Shown: positions 1 to 61,986 of the stretch, piece after piece | How positions within the stretch are numbered: position 1 is the stretch's first letter | Layout: every line of letters begins with the position of its first letter | Origin: an uncultured archaeon | Lineage (GTDB): Archaea > Asgardarchaeota > Thorarchaeia > Thorarchaeales > Thorarchaeaceae | Reading direction: 5' to 3' | Length of the DNA: 61,986 nt | Assembly (NCBI GenBank): GCA_964590575.1 | Contig: CAZPWM010000006.1 | Span: forward strand, 1 to 61,986 | Notes under the pieces: generated by a model | Database searches by the model: none | What the model saw: the letters and a program-made list of their open reading frames with translations, nothing else | Told to the model about the DNA's origin: nothing | Program-made: the position numbers and the translations under genes

Positions 1-9
1 ACTCTTTCA

Positions 10-119
10 GGGGCGGTAGTCTAGCCCGGCTATGATGTCTCGCTTACACCGAGAACTGTATTGAGTTTCATACTCAATGCGTTCGAGGGTCGCTGGTTCA
101 AATCCGGCCCGCCCCACCA
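10..119 (+). tRNA. tRNA-Val(TAC) with ~33-nt non-canonical intron 3' of the anticodon arm
   Basis: GGGGCGG/CCGCCCC acceptor, TCTCG-CTTACAC-CGAGA anticodon arm, GCTGG-TTCAAAT-CCGGC T arm, ACCA end; hairpin insert GTATTGAG/CTCAATGC before the variable loop. Confidence 0.9.
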
Positions 120-234
120 CTTTTTACAGATGGTTGCTTCCACACCAAAGAGTTGAAGTGTCAGTATGCCGCAAAGTAGCAACGCGGTGAGCTCCTCCAG
201 AAAAAGTAGATTATCGCTTGCCTGACTGAGCACA

Positions 235-384
235 GCGGGAGTAGCCAAGCCCGGTCAAAGGCGGCGGACTTAAGATCGTAACAAACTAGGGGGTCACGAT
301 AAGTTATCCGCTCTCGTAGGAGTTCGTGGGTTCGAAAGAGTTCAGAGATGCTCTCTGACTCCGGACACCCCACCTCCCGCACCA
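235..384 (+). tRNA. tRNA-Leu(TAA) with two introns (37/38 at ~275-305 and T-loop 59/60 at ~337-367)
   Basis: GCGGGAG/CTCCCGC acceptor, long variable arm, bulge-helix-bulge motifs CTTA/TAAG and TTCG/CGGA. Confidence 0.92.
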
Positions 385-390
385 CATGTT

Positions 391-1005
391 TTGACACATA
401 TCTCAACTTCTAAAACCAATCTGAAAATGAGGACAATTATAATGCCTATTCAGACCCTACTCACTTCAGCAGGACTAGTCTTCCTGATGGAACTAGGTGA
501 CAAGACAATGCTCACTACAATATGTCTTAGTGCTCAATATCGACGACCTGGACTAGTTCTTATCGCTACAATACTTGCCTTGGCTACTGCATCGGTTATC
601 GCCGTGATCGTGGGCTATATCCTCTCTACTACACTTTCTCTCAATATCATAACCTATGTATCAGGAATTCTGTTTGTTGGCATAGGAATCTATACACTAG
701 CAACAGCTAATTCTGATGTGCCTGATACATGTGATAATCCTGGCACATTGTTTGGTATGTTTTCACTTGTCCTATTATCAGAACTCGGCGATAAAAGCCA
801 GATTGCAATTCTAGCACTGGCGGCTCAATCCACATTTGCAATTTTAGTACTCATAGGATCCATCATAGGATTCCTCATTGTGAATTCACTTGGTGCACTG
901 GCCGGAAACCGTGTAGCAACCAGGATTCCACTCAAAACTGTGAAGAGAGTTGTTGGGTTAGTTTTCACACTATTTGGCGCGTTCATAGTTTTAGGCATTC
1001 TTTAA
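391..1005 (+). CDS. TMEM165/GDT1 (UPF0016) family Ca2+/Mn2+ transporter
   Basis: Two ELGDK(T/S) motifs, hydrophobic helices; true start probably an internal Met. Confidence 0.9.
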   Translation: MTHISTSKTNLKMRTIIMPIQTLLTSAGLVFLMELGDKTMLTTICLSAQYRRPGLVLIATILALATASVIAVIVGYILSTTLSLNIITYVSGILFVGIGIYTLATANSDVPDTCDNPGTLFGMFSLVLLSELGDKSQIAILALAAQSTFAILVLIGSIIGFLIVNSLGALAGNRVATRIPLKTVKRVVGLVFTLFGAFIVLGIL

Positions 1006-1017
1006 ACATCACGATTT

Positions 1018-2433
1018 ATGATGACGAAGCCTTTTATGAGTCATCTGACTTCATTGAGTTCGAACTCGAAGGTGAGGATACTATTGAGTCTTGATAATTC
1101 GGGTTATAGTGGTCTGGTTCTAGAGAAGCTCTCCAGTTCCAATATCAAAGTTGGAGATACTTTTAGTATCAAGAAGGATGGAGAAGAATATGTGGGAGTG
1201 CTAATGCCTCGTAGTCAAGTTGGCAGTGATCAATTTCATGTCATTATCAAGCTTGAAAGTGGCTACAATATAGGCATAAAGTTAGACCAAGAATCTGAGG
1301 TAAACAGAATCAAGGCTGGAAAGAAGACACGAGTAGTGTCAGTCGAAAAGGAACCCGATATCAAGGGTCTATCTACAGCTTCAATTCTAAGCACAGGTGG
1401 CACCATTGCTAGCAAAGTGGACTATCGTTCAGGTGCTGTTAACCCTGCCCTGTCAGCCCAGGATCTCTATGATACTGTTCCAGAACTTCGGAATTACGCT
1501 AAAGTTAATGCAAAAGTCATTATGAGTGTCTTGTCAGAAAATATTCTACCTTCGGATTGGACCAAAATAGCTCGTAGTGTATCTTCTGAGATAAAAGATG
1601 GAACTGATGGAGTTGTAATCGCACACGGAACTGACACACTTGGATTTACTTCCGCAGCATTATCCTTTGCCCTCCAAAACCTTCCGGTTCCCGTAGTCCT
1701 AGTTGGATCACAGAGATCTTCAGACCGTCCATCCTCCGATGCCGCGATGAATCTGATTGGTGCGATTAATTTAGCTACAAGAGCTGATGCTGCCGAAGTT
1801 TTTGTTTTGATGCATGCAGAAATTGGGGATAGTTATCTTCATGCGCATCGAGGAACACGTGCCCGAAAGCTACATTCAAGCCGCCGTGATGCTTTCCAAT
1901 CAGTCAATGATTATCCAATATTCAGTGTGACTGGAGAAGATATCAAAGAGTTGCGAGCTCCACTATTACGAAGAAATGCAGAACGAAAACTTGCTCTAAA
2001 ACCCAAATTCGAAGAGAAGGTGGCTCTTGTGAAGACAAATCCGGGGATTGAAGCGTTAACAATCGACCATTTAGTAGAAACGGGCTACAAGGGAATTATG
2101 ATTGAAGGCACTGGTCTAGGACATGCCCCCGATAGACTTCAACCATCAATCAAAAAGGCCATCGATGCAGGAATTGTTGTTGCTATGTCAACTCAGTGTT
2201 TGTTTGGACGTGTAAATATGAATGTCTATCGTTCAGGAGTCGAGCTTCTTGACATCGGAGTCATTCCATGTGAGGATATGATACCCGAAACAGCTCTGGT
2301 CAAACTCATGTGGGTATTAGCCAATACCAAAGATGAAGAAGCAGCCAAAGAACTTCTATCAAAACCTCTTGCAGGCGAGATTGACATGCGCAGTGAGGAA
2401 TCTGAGTATGTTTCTAGCCTTGGAGGGGACTGA
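1018..2433 (+). CDS. gatD: Glu-tRNA(Gln) amidotransferase subunit D
   Basis: STGGTIASKVDYRSG, HGTDT and SQRSSDRPSSD asparaginase-like motifs; adjacent to gatE. Confidence 0.97.
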   Translation: MMTKPFMSHLTSLSSNSKVRILLSLDNSGYSGLVLEKLSSSNIKVGDTFSIKKDGEEYVGVLMPRSQVGSDQFHVIIKLESGYNIGIKLDQESEVNRIKAGKKTRVVSVEKEPDIKGLSTASILSTGGTIASKVDYRSGAVNPALSAQDLYDTVPELRNYAKVNAKVIMSVLSENILPSDWTKIARSVSSEIKDGTDGVVIAHGTDTLGFTSAALSFALQNLPVPVVLVGSQRSSDRPSSDAAMNLIGAINLATRADAAEVFVLMHAEIGDSYLHAHRGTRARKLHSSRRDAFQSVNDYPIFSVTGEDIKELRAPLLRRNAERKLALKPKFEEKVALVKTNPGIEALTIDHLVETGYKGIMIEGTGLGHAPDRLQPSIKKAIDAGIVVAMSTQCLFGRVNMNVYRSGVELLDIGVIPCEDMIPETALVKLMWVLANTKDEEAAKELLSKPLAGEIDMRSEESEYVSSLGGD

Positions 2434-2434
2434 A

Positions 2435-4351
2435 TTGACTGAGAACGATAGGTACAGAAAACTTGGTCTAATGGTTGGACTTGAATTGCACCAACAATTG
2501 AACACTCAGCGAAAGTTATTCTGTCATTGTCCAACAGTCATTCGTGATGAGGACCCAGACGGGAGTTTCGTCAGGAGACTACGTCCAACTCAGAGTGAGA
2601 TGGGCGAAATTGATCCTGCTGCCCTTTTCGAATTTCAAAGAAAGAAACGATTTTGTTACGAGTATTACAATTCCACCACATGTTTAGTTGAAGCTGATGA
2701 GGAGCCTCCCCATGACCTCTGTGAAGAAGCCATCGATATCTGCTTGACAATGGCTGAATTTCTCAAATCGAAACCTGTTGATGAAATACATCCAATGCGG
2801 AAAATTGTGATTGATGGTTCAAATACGACTGGTTTTCAACGTACAACAATCATTGCTAATGGTGGGCATGTGGTTGTAGGGGAGAAGACAATCGGAATTC
2901 AGACCATCTGTCTTGAGGAAGACGCTGCAAGAAAGATTGCTGACGATGACAAAAACAACATGAGAATATACAGACTCGACCGTCTTGGTATCCCCCTGAT
3001 TGAAATTGCCACCGATCCTGATATACGAACTCCTGAGGAAGCTCAAGAAGTAGCTCTTGCCATAGGAACTCTCCTGAGATCAACAGGAAACGTCAAACGA
3101 GGTCTCGGAACGATTCGTCAAGATGTTAATGTATCAATCAAAGGTGGAGCTATAATAGAAATTAAAGGATTTCAACAGCTTGACATGCTATCAACACTTG
3201 TTGAGTTTGAAGCTCAGCGACAAGAGAAACTGCTTGAAATTAGGGATTCTCTAAGGACTCGCGGAATTTCTCCAAAGGATATCAAGCCAAAATTGGTTGA
3301 TATCACCAACATTTTTGCAGAAAGCGAATCAAAAGTCATTAAAAATGCAGTTAAATCCGATGGAGTTGTATTTGCTGTAAGACTCTCTGGTTTTGCAAAT
3401 CTCATTGGTACTGAAATTCAACCAAATCGTCGACTTGGAACTGAACTATCTGACTATGCCAAATTCTGGGGTGGCGTTGGAGGAATTTTTCACACAGATG
3501 AATTGCCCAAATACGGAATTACGGACACAGATATTTCAAAGTTCAGGAAAGTAGTCAATGCTGATGAACAAGATGCAGTTGTACTTGTTGCTTCTTCGAA
3601 AGAAAATTGTAAAGATGCACTAGAAGCTGTAGTAGATAGAGCTAGAGTAGCTGTTGAAGGAATCCCTGCAGAAACCAGAACACCACTTCCGGATGGTACA
3701 TCAAAATACACACGACCTAGGCCTGGCTCATCTCGCATGTATCCAGAAACTGATGTGAGACCGGTCAAAATCACCGAATCACGTCTGAAGAGAATCAAGA
3801 AGAATATGCCTGAAACCCTTGAGAATCGGGAGAAACGATTCATCAAAGAACATGAACTAAGCCCTGATCTTGCTTTCCAAATCACACGCTCTCCAAATCT
3901 TGACCTCTTTGAACGGATAGTAAAGGAAACTAAGGTTTCCCCAACATCAGTTGCTACAACTCTAGAAAACACAGTGGTCAGTCTTCATAGAGACCAAGTT
4001 CCTACTGAGAATCTTGACGACCGCCATTTTCTTGAGATGTTCAATTCAATTGCCAAAAAAGTGATAGCATCCGAAGCTATTCCTGCGATTCTGACATATT
4101 TCTCTAACCAGCCAAAATCAAGTATTGAAATGGCTATAGAATCGACTGGTTCAGGAATGGCAACCAGTGTCGAGGTTGAAGATATCATCAAAAAGATAGT
4201 AGCAGAACGAAAAGACTTCATTCGTGAACAAGGAGAACGATCAGTAGGCGGACTCATGGGGATAGCCATGAAGGAGCTAAGTGGCAAGGCTGATGGTAAG
4301 ACAGTCAAGGACATTCTCATAAAAGAGGTTCATAAAATTCTCAATTCATAA
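2435..4351 (+). CDS. gatE: Glu-tRNA(Gln) amidotransferase subunit E
   Basis: GLELHQQL, RKIVIDGSNTTGFQRT, RMYPETD motifs; TTG start after GGAGG. Confidence 0.97.
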   Translation: MTENDRYRKLGLMVGLELHQQLNTQRKLFCHCPTVIRDEDPDGSFVRRLRPTQSEMGEIDPAALFEFQRKKRFCYEYYNSTTCLVEADEEPPHDLCEEAIDICLTMAEFLKSKPVDEIHPMRKIVIDGSNTTGFQRTTIIANGGHVVVGEKTIGIQTICLEEDAARKIADDDKNNMRIYRLDRLGIPLIEIATDPDIRTPEEAQEVALAIGTLLRSTGNVKRGLGTIRQDVNVSIKGGAIIEIKGFQQLDMLSTLVEFEAQRQEKLLEIRDSLRTRGISPKDIKPKLVDITNIFAESESKVIKNAVKSDGVVFAVRLSGFANLIGTEIQPNRRLGTELSDYAKFWGGVGGIFHTDELPKYGITDTDISKFRKVVNADEQDAVVLVASSKENCKDALEAVVDRARVAVEGIPAETRTPLPDGTSKYTRPRPGSSRMYPETDVRPVKITESRLKRIKKNMPETLENREKRFIKEHELSPDLAFQITRSPNLDLFERIVKETKVSPTSVATTLENTVVSLHRDQVPTENLDDRHFLEMFNSIAKKVIASEAIPAILTYFSNQPKSSIEMAIESTGSGMATSVEVEDIIKKIVAERKDFIREQGERSVGGLMGIAMKELSGKADGKTVKDILIKEVHKILNS

Positions 4352-4452
4352 TTGTCTACAGAAAACGGTGAGCATGAGGTAATCCAATAATAAGGTTAAT
4401 TAGAGGTAGCCAGTGTGCTCGTTTGCCAGACTTCGATTGTGAGAATAAGTGT

Positions 4453-4623
4453 GCCGCAGTGGCCTAGCCTGGTTAGGGCGCGAGACTCATAATCTGACTG
4501 GAATTCCCAGTTAAAATTACGGGGTCATAATCTCGGCCCGACCTCTGATGAGGCATCTCGAAGTCGGGGGCTCGAAACTTCATCACACATCGTGGTGTAG
4601 CGAAGATCCCCTCTGCGGCACCA
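4453..4623 (+). tRNA. tRNA-Met(CAT), likely elongator, with 63-nt canonical intron (~4492-4554) and ~30-nt T-loop intron
   Basis: GCCGCAG/CTGCGGC acceptor, CGAGA/TCTCG anticodon stem, BHB CTCA/TGAG, ACCA end. Confidence 0.88.
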
Positions 4624-4682
4624 CTATCACCATTCGATTTTTGCCATGACGGGGTTATTAGGAATAATCTATACTTAACACC

Positions 4683-4895
4683 ATGAAGAAAGAAAAGTGG
4701 AAATTAGTAGGTGGTCGCGTCTATAGATTAGCAGACGTTTTCGATAACATATTTGATGCGACACAAAAAGCAAGAGAATTGAAAGAGAACAACCGAGTGT
4801 TTCTGTCAAAGATAGACACGAATCGATGGGCAATTTACTATAGACCAAAAGATCTCACTGTTGAATGCGCTCCCAAGTACTTCAATGTAGTATAG
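4683..4895 (+). CDS. Small hypothetical protein, paralog of 8949-9173
   Basis: Shares WxLVxGxVYRLxDV...RWAxYxxPK with the ORF at 8949. Confidence 0.75.
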   Translation: MKKEKWKLVGGRVYRLADVFDNIFDATQKARELKENNRVFLSKIDTNRWAIYYRPKDLTVECAPKYFNVV

Positions 4896-4953
4896 GCATT
4901 TTTACTCACCAATCTCTATTGGTGCTTAATAGAGAACATCAACACATAGAACC

Positions 4954-5265
4954 ATGACAATCGACCCGCTTTCTATAGAAGATGATACTGATAACAGACG
5001 AATCAGAGTGGAATCCTTGGGTAGAATTGTCAAACAGATTCAATGCCCACATTTTGAGAAACTTATTCGCGAGTCAATCAGTTCAGGCGTTGTCGACATC
5101 ACAGATTGGACAATTGAGGCTGTGAGGGTATTACTCAAAGTCTGTGCAGAAGAAAATCTCAAGGTCACTCTGAAAGATGGTACAAGATACTTCATGCCTG
5201 TCAAATATCCAAAAGGTCAGATGTTAGACTCACTCGCTAATGCTATAGTGTCTGGTGAATGGTAA
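4954..5265 (+). CDS. Hypothetical protein
   Basis: 103-aa ORF filling the gap between co-oriented genes. Confidence 0.7.
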   Translation: MTIDPLSIEDDTDNRRIRVESLGRIVKQIQCPHFEKLIRESISSGVVDITDWTIEAVRVLLKVCAEENLKVTLKDGTRYFMPVKYPKGQMLDSLANAIVSGEW

Positions 5266-5334
5266 GATAACCATGAACAAGAATTGACAATCTCTTTATT
5301 GCCATCTAGTTCTAAACAGGACAGGTGGTTGTTA

Positions 5335-6546
5335 ATGAAGTTCGCCTTCAAAACTCTTGATGATATTGACTATGTTGGAAAACGTATTCTGCTACGTGTT
5401 GACATGAATTGTTCTGTAGATCCTGAAACTAAACAGATTACTGATATTTCACGAATTGAAGCTATCCAAGAAACTTTGAAAGAATTGTCCAGAAGCAAGG
5501 TTGTTCTAATGGCTCATCAAGGAAGCCCCGGAAGTGACGATTTCATCTCACTTGAACAACACACTAAGGTTCTGAAGAATTTAGGATTCAACGCAAGTTT
5601 TGTCGATGATATTTTTGGAGAGAAAGCAAAGAAAGCCATATCCCAGTTGAAGGATGGCGAAATCTTAGTCCTTCAAAATGTTCGATACTTTGAGGGAGAA
5701 CTAAAGAAAGCCCCACCTCAGGAAGTCGCTCAAGAGCAAATTGTACAAGAACTATACCCGCTATTCGACTTCTTTGTGAATGATGCATTTGGTGCTGCAC
5801 ATCGATCTCAAGCCTCTATTGTAGGTTTTACAACAGTCCTTCCCTCCGTTGCAGGACGACTTGTGGAGAAAGAGATTAGTACACTTACAGCCGTCACAGC
5901 TACAGACCAACATCCATGGACCCTAGTCCTTGGTGGGAGTAAAGTTGAGGATAAAGTGGCAACACTCGATAAACTGTTAGCAACAAATAGAGTTGATAAT
6001 GCAATCCTAGGAGGGCTGGTAGGCACCCTTTTCCTGATAGCCAACGGAAAAGTATCAGAAACCTACTCGAAACCAATCAAGGGATATGAATCTGCAATTG
6101 AAACTGCAAGAAACCTCCTATCAAAGTATCCTGATAAAATCATACTCCCTGAAGATGCTGCAGTAGAGTGTGAAGATGAGAGACTCAATTGTACCTTTAA
6201 TGAAATGGGAAATCTGCCTTTCCTAGACATTGGACCAAGAACAATCGACAAGTATGTAAAAATCATCAAAGAATCAGCTGTCGTCTTTGCGAATGGACCA
6301 ATGGGATATTTTGAAAAAGACACTTTTGCTGAAGGTACTTCAAAAGTGCTCTCAGCGATTGCTGAATGTAAAGGAATCACTGTGGTCGGCGGTGGACACA
6401 TGGGCGCGATGGCAAAGAAAATGTCACTTGATGACAAAATTACACACATCAGCACAGGTGGAGGTGCCACAATCAATTTCTTGATAGGAAAGAAACTAGA
6501 TCTTGTGGTTGCCTTGGAAGCTGCTGCAAAGAGGATGGATGAATAA
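5335..6546 (+). CDS. pgk: Phosphoglycerate kinase
   Basis: RVDMN, NDAFGAAHRSQAS, NGPMGYFE, HISTGGGA motifs. Confidence 0.97.
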   Translation: MKFAFKTLDDIDYVGKRILLRVDMNCSVDPETKQITDISRIEAIQETLKELSRSKVVLMAHQGSPGSDDFISLEQHTKVLKNLGFNASFVDDIFGEKAKKAISQLKDGEILVLQNVRYFEGELKKAPPQEVAQEQIVQELYPLFDFFVNDAFGAAHRSQASIVGFTTVLPSVAGRLVEKEISTLTAVTATDQHPWTLVLGGSKVEDKVATLDKLLATNRVDNAILGGLVGTLFLIANGKVSETYSKPIKGYESAIETARNLLSKYPDKIILPEDAAVECEDERLNCTFNEMGNLPFLDIGPRTIDKYVKIIKESAVVFANGPMGYFEKDTFAEGTSKVLSAIAECKGITVVGGGHMGAMAKKMSLDDKITHISTGGGATINFLIGKKLDLVVALEAAAKRMDE

Positions 6547-6882
6547 ATGCAACTTCTTCAAGACATCATTATCTGGCTAAGTATACCACCGACCGTATGG
6601 GTTTTTGCCACATATCTTGTCTTAATCAATGTAATAGCTATCGGCATAATGTGGTGGGACAAAAGAAGCGCCAGAAATGACGGATGGCGAGTCAGCGAAA
6701 CGACTCTGTTAATCTTTGGTTTTATTGGTGGTGCAGTAGGTTTGATTGTTGGGATGTTCAGTTTTCGCCACAAAACAAGAAAGAGACTATTTCAACTAAT
6801 CATTGTCCTAGGACTGATTGTATCACTCTTTCACTACTGGCTTGAAATACAAGCAATATATTGGCATCTATATCTTGTGTAA
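6547..6882 (+). CDS. DUF1294 family membrane protein
   Basis: DKxxA...WRVSExTL...GG...FRHKT signature. Confidence 0.88.
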   Translation: MQLLQDIIIWLSIPPTVWVFATYLVLINVIAIGIMWWDKRSARNDGWRVSETTLLIFGFIGGAVGLIVGMFSFRHKTRKRLFQLIIVLGLIVSLFHYWLEIQAIYWHLYLV

Positions 6883-6907
6883 TACAACATCTATAGATAG
6901 AAGAAGT

Positions 6908-7014
6908 TGGAGCCCCAGGCGCGAATTGAACGCGCGACCTGCTGATTACAAGTCAGCCGCTTTAGCTGCATCTCAGAAGAAACAGAGATACTATAGCCTC
7001 TAAGCCACTGGGGC
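6908..7014 (-). tRNA. tRNA-Thr(TGT) with ~31-nt D-arm intron
   Basis: Reverse complement GCCCCAG...GCTGA-CTTGTAA-TCAGC...CTGGGGCTCCA; hairpin insert in D region. Confidence 0.9.
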
Positions 7015-7065
7015 ACGACCTGCTGGTCATCCTGAATGTATTATAGAGTTTTCGCAGCAGTAGAC

Positions 7066-7608
7066 CTACTTGTCATGATACACATTATCTATGATTATTG
7101 CATATGCAAGTAACATCATTCTAGGTGCCATTGGGTCTACAATATGAATAACATATCTATCCTTGAAATTAAACATTGGTGCGAAAATATCTCTCCACTT
7201 GTCGCTTTTCCTGATCTCAGCATAGACTCTATTCTTGTCATGAACATCTGTAATTGTGAAGTTCCACTTCATGACGCCACCTTGAGCCTTGTAAATCATT
7301 TTGTCTTCAGGATCATACATATCTACAGAGCCTCTGAAGGCAATCATAGGTCTCTTTCCTCTACCAATCAGTTCACCTGTTGGTGCCTTGACATCATAAA
7401 TTGGCCGTGCACTCACTAATTTCTTATTGATGATACATACAATCGAATCATCAGGATTTCTCAGTTCGATTTCAGCACGCATCGAAATAAGTTTCCTTTT
7501 CATCGATCCTATCTTCTCACCCTCCGGATTGAAGATATCACCACCACCGAACTTCCACGCTTTTTCATGCATCACATAATACTCAATTGATGGGTCAAAA
7601 AGGTCCAT
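7066..7608 (-). CDS. LURP-one/Tubby-C/scramblase-like beta-barrel protein
   Basis: Repeated beta-hairpin units, C-terminal 'DRYVIHI...LLAYAIIID' helix. Confidence 0.8.
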   Translation of the reverse strand: MDLFDPSIEYYVMHEKAWKFGGGDIFNPEGEKIGSMKRKLISMRAEIELRNPDDSIVCIINKKLVSARPIYDVKAPTGELIGRGKRPMIAFRGSVDMYDPEDKMIYKAQGGVMKWNFTITDVHDKNRVYAEIRKSDKWRDIFAPMFNFKDRYVIHIVDPMAPRMMLLAYAIIIDNVYHDK

Positions 7609-7906
7609 ACTACATCACCTTGAACTTATTCTAGTCACTTAGAAAACAATTAAGAGAAACTGGTTTGGACTCATATCAAGAAAAAGATGAAATTCGGCCT
7701 GTTGAAGATTAAATATGGTTCGATTTTTCGTCAGTCAAAGACATGTTTATGAGCCCCCGTGCCTTGATACCTGATAAGGACCGTATCTTTAAGACATGAA
7801 TCCTTATCACACGTGTGTCTTACAAACCCTAATCCTTACGGGAAAAGTAAATTAGCACACAAAATTGCCTAGGAATGCATACGACAAATACCAGTAGGTG
7901 AAATAA

Positions 7907-8866
7907 TTGCAAACTCCCTATTCAGAATTCGCACAATCCATAGTTAATCTATTCATACCAATATCCGACTTTTTCCAATCCATCGGTATTCCATTTGGTC
8001 CAATGGCATGGATGTTTATTATTACTGTAACCTCATTACTCCTAATCATTGTCCTACTGGTTGTTCGTGGACGACGTGTTTCTGGAAGCGCTGGCGTAGA
8101 TGAAGGAATAAGGAAAATCATCGCATCAACTGGTGATGTATCGAGTGGTCTAGCAAGTGCTAAGAAACTCAAGTTTCTAAAGACACCGGCACAAGCACTT
8201 GTATTTCTCAAAGTCGAGGAAAATGCAATCCAACAAGCATTGTCTGCCATTGATTACTATAACCAACAAGGTGACATTGATGAAGCCATAAAGGACAAGC
8301 TTGTCACAGTATATCAAGACCGTTTAGCATCAGTTAGAGTAGCTCTTGCTAAGGATGAAGAACTCAAGGAAATTGTAGATACATCTTCTGCTGTCGACAG
8401 AGCACGATCTGACTATCTTGCCAAACTTGCTGCGATGTCTGGAACTACTGTCGAATCTGATTCAGGAGAAGCTGGACCTACCAGCGTCGGAATGCCTGAA
8501 GCAGCAAGTGCTGAGCCTCCAAGTGGCGGACCTCCTAGTGGAGGAGCCCCAAGTGCTGGGCCTCCAAGTGGTGGACCTCCTAGTGGAGGAGCCCCAAGTG
8601 CTGGGCCTCCAAGTGGTGGACCTCCCGGTGGAGCTCCAACTAGTGGACCTCCAAGTGGTGGACCTCTCGGTGGTACAACAGCGACTGAAATATCTCCAAG
8701 TGCTGGGCCTCCAAGTGGCGGACCTCCCGGTGGAGCTCCAAGTAGTGGTCCTCCAGGTGGCGCAGCAATAGGCGAAACTCCCAAACCTGTCGGCGGGAAG
8801 AGTTCCTTACAGTCAGAAATGCTTGCAGAAATGGAGCGTTTGAAAGCTCTGATGGGCGGCGACTAA
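7907..8866 (+). CDS. Membrane-anchored protein with Pro/Gly-rich repeat and C-terminal amphipathic helix
   Basis: N-terminal TM helix, helical domain, (GPPSG/GAPSA)n tract. Confidence 0.85.
   Translation: MQTPYSEFAQSIVNLFIPISDFFQSIGIPFGPMAWMFIITVTSLLLIIVLLVVRGRRVSGSAGVDEGIRKIIASTGDVSSGLASAKKLKFLKTPAQALVFLKVEENAIQQALSAIDYYNQQGDIDEAIKDKLVTVYQDRLASVRVALAKDEELKEIVDTSSAVDRARSDYLAKLAAMSGTTVESDSGEAGPTSVGMPEAASAEPPSGGPPSGGAPSAGPPSGGPPSGGAPSAGPPSGGPPGGAPTSGPPSGGPLGGTTATEISPSAGPPSGGPPGGAPSSGPPGGAAIGETPKPVGGKSSLQSEMLAEMERLKALMGGD
8517..8760 (+). repeat. Coding tandem repeat (15-bp units encoding PPSGG/APSAG)
   Basis: Repeated CCTCCAAGTGG(C/T)GGA-type units in frame. Confidence 0.9.
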
Positions 8867-8948
8867 GTCTTAGACACAGTCAATATTGACATTATTTTGC
8901 ACTTGTAAGTGAAAATATTGGTCATATTCTCCAATCTATCATTATAAA

Positions 8949-9173
8949 GTGGAGTTAAGACATCATAATATGATGAAGCCTTCAAGATGGCAATTAGTAG
9001 ACGGCCAAGTATATCGTCTAGTAGACGTACTTCATAGTAAAAGAAATGCTAAGATTCTCGCGAAATCTCTCGAGGATAATTGCGCCGTTGCAATCATATC
9101 CATCGAAGATGATAGATGGGCTGTCTATTGGAAACCCAAGACTGGAACATTGTGTCCATACGGAGTAGTCTGA
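8949..9173 (+). CDS. Small hypothetical protein, paralog of 4683-4895
   Basis: WQLVDGQVYRLVDV...RWAVYWKPK...CP. Confidence 0.75.
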   Translation: MELRHHNMMKPSRWQLVDGQVYRLVDVLHSKRNAKILAKSLEDNCAVAIISIEDDRWAVYWKPKTGTLCPYGVV

Positions 9174-9245
9174 TTTCTTTCTCTCTCGGAAGGCTTTTGG
9201 GAAGCTTAGTATACTAGTCATCCACGCACCAGTGGAGATTGTAAT

Positions 9246-9929
9246 ATGTCACGAGTAAAGCTGAATGCAGCTAAGAGCGCTTTAGAGAAGATACCCAAGA
9301 GTGGCCCAATCGGTCTTGGAAGTGGATCTACAGTAGCTATTTTTGCAAAAGAGCTTGGAAAACGAATCTCAGAGGGTGTAAATGATATCTGTGTAGTTCC
9401 CAGTTCATATCAAGCATACCAACTTGCAATAGAATATGGCATTCCCTTAACTAATCTTGATATCAACCCAGAATTAATTCTTACAGTTGATGGTGCAGAC
9501 GAGGTTGACAAACATCTCAATCTGACTAAAGGTGGCGGAGGAGCTCTTTTCCAAGAGAAGGTTGTGGCTTCAGCCTCTAAAAAGCTGATAATAATCGTGG
9601 ATGAATCCAAACTTGTGGAAAAACTTGCATCCAGATTTCTGATTCCAATAGAGATACTTCCATTCTCCTTAGGTGTAGTGCGAAGAAAAATCGCAAGTAT
9701 GGGGATAGAGCCCATTGTACGACAGGCAGAGAAGAAGATGGGGCCTGTTGTGACAGATAATGGAAACTTCATCATAGACCTCAAGTTTTCTAAACCACTT
9801 GAAAACCCTGCGAAAGTCGCGACTGACTTGAAGATGATTTCAGGTGTTGTTGAAACTGGTCTTTTCATTGGAATGACCGATGAAGTACATGTGGGCAAAG
9901 AGGATGGAGTCCTTATTCTGAAGAAGTAG
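9246..9929 (+). CDS. rpiA: Ribose-5-phosphate isomerase A
   Basis: GLGSGST, DGADEVD, KGGGGALFQEK, VVTDNGN. Confidence 0.97.
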   Translation: MSRVKLNAAKSALEKIPKSGPIGLGSGSTVAIFAKELGKRISEGVNDICVVPSSYQAYQLAIEYGIPLTNLDINPELILTVDGADEVDKHLNLTKGGGGALFQEKVVASASKKLIIIVDESKLVEKLASRFLIPIEILPFSLGVVRRKIASMGIEPIVRQAEKKMGPVVTDNGNFIIDLKFSKPLENPAKVATDLKMISGVVETGLFIGMTDEVHVGKEDGVLILKK

Positions 9930-9931
9930 TT

Positions 9932-11038
9932 TTACTGATACATAGACCAGAACCTACGGAATTTGTCCGTGTATGATAGCACATCGGTCGAGTCAACATA
10001 CTGATCAATTCCGCCCAGATGCTTTGGCAATTGTTTTATTTCCTCATCCTTAATTTCTGTATGTATAGCATCTGCAAAATCGTCTGCATGAATTATTATG
10101 AATGGTCGATTGTAAAACTGTGAGACTTTGGTAGTCAGGATCTCGGTAATACCTAGCTCATTATGCATTTTAGCCACATGCTCATACGTTTTTGTCAGAT
10201 GATCCTGTCTTTCTTGCCAAGTAACAGCATCCATAATCTGCATGAACAATGGTGTGAGAGTCTTTGCACTATTAAGCTTGGAAAAAGCTGTACCAAACCA
10301 TTTGATGTAAGGTGCATACTTGCGTTCCATCAGAAAACACAGCCCCATCATGTCACGAACCAATCGTGTAGCAATGATGCGAGAGCCGAGCTCGTCTCCA
10401 ACCTGACCACATCTACCCATAAACGCTACTTCTTGAGCTATTCTCCTCCATTGATTTGCTAATAGATACAACCACAAATCATGGGGATAATATTCTAATT
10501 TGGTTACAATCGGTTTCAGCTTCCCCAAGTCATCATGAAAGACTCGTCCGTTCCCAATACTTAGGAGCATTTGCTGTGGAAGTACCAACCAATCCACAAT
10601 ACGCAGATCTTCTGTTGGATTGAAACCAAGGTATTCTATAAAGAAGGCACTGACTGTATTAATCGTGATTCCATGATTGACAGGTCCTTTGTCAATACGA
10701 CGCATCGTTGTAGTGCCATCATCATGATAGTCAAAGTTTGTGGGAAACCCCAACACCTCATATGGTAGGTTCTTTCGAAGCGTATCATCGATTTCCTCTT
10801 TCAGAGCACCGTAGTCAGAATCATCTAAGAAAATCTGTAGCTTAGGTCCCCAATCATGATCCATCGACTGTGGTGTATCATAACTCAATACATCGGACCC
10901 TTTCCCTATACGAGCTGCTGAATAAACAAGTTCCGGAAAGTATTCGTCTATGACAGGTTTCACGGCCTTTTCATAGAAAGCTCCACTCAAGTCTAACCCA
11001 GGTAAGAAATCATAGGGCGGGTGATCTTCATCACTCAT
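9932..11038 (-). CDS. DUF4037-domain nucleotidyltransferase-fold protein
   Basis: GSDVLSYD...DHDWGP and YAPYIKW motifs. Confidence 0.82.
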   Translation of the reverse strand: MSDEDHPPYDFLPGLDLSGAFYEKAVKPVIDEYFPELVYSAARIGKGSDVLSYDTPQSMDHDWGPKLQIFLDDSDYGALKEEIDDTLRKNLPYEVLGFPTNFDYHDDGTTTMRRIDKGPVNHGITINTVSAFFIEYLGFNPTEDLRIVDWLVLPQQMLLSIGNGRVFHDDLGKLKPIVTKLEYYPHDLWLYLLANQWRRIAQEVAFMGRCGQVGDELGSRIIATRLVRDMMGLCFLMERKYAPYIKWFGTAFSKLNSAKTLTPLFMQIMDAVTWQERQDHLTKTYEHVAKMHNELGITEILTTKVSQFYNRPFIIIHADDFADAIHTEIKDEEIKQLPKHLGGIDQYVDSTDVLSYTDKFRRFWSMYQ

Positions 11039-11102
11039 CCAATTGTCTCCAAATTCGTAGTAACATCATAGGATTTGGATATTACGGATTAGCATAAAGA
11101 AA

Positions 11103-11211
11103 TGGCGGGCCCGCCCGGATTTGAACCGGGGATTACTAACTTAGGAGGCTAGTGCCCTATTGTCCTCACACAAAACAATCTCTTTGTGTGACCAGGCTAG
11201 GCCACGGGCCC
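11103..11211 (-). tRNA. tRNA-Arg(CCT) with ~30-nt D-loop intron
   Basis: Reverse complement GGGCCCG...CTAGC-CTCCTAA-GTTAG...CGGGCCCGCCA; CACACAAAG/TTTTGTGTG hairpin insert. Confidence 0.9.
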
Positions 11212-11312
11212 TTAGACTTGAGCGTGTGAGGAGTCAGTTGTTAAAGCTTTTGCAATACTGAACTTGGACAAAACTATTTCGCGTCACAAGTTGATAATGA
11301 CCTGAGGTTGAT

Positions 11313-11528
11313 ATGATGCCACGGTGTTCTAAATGTGAAAATATCGAAATGGAGTTAGGAACGCTGCTTCATGGATCTGGTGATTTTGGTATAAAAAGCA
11401 GTGCGCTGCGTATAAAATTCAAACAGCCCGCGCAGGATGACCCTTATCATTATGTAGCCTATCATATTGATGGATATAGATGTCCTCAGTGTGGGCATGT
11501 TGAAATGGTTGCAAATCGTAAGACTTGA
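11313..11528 (+). CDS. Small zinc-ribbon protein
   Basis: CSKC...CPQCGHVE. Confidence 0.75.
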   Translation: MMPRCSKCENIEMELGTLLHGSGDFGIKSSALRIKFKQPAQDDPYHYVAYHIDGYRCPQCGHVEMVANRKT

Positions 11529-11581
11529 ATTCCCTTTAAGGAAGCAAGGGTACCCATTCTACAGTCTTATAGATTTCGAAT

Positions 11582-12850
11582 TCATTGAGCGATTTTCCCT
11601 GTAATATTGGCTCCTTCTTCCATCTCATCAACAAGCATACTGCCTTGTCTAGTTTTTATTCGAATAGAGCTTTCACCATTTCGTCCAACAACAGTTGTGA
11701 ACAAGTATTGATCTCCAGCAAATAGTTCGATTCTTTGCTTCGCGTACTTTCTTCCAGTATATATTGTGACTTTCTTTTTACTATAACTCACTGAAACTGG
11801 AACACTTTCTCCGGGGGCTCCTCGTTCCTTTGCTGGACGCCTATCATCTCTCGTAGTAGGTACAAAACCACCTCTCACAGGCAAAACGACTTTCTCCCCT
11901 CCAAAGGTGAACATCTCAAACTCTAATGCGCCTCGTTCAAAGTCACGTACTTCTACAACAGGTCTAGCTAAATCTCTCTGTGTACCACCCATACCCGTTG
12001 GAAGTTTCACTTTTAGTGACAAAGCTGATACCTTAGCAACCTGCCCATCTTCAATATGCACAATAGTATCAACAGTGCTTGGCACTTGTCCTAGCTCTAC
12101 GCGGCCACCAAGGAGCAGTCTTTGGAGTGCATCAATGGCTGACCCTGCATGTACAACTCCGACCATTCCAACTCCTGCTGAACGAAGATCTGCATACGCT
12201 TGAAAATCAGAGTTTTTCCGGAGCTCATCATAGATGACATAATCTGGTCTGACTAGGAGCAGAACGTCTGCAGCTTTCTCCATACTTCCATCTAATGGGG
12301 AATACTGAACTATTGACTCATTCACCTGGAGGTCTCTCGGCTGCTCAAGAGTTTTCACAATATTACCATTACTACCATAAAACTCAGCTAAAGCCGCCGC
12401 AAAGGTACTCTTACCTGAACCAGGTGATCCAGATACAAGAATTCCTTCTGCCCTTGACTCAAGTCTTTTCATCAATTTGGAACTGAGTTCATAATCATCG
12501 AGGTTCAGTTTTACAATGGGTTTTATTGCTGAAATCTCCATCTTGTCAGCAAATGGACGTCTGGCAATTGCAATTCTTAAGTTTCTCAACTGAACAACAG
12601 CTGCCCCCACTTCTTCAATCTCAATGAATGAATTACTGTCATTCTCTGCTGTTTCAAGTATTGCTTCTGCAAGAGTGTCTAATTCTTCATACGTGAGAAG
12701 TCTATCAGAAAGTTCCACAAGCTCCCAATTTCCTGGTTCGCCTCTCTTAGCACGAGGTGGGTTATTCTCTATAAGATGTACACTCATCGTACGTTCATCA
12801 AAGAACGCATTGAGAGTTAGGATTTCATCACTGTCTTCATAATCCGTCAT
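11582..12850 (-). CDS. PINA-like (PIN-associated, PilT/VirB11-type) ATPase lacking the PIN domain
   Basis: FFDERTMSVHL, GSPGSGKST, LLLVRPDYVIYDELR, GVGMVGVVHA, C-terminal KH-like region. Confidence 0.85.
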   Translation of the reverse strand: MTDYEDSDEILTLNAFFDERTMSVHLIENNPPRAKRGEPGNWELVELSDRLLTYEELDTLAEAILETAENDSNSFIEIEEVGAAVVQLRNLRIAIARRPFADKMEISAIKPIVKLNLDDYELSSKLMKRLESRAEGILVSGSPGSGKSTFAAALAEFYGSNGNIVKTLEQPRDLQVNESIVQYSPLDGSMEKAADVLLLVRPDYVIYDELRKNSDFQAYADLRSAGVGMVGVVHAGSAIDALQRLLLGGRVELGQVPSTVDTIVHIEDGQVAKVSALSLKVKLPTGMGGTQRDLARPVVEVRDFERGALEFEMFTFGGEKVVLPVRGGFVPTTRDDRRPAKERGAPGESVPVSVSYSKKKVTIYTGRKYAKQRIELFAGDQYLFTTVVGRNGESSIRIKTRQGSMLVDEMEEGANITGKIAQ

Positions 12851-13466
12851 CTTCATCACTTCCAAGGTTTCGAAGAGTAGCCTGAGCGACTCGATAGAAG
12901 TTAACCTCACCATTTTGATCTACTAGTGCAAAAATCAGATTCTTCCGTGAGCCAGCTGCTGTCTGAGTTACCATATCCAAATCACTTAGAGATATTGGTA
13001 CGCCCTCTTTGAGAACATATACCAACTGATTTGCACTTGATGCGCCAGGTCGGTCACCGCGGGCGTAAACACGAAATCCAATCCCACTACCAAAACCTTG
13101 GCGTACTGCATAGCCTCTACTTCTCAGGTCTCTGAACACAAGATATCGGGTCCAAAGATCAGGATCTTCATCAAGTAGTTCACTCACGATATAATCTGGT
13201 CCAATGGTTTCTCCATCAGTTTTTCTTACAACTAATCGTTTTCGTTCAATAAGATGCAAAAGTTCTACGGGTTCTAGTTCAAGTCTATTATCATCAATCC
13301 GATTTCCATAGAATCCTTGTTGCGAGATTCTATCTGCATCTTCACTACGCACATACCCCTTACCACCTTCGAAAATAGCCTCTGCAGGTTCTTCTTCTAC
13401 TTCCTCCTCCATTTCTAGTTCTTCAGAGTCTTCCTGTTGGGAAAATTTGTCTTCCTCACCTGTCAA
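12837..13466 (-). CDS. endA: tRNA-splicing endonuclease subunit, probably the structural (beta) type
   Basis: LELEPVELLHL, YLVFRDLRSRGY, FRVY, RKNLIFALVD motifs; catalytic Tyr/His positions appear substituted. Confidence 0.85.
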   Translation of the reverse strand: MTGEEDKFSQQEDSEELEMEEEVEEEPAEAIFEGGKGYVRSEDADRISQQGFYGNRIDDNRLELEPVELLHLIERKRLVVRKTDGETIGPDYIVSELLDEDPDLWTRYLVFRDLRSRGYAVRQGFGSGIGFRVYARGDRPGASSANQLVYVLKEGVPISLSDLDMVTQTAAGSRKNLIFALVDQNGEVNFYRVAQATLRNLGSDEDDGL

Positions 13467-13561
13467 TTGAATCTCGCCTGCTTGGTCTAGCCTTGCTGCT
13501 TTTGGTAAAAACCCTTCGACATGCCACAAGAACTATAGCCCAATCAGAATGAACCCACATT

Positions 13562-14059
13562 GTGCCAAATAATAGATTCGAGGACGAGCTAAGGGATTTC
13601 ATCTCTGGTGCTAATAAGATTGCAATCCTCGGCATAGGAAATGACTTACGCTCAGATGATGGACTTGGTCCCTACATCATTGAAAAGCTCAGCATAGATG
13701 ATTCTCGAGTGATGATTGAGAATGTAGGGTCGGTTCCTGAAGGGTTTGCACGACCTTTAGCTGAATTTGGAGCTGATAGAGTGATTATGGTCGATGCAGC
13801 GGATATGAGAAAACCACCTGGGCATATAGAACTAATTACCAAGGACCGCATCGGTGGAATCAATATCAGCACTCACAGTATGCCTCTTTCATTCCTAATG
13901 ATGTACCTAGAACAAGAAACCGGCGGTAAAACAATACTAATTGGTATTCAGCCGAAAAGTATACAGTTCGGTGAGGGCTTGACACCAGAGATTCAAGAGG
14001 TTGTTGACAAAATCCTCAACAGTCTAGAACGTGTACTGAAAGAATATTTGAGAGGATAG
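13562..14059 (+). CDS. hycI: Hydrogenase maturation protease (HycI-like)
   Basis: ILGIGNDLRSDDGLG, VDAA, STHSMPL. Confidence 0.9.
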   Translation: MPNNRFEDELRDFISGANKIAILGIGNDLRSDDGLGPYIIEKLSIDDSRVMIENVGSVPEGFARPLAEFGADRVIMVDAADMRKPPGHIELITKDRIGGINISTHSMPLSFLMMYLEQETGGKTILIGIQPKSIQFGEGLTPEIQEVVDKILNSLERVLKEYLRG

Positions 14060-14062
14060 AGA

Positions 14063-15103
14063 ATGTTTCGAACTATTGAATGGCTAGATGATACGTCAGA
14101 AGTGCGTCTTATAGATCAGACAAAACTCCCACTGACTTTAGAGCACATTACAACAGCAAGCCACGAACGTATTGCAAAATCAATCAAAATAATGGAAATT
14201 CGTGGTGCGCCTGCCATTGGCGCAGCTGCAGGAATGGGTATGGCACTAGCTGCAATTGAGAGCAAAGCCAGAACAATCGAAAATCTCATGGATTATCTTG
14301 AGAAAGCTGCAGTCACACTAAACATGCGACCAACTGCAGTCAATCTAACATGGGCAACAGCTCGAATGTTGGAGGTTGCAAAAAGCACAGAGGGAAGTGT
14401 TGATGATATCGTACAAAGATTAGTCGAAGAGGCTAAAGAGATTGCTGAGGAAGATATTCGGATGTGTAGAAATATTGGGGAACATGCACTTTCTCTCATC
14501 AAACCAGGTTATACAATCCAGACCGTATGCAACGCTGGGTCTCTTGCTACTGTACATCTTGGTACTGTAGGTGCTGTAGTTAGAGTAGCTCATGAAAAAT
14601 TTGATGGCAATATCAAGGTGTATGCAGTCGAAACTAGACCAAGACAACAAGGTGCCCGTCTTACGGTGTTCGAATTCATGGAAGATGGTATCGATACAAC
14701 TTTGATAACTGATGGAATGATTGGTACCGTCTTTCGCCAGGGACTGGTTGATTGCTGTGTAGTTGGAGCTGACAGAATCCTACGAACAGGTCATGTGATT
14801 AACAAGATAGGGACCTACACAATGGCAATCACTGCAAAGTACCATAACATACCATTCTATTCTGTTGCTCCAATATCAACAATCGATATGGTGACTGACC
14901 CTGAAGATGTCGTCATCGAAGAACGTAATCCCGACGAAATACGAATGATTAATGGAGAATATATCACAGTTCCCGATGCAAAAGTGTACAACCCTGCATT
15001 TGATATGACTCCACCTGAACTGGTGGACGCAATCATCACAGATAGAGGCGTTGTCAAAAATCCGACAGAAGAGAAGATGCGGAAGCTCTTCGAGAATGAC
15101 TAG
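14063..15103 (+). CDS. mtnA: Methylthioribose-1-phosphate isomerase (eIF2B-like)
   Basis: IRGAPAIG, RPTAVNL, CNAGSLAT, ETRPRQQGARLT, NKIGTY, NPAFDMTP. Confidence 0.92.
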   Translation: MFRTIEWLDDTSEVRLIDQTKLPLTLEHITTASHERIAKSIKIMEIRGAPAIGAAAGMGMALAAIESKARTIENLMDYLEKAAVTLNMRPTAVNLTWATARMLEVAKSTEGSVDDIVQRLVEEAKEIAEEDIRMCRNIGEHALSLIKPGYTIQTVCNAGSLATVHLGTVGAVVRVAHEKFDGNIKVYAVETRPRQQGARLTVFEFMEDGIDTTLITDGMIGTVFRQGLVDCCVVGADRILRTGHVINKIGTYTMAITAKYHNIPFYSVAPISTIDMVTDPEDVVIEERNPDEIRMINGEYITVPDAKVYNPAFDMTPPELVDAIITDRGVVKNPTEEKMRKLFEND

Positions 15104-15145
15104 ACATTCAAACTCATAGAGGATGTGTAGGCACTGACTGGTGTT

Positions 15146-15874
15146 ATGCTCAAATATGAGTTGGCTGATGGTTCGTTTATCGAAAAACCAGTTCGTAATG
15201 ACACTACGACAATATCACTCAGAAAAATGGGTATCATTTCAGTGAATCTCACTTCTCTAAGTTCACTTTCAAACCTAGAACGATTCTCAATCTCATATAA
15301 TCCTCTCAAAACAATCAATCTTCAACCTCTATCGAGCTGCAAAAATCTCAAGGTTATTCGAATGACTGGATGTACATTAAACACGATTGATTTGAAACCT
15401 CTAAACGAGTTGAAACATCTCGAGCAATTATCAATATCCTTCAACAATTTGACTGAATTAAATCTCACTCCACTTTCATCATGTTCCGAACTAGAAATCC
15501 TCACAATAAACAGGAACAACCTAGGATCAATCGATTTGTCAGCTCTCTCTTCGTGTTTCAAGTTGATGACGTTAAACATAGGTCATAATGCATTCAAGTC
15601 TGTGGATTTGTCACCTCTTGCAGATTGCAGAAATCTGTTTTCTCTTGTTATCAACAAGACCCAGCTTCGGTCTATCGACCTTTCGCCTCTTGAGAATCTG
15701 AATGGTTTGAGAGGTCTAGATCTCAGTAATAATCAACTCAGAAGAATAGACCTACGTTCATTAAGAAATTATGAAGAAATGCAGGAAGTGAATCTTGAAG
15801 ATAATCCACTTGAGTCAATATTAGTTAGGAAGGGTGTACCCTGGAGTATCCTCAAAATCAATAAGGACTACTAA
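15146..15874 (+). CDS. Leucine-rich repeat protein
   Basis: ~8 repeats of LxxLxLxxNxLxxIDLxPL. Confidence 0.92.
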   Translation: MLKYELADGSFIEKPVRNDTTTISLRKMGIISVNLTSLSSLSNLERFSISYNPLKTINLQPLSSCKNLKVIRMTGCTLNTIDLKPLNELKHLEQLSISFNNLTELNLTPLSSCSELEILTINRNNLGSIDLSALSSCFKLMTLNIGHNAFKSVDLSPLADCRNLFSLVINKTQLRSIDLSPLENLNGLRGLDLSNNQLRRIDLRSLRNYEEMQEVNLEDNPLESILVRKGVPWSILKINKDY

Positions 15875-15911
15875 AGTAGAATAGTAGAATCAAGTGATTA
15901 ACTCTATAAAA

Positions 15912-15989
15912 TGGCGGGCGCGGCAGGATTCGAACCTGCGACATCCAACTTCGAAGGCTGGCGCCCTATCCAGACTAGACTACGCGCCC
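15912..15989 (-). tRNA. tRNA-Arg(TCG), intron-less
   Basis: Reverse complement GGGCGCG...CCAGC-CTTCGAA-GTTGG...CGCGCCCGCCA. Confidence 0.95.
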
Positions 15990-16035
15990 CAAACTCGTTT
16001 TTATTATTAGGCTCTTAAGGACTTCTGTTTACCGC

Positions 16036-16299
16036 CTACTCATGTTTTGGAAGTAAACCGCCAAAGACTGCTAGAAATCCGATAAAGAATACGAATCCTA
16101 GAGGGACTGATATGATCATAAACCCAATTGGATCAATTACCCATATTGGTTCCCCAATCCCAAGCTCAGGGTGTGTGTCAATTACATACCAAAATCGAAG
16201 TGAAGTAGTCAGCATCCAGATAAGGAAGCTGTTGACCATTAACAATAGTCCCTTATGCCACTGTTTCAAACAAACATACCCGATAGTAACTTGGCACAA
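16036..16299 (-). CDS. Small hypothetical membrane protein
   Basis: Two hydrophobic segments; start uncertain. Confidence 0.5.
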   Translation of the reverse strand: MCQVTIGYVCLKQWHKGLLLMVNSFLIWMLTTSLRFWYVIDTHPELGIGEPIWVIDPIGFMIISVPLGFVFFIGFLAVFGGLLPKHE

Positions 16300-16326
16300 A
16301 ATGTACTTAATCTCTTGCTAGAAGAC

Positions 16327-16545
16327 TCACTTTTTACCAAGCTTCTTGTTCCAGACATCCAAGAAGTACTCTAGAGACCTATCATACGTTCTTTCTGCCT
16401 CTGGAGGGAAAAGACATCCTGGAAGTTCCTGGTGCTTCCAATGATAATCAATACAATCACAACAATAGCCTTTCCTTGAACATCCAGGGTAAGAACACAC
16501 GCATCGTTCCTTGTTTCTTTCTGTGGGACAAGTTCTACCAGTCAT
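16327..16545 (-). CDS. Small Cys-rich protein (DUF6485-like)
   Basis: CxCxYxxCSRKGxCCDCIxYH...LPGCLFP...TYDRS. Confidence 0.8.
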   Translation of the reverse strand: MTGRTCPTERNKERCVCSYPGCSRKGYCCDCIDYHWKHQELPGCLFPPEAERTYDRSLEYFLDVWNKKLGKK

Positions 16546-16636
16546 CGAAGCTCGCCACCCCTTTCTCCTGACACGTTAAAACCTGATTGGTCCTGGCGGT
16601 AGGCTAATAGCATCGAAAAGCTGATTGTGAAATAGT

Positions 16637-17422
16637 ATGGACCTATCAAAGTGGTTTCCAATAATTCCAACTGGGGTTGATAAAACCACACTCAATCCTG
16701 ACAGAATCACCACACTAGAGGATATTCTAGTTGAATGCTATGGCCCTGATGTTTCCCTATTGTCATTGGAGCGGCTAAAGAGCAGGAAAAACATCGTCGT
16801 CCATCTCACGATCAAGTCAAAGGAATCGTCGAAACCCCTTGAAGTAGTAGCAAAGATGTTCGTAGTTGATAAATTTGATATCGAGCTTCGAATTCTAAAC
16901 TCCAGTTGGGAGAAGTCACTCACAGTCCCGAAAGTAATTGAAGCGCGGGATGGTGTGATTCTGATGGACTATGTATCTGGAGAACCACTTGTGGATGTCC
17001 TGAATCGAACATTCGAACCATTGTTGATTGACATGTTGGCTGAATGGTATTACAATTATCATAGAGCCCATGATATGATTAAGGGCGATCCTAGACTTCG
17101 CAATTTCATTTATAGTAATGGACAAATATACGGAGTTGACTATGAGGAATCACGTCCAGATTCCTGGATACTTGATATTGGAGGCACGGCCGCAAGTCTA
17201 TTAGATACTGACCCCATCTTTGATTCCAGAAAACGAAAGATGTGTTGGGTCCTCCTTGAAACCTATCTAAATCTTGTTGGTGAGAAAAGAACATTCGAAA
17301 TCGAGACCGAGTTCAATGAAACCGTAGCTAACGCTCTAAAACAGACTGCAATTTGGCGGGATAGCGACAAAATAATGTCAATTTCAGAAACCATACGTGA
17401 AAAAGGCATCCCAATCGAATAA
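16637..17422 (+). CDS. Protein-kinase-like (RIO/Bud32/Kdo-type) protein
   Basis: VVAK, VPKV, ILMDYV, KGDPRLRNF, GVDYE. Confidence 0.8.
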   Translation: MDLSKWFPIIPTGVDKTTLNPDRITTLEDILVECYGPDVSLLSLERLKSRKNIVVHLTIKSKESSKPLEVVAKMFVVDKFDIELRILNSSWEKSLTVPKVIEARDGVILMDYVSGEPLVDVLNRTFEPLLIDMLAEWYYNYHRAHDMIKGDPRLRNFIYSNGQIYGVDYEESRPDSWILDIGGTAASLLDTDPIFDSRKRKMCWVLLETYLNLVGEKRTFEIETEFNETVANALKQTAIWRDSDKIMSISETIREKGIPIE

Positions 17423-17506
17423 CAATCTCATTTTTTTCATCCCTAAGGTTCTTAACGTGGTTACGCAGATTACCGAAGTATACAGTCGAACATATCGGGT
17501 GCAGAG

Positions 17507-18784
17507 ATGAAACAACAAAGATACGCATTGGCTGTAGTAACAATACTTGTTGTGGCTAGTGTTTCTATCATTGGGTTGTATCAGATTTTCGTACCTGATG
17601 ATGACTCCATACTCAACTTCTATGTCTTCGGTGACTCTCAAGGATACCAAGACGGAATTCTTGAGATTGCTGAAATTGCCAATCTAGAACAACCAGATTT
17701 CGTCTTCCATTGTGGGGATCTTACGCCATTCGGACAATCAAACCAATATGATGAGGTCATTTCTGCCTTAGACACCTTCACAGTTCCAGTCTATACCACA
17801 GCAGGTAACCATGATATTCGTCAAGGTGGAGGAGCAAGATACAATCAACACTTTGGGTCCTCTAATTATTCATTTGACTCTGGACCTATTCATTTCACGG
17901 TTTTCAACACCTCAACAAATGACGTTTCTGAAACCGAGTTGATTTGGCTTGAAAATGACCTATCAAAATCAATGTCAGAGATTAAATTCGTCTTCACTCA
18001 TACACCACCTTTTGATCCTCGAACAGGTTCGGAGCATGCGATGTTGAATGCAACGATGGCCGAGAGGCTGATGGCATTGTTCGAGGCTCAGAGTGTCAAT
18101 ACAGTGTTCACAGGACATATCCACTTGTACAACGAGAGCGTGAGGAACGGTGTACGATATGTGATATCCGGAGGCGCAGGAGCCAGCCTTTATGCCAGCG
18201 AGGATGAAGGTGGAATCTACCACTTTGTGAACGTCACAGTGACTGAAACCGGCGTGGAGATTGCCCCAGTGCTCCTCACAGCTCCAAGCATAGAGCGTGA
18301 CAGCGTAGTGGTCAGAGGGTCCGATGCTGATGTGACCCTGTCCCTTGCTGCTCTAAACAATATGAACTGGGTAGAGGGATGGAGTTCTTTTCAGAACCAG
18401 TTCGACAACTGGCGCGGGTACGGGTTATATAGAGGAGTAAGCGTGTCAGACCTAGTGGAACTTGTGGGGGGTATGGCGGTCTCTGACACTGTCAGAGTCA
18501 CATCCTTTGACGGATATTCTCAGGATTTCTCGTTTGATAACGTATATCCCAATACTTCTTGGTATGACATTCAGGGCGATATGATTCTAGCCTATAGATT
18601 GAACGGGACTGATGTTCTAGACTGGATCGATGGCATGAGATTGGTGATGCTACCCACTGACGAAGCCTACAGTAATGTTGACTGTCTTGCTACCTCAGCT
18701 CTCGGGATGGGTTACCATATCTATCCCTCCGCAGGAGCTAGATGGGCCAGATTCGTGTCATTCATTGAGGTGATACCAAGATGA
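17507..18784 (+). CDS. Membrane-anchored metallophosphoesterase fused to a sulfite-oxidase/Moco-binding-like domain
   Basis: GDSQ, GDLT, GNHD, THTP, GHIH motifs; C-terminal YRGV...DGY...ILAY.LNG...RLV...WARFV. Confidence 0.85.
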   Translation: MKQQRYALAVVTILVVASVSIIGLYQIFVPDDDSILNFYVFGDSQGYQDGILEIAEIANLEQPDFVFHCGDLTPFGQSNQYDEVISALDTFTVPVYTTAGNHDIRQGGGARYNQHFGSSNYSFDSGPIHFTVFNTSTNDVSETELIWLENDLSKSMSEIKFVFTHTPPFDPRTGSEHAMLNATMAERLMALFEAQSVNTVFTGHIHLYNESVRNGVRYVISGGAGASLYASEDEGGIYHFVNVTVTETGVEIAPVLLTAPSIERDSVVVRGSDADVTLSLAALNNMNWVEGWSSFQNQFDNWRGYGLYRGVSVSDLVELVGGMAVSDTVRVTSFDGYSQDFSFDNVYPNTSWYDIQGDMILAYRLNGTDVLDWIDGMRLVMLPTDEAYSNVDCLATSALGMGYHIYPSAGARWARFVSFIEVIPR

Positions 18785-19851
18785 GTTACTCTTCCGGACC
18801 CATCATCACCCGACAGATAGTGACGATTGCCATTCTCAGTGCACTGGGAGGGTCTCTGAGCACTTTTATCGGATATCTGGGAAATTTAATCAACCTCAGC
18901 CTTGGCGTGCCCTTTGGAGCAGGTCAGTTCATGGCCGGACTCCATGTGTTCTGGATAGTCCTCATGAGGGTTCTCGTTCCAAAGAACGGCGTGGGGACTA
19001 TGGGGGGCCTCCTGAAAGGAACTGTTGAGATGTTCACTGGAAGCACTCATGGGATAGTGGTGGTGATAGTTTCCCTCGTTCAGGGTATCATTATTGACAT
19101 CATAGGTACAATCGCACGGAATGACCAAGGTCTGAATGGAAACTCTAGAGTGGTCTGGTGGCTCGGTGCAGGTGTTGCCTCAGCCTCCAATGTTATTGTG
19201 TTCCAACTGTTCTACTTTGCAGGCGCACCTGATGTTTACGTCATGGTGATTTCATTACTTGCGTTCTGCTCCGGAGTGATTTTTGCAGGGTTCTTTGCTT
19301 GGGAAACATTAGAGTTCCTCAATGACACAGGTGTAATACATGACAGATTCCCCAGCATTCGAACTGAAATCCCGGAAAAAGGAAAACGATCGATACTCTA
19401 TAGACGAAATATTCCTGCTGTGGCGCTGATTCTATTTCTAGTAGTAGGTGTGACATACTATGTTGGGGTTGTCAGACCGCTGATAACAGACCCCTACTCC
19501 TGTGATGTGGTGGGACTCGTAGAATCCCCCTACTCATTCGATATTGAAACCTATTTTGGAACCACTGTGACGATTGAGGCTGAGTTGATTGGCTCGTACA
19601 TTCATCTCCCAGCAGCAAACTACACTGGGGTCTTGCTCAGTGTAATAATACAACAGGCAACCCCCCTTCCTGAAGCAACTGGTCTCAGAGTGATGGCCCG
19701 GGATGGCTATCAGGTTGAGTTCAACCTCGATGATGTGATGACTGATGATAGACTCCTGCTGACCAGTAACAGTGATGGTCTTTGGTTGATTGCTGCTGAC
19801 TATGAAGGTTCTTTCTGGGTACGTCAGGTTTTCACACTTCAAGTATTATAG
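18781..19851 (+). CDS. ECF transporter S-component fused to a Moco-binding-like domain
   Basis: ~6 TM S-component-like N-terminus; C-terminal YTGVLL...ARDGY...WVRQV. Confidence 0.75.
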   Translation: MSYSSGPIITRQIVTIAILSALGGSLSTFIGYLGNLINLSLGVPFGAGQFMAGLHVFWIVLMRVLVPKNGVGTMGGLLKGTVEMFTGSTHGIVVVIVSLVQGIIIDIIGTIARNDQGLNGNSRVVWWLGAGVASASNVIVFQLFYFAGAPDVYVMVISLLAFCSGVIFAGFFAWETLEFLNDTGVIHDRFPSIRTEIPEKGKRSILYRRNIPAVALILFLVVGVTYYVGVVRPLITDPYSCDVVGLVESPYSFDIETYFGTTVTIEAELIGSYIHLPAANYTGVLLSVIIQQATPLPEATGLRVMARDGYQVEFNLDDVMTDDRLLLTSNSDGLWLIAADYEGSFWVRQVFTLQVL

Positions 19852-19860
19852 GCGGACACC

Positions 19861-21312
19861 ATGCTCGAAGCGCGAAACTTAACCTTCTCATACGACGGTA
19901 CCACTCTAGTCCTAGATTCACTGGATTTTCAGGTGAAACGAGGAGAGATTGTTGTCATCACAGGATCTACCGGATCTGGTAAGTCCACCCTAGCAAAGTG
20001 TTTCACCGGATTCATCCCTCATAGTATCCAAGGTGACTTCTCTGGCTCCGTTTTCATCGATGATATAGATATTTCAGAACTTCCGATAGCTGAGATTGCG
20101 CGACAGGTCGCTTTGGTGCAACAAGATCCGGAGAGCCAGATATGTACTCTCCAAGCTTCTGACGAGGTAGCTTTTGGTCCTGAGAACTATAGTACTGAGG
20201 CTAAGGAAATATCAATACTAGTTGACTCATCACTGAAATCAGTGGATTCTGAACACCTCTATGATCGAGCCACCTTTGAGTTATCTGGAGGAGAAAAACA
20301 GCGACTTATCATCGCTTCGATGACTGCCTGCAAGCCTGATTTCCTGATTCTCGATGAGCCTTCATCAAGTCTTGACCCAAGAGGTGTAATACGACTACGA
20401 CAGATACTGAAGGACTTACAGAATCAGAATATTGGAGTCATAGTCATAGAACACAATCTTTCGGCGTTTCAATCAATTGCTGATAGAGTTTTGACCTTGT
20501 CAGATGGGAAAATTCAGACTGTTGACACGCGATCGTCACAAGAACTGACGCAAATCACTCCAAGAAAATTTGAAGATACTGAACCACTCCTCCTCACCGC
20601 AAAGAATCTCGAGTTCTCATATGGAGACCGGAAGGTGATCAACAATGTAACAATGGGTATACGCAAGGGTGAGATTATTGGTCTGATGGGTGACAACGGG
20701 TCTGGAAAGACGACTCTTCTGGGAATACTTGGTGGTTTACTGACCCCCGATAGTGGAACAATACAACTCAAAGACACTCCATTGGGGAAACTGAATGCAA
20801 AGGAAATAGCTCAAGAGATTGTGATGGTGTTTCAGAATCCAAATCATCAGATTTTTGAAAAAACAGTCTGGAATGAGCAGATTTTGATGCTAAAAGCTCT
20901 AGATTTGGTCTCTTTTGACACACTTCAACAGTGTGAAAGTGCTCTGGGTAAGGCTGGCATCAAAGAATTGAAGGATAGAAATCCTTTCTCACTGAGTCAT
21001 GGACAGAAACGACGTCTCAATGTGAGCTCAGTAATCATACATAATCCAGAGGTTCTATTGCTGGATGAACCATTCATTGGACAGGATAAGGAAGGGCGCG
21101 AGTTCATCAGAGAGACCGTGTTGGAAATAACTGAACGCGGAGGGATTGCTCTTATCGTCACTCATGATCCGGATTTTGTATCCCGGCACTGTAATCGAGT
21201 AATTTTCATGGAGAAAGGTGCCATACTTCTCGATGGTCTTCCCTCATCTGTTTTAGAGCGTTTGAAAACTATTAACTACAAAGAATATACTGATGTGGGG
21301 GCGCAACCCTAG
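19861..21312 (+). CDS. ECF transporter duplicated ATPase
   Basis: Two Walker A (GSTGSGKST, GDNGSGKTT), LSGGEKQR and LSHGQKRR signatures. Confidence 0.93.
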   Translation: MLEARNLTFSYDGTTLVLDSLDFQVKRGEIVVITGSTGSGKSTLAKCFTGFIPHSIQGDFSGSVFIDDIDISELPIAEIARQVALVQQDPESQICTLQASDEVAFGPENYSTEAKEISILVDSSLKSVDSEHLYDRATFELSGGEKQRLIIASMTACKPDFLILDEPSSSLDPRGVIRLRQILKDLQNQNIGVIVIEHNLSAFQSIADRVLTLSDGKIQTVDTRSSQELTQITPRKFEDTEPLLLTAKNLEFSYGDRKVINNVTMGIRKGEIIGLMGDNGSGKTTLLGILGGLLTPDSGTIQLKDTPLGKLNAKEIAQEIVMVFQNPNHQIFEKTVWNEQILMLKALDLVSFDTLQQCESALGKAGIKELKDRNPFSLSHGQKRRLNVSSVIIHNPEVLLLDEPFIGQDKEGREFIRETVLEITERGGIALIVTHDPDFVSRHCNRVIFMEKGAILLDGLPSSVLERLKTINYKEYTDVGAQP

Positions 21313-22134
21313 TTGACGTCTCGATTTGGGTTCGTCAAGAATGATACCCTACTGCACAGGCTCAATCCAGCTCTGAAGCTTTTTGCTCTAATCGTTTTGA
21401 TGGTCGGAATCATTGTATATCCTAGTTGGAAACTCTCGATTGTATTACTATTCATAGTATTCATCGAATTTCGTGTCGCCAAAGTTTCGATTCGTCTGAC
21501 AAAGGGTCGTACCAAATTCATAGTGATATTCTCTGTATTGTTACTCTTAGTCCAAGTGTTAGTCACTACAAATGGTGTCCTTTTGGGGTTCATTATACCG
21601 CAGATTGGAGGATTTGGTCCCCTATTTCCAATCACTGATTTTGGACTTGTACGAGGACTTGCGATATCCAGTCGATTTCTCCTATTGGTTTTCTCAAGTA
21701 TGCTCTTTGTATCAGTAACAGATCCAACTCTTTTGGCTCACTCACTGACTAGACTTAGAATTCCCTACAGGTATAGCTTTTCTCTTGTAATTGCATTGAG
21801 ATTTCTTCCACTGTTTGACTTAGAAAATCACACAGTTCGGATGGCTCAGAAATCCAGAGGAATAACTGCTGAAGTGACAAGTCTTAGTAAGATAATACGT
21901 ACAGTTCAGTATACTTTCTTCCCATTACTTGTTTCAGCATTATCACGCGTAGATTCACTCTCAATGTCGATGGATGGGAGGGGTTTTGGATATAGTGCTG
22001 ACCGTTCGTATCTCCGAAAATCATCCTGGAGCGTGAGTGACACAATAGTGACAGCTCTCACAATCTGTTTTCTTGTAGTCTGTCTATTTCTCGCAGCAGG
22101 ATATCTTCCAGAAATCTCCTCATTTCTGACCTAG
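21313..22134 (+). CDS. ECF transporter T-component (CbiQ/EcfT)
   Basis: LHRLNP, ALRFLP, AQKSRG, SMDGRGF. Confidence 0.93.
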   Translation: MTSRFGFVKNDTLLHRLNPALKLFALIVLMVGIIVYPSWKLSIVLLFIVFIEFRVAKVSIRLTKGRTKFIVIFSVLLLLVQVLVTTNGVLLGFIIPQIGGFGPLFPITDFGLVRGLAISSRFLLLVFSSMLFVSVTDPTLLAHSLTRLRIPYRYSFSLVIALRFLPLFDLENHTVRMAQKSRGITAEVTSLSKIIRTVQYTFFPLLVSALSRVDSLSMSMDGRGFGYSADRSYLRKSSWSVSDTIVTALTICFLVVCLFLAAGYLPEISSFLT

Positions 22135-22376
22135 ACAAATGATAGCAGGTCTGGTGGAAGTCGTACTGCACACTCTCTACTCCGTGGTACATAATTTGGA
22201 AAAGGAATTCTTCGCTCGTATTGAGAAGATCCAACACCTTTACACCGTCTTGACTCTGAATCATAGTACCTACATTCAACGCAGGAAATTGTGCTATCGG
22301 GAGGATACTGTACTGGAACATCGACAAAATCTCCTCTGGTTTTGTCCCAAGTGCGAAGTATCCGTGTCATTCTCAT
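22131..22376 (-). CDS. Small Cys-containing hypothetical protein
   Basis: CVECRYY...C...C; start placed at MRMT to avoid overlap with the methylase. Confidence 0.55.
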   Translation of the reverse strand: MRMTRILRTWDKTRGDFVDVPVQYPPDSTISCVECRYYDSESRRCKGVGSSQYERRIPFPNYVPRSRECAVRLPPDLLSFV

Positions 22377-22398
22377 AAAATACTGTCTGGTGGAGGTG

Positions 22399-24549
22399 CT
22401 ATAAACCACCCAACAACGCTTCAATCGACTCCAATGCAATCTCTGGACTCACGGTTCTGTCACCATCCATCACCATGGGGTAGTGTTTTGAGTAGAGTTC
22501 CAAACTTTTTCCTAATATCATTGCGAATATATCTACAGAACTTGGCGTTTCACCATTGTCCTGTAGGCGTGCTATTGTCTTTTGCACAGAACGTTCGATT
22601 GAATTCTTGATAGATTTCCACGATTTTGGAGATGTTTCCTCACCCCTTTTTCGACATACAAAAATCATGTCGTACACAATATTCTCCAATTCATGAAGAT
22701 GAGTTGATGCCTTCATCTCACTTCGCACCGGATAAGTGGTCGTGACATAGAATCCAGAGTCCAATATCACTCTGAGTATAGCACCCCAAGCTTCCTGATT
22801 CCTATGATGAAAGGTAAAAACCAGGATTCCATCATGGGATAGTACTCTATTAGCTTCTGAAAACACCTTGGTCAGACCATGAATGAACTCGTCCTTTCCC
22901 TTTCCTTGGTATCGGTTTTCAATGACTTCCTCCTCTGTTGGTACAAATTGGTCTTTGAAGATTTCATATCGATCCTTCAATGCAATCCGTAGCCAGATAT
23001 AGAAAAAGTTGGATAATTCAGAGTACATCACATTCCCATAGTATGGCGGATCCGTCACAACAGCATCTACAACACCATCTGGAATCTCAAGATGTTCAGA
23101 TGATCCACATCTTAGCATGACATCTGCATTTTTGACTAAATTTTGGTAATTTTCAGCTATTCTTGATGGTTTTTGGGGTTGAAGTTTTACTTTCTTCATT
23201 GACTTATCATCATGAACTCGCTCGAAGGGGTTCCTACAGTACTTTTTTCCTTCAATTACGAGATTGACAAACGCTGTAAAAGCGCCTCTCCCCTTTGCAG
23301 TATCATAACAATTTGCTTCAACGGGCGACATTGAAGGGGAGAATGAATGAGTTCGAAAGATATCAGTAATGAATCCTCGAGTTGCGTTATATTTGGCAAA
23401 CATGTTATTGTATTTTAGACTGTTAGAGAAAGCCAAGAGAAAGAACTCTTTGAGATTCCAGTCCTCAATTCCAAGAATCCAACGATAGATCTTTCCTAGA
23501 TTCAGCAACTGCCTAGGACTGAACATGTCACTGAATTTCCTATACCCATGATTCAGTGCTCGCTTTGTTTCTACTCCGAGTGGAATCATAGTATCTGGAA
23601 TTGGTAGATCTTTGCTTATGTTTTGAAACTCTTCTAGTGCATTTTCCACAAGTTTTCTATCCATCTTGTCAGGAGATTTGTACCCCCTTCCATTCGCTAA
23701 TTTCTTGTTTTTTGAGTTGTCACAGTGCTTACAATGGAACTCAATGGCATACATTCTCTCCTTAAACATGCCAGATTTTCGAGCAATATCAATGATTTTC
23801 TCACTATGACCGCAATCGGAACATGTGAACCTACGTCCCTTAGAGAATGAAACCTTGGTAGGTATGTATTTTTCGTTACATTTTATACATTTGGTCAATT
23901 TTTGTGCATTTGTTGTTTCAAAAATATTCCAACACTGTGGACAAATCACAAAATCACCAGTCCCAGTGGGGTTCCTAGCGAGGAAAAAATTGCGCATTAG
24001 GGGAATCTCTTTTGCGCATTTAGTACATGAGCTCACTTTGTAATAGTAATAATAGATTGCCTCAGCTGTTTTTCCACACTCAGGACATTTTGTTTGATAG
24101 TATCTTCTGATATCAGATCCCAACTCATCATCTAGTTTCTGAAGAGTATTAACAAGAAGTTCTGGATCAATATCCTCTACCTGTTTTTTCACTAAGAACC
24201 ATGATACAGGATTGAGGTCTCCTGCAATCACTTTACATCCAAGTTTTAGTGCTTCGATTACTGTTGTCCCACCTCCCATCATTGGGTCGAGTACAACTTT
24301 TCCACTCAGATTGACATCCTTCGAGTAGAACTCCCAGAGACTGCTCGGTTTTCCATTCCATTCTTCAAGATTATCATCAGCAAGAGAATAGAGAAGAATT
24401 GTTCTGAACACCGAACCAAGTCGTCGTGCCCACCACTTATGCATAACATAGACTGGTCTGTAGTGCCGTCTTCCAAAACCAGTCGACTCCTTCTCAGCTA
24501 TCTTGTTAACTTGAGCAATCGGAAAGGTCGATTCTATAGCTCTTTTCAG
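22399..24549 (-). CDS. Adenine-specific DNA methyltransferase with zinc ribbons (DUF1156-type)
   Basis: HKWWARR, DPMMGGGTT, TDPPYY, several CxxC pairs; frame open upstream to a CTG behind GGAGG. Confidence 0.9.
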   Translation of the reverse strand: MKRAIESTFPIAQVNKIAEKESTGFGRRHYRPVYVMHKWWARRLGSVFRTILLYSLADDNLEEWNGKPSSLWEFYSKDVNLSGKVVLDPMMGGGTTVIEALKLGCKVIAGDLNPVSWFLVKKQVEDIDPELLVNTLQKLDDELGSDIRRYYQTKCPECGKTAEAIYYYYYKVSSCTKCAKEIPLMRNFFLARNPTGTGDFVICPQCWNIFETTNAQKLTKCIKCNEKYIPTKVSFSKGRRFTCSDCGHSEKIIDIARKSGMFKERMYAIEFHCKHCDNSKNKKLANGRGYKSPDKMDRKLVENALEEFQNISKDLPIPDTMIPLGVETKRALNHGYRKFSDMFSPRQLLNLGKIYRWILGIEDWNLKEFFLLAFSNSLKYNNMFAKYNATRGFITDIFRTHSFSPSMSPVEANCYDTAKGRGAFTAFVNLVIEGKKYCRNPFERVHDDKSMKKVKLQPQKPSRIAENYQNLVKNADVMLRCGSSEHLEIPDGVVDAVVTDPPYYGNVMYSELSNFFYIWLRIALKDRYEIFKDQFVPTEEEVIENRYQGKGKDEFIHGLTKVFSEANRVLSHDGILVFTFHHRNQEAWGAILRVILDSGFYVTTTYPVRSEMKASTHLHELENIVYDMIFVCRKRGEETSPKSWKSIKNSIERSVQKTIARLQDNGETPSSVDIFAMILGKSLELYSKHYPMVMDGDRTVSPEIALESIEALLGGL

Positions 24550-24607
24550 CTGGACTTTGCCTCCAACTTTATGTGATACAATACACCCCTTTCAACATTA
24601 CTAAGTT

Positions 24608-25459
24608 TCACTGAATTATCCTTCTCTCCATGAAAAATCCTGGAATTGTATAGTTCATAGTTCTGAAAGCTTCTAGGCTCATATCATCCTCTGAATGAAG
24701 AAGAATATACACTGTAGAATAGCCTGAATTCTTAGTCCATTTTTCTATTGAGTAGACCAATGCTTCTCCCAAATCATCAGTTCCATTCTGAGTAACAATG
24801 GAGAGCTCATAAATCATCACGACTTTTTCACTAAAGCCTGAAACTCCGACCCATGCTGAACCTACTAACTCCTCATTGTCAGTAAATGCAATAAGACGTA
24901 GATGCATTTTCGAATCATTATTGTATTTACTGAGATAATCTTCATACCGCTTCTCGATTATTTCATTCTCTACATCTTGTGAAAATAACACTCTTCTCCT
25001 GAATCTTTGAAGTCCAACCATTCGGACCGAGTTTCTATCTACTTTTACTTCTTCCCTGATCAGAAACTTGGAATTGATTGGTGGAATCGAATAGTCTTGA
25101 TCCACTCTTTTTGAGATAGGTACTATTTTCATTCTATAGCCGGTCTTTTCGTAAAGTGCTATCGCACCCTCATTGTCTGAATGAACAAAAAGTCCAATAT
25201 TATGATTTAGTTCAAATGCAAACTCCTCTGCTTTCTTCATCAATTGTCTTCCTAATCCATTGCCTCGGGATTCGGGAGCTACAACAATATCATAGATCCA
25301 TAATGGAGTCTGTATATCCCAAAAATCTTGGCTCTTCCTCATTCCCATCCACAAATAACCACAACGTTTTCCATCATCATGTTCTGCGATGAAAACTCTG
25401 GCGGTTGGAGCACTAAAGTCAAAATACTCTTCGTTTCCTTTCCTATGGATTTCTAACAT
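24608..25459 (-). CDS. Tandem GNAT acetyltransferase
   Basis: IYDIVVAPESRGNGLG, NEGAIALYEKTGY; second degenerate GNAT domain. Confidence 0.88.
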   Translation of the reverse strand: MLEIHRKGNEEYFDFSAPTARVFIAEHDDGKRCGYLWMGMRKSQDFWDIQTPLWIYDIVVAPESRGNGLGRQLMKKAEEFAFELNHNIGLFVHSDNEGAIALYEKTGYRMKIVPISKRVDQDYSIPPINSKFLIREEVKVDRNSVRMVGLQRFRRRVLFSQDVENEIIEKRYEDYLSKYNNDSKMHLRLIAFTDNEELVGSAWVGVSGFSEKVVMIYELSIVTQNGTDDLGEALVYSIEKWTKNSGYSTVYILLHSEDDMSLEAFRTMNYTIPGFFMERRIIQ

Positions 25460-25485
25460 CTCAGCTTCAGTGATGAATCTAAGAA

Positions 25486-25712
25486 GGGTGAAAACGACCG
25501 CGCTGTGGAAAAAACTGTGGAAACCATTTCTGTAGCTGACAGTGATGTGTCAGTTATGAAACAGGATAAAGAAGCCAGGTCTGTAGAAGGGGTTGCATCC
25601 CGATGATATCAGACAATAATCCAACTAGGCTCTGGGTGACACCATGGACAGATGGCGACATCAGGTTGGGTAGGGGTAGAACACAGAAGTCGCTCACAGT
25701 TGATGTTCACTC
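25486..25712. ncRNA. Candidate structured non-coding RNA
   Basis: Nested pairings GGGTGAA/TTCACTC and two CTGTG/CACAG enclosing three hairpins; no ORF. Confidence 0.4.
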
Positions 25713-25815
25713 AACAATAGTAAGAGATAGGTCAAGAGCTACGTCCCGAATTCTGAAATATACAGTGATAATAGAGTAATCCTTTTAACAAAACGAAATA
25801 GGACAAGAGCCGCAT

Positions 25816-25954
25816 CGGAGCGTAGCTCAACCTGGCAGTCTGCTGTACATCTTGTGCATCAGGTCATAAGCAATGGACTGTAGAGAGCGGCCGTCGCGAC
25901 AGCTTGTTCGCAGCTATCCATCGGTTGCCGGTTCAAATCCGGCCGCTCCGACCA
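25816..25954 (+). tRNA. tRNA-Tyr(GTA) with two introns (D arm and 37/38)
   Basis: CGGAGCG/CGCTCCG acceptor, ATGGA-CTGTAGA...TCCAT, GCCGG-TTCAAAT-CCGGC, ACCA. Confidence 0.9.
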
Positions 25955-26127
25955 CCACCAATTTTATTGATAATTCTCTGAGAAAACTCGGTGTCTTCAA
26001 TATCTCGTCAAAAGGATTGCTGAATGATAACAACTTGATTTTCATCTAGTAGTTATATATTCCTTGAATTATAATCACTAGAATGCTAATACTGAAATAC
26101 TCTCTTTTCTAATATCATCTAGTCGTA

Positions 26128-26916
26128 TTGAGGGGAAATCATTTGTATCTAGCTTATATTGACGAGTCCGGCAAAGCAAGTAAAAGAGATCGGACGCCAA
26201 TATATGTACAAGCAGCCTTTGTAATTCTTGATTATGAATGGCAATCAATTGATAATGCAGTTAATAGATTGAAAACGAAGTGGTTTCCAAATTTACCACC
26301 TTCGGATGTAGAGCTTCATGCATATGAACTCGTGAACCAGAAAGGAAAATACAAAGCGCTCGGTAAAACAAGCTCACTCAAATTATTGGAAGAAGCTTAT
26401 GACTTGATTGTTGGAATAAACTGTACGCTTCTAGCTTCAGTGATTCATAAAAAGAATCTATACAAGCTGAAAACCCAAGATGAAATTGAGTTATGGTCAC
26501 ATCGTTTTCTGTTTGAACGAATCTGTAAATATCTTGAGAAAGAAAATGAGACCCGAATTAAAGCAAACGACACACCGCACTATGGACTTCTAATGATAGA
26601 TTCAGTCAATACAAAGTATGACAACACCATTAGAAGAAAGTACCATGATTTCTTTCATTTTGGAACTCATTATGAAAAGAACGATTACCTTATTGAAGAC
26701 CCTCTTTTTGTTGACTCTCAATATAGAAACATGTCACAACTAGTCGATATTGTTGCATATACAGTATTCCGACGAACGAATAACACCACAAAACAGCATA
26801 ATAAGTGGAATATCATCGATCACACAATAGAGAAAGGATATCAAACTCTTATTCCTCGATTTGATAAAGGTCCCAAAGGACAAATTCTTGGATGTGGAAT
26901 AAAGCATTTCCCATAA
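26128..26916 (+). CDS. DUF3800 domain protein (RNase H-like fold)
   Basis: YIDESG N-terminus, ELHA, FVDS...QLVDIVAY. Confidence 0.88.
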   Translation: MRGNHLYLAYIDESGKASKRDRTPIYVQAAFVILDYEWQSIDNAVNRLKTKWFPNLPPSDVELHAYELVNQKGKYKALGKTSSLKLLEEAYDLIVGINCTLLASVIHKKNLYKLKTQDEIELWSHRFLFERICKYLEKENETRIKANDTPHYGLLMIDSVNTKYDNTIRRKYHDFFHFGTHYEKNDYLIEDPLFVDSQYRNMSQLVDIVAYTVFRRTNNTTKQHNKWNIIDHTIEKGYQTLIPRFDKGPKGQILGCGIKHFP

Positions 26917-26933
26917 GTAATTGAATGATAAAA

Positions 26934-27000
26934 TGGAGTGGGTGACTGTACCAAAGGGTACAGATCCCCACCAATGTTCGCCTAAGGGCGAACTGCTCAT
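26934..27000 (+). ncRNA. Candidate DUF3800-associated structured RNA
   Basis: CTGTACC/GGTACAG and GTTCGCC/GGCGAAC hairpins plus GTGGG/CCCAC directly after the DUF3800 stop. Confidence 0.6.
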
Positions 27001-27094
27001 GTATTAGTATGTAGTACTACAAGTTAAGGTTTCTGTAATGTATATATCCTATTAAACGAACAATTTAGTTTAATGAGAGATCATCGAAAGTAAT

Positions 27095-27140
27095 ACTGTA
27101 GATCCATCGGTTGCCGGTTCAAATCCGGCCGTCCCGACCA
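27095..27140 (+). repeat. Intron-less 3' half of tRNA-Tyr (att-like scar)
   Basis: ACTGTAGATCCATCGGTTGCCGGTTCAAATCCGGCCGTCCCGACCA matches spliced tRNA-Tyr with 2 mismatches. Confidence 0.9.
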
Positions 27141-27364
27141 TTCTTTCTTCAAAGCTCATAGAGGGTTGGTTTGCAACAAAAATCTGAATTTTATTTCGGC
27201 AAACGTCGATTTCCGGAAATCTAATAAAAGCATTCGCCAATGATAGAGTGAGAAATACTACTCGATAGAATAACAACGATGAGCTACACCTCTTGGTCGT
27301 TCAAGATAATGCTGGTCTTGCTTAGGGTGTATTTGTTCACCAGGACCACAGATGATGACCAAGT

Positions 27365-28579
27365 TTGCGAGTTGCCTATAGAGCTGTGATACTCATGTCA
27401 TGGAGTGCATTAGAGAACTACACTGTAGACTCTGTCAGGGTTGCAGTACTAGGTGCGGGACACGCAGGTAGAGGACTTGCTAGCTATCTCTCTATGCATG
27501 GATTTGATGTTTCTCTCTATAATCGCACAATCGCCAATGTCGAGAGAATATCGAAAAGAGGAGGAATCAAGGTTCAGGGTCTTTTTGAGGCATTTGCGTA
27601 TCTCCCACTGGTCACAGATGACATAGCTAAGGCCATTGAAGATCGTGACATACTCATTATTATTGTACCCGCACAGGCACATACTTTTTTAGCAGAGTCC
27701 ATGGTTCCCCACCTAAAATCTGAGCAGACAATACTTCTAATGCCGGGTAGGACTGGTGGTGCACTCGAGTTTGCCAGAATCTTGAGATCACTATCCTATA
27801 CTGATGAAATTTTGTTGGGAGAGGCTCAAACATTCAGCTTCGTATCAAGGATTACTGGAACAGACTCTGTGTTGATTTCCAAGGTTAAGAACAGTACAAA
27901 GGTAAGTGCTTTTCCAGCATCCCATAATCGTCGGTTTATGAGGAGTATTAGACGACTTCCAATTACATTCAATATGGCTAATGATGTCATGGAAACCAGC
28001 CTTGATAACGTCGGCGCGATGTTACATCCAACACCCACGATTCTCTGCGCAGGTTTATTGGAGTCAAAAGAAGGTGGATACAACCACTATTATGATGCTA
28101 TTTCCGAATCAGTAGGACGACTAATAGAACGAATGGATGCCGAGAGAATCAGTGTATCTCATGAGTTTGTTTCTCAATCTCTATCTCTTCTGGAATGGTT
28201 GAGGAGCACCTATGATGCTGAAGGAACTACGCTGCGTGAGTGTATTCGAAGTATTGACGCCTATGATGATGTAGGCAGCCCCTCATCATTGGATCATCGT
28301 TACGTATTGGAAGATGTACCCACCGGTCTCGTACCCATCTCCTATCTTGGACGACTTGCTGGAGTTGAAACTCCTGCTATAGATACTGTTGTCAATATGG
28401 CCTGTCAGCTCTATAATCATGATTTCTGGAGTAGTGGAAGGAATCTTAGAAGTCTGGGTCTTGAGGGATTGAACCCAAGTGAAGTAGGGGAATTTGTCAG
28501 AAATGGAGCCATGCCAGAGAAATATACAGAGCTTCACGAGATATCTGATGCGTTTGGATTGAAGGTGGATGAAATTTGA
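27365..28579 (+). CDS. NAD/NADP octopine/nopaline (opine) dehydrogenase family protein
   Basis: GAGHAG Rossmann motif, PGRTGGALEF, HRYVLEDVPTGLVP. Confidence 0.88.
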   Translation: MRVAYRAVILMSWSALENYTVDSVRVAVLGAGHAGRGLASYLSMHGFDVSLYNRTIANVERISKRGGIKVQGLFEAFAYLPLVTDDIAKAIEDRDILIIIVPAQAHTFLAESMVPHLKSEQTILLMPGRTGGALEFARILRSLSYTDEILLGEAQTFSFVSRITGTDSVLISKVKNSTKVSAFPASHNRRFMRSIRRLPITFNMANDVMETSLDNVGAMLHPTPTILCAGLLESKEGGYNHYYDAISESVGRLIERMDAERISVSHEFVSQSLSLLEWLRSTYDAEGTTLRECIRSIDAYDDVGSPSSLDHRYVLEDVPTGLVPISYLGRLAGVETPAIDTVVNMACQLYNHDFWSSGRNLRSLGLEGLNPSEVGEFVRNGAMPEKYTELHEISDAFGLKVDEI

Positions 28580-30228
28580 GAATCTTGGGAGCCGCCATAG
28601 GAAATTGCGTCCATGTGGCTGGTGTTCTTAGATTTCTCACGCTCGCAGAGGAAGAAGGACATGAAACAATCTTCTTGGGAACAGCGGTTTCCATTGATGA
28701 ATTGATAATGAAGGTGAAAGAACACAACCCTGATGTTATTGGTGTGAGTTACAGACTCACAGCGACCAGCGCAGTCAATCTTCTTAGGGACTTAAAGAAC
28801 GCTGCGACAGAATGTGGTCTAGAGAGGAAACGATGGGTGCTTGGTTGCACGGCACCAGTTAAACCGATTGCAGAACAAACTGAACTTTTTGAAGAGATAT
28901 TCACTGGTTTCTCGACTGATGAGGACTCGATTAGTTTTCTTCGTGGTCGCACACATATGCCGCCAGAAGAGAGGAATCCACAAGATTTGATGACAAGAAT
29001 GACCATTAAAAGCCCAATACCAATCATCAGACATCACTTTGGTTTGTCTACAATTGAAGAAACCGTAGATGGTGTCAAAAGAATTGCAGAGGCTTCAGTC
29101 TTAGATGTTATTTCTATTGGACCTGATCAGAACGCCCAAGAATCAATCTTTCATCCACCTGAGATGAATGAAAGTCTAGAAGGTGACGGAGGTGTTCCGA
29201 TTAGAACGCCCAAAGATTTGCAGCGTATCTTTGAGGCTTCACGAAGAGGTAACTATCCGCTCTTGAGATGTTATAGTGGTACTCGTGATTTGATATCTTG
29301 GGCACAGTTACTAAAGGATACCATAAACAATGCTTGGTGTGCAACTCCTCTACTATGGTACAGCGAGCTGGATGGAAGAAGTACGAGACCTCTTGAGAAG
29401 GCAATCACTGAGAATCAAGAGAATCACCGATGGCACGCAAAGAATGACATCCCTGTAGAAATCAATGAATCACATCACTGGAGCCTGAGAAGTGCTCATG
29501 ATACAATTGCAGTTACCATGGCATATCTTTCCGCATACAACGCAAAGAAAGCTGGTGTTAGACATTACATTGCACAATACATGTTAAACACACCTCTGGG
29601 AACTTCCCCAAAAATGGATCTTGCCAAGATGCTAGCAAAAAATGAACTTATCGAGTCGCTTCATGATCATTATTTTATTTCTCTAAGACAAGTACGATCC
29701 GGCCTTTTTTCTTATCCTCCTGACTTAGATTTAGGCAAGGGTCAACTTGCATCATCAATATACACCGGTATGATGTTGAAACCACATATTGTGCATGTTG
29801 TGAGTTTCTGTGAGGCTGATCATGCTGCAACTGCAGACGATGTTATTGAGAGTTGCAAAATCACACGACAAGTCATTCACGATTGTCTTCTCGGAACGCC
29901 AAACCCGCTAGACGATAAGGAAGTGTTGATGCGTAAGAATGATCTTGTCAAAGAAGCCCAACTACTCATAGCGACTATTCGTTCACTGGGTGATGAATCT
30001 TCAATAGACCCACTCATTGAACCTGTTACATATGTACGCGCAGTAAAAAAGGGAGTTTTGGATGCACCACATCTGAGAAACAATCCTATTGCCAAGGGAT
30101 TGCTCAGGACCAAAATGATTGATGGCGCATGCTTAGCTATAGATCCCAATACTGGTAATCCAATTGATGAAATCACAAGGCTAGGACAACTTGGTCAGAA
30201 AATAACATCTGAACATGTTTTGAGATGA
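28576..30228 (+). CDS. Cobalamin-binding domain protein with C-terminal TIM-barrel-like region
   Basis: CVHVAG (DxHxxG variant), IGVSYRL; IIRHHFG, RCYSGT, NESHHWSLR. Confidence 0.8.
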   Translation: MRILGAAIGNCVHVAGVLRFLTLAEEEGHETIFLGTAVSIDELIMKVKEHNPDVIGVSYRLTATSAVNLLRDLKNAATECGLERKRWVLGCTAPVKPIAEQTELFEEIFTGFSTDEDSISFLRGRTHMPPEERNPQDLMTRMTIKSPIPIIRHHFGLSTIEETVDGVKRIAEASVLDVISIGPDQNAQESIFHPPEMNESLEGDGGVPIRTPKDLQRIFEASRRGNYPLLRCYSGTRDLISWAQLLKDTINNAWCATPLLWYSELDGRSTRPLEKAITENQENHRWHAKNDIPVEINESHHWSLRSAHDTIAVTMAYLSAYNAKKAGVRHYIAQYMLNTPLGTSPKMDLAKMLAKNELIESLHDHYFISLRQVRSGLFSYPPDLDLGKGQLASSIYTGMMLKPHIVHVVSFCEADHAATADDVIESCKITRQVIHDCLLGTPNPLDDKEVLMRKNDLVKEAQLLIATIRSLGDESSIDPLIEPVTYVRAVKKGVLDAPHLRNNPIAKGLLRTKMIDGACLAIDPNTGNPIDEITRLGQLGQKITSEHVLR

Positions 30229-30243
30229 CCTCAGACTACTTTC

Positions 30244-30288
30244 CTGGAGAACCACCGGTTGCCGGTTCAAATCCGGCCGCTCCGACCA
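30244..30288 (+). repeat. Second, more decayed 3' half of tRNA-Tyr (att-like scar)
   Basis: CGGTTGCCGGTTCAAATCCGGCCGCTCCGACCA identical to the tRNA-Tyr 3' end, preceded by a degenerate spliced anticodon junction. Confidence 0.88.
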
Positions 30289-30358
30289 ATTCTTTTCTAA
30301 TAATTTCAGGATTTCCAAATTACAAATCCAAGCTCTATTAGAATAAAGAAGAATCTAG

Positions 30359-31303
30359 CTACGAATTGGCACTGATTGAGATTCCAAGAACACGAACAAG
30401 TTCTTTGTAACGATTACGAATTGTCACTTCTGTGACTCGTGTAACATTGGCTATTTCTCTCTGAGTACGCCTGTCTTCCTCAATTATCCCAGCTATGTAG
30501 AGTGCAGCTCCTACGATTCCACCAGGGTCTTTTCCTATTGTTACGAATTTTTCTTCAGCGTTCTTGATTATTTCAGTAGCTTTCTTGATAGTCTTTCCCT
30601 CAAGAAGAAGATCTGAGGACAATCTTGGTATCAAGTCCTTTGCAGAAGCTAGTGGTACATTAATATTGACTTGAGAAAGAACTAAACGAACTGAATGACC
30701 AACCTGTTTCCTATCTAGGTTGGTTTCAGCTACAACTTCGTCGAGCCTTCTTGGAATCCTGTGAATACGGCAGGCAAGGTAAACTGATGCGGCAACTATT
30801 GATTCAACACTTCTACCTCTCACAAGTTTCTTTGCTAGAGATTTTCTATACATCAGCGCTGCAGTTTCTCTAACATCGTGTGGAATTCCAAGCTGGGAGG
30901 ATAGTCTCTCCATCTCACTCATTGCAATACCAAGATTTCTGAGTTGAGAACTATGAAGCCTACTTCTGATATGCCATTTTCGCATTCTGTAGATGGCCGC
31001 GCGTGTGTTACCTGTAATTGCCCTACCACTTGCATCCTTGTTTCGCCAATCAATTGTTGTTGATAAACCCCTGTCAGCTATAGTAAGAGTCATTGGTGCT
31101 CCAGTTCTAGCTCTTGCATTCCTCTCTTCTGCAGTGAATGCTCTCCATTCCGGTCCTGTATCAGCTATATGTTCTGACACAACAAGTCCACATGAAGTAC
31201 AGATATTCTCGCCACGGACATAGTCCTCCGTGAACGTAGCCTCCCCACAATTCATACATACGCTTCGTTTGTTTACCTTCTTCTCTCTAACTATATCCGT
31301 CAT
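30359..31303 (-). CDS. tfb: Transcription initiation factor IIB (TFB)
   Basis: CxxC zinc ribbon, DTGPEWRAF, GRSVES, TEVTIRNRYKEL. Confidence 0.96.
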   Translation of the reverse strand: MTDIVREKKVNKRSVCMNCGEATFTEDYVRGENICTSCGLVVSEHIADTGPEWRAFTAEERNARARTGAPMTLTIADRGLSTTIDWRNKDASGRAITGNTRAAIYRMRKWHIRSRLHSSQLRNLGIAMSEMERLSSQLGIPHDVRETAALMYRKSLAKKLVRGRSVESIVAASVYLACRIHRIPRRLDEVVAETNLDRKQVGHSVRLVLSQVNINVPLASAKDLIPRLSSDLLLEGKTIKKATEIIKNAEEKFVTIGKDPGGIVGAALYIAGIIEEDRRTQREIANVTRVTEVTIRNRYKELVRVLGISISANS

Positions 31304-31608
31304 GTCTCTCTCACCCTCTCTGTTTCATTCCTGTTTTCTCCGACCAGACTTCCATTGTTTGGTAATTCTTCTACTATTTCACCAGTTTTGAATTGGGTTA
31401 AGTGGCTGAGTGGGACATCTCGGTTTATTACGGAACAACCCAGTATTGTGTTGTATTACTGAGCACAACAGCAACTCAATCAATCATTACAAGGAATAAC
31501 CGAAGATACTCTCTACTTAATCTCTCAATCATTCACTCTATGTAAATCGCTCCTTATAAAAGAGAGCACATTTACAATTATTAAATGAATTATGTTGCTG
31601 AATCAAAT

Positions 31609-32142
31609 CTAGCTAACCCGACTATCTCCATTTCTTCTAATAGAGTTCAGAAATTCCTCAACCTCCCTCTGCCCTTGAAGAACAAACACATTCTTTATTG
31701 ATTTCTGCTTCTCCAAGAATCTAAGAATCACCGGTTTTCTTGTGCTGGGATAATCCCAGATCCATCTAATAAAATCCCAATCAATCTTCTCTGGGCAATC
31801 TTCAGTAAGGTCTGGTCTTGTTTCACCTCGAAATCTGAGAAACCTAGTGAATACACGAAGATATGACAGTCTTCGAGGAATATCAATGAAGATGATAGTG
31901 TCAGCCTTGGAAGCACGAAGCTTGAGTGTCGATGTATAATTCCCATCCATAACCCACGATTCCGAACTGATTAGATCATTGACTTTCTCTCGCCATTCTT
32001 CTTCAGGTGTTTCAATCCAGTTTGGTTTCCAATAATTTTGGTCCAAGTGAATAATAGGAATGCCAAGAATTCTACCAAGCCTTTGACCTAGGGTTGACTT
32101 TCCTGAGCCACTTGGTCCAAGAATCAGCACTCGCTTCATCAT
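31609..32142 (-). CDS. Topology modulation protein/FlaR-like P-loop kinase
   Basis: GPSGSGKST, HLDQNYW, WVMDGNY, CPEKIDWDF. Confidence 0.88.
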   Translation of the reverse strand: MMKRVLILGPSGSGKSTLGQRLGRILGIPIIHLDQNYWKPNWIETPEEEWREKVNDLISSESWVMDGNYTSTLKLRASKADTIIFIDIPRRLSYLRVFTRFLRFRGETRPDLTEDCPEKIDWDFIRWIWDYPSTRKPVILRFLEKQKSIKNVFVLQGQREVEEFLNSIRRNGDSRVS

Positions 32143-32236
32143 TCAGACATTGTGACTAAGCTTGAATTAAATACTAGGGTCTATCAATATACGAATATCA
32201 ATAAGCCTGTGAGTATTGCTAAAAAAGGGTTAAAAA

Positions 32237-33289
32237 ATGAGAGTCCACAAAGCAAAAGCTGGCCAATTACCCGGGACATTAATCCACACTGGACGCAAAT
32301 ATGTTCATGAACCAATAGTTACGATTATTGATTTCAATCAACACGAGTTCAATGAACAAAAAACTGTTTCTTGGGAAGATTGCACTCCATCCGAAAGGAC
32401 AGATATTGTAAGATGGATTCATGTTCAAGGTGTCAATGATATCGCTTTAATCCAAAAGATAGGCACCAATTTCAATATACATCCACTTATTCTTGAAGAC
32501 ATTGTCAATACACAACAAAGACCAAAAATAGAGCTGCTTTTGGAATCAATCTATGTTATCCTCCGATCATATGAATATAGTACCGAAGACAGTTCATTGG
32601 ATTCAGAGCAGTTGAGTTTCATACTTGGAAATCACTACCTCATTTCATTCCAAGAGTCTGATAAACCATTATTTGAACAGGTCAAGAACAGGATTTCAAA
32701 CAACCTCGGACGAATCAGAAAGGGAGGTTCAGATTACCTTACCTATTCACTTTTTGATATGATTACTGACAACTATTTTGTAATACTCGATGAACTGAGT
32801 GAGAGAATTGAGGCACTTGAGGATGAAGTCGCAGAAAATCCCACAAATGAAACTCTTCAAGAAATCCACAATCTGAAACGGAATATTATCACATTGAGAC
32901 GAAACATATGGCCAATCAGGGACATAACCGGAAAACTCCTTCGAGAGAGTTCTTTTTTGATTGAGTCCTCAACTCAAATCTACCTCAGAGACCTTAACGA
33001 TCATGCTATTCAGATAAATGACCTTCTAGAAACATACCGTGAAATCCTTACAGGAATAATGGATATTTATCTCTCAAAGGTGAGTAATAGAATGAATGAA
33101 GTCATGAAAGTACTGACTGTGATATCTACAATATTCATACCTCTTACTCTGCTTGCCAGTATATATGGCATGAACTTCAAAGACATGCCTGAACTAGACA
33201 TACCTTGGAGCTACCCCCTTTTGCTGCTCATAATGCTTTTCCTAGGAATTGCTTTGACGCTCTATTTCAGAAAAAAGAGATGGATTTAG
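32237..33289 (+). CDS. corA: Magnesium/cobalt transporter CorA
   Basis: HPLILEDI, QRPK, YGMNF, two C-terminal TMs. Confidence 0.96.
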   Translation: MRVHKAKAGQLPGTLIHTGRKYVHEPIVTIIDFNQHEFNEQKTVSWEDCTPSERTDIVRWIHVQGVNDIALIQKIGTNFNIHPLILEDIVNTQQRPKIELLLESIYVILRSYEYSTEDSSLDSEQLSFILGNHYLISFQESDKPLFEQVKNRISNNLGRIRKGGSDYLTYSLFDMITDNYFVILDELSERIEALEDEVAENPTNETLQEIHNLKRNIITLRRNIWPIRDITGKLLRESSFLIESSTQIYLRDLNDHAIQINDLLETYREILTGIMDIYLSKVSNRMNEVMKVLTVISTIFIPLTLLASIYGMNFKDMPELDIPWSYPLLLLIMLFLGIALTLYFRKKRWI

Positions 33290-33308
33290 TTTACAATACT
33301 TCCTAGTT

Positions 33309-34337
33309 TCAATTCACATCTTCTGGAAGATGAATGACGAAACTGCACTCATCATCACCTCTGAGCACAGATTTTACCATCTCATACTCTAGTGACTGAT
33401 CAAGTGCTGCTTCCCAAGGCATTTTGGTAAAGCCTCCACTACAATGACAGAAGCTAGATGAAACATCAACATCATCATTCAGGATTGATTCACGAGCCCA
33501 CGCACAGTGACATGCATAGTATCGCTTCTTTCTCTCATCAGTTGCTTCAAGATACTCCTGCACCATGTATGGAATCTTTGTATGATAGATGGTGTTTCCC
33601 CTTCTTTCACCACTCAATACATCAGGACGACTCTTTACAAACTCAACCACAGCATCAGTGATGTATTGATTGTAGAATAAGGAACCCTCATCCCTGTGCT
33701 TCTCTAACTCTGCGATTGCATTCTCCCGTTTCTGTTTCAGATATTCATCAATACTACCAGCTTTCAGGAACTTTTCACGTTCTCCCTTTCTGAAGTCACG
33801 AGGCAATCCGTGAGCAACATCAGCCAATATTTTTTTACAGTCCGAGGGATCTAGGACTTTTTCCATCTTCTCTACTACTTCTCGGGTGACCTTCATTTTC
33901 TCCATATCTGGCATGCCTAAAGAAGGTAGGTTTGCCTTTGGGAGAATTTCATCACGTTTCTTCTCACCAACATGCTCACCTAATCTTTCATGGAGGACGT
34001 TCATCACTTCGCCGCCATCAAATATACTAAGCACTGGTAAGTATAGGTTCATATTTTTGATGAAGTAAGCATAACGGGACAATGCAGCATAGTTGAGATA
34101 GGTGTTAGAACCTTCTTCAATCAAGATTTCTGAGAATTTACTGAATTCTGTTTCTGTTACAGTTTCAAGTGTCTTTCCAAACTGCTTTATGAACTCCTCA
34201 AATCTCTCCACCATCATCATGTTTTCAATAACTTCACCCTCGGGAATAGGTTGCTCCCTTTCCGTTAGGTATCTGTGAAACCCTTTCTTGTCCATCTTTC
34301 CCACACTCACGCAACCTTTCCAGTAGTCACTTATCAA
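33309..34337 (-). CDS. Hypothetical protein with C-terminal Cys motifs (DUF6144-like)
   Basis: YYACHCAWAR, FCHCSGGF, SVLRGDDECSF; start probably MDKK. Confidence 0.75.
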   Translation of the reverse strand: MISDYWKGCVSVGKMDKKGFHRYLTEREQPIPEGEVIENMMMVERFEEFIKQFGKTLETVTETEFSKFSEILIEEGSNTYLNYAALSRYAYFIKNMNLYLPVLSIFDGGEVMNVLHERLGEHVGEKKRDEILPKANLPSLGMPDMEKMKVTREVVEKMEKVLDPSDCKKILADVAHGLPRDFRKGEREKFLKAGSIDEYLKQKRENAIAELEKHRDEGSLFYNQYITDAVVEFVKSRPDVLSGERRGNTIYHTKIPYMVQEYLEATDERKKRYYACHCAWARESILNDDVDVSSSFCHCSGGFTKMPWEAALDQSLEYEMVKSVLRGDDECSFVIHLPEDVN

Positions 34338-34480
34338 ACGAAGGTTGAAAGCAAGAACTCCGATGATAAGATATTCCCTCGGAAATCCCGAGAATCCTTT
34401 GGCGCTACTATTGAGTAATACGTAGTTAATACAGGTGCTTAACTACCCTGGCCCATACGAATTCTTGGTGTATTCGAGTA

Positions 34481-34768
34481 ATGAAAGCAATAGAAGCCAA
34501 GATTAAGCACGCTCTTGAAAACAAAGGCATCAAGTGTCAATCAGTCTATAAGATGCCAGATCCCGATGACACTCGAGTGCTTATCGCCTTCAATTCCAAA
34601 GACAACAGAAACCTCTCAATAAGGAAGATTGAGAATGCCCTAGCATCTGTAAAGGTTGGAGAATTCAAAATGCCAAGCGAATTTCAACGTCTTAGCTCAG
34701 CATTCTTGCATCTCGAAATCACACTTGGAGCTAGGCATGAAAAAACTACACTTCCTGCATCCATGTAA
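34481..34768 (+). CDS. Hypothetical protein
   Basis: 95-aa ORF with GGTG SD-like sequence upstream. Confidence 0.65.
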   Translation: MKAIEAKIKHALENKGIKCQSVYKMPDPDDTRVLIAFNSKDNRNLSIRKIENALASVKVGEFKMPSEFQRLSSAFLHLEITLGARHEKTTLPASM

Positions 34769-34819
34769 AATTGGAACACAGCCATGTATCTTATCAGGAA
34801 CGAAAGCATAGATTAAACC

Positions 34820-35575
34820 ATGGATCTCGATCTAATTGACCGGACTTATCTCGTGACAGCAGCTTCACGAGGACTTGGATTCAGTGTTGCCAAATTTCTT
34901 GCAAATGAAGGAGCTGAAGTGATTATTTGTGGTCGCAATGAGGAATCACTGAAAGAAGCCTCTTCAGAACTTGGGGAACTTGCTCAATATTTCGTCGCTG
35001 ATTTATCCAAGCAGGATGATGTCAAACGATTAATGAAGAACATTGGTTCACAAATATTGCGATTAGATGGTGTGTTTGTTAATGCTGGAGGACCACCTCC
35101 TGGTACATTTTCAAGCCTTTCAGACGAAGATTGGAAGAAAGCCATTGATCTCACATTGATGAGTGCAGTATGGCTGACCAGAGAAACAATTCCCTTTCTG
35201 AAGATGTCTGATTCCCCATCAATATTATACAGCACCTCAATCTCAGTAAAACAACCAATCACCAATCTGTTACTGTCAAATGCAATCCGGCCAGCAGTGA
35301 TTGGTATGATGCGTACACTTGCTAGTGAGCTGGCTCCTGAATATATTCGTGTGAATGCAGTCTGTCCGGGTTACATCCATACAGAACGAGTTGAGGAGCT
35401 AATGTCAGCTTCAGAGTCTACAGAAGAGAGTATCAATGCTAGAATTCCCTTGGGTCGAATGGGAAGACCAGAAGAGTTTGGACCAGTGTGTGCGTTCCTT
35501 CTCAGTCCGATTTCCAGTTACATCCATGGAGCACTTCTACTCGTTGATGGGGGTCTCTATCAAGGGATGATGTAA
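34820..35575 (+). CDS. Short-chain dehydrogenase/reductase
   Basis: TAASRGLG, NAGGPPPG, RVNAVCPG, IPLGRMG. Confidence 0.93.
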   Translation: MDLDLIDRTYLVTAASRGLGFSVAKFLANEGAEVIICGRNEESLKEASSELGELAQYFVADLSKQDDVKRLMKNIGSQILRLDGVFVNAGGPPPGTFSSLSDEDWKKAIDLTLMSAVWLTRETIPFLKMSDSPSILYSTSISVKQPITNLLLSNAIRPAVIGMMRTLASELAPEYIRVNAVCPGYIHTERVEELMSASESTEESINARIPLGRMGRPEEFGPVCAFLLSPISSYIHGALLLVDGGLYQGMM

Positions 35576-35586
35576 TCTGTCTGTCC

Positions 35587-36555
35587 TCAAAAATTTAAAT
35601 CTGAAGAATCTACTCCTCCACTTCTAACAAGTGCAACCTTGGAATAATAGCGAACTTGTTCATCATTATGTTCCAAGAGATTTCTCAATGCAACGACTGC
35701 TGGTGGATATGGTGAAACTCCAATAGCCCAGGCTGCCACACGGAGCACTTCAACATCTTCTGAACTAAGTAGCTCTGTTATCGCTCTGAGAATAATCTCT
35801 GATCTTCTTTCTACCACTAGTCGTATCATTCGAACCTGTTCATTTGAAGGCACTCTTGCCATCGTATCAGCTAACCCTTGCAAGGCCTTCGCGTCATCCA
35901 TATCTCTGAGTCCACGTATTGCCCAGTCTCTCACTTCTTCACACTCATCCTCAAGCGCAGCAAGTAAGCAATTAATTGATTCAGGAGCGCTCATTTTGCT
36001 TAAAGCCCAAGCACCAGACTCCCTCATCTCCACACTAGAATCCCCCAGAAGAGCACAAAAGGTTCCCAGTGTTTCATCATCAGCCACTTTCGTTAAAGCA
36101 AAGACAGCCTCTTTTCTGAGATTTATGTCTTCGTGGATATCCCGTGCTGTTTTTCTTAGAATCCGGCCATAGCATGAAGAATCTGTGCTTCCAAGTATGT
36201 GAACCACCCATTTTCTTACTTCAAACTCCTCCGCTTTATCTGTAAGAATATCAACAAGCTGTGGGTTAAGAGAATCAATCCTTGTTCTATAGGCGACTTG
36301 TAGTCCTTTCACCTTGATACGTGAATCAGAATCTACAATCACTCGTTCGATTATCTGTATTGCAAGCTTCGCACTTAGAAGATCTATCAAGCTAATTATG
36401 TGATGTTTGGATTGCATTGTTTCATCTGAATTACTTGTGAAAACGGAATCAAGTACAACACCAAACTCGTCTGGATGAGCATTAATGTACTCCACAACTT
36501 CTTTTCGTTTGTCTGGCGTTTTGCTGTCAGCTATGAGTTCCAGCACATCTGTCAC
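35587..36555 (-). CDS. HEAT-repeat protein
   Basis: Repeated 'L.D....VR..A..AL' units. Confidence 0.88.
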   Translation of the reverse strand: MTDVLELIADSKTPDKRKEVVEYINAHPDEFGVVLDSVFTSNSDETMQSKHHIISLIDLLSAKLAIQIIERVIVDSDSRIKVKGLQVAYRTRIDSLNPQLVDILTDKAEEFEVRKWVVHILGSTDSSCYGRILRKTARDIHEDINLRKEAVFALTKVADDETLGTFCALLGDSSVEMRESGAWALSKMSAPESINCLLAALEDECEEVRDWAIRGLRDMDDAKALQGLADTMARVPSNEQVRMIRLVVERRSEIILRAITELLSSEDVEVLRVAAWAIGVSPYPPAVVALRNLLEHNDEQVRYYSKVALVRSGGVDSSDLNF

Positions 36556-36730
36556 AAGTTGAGCTTCCAGCTACCCCCTTAGTTACCTTTCGCCGTTCCC
36601 CGAAACTTAGACAATCTTGGACATCAAGACTGAAGACTGATGTTCGGTTCCTGCTTCACTCAGGTCTGCATCGTGATTTTAGAAGAATCACAAAGTGACA
36701 ACAAAAACTCCGTAGAAACAGTGGGCAGTA

Positions 36731-36766
36731 AGGCTGTGACCCGGGCTCAAATCCCGGCAAGGGCAT
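36731..36766 (+). pseudogene. Isolated tRNA 3' half (Glu/Gly-like)
   Basis: GGCTG-TGAC-CCGGG-CTCAAAT-CCCGG-CAAGGGC-A with no 5' half upstream. Confidence 0.7.
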
Positions 36767-37515
36767 CACACTTTTCTTGCTTTGACAAGTATAACAGATG
36801 CCAGAGTTGGGAACCTGGCGAAGAACTTTTCCAGTGAGTTGGAGATCCCAACATATTTTTTGTATTTGTCAAGTATATGATCATTGTGAGCTACCATTGG
36901 ACTCCCTTTCACATCTTCGATCCTAAAACCATGGTATACAATTAACTTAGTTATGGTTTCCTTAGTATAGGCCCTCACATGGCCGGTATTGTATAACCCC
37001 TTTGCTTTAATTGGTGGGAAGACGAGTTCAGAGGCAGACTCTATCCCTATTGGAAACTTACCAGCTAGGAGCAACAACCTGTTGTAGTATGTAGCGATAT
37101 TCGGTACACTCAAAATCAAAAACCCGTTCTTTTTGAGAACTCTCCTCAATTCCTTTAGGAAAAATTCTGTGTTTATCAAGTGCTCGATAATGTCCCCACA
37201 CAACACAGCATCAAAGTAATTATTGGGATAGGACAACTTATTTCCGTCTAGATCCTGTCTTTTCACCTTTAATCCAGACAACTCAGCTTTTTTCAGGGCA
37301 TCCTTTGAAATATCTACACCGTGGACATCTGCTCCGAAATCTTCTATTATTCTCTTTCCGAACCAACCGTCGCCGCATCCTACATCCAAGACTCTGTCAC
37401 AAGGTTCAAAGAGATCTACAATCCTCTCCAATTTCTCCTTTTGTTCTATATGGTACCTTTCATTCGACTCACTGAACACTTTAGAGTATATCTTCTCATT
37501 GATCTCTGATTTCAT
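36766..37515 (-). CDS. Class I SAM-dependent methyltransferase
   Basis: VLDVGCGDG, GVDIS, FDAVLCGDIIEH, LKKNG. Confidence 0.92.
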   Translation of the reverse strand: MKSEINEKIYSKVFSESNERYHIEQKEKLERIVDLFEPCDRVLDVGCGDGWFGKRIIEDFGADVHGVDISKDALKKAELSGLKVKRQDLDGNKLSYPNNYFDAVLCGDIIEHLINTEFFLKELRRVLKKNGFLILSVPNIATYYNRLLLLAGKFPIGIESASELVFPPIKAKGLYNTGHVRAYTKETITKLIVYHGFRIEDVKGSPMVAHNDHILDKYKKYVGISNSLEKFFARFPTLASVILVKARKV

Positions 37516-37713
37516 CTTCTATCTCTCAAAATAACTCAAATTTATAAATTTAGACACTTTGGCTCTAGACAAGAGCTGCCCATTCGGCAAGGGCATTAAT
37601 AACTTTTTAAAATCAAATTTAGGAGATGCCAAAAACTTACCCAAACTTGGATAATTGGGAATATGGCAAAGCAATTGACCAGTTACACTTCGCCCTAGTG
37701 CAAAATAAGAGAT

Positions 37714-38739
37714 TTAGTAGATTTTGAATGCCTCCGCATTAGGTAGCTTGAAAGACTCCTTATCTGGATTGTATCTAAGAACAGAATGATACGCAGCCAT
37801 TTGGAGCGCTATCATGTTAGGAATAGTCTGTGCCAATGGAAGTCCTAGACTTAGTCGCTCGTCAATGTGAAGGTGATATGCTCTCATCTTGAGCGAATCA
37901 GTAAGTACACTCATGTAGACATCATCGGATGAATTAACAGGACTTCTTGTAACTAACACTGCGCTTTCGTGATCATTGATTGAGATATTATAATGATGCC
38001 GAAATTCCTCTCTTATTGCTGCGATTCCTTTCAAAACCGAATATTCATTGAACTTCATCATCCCAATTTGTGCCGCAACATGGTTTGGCCCCTCTGATAT
38101 GAGATAGATAGGAACATTGGGACTAGTGAGTTGAGCGATTGCTTTTCCTTCTTTTTCAGCCCAAGTTATCAGTTCCTTTACAATGCTCTTCAATTGCTTA
38201 ATATCCTGTTCAAGTCTTCCTTCAGACTCATCATCTAATCTTGATGAAACAGCAAGGAGGTACGCCATTGCTGCTGTGGTGGGTGTTGATGGACTTGTAT
38301 TGAAGGTCCTAACACCTGACTTAGTAACCCATACATGATCAGCTTCTTGCGAAGCAGTCCCATCCTTATTATCAGTCAGTACAACAATCGTCGCTCCTAG
38401 TGACTTAGCCTTCCGGAGTGAATCTATAGTTGCTAGACTTCTTCCTGATGCAGTTATCCCAATCACAGCTGTGTCTTTGCCAATACGGAGATGACCAATC
38501 TCGTCAGGTGACACAACAATGGCGTTGAGTCCTATCCTTAGAAATGCCCACCTTCCATAATCTGCTGCAGCATACGAGTCGCCACAACCAACCAAGACAA
38601 TCTGTTTCTTCTCTTCAATGACTGACGCTGCTGTTTCATCGACAGCATCAATTGTTCTTGGGATTGCTTGTTCCTGTTTCTTTATTGCATCATAACAAAT
38701 TTCTAGAAATCGTGTCACTAGATGTTCAACCTCTTTCAA
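37714..38739 (-). CDS. SIS-domain sugar isomerase (GlmS/FrlB-like)
   Basis: GCGDSY, TASGRS, EEFRH. Confidence 0.87.
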   Translation of the reverse strand: MKEVEHLVTRFLEICYDAIKKQEQAIPRTIDAVDETAASVIEEKKQIVLVGCGDSYAAADYGRWAFLRIGLNAIVVSPDEIGHLRIGKDTAVIGITASGRSLATIDSLRKAKSLGATIVVLTDNKDGTASQEADHVWVTKSGVRTFNTSPSTPTTAAMAYLLAVSSRLDDESEGRLEQDIKQLKSIVKELITWAEKEGKAIAQLTSPNVPIYLISEGPNHVAAQIGMMKFNEYSVLKGIAAIREEFRHHYNISINDHESAVLVTRSPVNSSDDVYMSVLTDSLKMRAYHLHIDERLSLGLPLAQTIPNMIALQMAAYHSVLRYNPDKESFKLPNAEAFKIY

Positions 38740-39200
38740 ATCATATCAAAACCTGGAGGTTCTATTCCCTGTTGTCTAATCAAACCTGTCATTACACCCC
38801 GATGATGTGTTTCGTGGCTTGCCACATGGATCAATGCTTTTCCCACTGTAAAGCTAATCGTTTGGTCACCCCATTTGACACTCTTCACATGTTGCAGTTG
38901 GTCTTCCTTGAGTCTATCTATGAATTCTCTCGTTTCTTCATGAATCTTGGACCAGACCTCTCTTATTGATTGGACACTGTCAAAGCTTTCTGTTTCTATT
39001 TTCCTAGAATCACGACTATCCAGAAATGATATCCAGCTTCTCTCCGTGTTCATTATGTGAACGAGGATATTTCGAATCGAACCTTTTCCAACTCCCAAAT
39101 CTTTCACAAACTCTTCAGCATTCACCTGTTCTAGAGTCTGAAGAAGTGGTTCTCTACACGCAAGATTATGATCGAACAGCATCTCAATACAGGACATCAT
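38736..39200 (-). CDS. DinB family protein
   Basis: SIRNILVH...E..W, HVASHETHHRG; start trimmed to avoid tRNA-Asp. Confidence 0.88.
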   Translation of the reverse strand: MMSCIEMLFDHNLACREPLLQTLEQVNAEEFVKDLGVGKGSIRNILVHIMNTERSWISFLDSRDSRKIETESFDSVQSIREVWSKIHEETREFIDRLKEDQLQHVKSVKWGDQTISFTVGKALIHVASHETHHRGVMTGLIRQQGIEPPGFDMI

Positions 39201-39268
39201 ACTCGGTGCATTAGACATTCTCCCCTTATCTGAGTCACGATGTAGGAGGAAATTCATTGAAGAAAGAG

Positions 39269-39406
39269 TGGCGCCCCCGCCGGGACTTGAACCCGGGTCT
39301 GTCTCTATCTCTCCCACGAATGAGAGAGATTCAAGAGGTCCGTTCCATCGGTCAATCCGATTGGATTGACAGTCTTGAATGCTAGACCGGACTACACTAC
39401 AGGGGC
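39269..39406 (-). tRNA. tRNA-Asp(GTC) with two introns (37/38 and variable-loop region)
   Basis: Reverse complement GCCCCTG...CAAGA-CTGTCA[..]TCTTG[..]AGAC-CCGGG-TTCAAGT-CCCGG-CGGGGGC-GCCA. Confidence 0.9.
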
Positions 39407-39481
39407 ATCCAGTGCGGTCGGCTCTCGATTTTCTTCTTAAAGTTGTCGGAGAAGACAAGGTTCTCCATGAATACTTTATTG

Positions 39482-40246
39482 TTAGATTACCTTCTCAATC
39501 ACTCTCTTTTCGTTTTGTCTATGTTTTAGAAGAAATAGAGTAGTAATAATCATCACCGGAATTGGAATGAACACTGCTGCGCTCTGAAGCCCCAAAACAA
39601 TGACCCCTATAAACGAATAAGAAATAGAAAATCCTGCAATACCCAGATTGAGAATGAGCGCAAATTGGACATCACGAGAACCAACCAATCCTCCTCGGAA
39701 AGCAAGATATGATATGAGGAGTGTTCCACCACCAATTAGGTTCGCCAGCTCAATCATCATTTCATTAGGTATTGCGAGATTCGAAAAAGCAACATTTGGG
39801 ACGAAAAAAGCTATTTGACTGAAGCCGCTAATAAAGCCATAAACCCAAGTGTTTGAATAGAATATCGTCAAATTCGGTTGATGGGAATACATACTGGGTA
39901 ACAGAAAAGCTGTGAGCAAGACAATATTCTCTAAAGATTGACGAATTGGTAAATTGTGAGGTTTTGCGGCGTGTGAATAGAAGACAGTCAAAGCGCTACC
40001 AATTCCTAGAATCATGCATCCGAGAGATGAAATCCAATAGAATGAAGGACTTGCAATAGATCTAGTTCCATCTCCATAACCTCCACCTGGTAGTGGAACA
40101 AGATACCATTCATAATAAAAATGAAGTCTTGAAATTACCAAAATAAGGAGACCAAACACCACTAAAAGAAAGGTTGCAAACACAGCCCTTGTACCGTCAT
40201 TCAATATTCCCATACCCCCAATTTTGTACAATTGAGAATACGACAA
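39482..40246 (-). CDS. Hypothetical multi-pass membrane protein
   Basis: Several hydrophobic segments. Confidence 0.7.
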   Translation of the reverse strand: MSYSQLYKIGGMGILNDGTRAVFATFLLVVFGLLILVISRLHFYYEWYLVPLPGGGYGDGTRSIASPSFYWISSLGCMILGIGSALTVFYSHAAKPHNLPIRQSLENIVLLTAFLLPSMYSHQPNLTIFYSNTWVYGFISGFSQIAFFVPNVAFSNLAIPNEMMIELANLIGGGTLLISYLAFRGGLVGSRDVQFALILNLGIAGFSISYSFIGVIVLGLQSAAVFIPIPVMIITTLFLLKHRQNEKRVIEKVI

Positions 40247-40650
40247 TATTGCTCTTACATATTATGATTCTATCAATGCAAATAGATGCTTCAAGAGTAG
40301 CAGCTTTTAAAACAAACCCGATGAAACTACTCTCTGAGTAAACCGCGACCGCAAAGTGCGATTCTTCATTTTCAAACATCGTCATGCATTTTTCTTGCTG
40401 ATAAAACAATGTGGATGGTTGACAGAGTAAGTTTATTAGCTTCCGAAGCCTATAGAAGAGTGGCTCACACAGCTAAGCCGTCCTTAGCTGTGATGCCATT
40501 TATGTGTTTTATCGCAACCCTTTTATGGCTACAGAATTCCCCGTCCTTTGCTCAGGCAGAACTGCTTCCCATTCATGCATGGTCGTTTATTGCACCTACG
40601 GGACTTGTTGTAATGCACGATGATGCCATAGACTTTGGGGCAGGCAAATA

Positions 40651-40759
40651 GGGCTCGTGGCGCAGACAGGTAGCGCAGCAGGCTTTTAACCTGAGGAACA
40701 AGAGAGTTATCTCTTGCTTCGGGGACTGGCCGCGGGTTCAAATCCCGCCGAGCCCGCCA
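40651..40759 (+). tRNA. tRNA-Lys(TTT) with ~32-nt intron in the 3' anticodon stem
   Basis: GGGCTCG/CGAGCCC, GCAGG-CTTTTAA-CCTG[..]C, GCGGG-TTCAAAT-CCCGC, GCCA. Confidence 0.9.
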
Positions 40760-40911
40760 TTGTTTGCGGCTCGGAGTAGGACTGTCAGAGCAGAAAACAA
40801 ACGGGGCGGCTATTGCAGCTATGTGTGAGCTCGGATTTCTGAGTTCCATGCGTTGGGAAGCGTGTATGTTCGCAGTAGTTCCCCCGTCCTTCACACTTAA
40901 GATGTGATTAC

Positions 40912-43900
40912 ATGACAACGGGCACACAAGAACGAGACAAGTACTGGCCAGTTATAGAAGCCTTCTTTGATCAGTATGGACTAGTAGGTCAGCATCTCGA
41001 CTCGTTTAATCGGTTCATAAGAGAAGAGCTCCAACATGTAGTAGATAGTGTTGGTAAGCTTACGCCAAAGATTGAAGGGTACGTAGTAGAACTGGGCGAT
41101 ATCCATGTCGACGAACCTTCTATCCGTGAAGCGGATGGTAGTGAGCACAAGCTCTACCCCAATGAGGCCAGGATTAGAAACCTCACCTATGCAAGCAAGA
41201 TACACCTTGACATGACACCTGTCCGAAAGGAAGGCTCTGTGTCAACTCGGCTTGAAACCATGAGGATATATATTGGCAACCTACCTATCATGCTCCGAAG
41301 TGAGAAATGTCATCTAAACGGTCTATCAGATGATGATCTCATAATGCACGGCGAGGATCCCAAGGACCCTGGTGGTTACTTCATAATCAATGGTTCTGAA
41401 CGTGTTCTAGTAACACAAGAGGATTTGGCGCCGAATAGAATTCTGATTGAAGAAGCAAGTAAGAGCTCTAGTTACACACACATTGCCAAAGTCTTCTCAA
41501 CATCACGTGGTTTCAGAGCACCAGTGACAATTGAGAGAAAGCGAACTGGTGAACTAAGAGTATCATTCCCATCAGTGCCCGGCAAGATACCCTTAGCCAT
41601 TCTTCTAAAAGCACTGGGTCTTGAGTCAGACAGAGATATCGTCGACGTCATCTCAGACGATGATGAGATACGAAACGAGCTTATTGTCACTATCGAGCAG
41701 TCAGCTCCAATCAATGCCCCCACTGGCGAAGAGAACGAGTCCACACGAAATAATGCATTAGACTTCATTGGAAAACGAGTTGCTGTAGGTCAGACCAAGG
41801 AATACCGGCTTGCCCGTGCAGAAAAGGTACTTGATCGTTATCTTCTTCCACATATTGGCACTGAAGATGACAGTCGTCTGCAGAAAGCCTACTATCTTGG
41901 TCAGATGGTCGAGCGTCTTCTGGAGTTGGTACTCAGTAAGCGTTCTCCTGATGACAAGGACCATTATGCTAACAAGAGATTGAAACTCTCTGGAGATCTT
42001 CTGATGTCACTCTTCAGAGTGGCTCTTTACTCTCTGACTCGTGATATTAAGTACCAATTAGAACGTACAGCTGTTCGCGGTCGCAAGCCAAATATCAGGA
42101 CTGCAGTAAGAGCTGATGTAATCACACAGAGATTGAAACACGCACTCGCTACAGGTAACTGGGTTGGAGGAAAGGCTGGAGTATCACAGCTACTTGACCG
42201 TACCAATTACATATCCTCACTATCACACCTTAGAAGAGTTGTTTCACCACTCTCACGTTCACAACCTCACTTCGAGGCACGAGACCTTCATTCAACCCAC
42301 TGGGGTAAGATATGTCCCAACGAAACTCCTGAAGGACCAAACTGTGGTCTTGTGAAGAACCTCGCTATGATGGCTTACATCTCAGTTGGAACAGAAGAGG
42401 ATGCAGTAGATCGTGCTCTTATCAAGGCTGAAGTCGAACCCATTGAGAAGATCCGGGGAAAACGAGGTACAAAATGGGCTGATGTCTTCCTAAACGGTCG
42501 ACTTGTAGGTGTCCATCCCGCTCCCCAAGTATTGGTAAAGACAATTCGACAAAAACGTCGAGCTGGCGAGATTGATCATCAGACGAACATAGCATACTAT
42601 GAAGACACCCACGAAGTTCAGGTCAACTGTGATCCTGGTCGTGTGAGAAGACCAGTAATCGTTGTAGAAAATGGAAAGAGTAGTCTTTCTGATGAACACC
42701 TTAGAATGGTGATAGAAACTGAGTGGGGTTTCTTGGATCTTCTACGTAATGGAAATGTAGAATTCATAGATGCGGAGGAGGAAGAGAATACACTAATTGC
42801 GATGTATCCTGAAGAGATAGGTCCCAATACAACTCACATGGAGATTGTACCTTCCACGATACTCGGCATCTCTGCAGCTCTTATCCCATTCCCTGAGCGA
42901 AATCAATCACCACGTAATGTGTACATGGCTGGAATGGCAAAACAGTCAGTGGGAGTACCTGCCGCAAACTTCAGGTACAGAGTAGATACACGTTCACACT
43001 TTTTCCATTATCCTCAGGTACCACTTGTGAAGACCCGCGCAATGGACTCAATTGGATACGAGGACCGTCCTGCTGGACAGAACTTTGTCGTTGCTATCCT
43101 ATCTTTCGAAGGTTACAACATAGAAGATGCGCTCATCATGAACAAAGCCTCCATCGAAAGAGGTCTAGGTCGAAGCACATTTGTTCGAGTCTACGAGAGT
43201 GAAGAGCGAAAGTATCCTGGAGGTCAAGAGGACAGATTTGAGATTCCCGATCGAAGTGTCAGGGGTTACAGAGCCTCAGAGTCATATAGAAACCTCGGTG
43301 AGGATGGTATAATTGAAACCGAGGTCGAAGTATTGGGTGGCGACGTACTCATTGGTAGAACATCTCCACCGCGATTTCTAGAAGAATACTCAGAATTTGA
43401 GATTGCTTCTCCGAACCGCCGTGAAACTTCCATAGCTGTACGTCATGGAGAAGCTGGTGTTGTTGACAGTGTCATACTGACAGAAACCATTGATGGCAAC
43501 CGTCTAGTAAAAGTAAAAGTCCGGGACCTCAGGATTCCTGAGCTCGGCGACAAGTATGCATCCCGGCATGGACAGAAAGGTGTAATCGGATACATTGTGC
43601 CTCAGCAGGACCTCCCATTCACAGAGGATGGAGTTGTTCCAGACCTACTAATTAACCCACATGCTATCCCAAGCAGAATGACCATTGGCCAGATTCTCGA
43701 AATGGTCGCCGGCAAAGCCTCTTGTATGGTAGGCAAACAACAGGATGCATCGCCATTTTGTGGTGTCACTGAGGAAGAACTCTATGAAATGCTCAAGAAG
43801 CATGGTCTAAAACATAATGGCCGTGAAACCATGTATTCTGGAATCACAGGAGAGAAGCTTAAAGTTGACATCTTCATGGGTGTTATTTTCTATCAGAAGC

Positions 43901-44283
43901 TCCATCATATGGTTGCCGACAAGATTCACGCTCGAGCCAGAGGACCTGTACAGATTCTGACTCGTCAACCTACTGAAGGTCGTGCTCGAGAAGGTGGTCT
44001 TAGGTTTGGCGAAATGGAGCGCGATGTACTGATTGGCCACGGTGCCGCTATTCTTCTTAAAGGTCGACTACTGGATGAATCAGACAAGAGCAACATGCTC
44101 GTCTGTGAAGAATGTGGTCTGATAGGTGTATATGACCGTAACAAAGACCAGTATTACTGTCCGATTTGCGGAGCCAATGCTAAGATTAGTAGTGTGGTCG
44201 TTTCTTATGCGTTCAAACTACTGATACAAGAGATGATGTCACTCGGCTTGGCCACTAGGCTACGATTAAAGGAGATGATTTAG
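40912..44283 (+). CDS. rpoB: DNA-directed RNA polymerase subunit B (Rpo2, unsplit)
   Basis: GGYFIINGSERV, GDKYASRHGQKG, GGLRFGEMERD. Confidence 0.99.
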   Translation: MTTGTQERDKYWPVIEAFFDQYGLVGQHLDSFNRFIREELQHVVDSVGKLTPKIEGYVVELGDIHVDEPSIREADGSEHKLYPNEARIRNLTYASKIHLDMTPVRKEGSVSTRLETMRIYIGNLPIMLRSEKCHLNGLSDDDLIMHGEDPKDPGGYFIINGSERVLVTQEDLAPNRILIEEASKSSSYTHIAKVFSTSRGFRAPVTIERKRTGELRVSFPSVPGKIPLAILLKALGLESDRDIVDVISDDDEIRNELIVTIEQSAPINAPTGEENESTRNNALDFIGKRVAVGQTKEYRLARAEKVLDRYLLPHIGTEDDSRLQKAYYLGQMVERLLELVLSKRSPDDKDHYANKRLKLSGDLLMSLFRVALYSLTRDIKYQLERTAVRGRKPNIRTAVRADVITQRLKHALATGNWVGGKAGVSQLLDRTNYISSLSHLRRVVSPLSRSQPHFEARDLHSTHWGKICPNETPEGPNCGLVKNLAMMAYISVGTEEDAVDRALIKAEVEPIEKIRGKRGTKWADVFLNGRLVGVHPAPQVLVKTIRQKRRAGEIDHQTNIAYYEDTHEVQVNCDPGRVRRPVIVVENGKSSLSDEHLRMVIETEWGFLDLLRNGNVEFIDAEEEENTLIAMYPEEIGPNTTHMEIVPSTILGISAALIPFPERNQSPRNVYMAGMAKQSVGVPAANFRYRVDTRSHFFHYPQVPLVKTRAMDSIGYEDRPAGQNFVVAILSFEGYNIEDALIMNKASIERGLGRSTFVRVYESEERKYPGGQEDRFEIPDRSVRGYRASESYRNLGEDGIIETEVEVLGGDVLIGRTSPPRFLEEYSEFEIASPNRRETSIAVRHGEAGVVDSVILTETIDGNRLVKVKVRDLRIPELGDKYASRHGQKGVIGYIVPQQDLPFTEDGVVPDLLINPHAIPSRMTIGQILEMVAGKASCMVGKQQDASPFCGVTEEELYEMLKKHGLKHNGRETMYSGITGEKLKVDIFMGVIFYQKLHHMVADKIHARARGPVQILTRQPTEGRAREGGLRFGEMERDVLIGHGAAILLKGRLLDESDKSNMLVCEECGLIGVYDRNKDQYYCPICGANAKISSVVVSYAFKLLIQEMMSLGLATRLRLKEMI

Positions 44284-48265
<3,982 letters not shown>

Positions 48266-48363
48266 TAGGTCTAAAACAGAGACCACGGCGGAAACATTAA
48301 AACTGAATATCCTTTGACGCTATCCGTTCGGGTCTACCAACAAATCACATACGAGGTCATACA

Positions 48364-48657
48364 ATGAGCCTGAATCAACCAATAGCAAGTGCAGTAAGTA
48401 CAGGTGAGTGCAAGATTGGCGCAAAGTCTTCAATTGACGCGATCAAGACAGGCAAGGCTAAACTTGTCGTCGTTGCAGCGAACTGTCCTAAAGATGAGTT
48501 TGAAGACATAGTACAATTAGCAAAGCTCGCTGAAATAAAGGTCCAGAAGTTTGAAGGTACTTCCTGGGACTTGGGTGAGGTTGTAGGTAAACCATTCATG
48601 GTTTCAGCAATAGCTATTATCAAGCCTGGCGACTCAAAAATCCTGAAGATGGTATGA
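48364..48657 (+). CDS. rpl30e: 50S ribosomal protein L30e
   Basis: AKLVVVAANCP, LGEVVGKPF, PGDSKIL; conserved position. Confidence 0.96.
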   Translation: MSLNQPIASAVSTGECKIGAKSSIDAIKTGKAKLVVVAANCPKDEFEDIVQLAKLAEIKVQKFEGTSWDLGEVVGKPFMVSAIAIIKPGDSKILKMV

Positions 48658-48667
48658 GGCGAGTCAA

Positions 48668-49102
48668 TTGGGACGAGTTAAGCTCTCTATGGATGACATG
48701 GCTCTAATCGCCAAGTTCGAGCAAATCACAGGCGCTGCTGCAGTTGATATTATTCGTGATGATGAGGGAGAACGTATCATAGTCGTAGTTCGTCCAAAGC
48801 AATTAGGAAAAGCGATTGGTCGCGGCGGAGTAAATGTGAAAGCCGCGTCAGACGCCTTTGGGCGTGTTGTTGATGTTGTCGAGATGGCTGAAACTGCTGA
48901 GGCTTTTGTTATGAGTGCGCTCGCTCCGGCTAGAGTTGAAGGTGTAAAGATTATAGAGCGCCGTGATGGCACTAAGGTAGCATCAGTAACTGTCAACAAC
49001 GAAGACCGAGGAATCGCAATTGGTCGTGACGGTCGAAATGTTGCTCGGGCTCGCATTTTAGTACGTCGTCACTTCGATTTGAACAATGTTGTAATTGCCT
49101 GA
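48668..49102 (+). CDS. nusA: Archaeal NusA
   Basis: Two KH motifs AIGRGG and AIGRDGRN; conserved position. Confidence 0.96.
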   Translation: MGRVKLSMDDMALIAKFEQITGAAAVDIIRDDEGERIIVVVRPKQLGKAIGRGGVNVKAASDAFGRVVDVVEMAETAEAFVMSALAPARVEGVKIIERRDGTKVASVTVNNEDRGIAIGRDGRNVARARILVRRHFDLNNVVIA

Positions 49103-49108
49103 AGTGTG

Positions 49109-49195
49109 CTGGAAGCGTTCTTTTCATAATCGTTCATTGTAAATTGGACAAACTTGGGTTTCAAGTAGTCCGCCCAAGAACGACACTGGGCTTGG
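49109..49195 (-). ncRNA. omega/reRNA-like scaffold 1 plus flank-derived guide
   Basis: Hairpin GCCCAG-TGTCGTTC-TTGGGC, second stem, CAATTTACAATGAACGAT end pairing with the loop (pseudoknot); overlaps the tnpB stop codon. Confidence 0.72.
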
Positions 49196-51260
49196 ATTGT
49201 TGAACATGCATTATGTTACGCGCTGCATTAACATCTGCATGGAAATACTCATCACACTTTGAACAGTGGAAATATTCTCCTCCTTTTCTCTCCATTATTG
49301 AAGTTGCATTTTCCACACGCACTCCTCTTTCTCCACACACATGACAAGTCTGAGAGGTCCAAGCAGGGTTCACCATACAGATTCCCCCATTTCTATGTCC
49401 AAGGGTGTTTCGACGATAGCGCACACCCTCAATCATTTGACCCCACAGGTTAGCTGATAGATTCCAACTGTGTCTTCTCATTCCTCTCTTTCCTTGGAAG
49501 GAACGGAGATCCTCAAAGAAGATGGTCTTCACCTGCCGATGTTCACAGAACCACACTGTTTCAGCAGCGACTTGGTGGGAGATTTCTCTATCGAGACGAC
49601 GGACTTTTTGCCATACTGCCTCCAATTCACGTTCTTTTTTCATGATGTACGCAGGAGGATGCAGTCCCTGATGCTTTCTCTCCCAATTATTTCGTTTCAG
49701 TGTCACCTCTGACATCAAGATTCTTGATTTCTGTCGCAAGTGTTCTCTTCTTTCATACAGTTCCTGTCTTCCTATCATTTTCTCTGAATAACCATTTTCT
49801 CCATTTTTAACGGAAACTACCATGGAGTGCCTGAGACCTCTATCGACACCTGCTTTTTTCGATTTTTTACCAATCCTAGGAAGTGTTTCACTTAGAATCT
49901 TCTCGTCGGGAGTCATAAAGGGGATAATCAATGTAGCTCTATTTCCAGTTAGTTTGATTAAAGGAGGCGCAGTGGTACGAGATTGTTTGAGTCTCTGTTT
50001 TAATGCTTTGAGTTGGTCTATTCGCTCAACATTCTTCTTAGGCTGCGCTCGCTCTTTCGCAAGTTCTCGAGTGACGTGCTGAATCTGAATCGTGTTGTAC
50101 AGCTGTTGATTCATGTCATCATACTTTTCAGCTCTGAATTCCAATTCAACCGACCGTTTCAAGTCGCCTCGAAACCTCACCTCTTCAGCCATCATCCTTG
50201 CACGTGCAGCTTTTCGTGGAAACCAGTTGAGAAAACGCAATCGAAGAGTGTGGCTTCTATAAGGGGAGTGTGAATCATCTTCAAATCCTATCACACCAGG
50301 AGGAGTCTTGATGTACAGTACTATCTCATCCTGTCTCTGTGGATCAGGTGAGAACCAATAGCCTTGTCCTGTTGCATTTTCCGTGGATGCGGAATAATCT
50401 ATTGTGTCTTTTTGAAAGACAGGTATTTCGAAAGGAAAACCAGATTGATGCCAATTATTGATTAGATTCCTAATGAATCCCTCTGCTTGATTTTTCAAAA
50501 CTGATTGCTTGAGGAGTTCATGTGCTCTAAGTTTCATTCTATTTTCTTGTAGTGGGAATGATTTTGATAATTCATCTCTTAAGACTCGTCGGACTTGTCT
50601 ACATGCTGATAGAGCGTAATGAAAGTCACCTGCTGCTTTGATGGCAATAGTGTCCTTGAGAAGTCTCACAATGTCGGAAGGTATCCTCTTGTTAATGACC
50701 AATCTCCTAGTATGCTCATCATCAACGACGAGAATCTCGAGTAGTGAGTTGACCAATTTTCTCCGGGTATAGTCGGAATGAATAATCCGAGCCGCCGTTT
50801 CAAGAACACTTCGATGCATTCGTTCATGGACTAGTTTACCAAAGTCGTTGTTTGTACCCCATTTGAGATGATTCTTCTTCTTGAGAATAACATTCATCAT
50901 TCCATGGTACTCACTTATCTCTCGACCTAACTCATAAGCATATGACTGATTTGAGAACACCCTCTCCAAAACTAAATTGACAGCTATTCGATAATTTCTA
51001 AAACTCTGGCCAAGAACTGATAGATCCAAATCACTACATTTTCGGCCAGTGTGTGAAAATCCTAATGATGATATAGATTTTGCAGGACTTTTTCCAGTGC
51101 CTTTTCTTGCAACAACTCGATGGTACGAATTCAAGTCGAACTTTTGAGATAGAAAGGTCGATGATGGACAACGATAGTTACCGTCCATTGTAAATTGCTT
51201 TAGTCCTTCATCAGAAGAAACAATCTGCTCGCGGGAACGGCGCCGCGATGTTTTGGTCAT
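49161..51260 (-). CDS. tnpB: Enlarged TnpB/Cas12-like RNA-guided RuvC endonuclease
   Basis: RuvC-I GVDRG, RuvC-II FFEDL, VNPAWTSQTCHVCG...FHCSKC...HADVNAARNI; GGTGA SD and TTAAATA box upstream. Confidence 0.92.
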   Translation of the reverse strand: MTKTSRRRSREQIVSSDEGLKQFTMDGNYRCPSSTFLSQKFDLNSYHRVVARKGTGKSPAKSISSLGFSHTGRKCSDLDLSVLGQSFRNYRIAVNLVLERVFSNQSYAYELGREISEYHGMMNVILKKKNHLKWGTNNDFGKLVHERMHRSVLETAARIIHSDYTRRKLVNSLLEILVVDDEHTRRLVINKRIPSDIVRLLKDTIAIKAAGDFHYALSACRQVRRVLRDELSKSFPLQENRMKLRAHELLKQSVLKNQAEGFIRNLINNWHQSGFPFEIPVFQKDTIDYSASTENATGQGYWFSPDPQRQDEIVLYIKTPPGVIGFEDDSHSPYRSHTLRLRFLNWFPRKAARARMMAEEVRFRGDLKRSVELEFRAEKYDDMNQQLYNTIQIQHVTRELAKERAQPKKNVERIDQLKALKQRLKQSRTTAPPLIKLTGNRATLIIPFMTPDEKILSETLPRIGKKSKKAGVDRGLRHSMVVSVKNGENGYSEKMIGRQELYERREHLRQKSRILMSEVTLKRNNWERKHQGLHPPAYIMKKERELEAVWQKVRRLDREISHQVAAETVWFCEHRQVKTIFFEDLRSFQGKRGMRRHSWNLSANLWGQMIEGVRYRRNTLGHRNGGICMVNPAWTSQTCHVCGERGVRVENATSIMERKGGEYFHCSKCDEYFHADVNAARNIMHVQQSKPSVVLGRTT
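51164..51250 (-). ncRNA. Second omega-RNA-like scaffold plus 16-nt promoter-matching guide, within the tnpB 5' coding region
   Basis: Hairpin TCGCGG-CGCCGTTC-CCGCGA, CAATTTACAATGGACGGT end, then AACTATCGTTGTCCAT. Confidence 0.68.
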
Positions 51261-51293
51261 CGACCTTTCACCATAATGATTTTCTGTTCGAGA

Positions 51294-51342
51294 TATTTAA
51301 GTCCATACTTCGTATGGACAACGATAGTTATCAGATTAAAAG
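51294..51342. promoter_or_regulatory. Divergent promoter region containing the protospacer (51314-51329) for guide 2
   Basis: TTAAATA box on minus strand at 51294-51300; palindrome GTCCATAC-TTC-GTATGGAC; exact 17-bp repeat of 51164-51180. Confidence 0.62.
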
Positions 51343-51382
51343 AACATACAATTTTTTGATATTAAAATAATGCAACATTTCG

Positions 51383-54300
51383 ATGAATAAAGACATTTTT
51401 ATCGAATCAATACATAATAGATTACTCGTAAAAAACAAGAAAAATATAAAGAAAAACGATGGTATGATTGTGATGACTCGTAAGAGGGGACGTCCAACCA
51501 AACCAATACCAGTACATCCTGAACGAGTCATATCAAGAGCTTTTCAGACTGGTCTCTCTTCTACAGTTGAGCTTCAAAGGACTATTAGTAACAAGACATC
51601 ACGAAAGCATTACGAAAGCTCTCGCAATAGTCTGAATATCGCACGTCAAGTATACATGTTAACAAAAAACAAAGGCAATCCTGATCATTCATATTTTCTG
51701 AAGGCTGAGCCACAGATTCGAGATAATACTCACAAGATGCTTTTTGAAAATGGAGCCAAATACAATTTTACGGAGATCCAGCGACAGAAGAAATCTGATG
51801 ACACAGTCGGTCCCATCAATCAAAGATTGAATGCATGTGGAGCTGCACTGAGAGAGTTTGCCCATAGAGAATTCCCGTTTCCAGATCCTAAAGACTTTGG
51901 AATTCGCATCCAACAAGCTGGAAACACGGCAAAACAGTTCAGAGTGGCTGGATACGATGAATCATCCTATGGGCCTCGAGTTACCCTTGCACATCCAGAT
52001 CTCCCTTCAATGGACTTTGGTGATGCAGTCCGCAGTCACAATGAGTATCTTGCGACATTCTGTGCAATTCATGATGTTCCAGTTAGAGAAACCACTCGGT
52101 ACTCAAACTTGTTCCTCCTTCTTATTCGGCCCTATCTAGAGATGATTTATTCTGAGTATAAAGTCGGAAAATCCGGTTTTCAGAAAGGAGTGAACAATGC
52201 ACTGCGTCAGGTGAAGAAACTGATTGTGGAGGCTGGATTTCGACCTACCAAGTATAAGGAAGAAAGGGTGACCAGAAACTCTGAATTTGAATCCCCTCCT
52301 ACAAGTCTTAATTTCTTTGATGAACAGATTGAGGATGCTAAGAAATTCTATGGCCATTTGCATCCATTAGTCACTGAACTTGAGCGAATAAGGAATGGTG
52401 GAGTAACGAGAACTTATGCACCAGAAGACCCTGAAGATAAGTGCTTGACGATAAAGGATGTAGAATACATCAGAGATAAGGCGGTGAAAAGGGCGAGAAT
52501 AGCTGGGTCTATACTCCATAGACGAATTGCTGCCCTCTTTCCAAGTCCGTGGCATCTCAATGATGTCATATTTCGTGGAGACCGGTATGTTGGGAACTCT
52601 GACTATGTCATAGTTTCAGAGGTGCCTTTACAGACGAAGCGCGTCTCTGGAAAGGTCGACCTAATACTCTTCGAGCGAGTAATAACAGAGGATGGCAAGC
52701 TCGTCCTATGGGAACCGAAACTCGTCCTAGAGATTAAAACTCGAAAGGCTCAGAGATGGTGGATCGAGCCCGACTACAAAAATTCCGAGGTCAGATCGAT
52801 TCAAAGAGTGGTCAGCGAGTTTCCTATGGAAGACATCCCATTGAATAATGATATGTGGAATTCTATCATCAATTCAACTCCCAGAAACTCCACCCAGAAC
52901 CAGTTGAATGAGTATACCCAACTTCTTGCTGATTCCTTTCAACAATCCACAAAGAGAAAATTAGCAACGATTCTGACTGGAACTGTCATCATAGATTCTA
53001 GCTCAGAAATTGAAGAAGTTAGGAGTATCTTGGAACTTCTAGTTATACACTCATATGAAGAGATGAAAGACAGAAAACAAAGAATCAAACGCACGGCATT
53101 CACACCCAAAGGTTACAATCGTATTGCTTTGGTTATTCACAATCAAGCTGCTCCAGTGAGGGAGAAAGCTGAGGTAGCTACAATACCTTGGAGTCCCATC
53201 TATAATCCTTTCAAAATCAGAAATGAGTTCAAGAGAGAGTTCATTCTCTATCTCTCTGGCAAAACATCAACATCATCAGGTCAGTCAGCTACCTGGAATG
53301 CTAGGAATTATCACGGTCTCCAAATGCTCTACGACATTGAGAAGTCAAATGATAACACAGATCTTCTCTGGATCGACCTAGCAGACCAGTTCAGTAATTC
53401 CCATCTTGCTGAAGCACGATTACGTCTGAAACCCAGAGGATACTCCGAGGAAGAGTTGGTAAAGACTCATCCAGAACATATACGAGAATTCTTTGAGAAT
53501 GTTGAGGTCATAGGATGTCTAGATAAAATCCTGTCCTTCCTTTATCAAGAAGGAATCACACCACAGTTTGACTTTGAAAATAGGACAAATCATCCAAGGG
53601 TAATCGTTGTATCAGGTGCAGACACTCTACGAGAAGCGACTCCCTCATCTCATCGTGACAAACTCAAGATATTGGTGGACCAGCTGCTGAACAGTCTTCC
53701 CGATGACATATACACCACAGTTGTCTGGTTTGATTCCCCAGTTCCTTCTGTGGAGAAGGCCTTGCCATATTCAAGTAGGGCTCTTCTTCCATTTTATGAA
53801 GACGATTCGTTGGCGGAGATAGTGACAGACATCATTTGGAATCTGCCTGTGGCACCCATTGGGGCAGTAAGACCTGATATGTGGAAACTACCTATTATCG
53901 GTGATTCATCAATGCATGATGACATCAGGGTAATCATCCGTCATTCAATAACCAAATTAACCATTGAATTGACCCATGTTCCATTCCTAAGGGGTTGGTC
54001 CAAAAGGTTCAGGAACAAAGGGAGAGGTCTTGTTATACAGGAACGGAGCTTGGATGATGTTGTACCTGAGAAAGAAACACGGACTAGAATGAAATTACTG
54101 GCACTAACAATGACTCCTTGGCTGGTACGACTATGGCCAAATGAACATCTAACAACAGATTCAAGAAGAACTCTTGAGAGTCTAATTGTCCAGATTGAGA
54201 ATGAATCCAGACCGAATCTCCGAAGTTTTGTATTAAAAAAGAGAATCCTAAGAGAAGAAACCGAACCTCCCAATATCCTTGATCTACTTCGTCTTAGGCT

Positions 54301-56434
54301 TCCAGATACGCGTGATGCCAAATCGTATGCATCCATGACTGTGGGAAAAATCAATTCACAGCGACTTTATCGTGCTCAGAATAAGTTGAATGCAAAACCA
54401 GCCAAAGATACACCCACATTGCTCTTACATGAAGACTTCTTGATCCCAGCTGCTGAAACAGAGCCTGACCTAGTATTCGGAATTAAGTTTGAAACAGAAG
54501 ATGATGTGACACAGCCCTGGTGGATGGTCGTTCAAGATATCACTAATGAGGCAAGAATGTTAGTGGGTTGTTTTACTCATAGACCTGTTGCTAATGATGG
54601 TTTTCTCTGGGCGGATACCAAGATAGAAACATTGACGCAGCATAGCTTCGACGATATTCTTAGTCTCCCACAGACAATCATGATTGGTAAGAAATCAAAG
54701 ATGGGAATGGAAACTTGGAGTTTAAGACAAGGTGATGATGAAGCGATTGACTCAGGCGTCCTTGAGGTAATAAGTCGAGGCCGCTCGACTGTAGGACACA
54801 TTCGTGCTGTTCGGCAGACTTTCTCTGAACTACCTAAGACCAAACCTACTACTGAAATCTTGTTACAAGAATCATTTTACAAACGCGTAGTCGATTCCCT
54901 TAAGCGATATCTCGAAGTGGTGACCAAACCGACTCATGTCACTGTGCACTTAGAAATGGTGGATGGTGAATGTCAAGTCACATTTCATGATGCAGAAGAT
55001 GTTATGCTTCAGACTGTCACACTCGATAACACTGCAGATCTCATCTCTTTGCTCCGGTGGCCCATGATTAAAGACGGATCAATGTTCACTGACTCTGGGG
55101 TGTTTGTGATTTGGAGTGTCTTTGAAGACATCCAGTTTGGAGATTTAGACTTTCTAAGACCATACGTTTCCTACAAAGCCGCACGGTCTACTCCTGAGGA
55201 ACTTCCTACGCGAGTAGCACAGTTCTTTGACGAGGCAGAAGAAATCCAAGTGGGCATCGAACATGATCAGTCAACTTGTCCCATATTCTTGGATGGAGCT
55301 GCAGACCATGGAGAATGTTGGAGAATTGTTCTAGCAAACGATTGTCCTAAACCAGTCAGAAAGCAGATTGGAAGTGCTATGACAGGAGAGGAGATTAACG
55401 GCATCCTTGCACCAGAAAGGTTGTATGCTGGGAAACTGTACAAGTTTAAAATTACATTACCGACAGTATCCGAGAAGGATGAGAGTATCGTTTTCCACGA
55501 AGACAAGTTCATTCGCATATTTCTCCGCAACCAAGGGTTAGTCCTGAAGAAACTTGCTCCAGGAACCTATCTGAATGTCACAAGACAACAATGGATGGTC
55601 GAGATTTCGTGGGAAGATGATACGCATCTCAAATGGAATGCACAGTCCACAGTTTCAGAACTCTTCTTCAGAGGTGAACGCCATACAATTGAACTCACCC
55701 ATGGTCGTGGGGCAGAAGAAGAATGCGAACGAATCTTAGGAATAATCACTTCAGATATTTTACAAGAACAGATAGCAAACTATTCCAAACTCGAGGGAAA
55801 TTTGTTATCTGATCTCACAGACAAAGGATATACCAAGTTAAGTCCTCCATGTGAGCTCCGTGTCATCGAGTCGACGAATACAGACTTCAGTTTTGGAATC
55901 TACCCTGTTGAAGGAACTCGTATAGCCCCTTATCTTAGATTTACTGTCATTGTTACAAGTGAGGAATCACCGGATGCGCTGATTAAGGGATTAGATATGA
56001 GTTTCTCAGAGGGTGAGCTGAGTCATTATTCCATCAGAAACAAGGATGCGTTCATGAAAAAGTTCAGTTCATGGGTGAGTAGAAATGTGCCTGTCATAGA
56101 AGAATTGTCTGAGGAACCAGAAGAATGGGAAGTTACCCTTTTTGTCAATGTGAAGACACATGAAATCTTCTGGGAGGCTGAGCAGCACTCTAGGGAAGCT
56201 CACCAGACTGACCTTCTCTATGGTGACAAGAAAATCTTACTGGATAGTAGTATCGAGAAAGCAGAACAAGAATTAGGAGAAATCTTTGAGGCGGACGTAG
56301 TACAAAGGCTACTTCATATTTCCAATCTTGATGACGTCTTGAAAATTCAAATACCTGAAATGATTAGAAAACTTCGTTTTTGCAAACCTTCAGCAGATTT
56401 GACTTCTGAGTCTGATGACCAAATTCACCATTGA
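51383..56434 (+). CDS. Giant hypothetical protein with PD-(D/E)XK nuclease domain, AT-hook-like motif and degenerate P-loop-like region
   Basis: SEVPL...GKVDLIL...LEIKT...QLNEY; RKRGRP near probable start (~51474); LYLSGKTS...LLWIDL...VIVVSGADTL. Confidence 0.8.
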   Translation: MNKDIFIESIHNRLLVKNKKNIKKNDGMIVMTRKRGRPTKPIPVHPERVISRAFQTGLSSTVELQRTISNKTSRKHYESSRNSLNIARQVYMLTKNKGNPDHSYFLKAEPQIRDNTHKMLFENGAKYNFTEIQRQKKSDDTVGPINQRLNACGAALREFAHREFPFPDPKDFGIRIQQAGNTAKQFRVAGYDESSYGPRVTLAHPDLPSMDFGDAVRSHNEYLATFCAIHDVPVRETTRYSNLFLLLIRPYLEMIYSEYKVGKSGFQKGVNNALRQVKKLIVEAGFRPTKYKEERVTRNSEFESPPTSLNFFDEQIEDAKKFYGHLHPLVTELERIRNGGVTRTYAPEDPEDKCLTIKDVEYIRDKAVKRARIAGSILHRRIAALFPSPWHLNDVIFRGDRYVGNSDYVIVSEVPLQTKRVSGKVDLILFERVITEDGKLVLWEPKLVLEIKTRKAQRWWIEPDYKNSEVRSIQRVVSEFPMEDIPLNNDMWNSIINSTPRNSTQNQLNEYTQLLADSFQQSTKRKLATILTGTVIIDSSSEIEEVRSILELLVIHSYEEMKDRKQRIKRTAFTPKGYNRIALVIHNQAAPVREKAEVATIPWSPIYNPFKIRNEFKREFILYLSGKTSTSSGQSATWNARNYHGLQMLYDIEKSNDNTDLLWIDLADQFSNSHLAEARLRLKPRGYSEEELVKTHPEHIREFFENVEVIGCLDKILSFLYQEGITPQFDFENRTNHPRVIVVSGADTLREATPSSHRDKLKILVDQLLNSLPDDIYTTVVWFDSPVPSVEKALPYSSRALLPFYEDDSLAEIVTDIIWNLPVAPIGAVRPDMWKLPIIGDSSMHDDIRVIIRHSITKLTIELTHVPFLRGWSKRFRNKGRGLVIQERSLDDVVPEKETRTRMKLLALTMTPWLVRLWPNEHLTTDSRRTLESLIVQIENESRPNLRSFVLKKRILREETEPPNILDLLRLRLPDTRDAKSYASMTVGKINSQRLYRAQNKLNAKPAKDTPTLLLHEDFLIPAAETEPDLVFGIKFETEDDVTQPWWMVVQDITNEARMLVGCFTHRPVANDGFLWADTKIETLTQHSFDDILSLPQTIMIGKKSKMGMETWSLRQGDDEAIDSGVLEVISRGRSTVGHIRAVRQTFSELPKTKPTTEILLQESFYKRVVDSLKRYLEVVTKPTHVTVHLEMVDGECQVTFHDAEDVMLQTVTLDNTADLISLLRWPMIKDGSMFTDSGVFVIWSVFEDIQFGDLDFLRPYVSYKAARSTPEELPTRVAQFFDEAEEIQVGIEHDQSTCPIFLDGAADHGECWRIVLANDCPKPVRKQIGSAMTGEEINGILAPERLYAGKLYKFKITLPTVSEKDESIVFHEDKFIRIFLRNQGLVLKKLAPGTYLNVTRQQWMVEISWEDDTHLKWNAQSTVSELFFRGERHTIELTHGRGAEEECERILGIITSDILQEQIANYSKLEGNLLSDLTDKGYTKLSPPCELRVIESTNTDFSFGIYPVEGTRIAPYLRFTVIVTSEESPDALIKGLDMSFSEGELSHYSIRNKDAFMKKFSSWVSRNVPVIEELSEEPEEWEVTLFVNVKTHEIFWEAEQHSREAHQTDLLYGDKKILLDSSIEKAEQELGEIFEADVVQRLLHISNLDDVLKIQIPEMIRKLRFCKPSADLTSESDDQIHH

Positions 56435-56590
56435 GGAAGTCAGGCCATCTCAATATTGAATTAGTCCTGAATATGTTAGAGATATCTCACGCCACTTCAT
56501 AATCCTTTTAAGGTTACAACAGGCCGGAGCCGACAACCACCATTCAGTGCGTACCATGAATGGTACGTCGACCCTAAGAGGTAAATCATA

Positions 56591-57034
56591 TTGACAGGTT
56601 CAAAATCTCCCGTAGGCGAGTTCGCAGCTCGACCCCTCGTCCGAAAGAGGAAGAAGTTCCGCTGGAAGAAACCCGCTTACAAAAGGCGTGTTCTTAAGCT
56701 AACGAGGAAGACTGACCCACTAGAGGGTGCCCCTCAAGCAAAAGGCATCGTACTTGAAAAAGTCGGTATCGAATCAAAGCAGCCAAACTCAGCTATTCGA
56801 AAGGCTGTAAGGATTCAACTCTCAAAGAATGGAAAACAGATTACTGCGTTCATACCTGGGGATGGTGGCCTGAAATACATAGATGAACACGACTCTGTTC
56901 TTGTTGAGGGGATTGGTGGTGCGCAAGGTGGTCCCGTTGGAGATCTACCAGGTGTGAGTTGGCGCGTCGTGCGAGTTAATGGAGTTTCCCTTGAATCATT
57001 GATATACGGGAAGAAGGAGAAGCCAATTCGGTAG
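56591..57034 (+). CDS. rps12: 30S ribosomal protein S12
   Basis: [17 protein letters not shown]. Confidence 0.97.
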
Positions 57035-57044
57035 GTGATAAACA

Positions 57045-57695
57045 ATGTCTGACGAAGAAACTTTTGAACCAGTTGCTGAAGAAGCTCAACCCCTCGATGC
57101 TCCTGACCTACTCCTATTCGGAAAGTGGGACTCAACTGATGTACAGATCAATGATGTGGGTCTAGCTAGATACATCTCTTTGAAACCAGTACTGATTCCC
57201 CACACATCAGGCAGACATGCTCATAAAGGATTCCACAAGTCTAACATTCCTATTGTTGAACGATTTGCTAACAAGATGCTCAACGCTGGTCGTAGGAAGG
57301 ATAAGAAGACACGAACAGGGAGAGGTGCTGGCAAGAAACTACGAGCACTTTCCACTCTCAGAAGGGTCTTTGATATCATTAATTACAGGACCGGGTTGAA
57401 CCCCGTTCAAGTCTTAGTTACTGCAATCGAGAATGCTGCTCCCGCTGAGGAAACAACACGAATTTCATACGGTGGCATGGCTTATCCTCGTTCGGTAGAT
57501 GTTTCTCCACAGAGAAGAATTGATCTCGCTCTGAGATATCTCTCAGTCGGCCCAGTCCGTTCAGCACATAAAAATGCTAAGTCATTTGAAGAATGCTTGG
57601 TAGATGAGCTACTTCTCGCCTACAAGAGTGATCCCGGTAGTTTTGCTATCTCTAGGAAAGAAGAACGAGAACGAGTTGCTCGTTCTGCGAGATAA
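57045..57695 (+). CDS. rps7: 30S ribosomal protein S7
   Basis: LFGKW, NPVQVL...AIEN, VDVSPQRR, ERVARSAR. Confidence 0.97.
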   Translation: MSDEETFEPVAEEAQPLDAPDLLLFGKWDSTDVQINDVGLARYISLKPVLIPHTSGRHAHKGFHKSNIPIVERFANKMLNAGRRKDKKTRTGRGAGKKLRALSTLRRVFDIINYRTGLNPVQVLVTAIENAAPAEETTRISYGGMAYPRSVDVSPQRRIDLALRYLSVGPVRSAHKNAKSFEECLVDELLLAYKSDPGSFAISRKEERERVARSAR

Positions 57696-57710
57696 TCCAA
57701 TAATGTAGTT

Positions 57711-57730
57711 TGCACGGGGATTCCCGTGCA
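57711..57730 (+). terminator. Hairpin after rps7 (possible terminator or processing stem)
   Basis: TGCACGGG-GATT-CCCGTGCA followed by a pyrimidine-rich tract. Confidence 0.5.
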
Positions 57731-57808
57731 CCTCTATTCTGTTTTCTACCTCTTCAGTTCAGCTTATCAGAAGGTTCATTCTCAAACAATCAATACGAGG
57801 AGCAAGAT

Positions 57809-58729
57809 ATGAGTAGGACTTCTTTGGCATATCTAGCAATCATTGTGACTACAGTCCTATGGTCCTCATCATTGATTTTTGCCAAGCTTATTTTTACTGA
57901 AGTAGGTCCTATCGTCTTTGTAGCTTTAAGATACACCCTAGCTACTCCATTTCTTCTTGTAGTAACTCTTCAACACAGGAAAAAACAGACCATAGTAGAC
58001 GTGAAAAATAACTGGAAGATTCTCTTGGTCGCTGGACTTAGTGGACCTTTCATTTCTCAGATTCTCCAGTACATTGGTCTTGAGCTAACAGCCGCGAGTG
58101 ATGCCCTTCTTCTCCTGAACCTAACACCCATTTTCGCTGTTATACTTGCAGCTCCTGTGTTAAACGAGAAGATCACATTCGAGAAAGTTATGGGTCTCGT
58201 GCTTGCGACAATTGGTGCTATGCTTATTGTCATGAACACTGCTCCAGAATCCCCGACACCTGATTCATTGCGCTTCATTGGAAATCTCATTGTGATTGTA
58301 TCTACATTTTTCTTTGCAATTAATGGAATAGCAGGTAAAATATCCATCAAGTCAATCGATGCTGTTTCAACCACATTTTACAGTTCTTTGTTTGCTGTCC
58401 CATTCATTTGGATATCAGCTACCCTACTTGATGATGTGACAGTCTTACTCACCATGAGCGTGCAGGCATGGCTAGTCCTACTGTGGGTAGCAATTGTGAA
58501 CACTGTGATTGCATTCATTCTCTATTATGAGTCAATGAAACACATTGAAGCTTCACTAGTTCAAATTATGCTTAATTTGATTGCAGTTTGGGGTGTGTTA
58601 CTATCAATCTTTGCCCTTCATGAAACAATAACCTATCTACAGATTTCTGGAGGTGCGATTACAGTACTTGGTGTGATAATCGCACAGATGGCTCAAGTAC
58701 GTCGAAAATCCAAGAAAGACCATCTATAA
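57809..58729 (+). CDS. DMT/EamA family transporter
   Basis: Ten TM helices in two EamA repeats; GAGG before ATG. Confidence 0.92.
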   Translation: MSRTSLAYLAIIVTTVLWSSSLIFAKLIFTEVGPIVFVALRYTLATPFLLVVTLQHRKKQTIVDVKNNWKILLVAGLSGPFISQILQYIGLELTAASDALLLLNLTPIFAVILAAPVLNEKITFEKVMGLVLATIGAMLIVMNTAPESPTPDSLRFIGNLIVIVSTFFFAINGIAGKISIKSIDAVSTTFYSSLFAVPFIWISATLLDDVTVLLTMSVQAWLVLLWVAIVNTVIAFILYYESMKHIEASLVQIMLNLIAVWGVLLSIFALHETITYLQISGGAITVLGVIIAQMAQVRRKSKKDHL

Positions 58730-58752
58730 GGAACCATGTAGGTATCTTCTAT

Positions 58753-58974
58753 GTGGCAAATATGAATCGTAAAGATGCTTTGAAGAATCTCATTATCTTC
58801 TTTGGTACGATTTTGTTAATACTGACAGCAGCAGAATATCTACTTCGCGTTTATTCAGTCACTCTTGATCTTATTGTCGTCTATTGGATTCACATTATCT
58901 ATCTACTGTCAATTATGGTGTTTCTACTCCTGCTAGTAATATACATCGAAGTAAGGATGCGGTCGAATTCCTGA
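58753..58974 (+). CDS. Small two-TM hypothetical protein
   Basis: Two hydrophobic helices. Confidence 0.55.
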   Translation: MANMNRKDALKNLIIFFGTILLILTAAEYLLRVYSVTLDLIVVYWIHIIYLLSIMVFLLLLVIYIEVRMRSNS

Positions 58975-59030
58975 GATGCCCAAAGAGATATGTCCCACCA
59001 TAGTGACCAATGTTTTTCGAGGTTAGCACC

Positions 59031-60068
59031 ATGCCTGATGAACTCAAAGTCGGTACAGCGGTTGCAAAAAGAGGAGAACTCCAGAAAGGAGTAATCAAGG
59101 GAATTGAACTGAACACAACAACTAGTATTGACATTCCTGTTCTTGTTATGAATGGAGAGAAAGATGGACCTACTGTGCTCATGGTTTCCACACAGCATGG
59201 TATAGAGATTCAAGGTATCGAGGTAATTCGCAAGATAATGAGGGAAAAGGTAAATCCCAAGGATCTCCGAGGCGCAATCATCGGAATTCCGGTGGAGAAC
59301 CCTCTGGCTTTCATGCATCATCAGTATCTTTCATGGATTGATAACCAAGACTTAGGTGGAGGAGGTAGTGCTAGTCCTCTAACAGCGGACAAACCAAATG
59401 GTACAGCAACAGAGCGATTGGCGTTTATTCTCTGGCAAGAAGCGTGGAGCAAGGCTGACATGGTCTTCAACATACATACCAATGTTAGACCTGATTCACT
59501 TTTCTTTACTGAAATCAACGTTGGTAACCCGAAAACGAAGGAGAAACTTGAGAAAATGGCTGAGGCTTTTGGTGTCACGAATGTAGTTGAAAGTGTTCCA
59601 ATTGCCGCTGATGCACCAAACACACTGGCTAATTTAGCAGTAAAGAATGGTGTCCCTGACATTCTTATCGAGCTTATTGATGGAAGATGGATTTCCGAAC
59701 CTTCCACAACTGTTGGAGTTCGTGGGAGTCTTAATATAATGAAAACCTTTGAAATGATAGACGGCGATATTGAACTCCAAGAAGGAATCCCAATCATACC
59801 TGGAATTTGCACATTCCATAGAATAGTCCACGCAAATCGAGGAGGTCTTATTCGATTTCTGAAGACACCTGGCGACTTCATGAAGAAAGGAGAAGTGTTT
59901 GCTGAGATCTACGACATTTATGGTGACATTTTAGAAAGAGTAGAATGTCCTGTTGATGGTTATATTTGGGCTTATCCATGTGGTGATATTCTCGGAACTC
60001 CAGGAAGTCTTCAAGCTGTTCAGACTGGCGCAAACATTGCATATGTCTTCACATCAGAAAAACAATGA
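59031..60068 (+). CDS. Succinylglutamate desuccinylase/aspartoacylase (M14) family protein
   Basis: HGIE zinc motif, NIHT, C-terminal biotinyl-like hairpin. Confidence 0.87.
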   Translation: MPDELKVGTAVAKRGELQKGVIKGIELNTTTSIDIPVLVMNGEKDGPTVLMVSTQHGIEIQGIEVIRKIMREKVNPKDLRGAIIGIPVENPLAFMHHQYLSWIDNQDLGGGGSASPLTADKPNGTATERLAFILWQEAWSKADMVFNIHTNVRPDSLFFTEINVGNPKTKEKLEKMAEAFGVTNVVESVPIAADAPNTLANLAVKNGVPDILIELIDGRWISEPSTTVGVRGSLNIMKTFEMIDGDIELQEGIPIIPGICTFHRIVHANRGGLIRFLKTPGDFMKKGEVFAEIYDIYGDILERVECPVDGYIWAYPCGDILGTPGSLQAVQTGANIAYVFTSEKQ

Positions 60069-60156
60069 GTTTCATTTCTAGTAATTTTTTCGCGTATTTG
60101 ATACACAGGACGCCATGGCGAAACTGTTTTGTGAGAACATACTTCATTTCTCGTGA

Positions 60157-60699
60157 TTGATTATGATGGACAAAGTTCTGATTTGCTACGGAACACGATA
60201 TGGAACAACTACTGAAGTAGTCCAAGAAATGAGTAACACAGCTAGAGAATTTGGAGCCCAAGTAGACGTCGTTCAATTGGAGAAAGGAACACCTTTTCCA
60301 GCACCTGAAGGATATGATTTAGTAATCATAGGGAGCGGTATTCGGGCAGGACAATGGACAAAGGAACCTCTAGAATTCATCGAGCAAAAGTTAGAATCAC
60401 TCTCAAAGATCAAAGTCGCGCTCTTTGTTGTTAGTGGATACGCGGGTAATCCTGACAAGGTTGCTGAGGCTCAGTCAGAGTACTTGGACAAGATGTCTGA
60501 AAAATATCCGGGATTGTCCCCAATTTCCACTGCCTTAATTGGTGGAGTGTTCGAGTTCCAGAAATACAACCTTGTAGTCCGGGCTCTTGTAAAGAACATC
60601 GTAAAGAATCAGATACCCCCTGGAGAGAAAATTCCTGAGAAGATTGATTTTCGTGATTGGGATATGATTCGCGATTGGGTCAAAGGAATTGTCCAGTGA
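60157..60699 (+). CDS. Flavodoxin-domain protein (HemG-like)
   Basis: YGTRYGTT, IIGSGIRAG, DFRDWD. Confidence 0.88.
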   Translation: MIMMDKVLICYGTRYGTTTEVVQEMSNTAREFGAQVDVVQLEKGTPFPAPEGYDLVIIGSGIRAGQWTKEPLEFIEQKLESLSKIKVALFVVSGYAGNPDKVAEAQSEYLDKMSEKYPGLSPISTALIGGVFEFQKYNLVVRALVKNIVKNQIPPGEKIPEKIDFRDWDMIRDWVKGIVQ

Positions 60700-60727
60700 G
60701 CAAAACGACCTTGGTTTGGTGAAGTAG

Positions 60728-61108
60728 ATGAAGATTCTGAAAGTGGTCAAGAATCACAAGAGCGAGTTTCACGTCCCGTTGATAGCTAAGAACGGCGAGA
60801 TTGTTGAAGGAGAGGAGAAAGAAACCGAGTTGGAAGGTTGGCTCTGGTGTCGAAATAACTCCGGAGTTCATGGATGGGTGCCAAAGACCTACCTTGAACT
60901 CACGTCCGAATCAAAACATTATCAATTTCTCAAGGACTATAATTCACGGGAACTGACTATCGACGAAGATCAAGAAGTGATTGTCTTAGATGAAGAGAGC
61001 GGATGGGCTTGGGTTCGAACACCATTAGGAGATGAAGGTTGGATTCCAATGAAGAATTTACAGGAGTTGAAAGGTAGACCAGACTCAATTCCTGACATCA
61101 TGAAATGA
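60728..61108 (+). CDS. Tandem SH3-domain protein
   Basis: GWLWC...GWVPKTYL and ELT...GWAWV...GWIPMKNL. Confidence 0.85.
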   Translation: MKILKVVKNHKSEFHVPLIAKNGEIVEGEEKETELEGWLWCRNNSGVHGWVPKTYLELTSESKHYQFLKDYNSRELTIDEDQEVIVLDEESGWAWVRTPLGDEGWIPMKNLQELKGRPDSIPDIMK

Positions 61109-61200
61109 ACTTCTAGTAAAATCATCCGCGGATTTAGCATCCACTGTATTTTACGGAAACATTATGAAATGGTTATATAATCCAATCCTGGGTTTCGTAA

Positions 61201-61890
61201 ATGTTTGAGAGGAAACATTATTGGAAATTGCTATTGGTTCTACTTCCGATTATTCTTCTCAATATACCATTCCTCAATTCCGTTTATGATGATTTATTTT
61301 TCGCATTGGAAGTATCTCTAGTTTCCTGTGGGATTGGGCTCATCACTGCACTGTTTCTTGAAACATCAGGATTGAAATTTGGAGTTTGCACAAGTAGGAG
61401 CTACATGAAACTTGGTGGCTTACTACCTATACCAAGGTTCTTCTCAGGACTATTCTGGCCCATAATAATGGCATGGGATGATTTCCTATTGCTCTCTGAT
61501 GATTTGACCAAGCAATGGTTCTGGGGTATGGTAATCTGTTCTTACACAGGGTGGATTATAGGAATCATCTCAGTTCGTTATCGTATTTTGAAAGAACAAC
61601 CAGAAATTTCAGATGAAGAAGGAATTTCTGTGGATATCAATGAATACCGCTTAAGGCCACTAAAGAGATCTACAAAAGCCATCCTTTTGATAGGTGTGAC
61701 GTGTATCGTAGTTTGGTTTGTAATATCACTTAATGTCGTTCTATCATCTGGCAACCTTTTCTGGCTCGCTGGAATCTTTGTAATCGTCCTTATCTTAGGA
61801 GCCATTGTTTTTGTTAATGAACATCCTATCGAACTCATTGAAAGAGTTCCAAAGCCACCAGATGAACCACTAGATGATATCTCTGGATAG
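61201..61890 (+). CDS. Hypothetical multi-pass membrane protein
   Basis: About six hydrophobic segments. Confidence 0.7.
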   Translation: MFERKHYWKLLLVLLPIILLNIPFLNSVYDDLFFALEVSLVSCGIGLITALFLETSGLKFGVCTSRSYMKLGGLLPIPRFFSGLFWPIIMAWDDFLLLSDDLTKQWFWGMVICSYTGWIIGIISVRYRILKEQPEISDEEGISVDINEYRLRPLKRSTKAILLIGVTCIVVWFVISLNVVLSSGNLFWLAGIFVIVLILGAIVFVNEHPIELIERVPKPPDEPLDDISG

Positions 61891-61986
61891 AAAGAAGAAC
61901 GTTGCAGAATGCTCCCTTCTCATCTAGTTAACTGACCTTGTCGAAACGATTAAAAGCATCTCTCAAGGTGAGAGCCAAGCAGGTTC

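Follow-up and report, generated by a model that had tools for sequence, protein, structure and literature searches.

On the minus strand of a contig from an uncultured Thorarchaeaceae archaeon, a gene for a TnpB-like nuclease appears to carry two guide-RNA scaffolds, one at its 3′ end and one at its 5′ end, and the question is which sites their two guides address. The coordinates of the features found in the window (the whole stretch of 61,986 nucleotides that was analysed) are collected in Table 1.

Table 1. Positions of the element, its two RNA modules and the promoter region within the window
Feature	Position	Strand	Basis or remark
Whole mobile element, 7,373 bp	49129..56501	-	borders from empty sites
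3′ guide = right flank TATGAAAAGAACGCTTCCAG	49109..49128	-	directly after 3′ heptamer
3′ omega-RNA-like scaffold, overlaps stop codon	49129..49192	-	alignment A2, model R1
3′ pseudoknot heptamer GAACGAT	49129-49135	-	sequence
3′ stem P1 GCCCAG / TTGGGC	49186-49191 / 49172-49177	-	sequence
3′ loop GTCGTTC	49178-49184	-	sequence
TnpB/Cas12f-like nuclease ORF, 699 aa	49161..51260	-	Pfam, NCBIfam, alignment, Foldseek
Long-range helix P0, encloses whole 5′ module	51152..51269	-	inverted repeat, fold, covariation
P0 arm TCATCGACCTTTC, directly 3′ of 5′ guide	51152-51164	-	13-nt perfect inverted repeat
P0 arm GAAAGGTCGATGA, includes start ATG	51257-51269	-	13-nt perfect inverted repeat
5′ guide AACTATCGTTGTCCAT, 16 nt, codons 28-33	51164..51179	-	identical to 51314-51329
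5′ scaffold, within codons 1-27	51180..51249	-	model R1, alignment A1
5′ pseudoknot heptamer GGACGGT	51180-51186	-	sequence
5′ stem P1 TCGCGG / CCGCGA	51243-51248 / 51229-51234	-	sequence
5′ loop GCCGTTC	51235-51241	-	sequence
TATA-like box TTAAATAT, 33-40 nt before start codon	51293-51300	-	motif only
Palindrome 3′ half ACGAAGTATGGAC	51301-51313	-	read from sequence
Self-target, intergenic promoter region, guide-identical strand	51314..51329	-	repeat of 5′ guide
TAM-like motif CTGAT, immediately 5′ of self-target	51330..51334	-	family motif
Divergent giant ORF, 1,683 aa, cargo or partner	51383..56434	+	start 48 nt beyond TAM-like motif
External TAM-like motif AGGAT, left junction	56502-56506	-	junction and empty sites

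The nuclease, its mobile element and the homing guide

The nuclease gene starts with the ATG at 51258-51260 and ends with the stop codon at 49161-49163. Its RuvC triad (D473/E583/D676) is intact and aligns with D326, E422 and D510 of Cas12f 7l48, which we take to be the catalytic residues of that enzyme. A zinc ribbon is formed by C639, C642, C666 and C669, and 36 homologs show no change at either the catalytic or the zinc positions. The Pfam profile Cas12f1-like_TNB (PF07282) was matched at 1.3e-12 (48.1 bits for a cut-off of 26.3); the NCBIfam profile guided_TnpB (1.3e-19, 70.7 for a cut-off of 100) and OrfB_IS605 (PF01385, 21.5 for a cut-off of 30.5) remained under their cut-offs, and the sequence matches to TnpB profiles are restricted to the C-terminal half of the protein. 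Cas12f, TnpB and Fanzor were the top Foldseek matches of the predicted structure (pLDDT 78, pTM 0.68), with E values of 2e-10 for Cas12f 8j3r_A, 3.1e-6 for TnpB 8h1j_A, 9.8e-6 for ISFba1 TnpB 8iaz_A and 9.7e-7 for Fanzor2 9b0l_P, at modest TM-scores (0.41-0.57, target-normalised, for Cas12f and the two TnpB; 0.36 for Fanzor2). The overall fold predicted by the model is that of the TnpB/Cas12 superfamily. Residues 1-35, encoded by the 5′ module, are predicted to be disordered (pLDDT 31-35). An identity as TldR was rejected because TldR proteins have lost the RuvC residues, whereas the triad is invariant here.

In the window, the element interrupts AGGAT|TATGAA between nusA and rpS12. Relatives of the same genus have empty sites, which read ..AAAAGGAT|TATGAAAAGAACGCTTCC.. 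and in which position 49128 of the window is joined straight to 56501/56502; one metagenome contig likewise spans the junction without the element. Because the 9 nt GATTATGAA are present at both junctions, the border can be placed only to within 9 nt. This sequence could be either shared core homology or a duplication; covariation of the heptamer argues that GAT is part of the element. The first-pass annotation had correctly recognised a TnpB-like locus and its AGGAT context. However, the mobile unit extends over 7.4 kb and includes the giant cargo gene, and the true left junction falls outside the segment to which the annotation had confined the locus.

IS607 TnpA is a serine recombinase in which a MerR-type HTH is followed by the resolvase catalytic domain, and elements of the IS607 family have neither terminal inverted repeats nor a target-site duplication. 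The element of the window contains only two ORFs, the nuclease and the giant gene, and neither was found to be a serine-recombinase TnpA, while a paralog on contig C123 encodes TnpA (Resolvase 2.4e-26, MerR 2.7e-8). The family is therefore IS607-like and, judged by its gene content, the copy in the window is a non-autonomous IS607-like transposon. A CRISPR array is absent, 45000-61986 containing no tandem repeats. No match to the giant protein was obtained in Pfam, NCBIfam or PADLOC, nor a usable one in the ESM Atlas; homologs of its gene occur in 40 of 87 genomes, and at 17 of the 22 loci whose flank extends for 1.3 kb or more, the TnpB-like gene has a divergent homolog upstream.

The loop of the 3′ scaffold is followed by CAATTTACAAT and then by the heptamer GAACGAT, with which it pairs over 7 positions including one G.U pair; the scaffold also has a hairpin P2 (GGAC..GTCC) and an ACAAT motif. 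In an alignment of 64 such scaffolds (A2), 91.6% of the cells are paired, and 95.3% for the pseudoknot. None of 500 shuffles reached these values and the slid controls gave 28-43%. The sequences after the heptamer are unrelated among the 64 homologous loci. Since the scaffold ends at the element border, the guide is flanking DNA. In TnpB homing, the 3′ guide sends the nuclease to the vacated site. The guide sequence TATGAAAAGAACGCTTCCAG is indeed preceded by AGGAT in the empty sites of the relatives (AGGAT|TATGAAAAGAACGC), as expected from the homing role first assigned to it. At the sequence level, scaffold and flank guide are thus confirmed as the classical homing layout, and the guide would lead the nuclease back to the emptied site AGGAT|TATGAA...

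The 5′ scaffold and its guide

The module within the first codons has the same order, its loop being followed by CAATTTACAAT and then by the heptamer GGACGGT, and comprises a variable hairpin P2 and an ACAAT motif; from stem to heptamer it falls within codons 5-27 of the nuclease ORF. Loop and heptamer pair over 7 positions with two G.U pairs. As the first-pass annotation had described, two scaffold copies are present on the minus strand, their P1 stems differ in sequence and both pair, each loop pairs with its own heptamer, and a compensatory T-A to C-G change separates the copies. The window contains two copies of the 12-mer CAATTTACAATG and no more, which is weak alone since 9 of 100 shuffles gave at least two matches with up to one mismatch. 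A covariance model (R1) was built from the 64 homologous 3′ scaffolds only; it scored the 3′ copy at 75.6 bits and aligned end to end with the 5′ copy (51180-51249; 29.1 bits, E 8.8e-7), its second-best match across the 62-kb window. By sequence, the 5′ scaffold and the right-end 3′ scaffold are clearly paralogous. R1 detected the 5′ scaffold in only 21 loci (the window and 20 others, at E ≤0.1) and the GGAC..GTCC hairpin of the 3′ scaffold is missing, so that equal binding by the protein is not assured.

Alignment of the 5′ modules of 59 loci (A1) showed that the pseudoknot is 98-99% paired, with compensatory changes at five of its seven pairs; at two of them the variants are CG 31 / UA 27 and AU 23 / GC 20 / GU 13. 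Stem P1 is 85% paired and swaps between CG, GC, UA and AU while the encoded residues change (RR..PR versus Q..W). The observed values were reached by 0 of 500 shuffles, and slid controls were 30-45% paired. RNAalifold independently predicted the loop-heptamer helix, and the reading frame of the module is kept in 59/59 loci. These data indicate that the structure of the 5′ RNA is under selection. The proposal of a second scaffold thus withstood both the search with a model of the 3′ copies and the comparison of homologs, in which the 5′ copy is conserved and covaries. Furthermore, helix P0 closes the whole module. The region has a minimum free energy fold of -44 kcal/mol (z -4.43), 70% of the P0 cells in A1 are paired, and two-sided changes occur at 12 of the 13 pairs: a GTG start pairs with CAC in locus L023, and GCTGATG with CATCGGC in L014.

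The 5′ guide belongs to a 17-nt perfect direct repeat, TAACTATCGTTGTCCAT, at 51164-51180 and 51314-51330. This repeat is not a product of chance. Within the 3.4-Mb assembly, guide and self-target are the sole perfect copies, and no other match with two mismatches or fewer was found. The second copy lies in the intergenic region of about 120 nt between the nuclease and giant genes. It ends 12 nt upstream of the TATA-like box, a conserved palindrome, GTCCATAC-GAA-GTATGGAC, overlaps its end, and it adjoins the likely TATA box of the giant gene.

The layout of a 5′ guide and an upstream target, seen at one locus by the first-pass annotation, recurs in 59 of 66 homologous loci with different guide and target sequences, a count which overstates independence because the loci are related. 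For each of the 66 usable loci, the best 16-mer match was taken between the guide region and the upstream region of the same locus. The median was 14/16 for cognate regions and 11/16 for the 4,290 non-cognate pairs; matches of at least 13 were obtained in 58/66 and 284/4,290 cases, respectively, and the locus's own upstream region was best or co-best in 50/66. When the 59 pairs were anchored on the motif, the first 12 positions were identical at 12 in 34 loci, 11 in 17, 10 in 6 and 9 in 2. Hence 11 or 12 positions agree in 51/59 loci, a level reached by 49 of 3,422 non-cognate pairs. At positions 1-9, guide and target are 98-100% identical, with position 6 at 88%, and identity falls to 86% at 12, 49% at 15-16 and 14% at 17; outside the match it is 37% at position -1 and 10% at -2. 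Most loci match over only 12-14 nt, and several reach 16.

As is usual for TnpB and Cas12 enzymes, the motif precedes the target on the strand that carries the guide sequence. With the anchoring rule used here (G at -3, T at -1, T/C at -4), N-[T/C]-G-N-T precedes the target in 59 of the 61 loci with a guide/target match. The motifs are TTGTT (16), TTGGT (16, after re-anchoring), TTGAT (12), CTGGT (10) and others, so that the internal motif is YTGDT-like family-wide and conserved while the targets differ. The two targets in the window are both preceded by GAT, as had been noticed from the single sequence. AGGAT, the one known external motif, differs from the internal YTGDT at -4 and -5 with the last three bases in common, and a single recognition rule for both motifs is consequently unproven. 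Across the 59 loci, the position of the self-target is conserved, 55-70 nt upstream of the start codon, and its sequence is not. In 32/59 loci, the highest-scoring AT box is a TATA-like one that begins 41-42 nt before the start codon, which in the window is one base ahead of TTAAATAT; the target lies 0-12 nt upstream of the TATA-like box. Among elements residing in the same genome, no more than 9 of the 12 positions agree in 131 of 136 ordered pairs; such mostly different pairs suit a private self-regulation. The remaining 7 of the 66 loci have no rule-conforming pair; two of these are interrupted by in-frame stops, and in two the target is gone but the motif and the TATA box are retained.

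Proposed autorepression and its alternatives

RNA-guided autorepression of the shared promoter region is the best explanation of these features and, in our judgement, a probable one. A single transcript would be cut to give two guide RNAs for the TnpB-type nuclease. The first ~150 nt of the mRNA would fold into the second, smaller scaffold (P1, P2, ACAAT and pseudoknot) followed by a guide of 12-16 nt, which would address the YTGDT-flanked site between the nuclease and giant genes. Once enough nuclease had been made, it would bind the 5′ RNA and the complex would occupy its own promoter region, blocking access of TBP/TFB and repressing one or both genes in a negative feedback. Because the match is short and lies next to the motif, binding would be favoured over cutting, and helix P0 may add translation control or set the 3′ end of the 5′ RNA. 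We infer from the sequences that the nuclease takes up the 5′ RNA and binds the site without cutting it, and that transcription falls. For ISDge10 TnpB, cleavage is reported to weaken with guides of 14 nt or less and to cease at 10 nt, although the protein still binds (PMC13507860). The nuclease, though not a TldR, may work like one at its own promoter.

The 5′ guide might instead direct cleavage of the element's own promoter region, for example as a copy-number or suicide control or as a recombination-triggering break between element copies. With an intact RuvC triad and a perfect 16-nt match in the window, self-cutting might occur by analogy with other TnpBs, and this reading accords with the invariance of the triad and zinc ribbon in the 36 homologs and with the 16-nt matches at several other loci. 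We nevertheless regard it as unlikely, because most loci match over 12-14 nt with distal decay, lengths which lower cleavage by ISDge10 TnpB in the same report. A break between repeats spaced by 150 nt should also often delete the promoter and the start, yet the module is intact in 59/66 loci; four metagenome runs showed no deletion of this kind, weak evidence as it comes from contigs only. Alternatively, the 5′ module could be a cis-acting mRNA operator: the nuclease would bind the scaffold mimic at the start codon and block translation or cut the mRNA, and the upstream repeat would have no targeting role. P0 sequesters the start codon and covaries, including in L023 and L014, and TnpB has been reported to process its own mRNA (PMC10278001). 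Such an operator leaves unexplained why 12-16 nt are identical to a motif-anchored upstream site with a seed-like gradient in 59 loci, and direct repeats are unable to pair with each other in RNA. As the whole explanation it is improbable; as a mechanism coexisting with DNA targeting it may well operate.

That the layout is a functionless relic of an ancient tandem right-end/left-end junction, or of a duplicated end whose copies are kept alike by gene conversion, would account for the clear paralogy of the two scaffolds, and a tandem or circle junction would place a right end against a copy of the motif-following sequence. This is very unlikely given that covariation, a frame kept in 59/59 loci, the conserved distance to the TATA-like box and the identity gradient indicate ongoing selection across clades that are only 40-63% identical in protein; moreover, gene conversion would not end sharply at position 16. 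Promoter-near direct repeats are commonly operators, and the conserved palindrome at the target end would fit recognition of both copies by a protein that binds DNA, be it the nuclease, the giant protein or a host factor. However, the repeats differ completely between paralogs, even in one genome, so the specificity of the protein would have to change each time, and the second copy always begins exactly after a guide-RNA-type heptamer. The motif-anchored, seed-like gradient fits an RNA-guided enzyme with a 5′ motif and not a protein operator, which makes the latter reading extremely improbable.

Relation to known systems

Autorepression by the 5′ guide would bear on the largely open question of how the dosage of transposon-encoded RNA-guided nucleases is restrained. 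The known controls are proteins (Arc), antisense and intron conflicts. If the reading is true, guide multiplexing and the control of binding versus cutting by match length predate Cas12, in TnpB-type ancestors, and a simple evolutionary route leads from homing nuclease to RNA-guided transcription factor. It would also provide a compact natural design: a single transcript encodes the protein and supplies both an editing guide and a self-limiting one, and there are many orthogonal pairs. The proposal lends itself to direct testing, since about 59 natural versions are available in which the target, the motif, the guide and compensatory variants are known. With slightly better than even confidence, we propose that a nuclease-competent mobile TnpB multiplexes a homing 3′ guide with an in-ORF, dual-coding 5′ guide, privately paired with a bidirectional promoter common to the giant gene. 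It would be a transposon-stage autorepressor and a precursor of tracr-L, CreR and TldR, with pairs diversifying against cross-regulation.

We found no published description of a second, self-targeting 5′ guide module in TnpB. With the TnpB/omega-RNA homing systems described for IS200/IS605 and IS607 (PMC8612924; bioRxiv 10.1101/2023.03.14.532601), the element shares RuvC and zinc ribbon, a 3′-overlapping scaffold reaching the right border, a flank guide, a 5′ motif at the left junction and a serine-recombinase TnpA (here in a paralog). It differs by the second scaffold and guide in the first ~30 codons, aimed at its own promoter region, by a protein of 699 aa with a long helical insertion that scores under the NCBIfam TnpB cut-off, by the divergent 1,683-aa cargo gene between tnpA and tnpB, and by the confinement of the family to one taxonomic family of genomes. 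In the IS605 family, the tnpB promoter is likewise repressed by a transposon-encoded factor, reported as Arc (bioRxiv 10.64898/2026.09.24.754181); Arc, a ribbon-helix-helix protein, contacts DNA itself, whereas the element has no such gene and its specificity would be RNA-based.

Cas9 tracr-L, CreR and TldR come nearest to the proposed autorepression. As described for tracr-L (bioRxiv 10.1101/2020.05.21.102756), an active nuclease represses its operon by means of a natural guide that matches its own promoter; that enzyme belongs to type II CRISPR, while here no CRISPR array is present and the regulatory guide lies within a coding mRNA. CreR, a Cas-regulating RNA of degenerate mini-CRISPRs that include type V-A ones (bioRxiv 10.1101/2023.03.10.532045), is a degenerate scaffold copy whose guide brings the effector to its own promoter for autorepression, and the type V effectors concerned descend from TnpB. 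CreR derives from CRISPR repeats beside cas genes, in contrast to the module studied here, which derives from the right-end RNA of a transposon and resides in an ORF of the mobile element, without array or CRISPR-repeat origin. The feature typical of both, a short guide that fits the effector's own promoter beside a motif, is present here as a 12-16-nt match beside a YTGDT-like motif. TldR, as reported (PMC10705468), combines a TnpB fold with a guide RNA that represses at promoters; TldRs are no longer RuvC-active or mobile and control host genes, whereas here the triad is invariant, the element was recently mobile and the target is its own.

Borders of the element and its nuclease

The gene order of the window is rpoB, rpoA1, rpoA2, L30e, nusA, nuclease (minus strand), a 1,683-aa ORF (plus strand), rpS12 and rpS7; nusA, rpS12 and rpS7 were checked by Pfam, and rpoB, rpoA1, rpoA2 and L30e were named from their translations and the gene order. 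In same-genus genomes, rpS12 directly follows nusA with no element between them, and the empty-site junction reads ..AAAAGGAT|TATGAAAAGAACGCTTCC.. in the minus-strand orientation of the window. At the occupied site, AGGAT (56502-56506) is followed by the element, which ends with ..ACAATGAACGAT (49129) before TATGAAAAGAACGC. Comparison of these junctions delimited an element of 7,373 bp. The AGGAT context described in the first-pass annotation is therefore the real left junction, and its homing reading of the 3′ guide holds as well, because the 3′ scaffold terminates at the right border and the guide is the flanking DNA. This arrangement corresponds to the classical homing layout.

The 9 nt GATTATGAA (minus strand) are present at both junctions (window 49120-49131 and 56493-56504), which leaves the placing of the border uncertain by up to 9 nt; this sequence may be a shared serine-recombinase crossover core, a duplication, or chance. 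The heptamer covaries with its loop, which speaks for GAT being part of the element. An unoccupied site was also found on one metagenome contig (run X4, window 49102-56496, depth 2.9), where nusA is joined to rpS12 by a spacer slightly different from that of the window; a related empty-site strain coexists with element carriers. No deletion between the internal repeats was seen in the contigs of four metagenome DNA runs, where absence proves nothing. The left-end DNA (56100-56501) was unconserved at the nucleotide level in the genus, with matches to its own genome and one weak match (1/27 other genomes, E 1.6e-4). The right flank of the paralog on contig C123 of the same genome gave no empty site in any of the 27 other genus genomes, and the external motif is thus known from one element alone. 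On the plus strand, 26671-26686 matches the 3′ guide at 15/16 positions (TATGAAAAGAACGATT) and is preceded by ACTCAT, with no GAT-type motif; since about 0.08 such matches are expected at random in the genome, this one is probably due to chance.

In the C-terminal half of the nuclease, Pfam recognises a Cas12f1-like TNB domain (1.3e-12) and, weakly, OrfB_IS605. The NCBIfam model guided_TnpB matches at 1.3e-19, under its curated cut-off; several Cas12f/Cas12u models match as well. The protein falls short of the curated whole-protein cut-offs. Alignment to Cas12f (7l48) located the RuvC residues D473, E583 and D676 and the zinc ribbon C639/C642/C666/C669, and these seven residues are invariant in 36 homologs. 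The AlphaFold model, built on an alignment with homologs, has a mean pLDDT of 78 and a pTM of 0.68, with residues 1-35 at pLDDT <50. Its Foldseek neighbours are Cas12f (best E 2e-10), Cas12g/k, Fanzor2 and TnpB (8h1j 3.1e-6, 8iaz 9.8e-6), all with modest TM-scores. Given these residues, the model and the Foldseek placement, the protein is a large TnpB/Cas12f-like enzyme and looks catalytically competent; the RuvC triad, the zinc ribbon, the fold and the guide RNA at the right end assign it to the TnpB/Cas12 superfamily.

Coordinates of the element, its parts and related loci (window positions unless a locus is named)
Feature	Coordinates	Strand	Remark
Element	49129-56501		from empty-site comparison
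Nuclease ORF	51260 to 49161	-	699 aa; ORF call and domain matches
Giant ORF	51383-56434	+	1,683 aa; putative partner or cargo, divergent to the nuclease gene
5′ scaffold	51180-51249		second scaffold
5′ guide	51164-51179		16 nt
Self-target	51314-51329
Motif of self-target	51330-51334		CTGAT
tnpA of the C123 paralog	L142:163-783		IS607-type serine recombinase; MerR-type HTH and Resolvase, 2.4e-26
Loci near tRNA-Lys(CTT)	L137:323-399, L084:272-348, L087:2664-2740, L079:2701-2777		short 3′ scaffold

A second scaffold and its co-varying target

Both scaffolds reported in the first pass, one at each end of the nuclease gene, are present exactly as described. Their shared 12-mer is weak evidence by itself. 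A covariance model trained on 64 homologous 3′ scaffolds, and on no 5′ scaffold, aligned the 5′ scaffold of the window end to end (29.1 bits, E 8.8e-7); among all its hits in the window, only the 3′ scaffold scored higher. Over 73 sources at E ≤0.1, the same model retrieved 5′ scaffolds in 20 further loci together with 67 3′ scaffolds, the remaining 5′ scaffolds scoring under the threshold. Rfam gave no family at E ≤1 in 48500-52000.

The pairing of the 5′ module was then assessed on an alignment of 59 sequences. Loop and heptamer pair in 98-99% of the cells, both sides having changed in five of the seven pairs, and RNAalifold, run with no structure supplied, predicted exactly this helix. The scaffold stem P1 is 85% paired (CG 23 / UA 22 / AU 7, CG 34 / GC 24, GC 42 / AU 16), and its pair swaps alter the encoded amino acids. 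The long-range helix P0, between the start-codon region and the sequence right after the guide, is 70% paired, and both sides have changed in 12 of 13 pairs. None of 500 shuffles reached the observed pairing, and slid controls were 30-45% paired. The hairpin P2 between P1 and the ACAAT motif is variable, with many compensatory versions (judged by eye). The 123-nt 5′ segment of the window has a folding energy of -44 kcal/mol (z -4.43). For the 3′ scaffolds (n=64), the alignment is 91.6% paired, and the pseudoknot 95%.

Because the frame is open from the start codon through the 5′ module in 59/59 loci and the guide begins at a codon boundary in all of them, this segment evidently encodes protein and RNA structure simultaneously; the peptide is predicted to be disordered. 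The ATG within ACAATGG was rejected as the true start, several loci having ATT or ATA at this place and the upstream frame being open throughout. A bulge-helix-bulge splicing motif in P0 was likewise discarded, the helix of the window being a perfect 13 bp with no bulges. On the opposite strand (51229-51248, plus), the P1 hairpin is followed by TGTTTTGG and was marked as terminator-like in a bacterial-type scan; the host is archaeal.

In the window, guide and self-target lie in the two copies, spaced by 150 nt, of a perfect 17-nt direct repeat, which is no chance event. We gathered 75 loci and paralogs, including one duplicate, of which 66 were usable (N-terminus and at least 150 nt upstream). 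Before any anchoring, the best ungapped 16-mer match between ORF positions +40..+135 and the own upstream region (-140..-15) reached a median of 14/16 in cognate pairs (n=66) versus 11/16 in non-cognate pairs (n=4,290). A match of at least 13 was obtained in 58/66 cognate versus 284/4,290 non-cognate pairs, and the own upstream region was best or co-best for the guide region in 50/66 loci. Five loci (L032, L034, L035, L094 and L098) are without match. L035 and L098 carry in-frame stops, and L032 and L034 retain scaffold and guide at the 5′ end as well as motif and TATA-like box upstream, and lack the target between motif and box; these two may be natural derepressed variants. In L033 and L077, guide and target match, but the preceding sequence breaks the anchoring rule (both copies need G at -3, and the upstream copy also T at -1 and T or C at -4).

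Motif anchoring left 59 loci; they are related, so that the counts are not independent events. Over the first 12 positions, the match is 12/12 in 34 loci, 11/12 in 17, 10/12 in six and 9/12 in two, and 49 of 3,422 non-cognate anchored pairs reach at least 11/12. Guide and target are 98-100% identical over positions 1-9 (with 88% at position 6) and 86-90% over positions 10-12, falling to 73% at 13, 66% at 14, 49% at 15-16 and 14% at 17; just before position 1, the guide and target copies diverge (37% and 10% identity). The sequences just ahead of the upstream copy are TTGTT (16), TTGGT (12, plus 4 re-anchored), TTGAT (12), CTGGT (10), CCGGT (2), and CTGAT, CTGTT and ATGAT (1 each); ahead of the guide copy stands the heptamer (ATGGC, ATGAC, ACGAT, among others). 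The ISDra2 TnpB has TTGAT as its motif. Guide sequences are wholly different between clades, unrelated guide/target pairs being found in clades only 40-63% identical in protein, and 131 of 136 ordered pairs of co-resident elements in one genome match at 9/12 or less. This pattern is as expected for a co-evolving guide and motif-flanked target. A lack of conservation or covariation of the 5′ scaffold in homologs, which would have spoken against the first-pass annotation, was not seen: the same layout recurs, with covarying structure, in 59 of the 66 loci.

Position of the target and proposed function

In 57/59 loci, the target begins (position 1) 55-70 nt upstream of the start codon; the two exceptions have 22 and 49 nt. 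A TATA-like box, searched with a scored consensus and assigned as promoter by motif, is found 41-42 nt upstream of the start codon and is the top-scoring AT box in 32/59 loci; in the others, the AT-rich target outscores it. From these distances, the target ends 0-12 nt upstream of the box, at the position of a TFB-recognition element. The start codon of the giant gene is just 48 nt past the motif in the window, with a conserved AT-rich box abutting the motif on that side. A bound complex would hence cover both putative divergent promoters. A bacterial promoter/terminator scan of the region was uninformative for an archaeal promoter. Antisense pairing of the 5′ guide to the mRNA of the giant gene was rejected because the likely TATA box of this gene, assigned by motif only, is located between motif and start codon, which would put the self-target outside its transcript. 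A palindrome, GTCCATAC-GAA-GTATGGAC (51301-51319, minus strand), overlaps the self-target by its final 6 nt and borders on the TATA-like box; in relatives it reads GCCCATAC-(2-3 nt)-GTATGGGC, with a compensatory change. It may be a hairpin or a site bound by a protein.

We consider it rather probable, and the best supported of the readings, that the module exerts RNA-guided negative feedback on the element's own control region. The nuclease would bind the leader at the 5′ end of its mRNA and use it as a second guide RNA. The complex would recognise the motif-flanked site in the control region and keep transcription from starting at the nuclease gene, and probably at the giant gene too. The helix over the start codon could add translational control, or mark the end of the RNA. 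We infer autorepression as the function, and the interpretation of the first-pass annotation is supported as far as sequence analysis goes.

A less probable rival is self-cleavage at the element's own site: the intact catalytic residues and the perfect 16-nt match of the window both weigh against autorepression. The short, seed-weighted match across loci fits binding over cutting. So does the behaviour of ISDge10 TnpB, for which PMC13507860 reports cleavage that drops at guides of 14 nt or less and is gone at 10 nt, with binding persisting. Both targets are preceded by GAT as claimed in the first pass, but AGGAT, the sole known external motif, departs from the internal consensus at -4 and -5, and this mismatch weighs against autorepression too. 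Further rivals, also less probable, are a purely cis-acting mRNA operator, for which the covarying helix over the start codon would speak, a relic without function left by tandemly joined ends, for which the duplicated scaffold would speak, and protein operators.

Spread of the family and likeness to known systems

Nuclease homologs were found in 42/87 genomes of the class at E ≤1e-20, own genome included, and phylum-wide in 47/400 genomes at E ≤1e-15. In this phylum-wide search of 400 genomes, the full-length matches all fall within one family (41/85 genomes), and five genomes outside it show only C-terminal similarity (26-34%). The own genome carries five more copies or fragments (contigs C123, C69, C193, C25 and C49). 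The giant ORF had no match in Pfam, NCBIfam or PADLOC, and ESM Atlas returned nothing usable. Its C-terminal part has homologs in 40/87 class genomes, in frames of 1,400-1,960 aa. Of the 22 loci with at least 1.3 kb of upstream flank, 17 have a divergent gene homologous to its N-terminus ahead of the nuclease gene. By these sequence comparisons, it is a conserved partner or cargo of this transposon family, a role we regard as putative.

The C123 paralog is arranged as tnpA, giant gene reversed, nuclease gene, and the C-terminus of this same recombinase follows the stop of the giant gene in four other loci (judged by eye only). The element family is IS607-like, and the window copy is without the defining recombinase: it ends 67 nt past the stop of the giant gene, has no tnpA and looks non-autonomous, so that its mobilization would need supply in trans. 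Elsewhere in the genome, an orphan 3′ scaffold fragment (..CCAAGTTTGTCCACTTTACAATGAACGGT; C45:22933-22962, minus strand) has no nuclease gene alongside, and a short piece similar to the 5′ leader occurs at C3:1108-1150 (minus strand); both look like decayed element ends. Of seven loci tested in a sub-clade with short 3′ scaffolds, four have a tRNA-Lys(CTT) gene at a distance of 40-80 nt, these four having similar right flanks (..GTGGCTTAGC..) across genera; this would reflect either site-specific homing beside the tRNA or an old fixed copy.

The element is not a CRISPR system, since a search for tandem repeats over 45000-61986 showed no array, nor is it a TldR, since the nuclease triad is intact. 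Full-text searches of main texts, together with passages of PMC10691335, PMC13507860 and 10.64898/2026.09.24.754181, brought up no TnpB carrying an additional self-targeting guide at its 5′ end. The 5′ self-targeting guide module is conserved, statistically solid and directly testable. The logic that we propose for it resembles both the promoter binding of TldR and the autorepression by Cas9 tracr-L and by CreR.

Follow-up and report, generated by a model that had tools for sequence, protein, structure and literature searches.

A tnpB-like gene in an IS607-type element of an uncultured Thorarchaeaceae archaeon carries a guide-like sequence that matches its own promoter

The window analysed here is a 61,986-nt stretch of contig CAZPWM010000006.1 from the assembly of an uncultured Thorarchaeaceae archaeon (GCA_964590575.1). 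It contains an IS607-type element placed between a NusA-like gene and S12, as identified from the flanking genes by Pfam. The features of this element are collected in Table 1. Empty-site joints from related strains, found in contigs of two DNA runs (X4 and X7), connect position 49102 to 56496. The 9-nt sequence TTCATAATC is present at both junctions (49123–49131 and 56496–56504) and once in the empty sites, so the register of the element is uncertain by up to 9 nt. A serine recombinase TnpA, composed of a MerR-like HTH and a resolvase domain, is absent from the window's element, and this copy would therefore be non-autonomous; among its relatives, L046 and L056 carry tnpA and L049 a truncated form. 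The large ORF divergent to the tnpB-like gene contains a D..ExK-like motif, noted by eye.

Table 1. Features of the element and of the region around the tnpB-like start codon
Feature	Position	Strand	Remarks
IS607-type element, 7373 bp, without tnpA	49129..56501	-	Empty sites in 10 related genomes
Guide 1, TATGAAAAGAACGCTT	49113..49128	-	Equals flanking host DNA; follows conserved scaffold end ..ACAATGAACGAT
Scaffold 1 (3' 105 nt of omega-RNA)	49129..49233	-	Hairpin A, stem B, end motif; overlaps tnpB 3' end
tnpB-like gene, 699 aa	49161..51260	-	RuvC D473/E583/D676, CxxC..CxxC zinc finger
Closing stem 3' arm, TCATCGACCTTTC	51152..51164	-	Begins at last guide base
Guide 2, AACTATCGTTGTCCAT	51164..51179	-	Also encodes TnpB residues 28–32 (NYRCP)
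Scaffold 2, diverged partial copy of omega-RNA 3' part	51180..51287	-	Ends ..CAATTTACAATGGACGGT; 5' leader and codons 1–27
Hairpin A' (CGCGG-CGCCGTTC-CCGCG)	51230..51247	-	Counterpart of omega-RNA hairpin A; seen in fold
Closing stem 5' arm, GAAAGGTCGATGA	51257..51269	-	Holds start codon 51260–51258
TATA-like box, CTTAAATA	51301..51294	-	12 nt beyond self-target; 41 nt before start codon; consensus by eye
Palindrome, GTCCATAC-GAAG-TATGGAC	51301..51319	-	Between target and TATA-like box; left arm is target's far end
Self-target	51314..51329	-	Promoter copy of guide 2, 16/16 identical
TAM-like CTGAT	51330..51334	-	Family consensus YTGNT
Divergent 1683-aa ORF carried by element	51383..56434	+	Homologues divergent to tnpB in 10 further loci
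AGGAT	56502..56506	-	Donor-joint target-adjacent motif for guide 1

The TnpB-like protein contains the motifs GVDRG, FFEDL and HADVNAARNI, and residues D473, E583, D676, C639, C642, C666 and C669 are invariant in all 13 long forms of the protein alignment, in which relatives share 41–63% identity. Its score against the Pfam family Cas12f1-like_TNB was 48.1 bits (cut-off 26.3), with 21.5 for OrfB_IS605 (cut-off 30.5), 70.7 for NCBIfam guided_TnpB (cut-off 100) and 36.1 for IS607_TnpB (cut-off 350). Sequence matches in the PDB were weak (Cas12f, E 2e-5). The best Foldseek matches were also to Cas12f (E 7e-6); the query was a mediocre model (pLDDT 68.9, pTM 0.44) and was used for family-level matches only. 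The protein features an N-terminal extension of ~270 aa, of which residues 1–79 have pLDDT values below 50 and are predicted to be disordered, and the columns encoded by guide 2 are variable in the alignment.

The 3' end of the tnpB-like gene shows the hallmark of IS607-type omega-RNAs, a structured scaffold over the gene end followed by a variable guide. In an alignment of scaffold 1 from 34 loci, 95.4% of cells were paired, with covariation, and a covariance model built from the 3' omega-RNA ends of 34 paralogues gave 106 bits on scaffold 1. A search of 48900–51600 against Rfam returned no family at E up to 1. The 3' guides are unrelated between loci, and at eight insertion sites the empty sites identify the guide as host flank; the guide 1 sequence itself stands after AGGAT in empty sites. 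Donor joints of this TnpB family carry RGGNT, with G at -4 in eight of eight independent insertion sites, whereas the element's own right-end junction, which necessarily stays uncut, has C at this position. For the C69 copy beside a tRNA, empty-site matches covered the tRNA only and gave no readable joint, and the left flanks of the L017, L028 and L016 insertion sites were not found among the genome pieces searched.

At the opposite end of the gene, a repeat scan identified an exact 17-nt direct repeat (ATGGACAACGATAGTTA on the plus strand, TAACTATCGTTGTCCAT in the tnpB sense) whose copies at 51164–51180 and 51314–51330 are 100% identical and 150 nt apart. Apart from coding tandem repeats at 8515–8639 and 46997–47014, no other local repeat of at least 14 nt within 400 nt is present in the window. 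Across all 194 contigs of the genome, the 17-mer, its 16-mer and the motif-proximal 12 nt are confined to these two places. Even with two mismatches allowed there were two matches, against 0.02 expected, and none of 100 shuffles gave two. Genome uniqueness and the shuffle test together rule out a chance origin of the repeat. The coding copy corresponds to codons 27–32 of the tnpB-like gene and directly follows scaffold 2. The original prediction had described a truncated 16-nt guide that recurs at 51329–51314 behind CTGAT. The exact repeat is indeed there, one base longer at 17 nt, and CTGAT precedes the promoter copy on the minus strand; the guide copy lies within the tnpB reading frame and not in non-coding RNA, and 16 nt, rather than being truncated, is what the work on TnpB and its homologues (10.1101/2023.11.30.569447) gives as the natural length of a complete guide. 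The possibility that the self-target represents the left end of the element was rejected, as empty sites place this end at ~56501, 5 kb away. In the tnpB-only derivative L054 (2480 bp), too, ~280 nt of the element lie between its left end and the inner target.

The designation of the sequence before guide 2 as a second scaffold was borne out by the covariance model built from 3' scaffolds only, which matched scaffold 2 with 23.4 bits (E 0.0003 when L001 was searched alone) and ended exactly at the guide boundary. Among 19 loci, matches of the same model ended exactly at the guide 2 boundary in 15 and were lacking there in four; only four further matches outside scaffold 1 were obtained over the 88 kb covered. 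With at most ~90 nt of RNA, scaffold 2 is short, and its scores in the 19-locus search were weak (E 0.005 to 9). Across 41 loci, 99% of cells in hairpin A' were paired, with compensatory changes in three of its five pairs. The arms of the closing stem form a 13-nt perfect inverted repeat that pairs the start codon with sequence just past guide 2; this stem is part of the minimum-energy fold and covaries in the 41 loci. For hairpin A' and closing stem combined, 88.3% of cells were paired, 10 of 15 pairs had changed on both sides, and none of 500 shuffles reached the observed covariation score. The 5' RNA is predicted to fold with -45.2 kcal/mol (z = -5.0). These features suggest that the 5' unit is under selection at the RNA level, and we counted this in favour of the reading proposed below. 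The effector locus encodes a guide-like unit carrying the effector's own scaffold, with the RNA itself being a prediction. Among the listed sequencing runs that contain this DNA, none is recorded as RNA.

The promoter copy is localised next to the presumed core promoter of the tnpB-like gene. In 37 of 45 loci, a scored scan placed the start of a TATA-like 8-mer 39–43 nt ahead of the start codon; in seven of the 45 the scan picked an AT-rich string inside the target. The target ends 0–14 nt before the TATA-like box and abuts the TATA/BRE region in all clades. The palindrome listed in Table 1 has counterparts in relatives (GCCCATAC..GTATGGGC, with a compensatory change) within one clade only. 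The motif adjoining the promoter site was pyrimidine at -5, T at -4 in 43 of 45 loci (C in two, never G), G at -3 in 43 and T at -1 in all 45. CTGAT had been proposed to serve as the TAM. This does not agree with the donor joints, all eight of which carry RGGNT, whereas the promoter site has YTGNT; because of this difference TnpB may not open the promoter site at all. The promoter motif would be either attenuated, allowing binding and not cutting, or one that TnpB does not recognise.

Control of the giant divergent gene by the guide, which had also been suggested, gained no support. The target is ~115–130 bp from the likely promoter of that gene (placed by eye), and the guide-target feature is also kept in L064, L065 and L122, where no giant gene is adjacent. 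Nor did the description of this gene as a cargo nuclease gain support, as the 1683-aa protein had no match in Pfam, NCBIfam, PDB sequences or Atlas.

We analysed 49 distinct homologous loci from Thorarchaeota, leaving out those with less than 150 nt of upstream DNA and duplicates recognised by an identical 139-nt segment. L003 and three other loci were dropped from earlier sets as their upstream DNA was missing, and L056 and L058, which fell outside the first motif pattern, are the same places counted later as L100 and L102. In 45 of the 49 loci, the sequence that follows scaffold 2 agrees over 12–16 of its first 16 nt with the promoter of that locus; such counts overstate independence because all loci are relatives within one archaeal class. 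Conservation of guide-promoter identity despite divergence, which had been put forward as a check on homologues, is what we observed in these 45. At least 14 positions match in 29 loci and all 16 in five, the window included; L090 and L108 have no guide-promoter match. By comparison, non-self pairs reached at least 12 positions in 198 of 2352 cases and at least 14 in 16 of 2352. In an unanchored longest-common-substring test, 30 of 54 self pairs and 16 of 2862 non-self pairs shared 12 nt or more. In a first set of 21 loci with seven unrelated guide types, 19 guides matched their own promoter better than promoters of the other types. The specificity extends to copies that share a genome: at least 10 of the 12 seed-side positions match in only five of 94 ordered pairs of such copies, as against 32 of 34 self pairs.

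The match also has the polarity of a guided target. The matching strand is the sense strand, and a conserved pentamer lies 5' of the target, as for TnpB and Cas12. On the motif side the boundary is sharp, with mismatches in 39 of 45 loci at -2, in 25 at -1 and in none at positions 1 and 2. Over positions 1–16 the mismatches among these 45 loci number 0, 0, 1, 1, 0, 7, 1, 2, 1, 5, 9, 7, 12, 12, 21 and 19, and beyond this they stay at a background of 31–42. This decay of identity along the guide is seed-like. Mismatches in positions 1–6 are those least tolerated by such effectors, and 11 of the 49 loci have one there. Complementarity to the effector's promoter and the corresponding position were found in 45 of 49 loci, and the adjoining motif is YTGNT rather than the RGGNT of donor joints.

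Based on these observations, we propose, with a probability of roughly 55%, that TnpB represses its own promoter, to which it is recruited by a mini guide RNA formed by the 5' end of the tnpB message. According to this model, the first ~110 nt of the tnpB message would be coding sequence and a miniature omega-like guide RNA at once, composed in order of the 5' stem arm with the start codon, hairpin A', a linker, the end motif ACAAUGGACGGU, the 16-nt guide and the 3' stem arm. TnpB would bind this 5' unit as it binds the 3' omega-RNA, and the guide would lead the complex to the promoter copy, an identical 16-bp stretch located 12 nt upstream of the tnpB TATA-like box and beside the near-cognate CTGAT. 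There the complex would block TFB/TBP or RNA polymerase, resulting in a negative feedback loop that each element copy has to itself. Translation of a message would also halt when its 5' unit is bound or when it is cut behind the guide. What would protect the element from its own intact nuclease is the near-cognate motif, joined in most relatives by mismatches at position 6 or at the far end. While the architecture, the conservation and the covariation can be read directly from the aligned loci, binding of the 5' unit by TnpB, binding of promoter DNA, repression and the lack of cleavage are what we infer from them. The intact triad in 13 of 13 long forms alongside a 16/16 self-match in five of 49 loci, including the window, counts against this reading, as do the YTGNT motif of the promoter site, which is its main caveat, the mismatches in positions 1–6, the lack of a match in L090 and L108, and the short, weakly scoring scaffold 2. 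What survives of the original prediction of a self-targeting element is a guide-like unit aimed at its own promoter, on the strength of the covariation in 45 of 49 loci, the omega-related scaffold and the position of the target at the TATA/BRE region; CTGAT as a TAM, the truncated guide, control of the giant gene and the cargo nuclease are not part of it, and the suggested addiction or anti-inhibitor sensor stays a hypothesis.

A tentative extension, which could hold for the family as a whole, is that these TnpB proteins run two guide RNAs. The 3' omega-RNA would act at the donor joint and the 5' mini omega-like RNA at the own promoter, where a weakened motif (T for G at -4) would let the active nuclease bind without cutting, and up to eight copies per genome would form orthogonal loops. 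At the outer junctions, the left end shares seed-length matches with guide 1, a hint that the choice of insertion sites may involve guide RNAs as well.

The same RNA-guided recognition might instead lead TnpB to cut its own element upstream of tnpB, for example for copy-number control, to set off repair by recombination or conversion among copies, or as a device for suicide or addiction. This would be in line with the invariant RuvC triad and zinc finger and with the 16/16 match in the window and four other loci, over what has been described as the natural TnpB guide length (10.1101/2023.11.30.569447). We nevertheless consider cleavage improbable, as RGGNT, the motif found at real cut sites, is systematically avoided beside the promoter target and mismatches are present in 44 of 49 loci. 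In addition, the perfect target persists in population contigs (X1 spans the whole stretch and X3, covering 50792–51456, includes both copies), and contigs of four DNA runs contain no joint or indel at 51164–51334. An unlikely explanation at the DNA level is that the copies are crossover sites of an IS607 serine recombinase or sites of homology-dependent deletion, with an excisable promoter cassette between them, or that they preserve the joint of an old tandem dimer (motif-LE ... RE-LE). The direct repeats, each after G-N-T, do flank the promoter, start codon and scaffold 2, relatives carry a tnpA with MerR-HTH and resolvase domains, and a tandem-dimer origin would account for the resemblance of scaffold 2 to scaffold 1. 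The outer junctions share the inner layout, in which a sequence follows the motif and recurs after the scaffold end (5, 6 and 9 nt exact; ~65 nt at 88%), and a DNA-level process could therefore underlie both. However, sites read by a protein should be conserved, whereas the 16-mers differ wholly between copies and stay identical within a copy, with an identity gradient that begins at the motif side. An ancient duplication would have decayed at 41–63% protein identity, and 16-nt islands are too short for gene conversion. The window's element also lacks tnpA, and contigs of the four DNA runs contain no deletion joint at the repeat, the only joints being the empty-site joints of related strains.

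Regulation in cis by RNA only, with translation or stability of the tnpB message set by the 5' structure, whose closing stem locks up the start codon, perhaps via TnpB binding, and with the promoter copy being no DNA target, would explain the covarying, start-codon-sequestering stem, the strong fold and the departure of the promoter motif from the working motif. It leaves without reason the tracking of the coding copy by the promoter copy in 45 of 49 loci and the sharp boundary after a conserved pentamer, and, being direct repeats, the copies cannot pair within one RNA; we give this explanation little credence. Two identical sites 150 bp apart around a promoter could also be operators for a DNA-binding protein, with a repressor looping between a +80 site and the one that precedes the TATA-like box, and in one clade a palindrome is found beside the upstream site. 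This appears very improbable given the restriction of the palindrome to that clade and the different sites of copies sharing a genome, for which there is no matching variable DNA-binding protein.

If the proposed RNA-guided self-repression by TnpB is correct, it would have several implications, and the guide-promoter covariation makes it directly testable. TnpB is the transposon ancestor of Cas12, and RNA-guided autoregulation would predate CRISPR, being in place already at the transposon stage. A guide could sit within the effector's own coding sequence, and a single-position motif change would turn a nuclease-competent effector into a repressor at one site, a rule from nature for designing compact TnpB editors whose targeting stops at binding. 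In addition, transposon copies could carry private, non-cross-reacting control loops.

Literature searches found no published precedent of autoregulation by a self-matching guide for TnpB; natural examples are described for Cas9, as tracr-L, and for CRISPR systems of type I and V-A, as CreR. Tracr-L, a long-form tracrRNA, is reported to autoregulate Cas9 (10.1101/2020.05.21.102756; 10.1101/2023.11.30.569447). As that system is outlined, a guide-like RNA from the effector's own scaffold takes a nuclease-competent effector to its own promoter for binding without cutting, which is also what we propose here. In contrast to tracr-L with Cas9, the effector here is TnpB-like and transposon-borne, and the guide is embedded in the 5' leader and coding sequence of the effector gene itself. 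The tracr-L guide is reportedly truncated to ~11 nt, whereas the match here reaches up to 16 nt and protection would come from the near-cognate motif. CreR and cr-like RNAs from degenerate mini-CRISPRs are described as autorepressing type I-B, I-E and V-A cas genes (10.1101/2023.03.10.532045; 10.1101/2023.03.03.530964). By these accounts they too are degenerate guide-scaffold copies partially complementary to the effector promoter, and the V-A effector is Cas12, a TnpB descendant. Unlike CreR, the unit described here involves no CRISPR repeat or array; it is an incomplete copy of the omega-RNA, joined in frame to the effector gene, in an IS607-type transposon of an Asgard archaeon.

Among mobile elements, canonical IS605 and IS607 TnpB loci, as characterised in the available accounts (10.1101/2023.11.30.569447; PMC10691335), share with this one the scaffold over the tnpB 3' end, the ~16-nt right-flank guide and the TAM on the donor joint, and canonical IS607 elements also the serine recombinase tnpA, found here in relatives. 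This locus differs from them in its 699-aa protein with the N-terminal extension, the second, 5' omega-like unit with a self-matching guide, and the large orphan cargo gene. The Arc repressor of IS605-family elements is presented as a ribbon-helix-helix protein that reads DNA directly (10.64898/2026.09.24.754181); in both cases a tnpB promoter inside the transposon is, or here would be, held down by an element-encoded factor, whereas specificity here would come from RNA. TldR proteins, in turn, are characterised as nuclease-dead TnpB homologues that act as RNA-guided transcription factors with 9–16-nt guides (10.1101/2023.11.30.569447). Like the system proposed here, they combine a TnpB-fold protein with an omega-like RNA, and they are described as binding promoter DNA beside the TAM and repressing it. 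According to the same description, TldRs have lost the RuvC triad and the transposon context and repress the host genes fliC and oppA. Here, the triad is intact, a normal 3' omega-RNA accompanies the gene within a bounded mobile element, and the promoter targeted is that of the gene itself.

The 16 nt that follow scaffold 2, the omega-RNA-like unit at the 5′ end of tnpB, belong to a 17-nt direct repeat with a second exact copy upstream of the gene; we refer to these 16 nt as guide 2 and to their promoter copy as the target. In tnpB sense, the upstream copy reads CTGAT-AACTATCGTTGTCCAT; a palindrome comes next, and CTTAAATA stands 12 nt beyond the copy. The downstream copy, ..CAATTTACAATGGACGGT-AACTATCGTTGTCCAT-CATCGACCTTTC, falls within codons 27–32 of tnpB. 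The repeat was found nowhere else in the 3.4-Mb genome and is the sole such local repeat in the window apart from coding tandem repeats. With 0.02 matches expected, a chance origin was rejected. The exact recurrence noted in the original prediction is thus confirmed.

The main result of this analysis is the generality of the guide–promoter match over about 45 diverged loci. Paralogues were gathered from six places in the window's own genome, from a genus search (matches in 10 of 41 genomes, all 10 within the window's genus) and from public genome contigs, for which the best 80 of 129 relatives were kept. In all 21 loci of the first set, a copy of the 16-mer behind the coding motif, matching at 11–16 of 16 positions, stands 51–73 nt before the start codon. 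In the test that the original prediction proposed, guide–promoter identity was kept despite divergence in a larger set of 49 distinct loci: 45 matched at 12/16 or better, 29 at 14 or better and five at 16/16, and the remaining four comprised two with an 11-nt run and two with no match. Non-self guide–promoter pairs reached at least 14/16 in 16 of 2,352 cases. An unanchored, motif-blind longest-common-substring test returned at least 12 nt for 30/54 self pairs but for only 16/2,862 non-self pairs. The 16-mers are wholly different between loci (seven unrelated types among the first 21), and copies sharing a genome seldom cross-match (5/94 ordered pairs at 10/12 or better). Because the compared proteins are 41–63% identical to the window's TnpB, an old duplication would have decayed, and guide–target identity within each copy must therefore be maintained. 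One degraded copy (L103, match at 824–2710) has stop codons in the N-terminal region; its inner pair is still visible as an 11-nt run (13/16, hand count of the sequence).

The left boundary of the match is abrupt, with position −2 differing in 39 and −1 in 25 of 45 loci, and positions 1 and 2 in none. Across positions 1–16, mismatches number 0, 0, 1, 1, 0, 7, 1, 2, 1, 5, 9, 7, 12, 12, 21 and 19 of 45, rising to 31–42 beyond. Positions 1–9 are almost mismatch-free with the exception of position 6, where the seven mismatched loci fall in two clades. A 16-nt guide whose seed faces the motif would give this profile. TnpB and Cas12 nucleases follow a rule on which strand is matched and on which side the adjacent motif lies; the match and its conserved pentamer fit this rule in both respects, and the rule also agrees with the outer donor joints.

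The 3′ RNA of the window is a standard omega-RNA with a guide (guide 1) drawn from the right flank. All paralogues carry a conserved structured RNA overlapping the gene 3′ end, composed of hairpin A (YCCAG-UGYCGUUC-CUGGR), a GGAC..GUCC stem and the end motif ACAAUGAACGRY; an alignment of 34 loci shows covariation and has 95.4% of its cells paired. The sequence after the end motif is unrelated between loci and in the window (TATGAAAAGAACGCTT) is host flank. A covariance model built from paralogue 3′ ends only, searched on 19 loci (88 kb, E up to 10), recovered the scaffold of this RNA in 18, the nineteenth being without its 3′ end. Of its 19 other matches, 15 lay at the tnpB 5′ end, stopping exactly one base before the repeated 16-mer (boundaries checked by hand); no match was obtained at the 5′ boundary in 4/19 loci. 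The window match (23.4 bits) aligns hairpin A′, the counterpart of hairpin A (CGCGG-CGCCGUUC-CCGCG), and GCAAUUUACAAUGGACGGU. On this evidence, the opening ~27 codons of tnpB and the 5′ leader ahead of them are a reduced and diverged version of the omega-RNA 3′ part. This stretch doubles as coding sequence: start codon and motif end are separated by a multiple of three in 21/21 loci, and the protein tail encoded there is variable and predicted to be disordered.

Among 41 loci, pairing in hairpin A′ reaches 99%, and three of its five pairs are compensated. The start-codon region pairs with sequence beginning at the last guide base to form a closing stem, in which one pair varies between U-A (19 loci), C-G (14) and U-G (4). 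Overall, 88.3% of cells in the 5′ RNA stems are paired, the covariation score was reached by 0/500 shuffles, and the 131-nt 5′ RNA of the window folds at −45.2 kcal/mol (z = −5.0). The covarying stems and strong fold indicate that selection acts on an RNA. In it, guide 2 is placed between an omega-like end motif and the stem hiding the start codon. Two short paralogues in the window's genome (contigs C49:5500–6786 and C25:29972–31204; open frames of 457 and 446 aa) are without the N-terminal ~270 aa, and hence without the 5′ unit, and still have the 3′ omega-RNA end.

A TATA-like 8-mer begins 39–43 nt before the start codon in 37/45 loci, and the target ends 0–14 nt ahead of it. From the usual archaeal spacing, the transcript would start about at the beginning of the 5′ stem arm, and any complex bound to the target would cover or adjoin the BRE/TATA region. 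The palindrome, GTCCATAC-GAAG-TATGGAC, lies between target and TATA-like box, and relatives from one clade carry it with compensated arms (GCCCATAC..GTATGGGC); its ATGGAC recurs in the scaffold 2 end motif, so the far end of guide 2 can pair with that motif in the RNA fold. The divergent giant gene had also been proposed as a thing controlled. Its likely promoter is, by eye, >100 bp from the target and the guide–target feature is kept in loci without an adjacent giant gene, which assigns the feature to tnpB and leaves that proposal unsupported.

The host is an archaeon, and related contigs are labelled Candidatus Thorarchaeota, Asgard group. The gene order around the insertion is rpoB, rpoA′, rpoA′′, an L7Ae/L30e-family gene, a NusA-like KH gene and, further on, S12 and S7. 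The 7.37-kb insertion separates the NusA-like gene from S12, its insertion point lying within this conserved rpo/ribosomal string 26 nt past the NusA-like stop codon (window 49103–56590). The empty site (..GGAAGCGTTCTTTTCATAATCCTTTTAAGG..) is uninterrupted in ten related genomes, and the joint of 49102 to 56496 is also present in contigs from two metagenome runs. The giant ORF has no family match in Pfam, NCBIfam, PDB sequences or ESM Atlas. Because homologues (25–62% identity) are divergent to tnpB in 10 other loci, it is a conserved orphan cargo of these elements; as homology begins near residues 15–42, its true start may be a later ATG near 51473. Related elements have a MerR-HTH and resolvase tnpA, which makes the family IS607-type; tnpA is absent from the window's copy.

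In each of the four elements whose two junctions are both defined, the first letters of the left end match the right flank (guide 1). The shared stretch is exact in the window (6 nt), L045 (5 nt) and L054 (9 nt); in L052 it extends over ~65 nt at 88% and duplicates the 3′ end of the host gene. The layout "motif-x ... scaffold end-x" is thus repeated at the outer junctions. It may reflect a duplicated target, an att-like core or site choice by a guide that spans the closed ends of an excised circle. Three copies (L004 on contig C69 of the window's genome, L030 and L022) adjoin a tRNA gene 3′ end, and their guides 1 resemble one another; insertion there may be recurrent.

Features of the element and other repeats in the window
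Feature	Position	Strand	Remarks
Insertion	about 49129–56501		
Junctions with left-end/guide 1 sharing	49123–49131 and 56496–56504		
tnpB-like gene	49161–51260	−	699 aa; Pfam Cas12f1-like_TNB above cut-off, NCBIfam guided_TnpB below cut-off
17-nt direct repeat	51164–51180 and 51314–51330		exact
5′ covariance model match	51180–51287	−	
Palindrome	51301–51319	−	
Giant ORF	51383–56434	+	1683 aa; divergent to tnpB, carried by insertion
Coding tandem repeats	8515–8639 and 46997–47014		periods 42–45 nt and 30 nt; 46997–47014 near start of rpoA′′-like gene

The working adjacent motif was taken from the empty sites of eight independent insertions: AGGAT; GGGGT; GGGCT/AGGCT; AGGCT/AGGTT/AGGAT; AGGGT; AGGGT; CGGAT/AGGAT; and AGAGT/AGGGT. 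These sites give the consensus RGGNT, all eight having G at −4. The promoter site instead carries YTGNT, with T at −4 in 43/45 loci, C in two and G in none, so that CTGAT, earlier likened to a TAM, departs from the motif at real joints. C occupies −4 at the element's right-end junction, which has to escape the element's own guide. A self/non-self switch thus seems to reside at −4, with the promoter site in a conserved third state.

RNA-guided self-regulation of tnpB is the best-supported reading of the guide–target pair; judging from sequence, we consider it somewhat better than an even bet (about 0.55). YTGNT may be an attenuated motif at which the intact nuclease, whose catalytic triad is invariant, would bind without cutting, which would also explain the survival of 16/16 matches; alternatively, YTGNT may signal that the promoter site is not engaged by TnpB, and this ambiguity keeps our estimate where it is. 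The motif is the weakest point of the self-regulation reading and, if that reading is true, its most interesting feature.

Cleavage of the element itself via guide 2 is possible, but fits poorly with the avoidance of the working motif at the promoter site and with a site that is intact in population contigs. As to recombination between the repeats or the fossil joint of a tandem dimer, such a dimer is a plausible origin of scaffold 2 but does not account for 16-mers that are hypervariable yet matched. An RNA-only translational switch is likely part of the story but leaves the promoter copy without a role, and a pair of protein operators fails because the sites are too variable between loci. 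For self-regulation by TnpB, we found no guide aimed at its own promoter in the literature consulted, including passages of the TnpB survey PMC10691335. Within that literature, the closest known systems include tracr-L for Cas9, CreR of type I and V-A systems, the nuclease-dead, TnpB-derived TldR repressors and the Arc protein repressor of IS605 elements.
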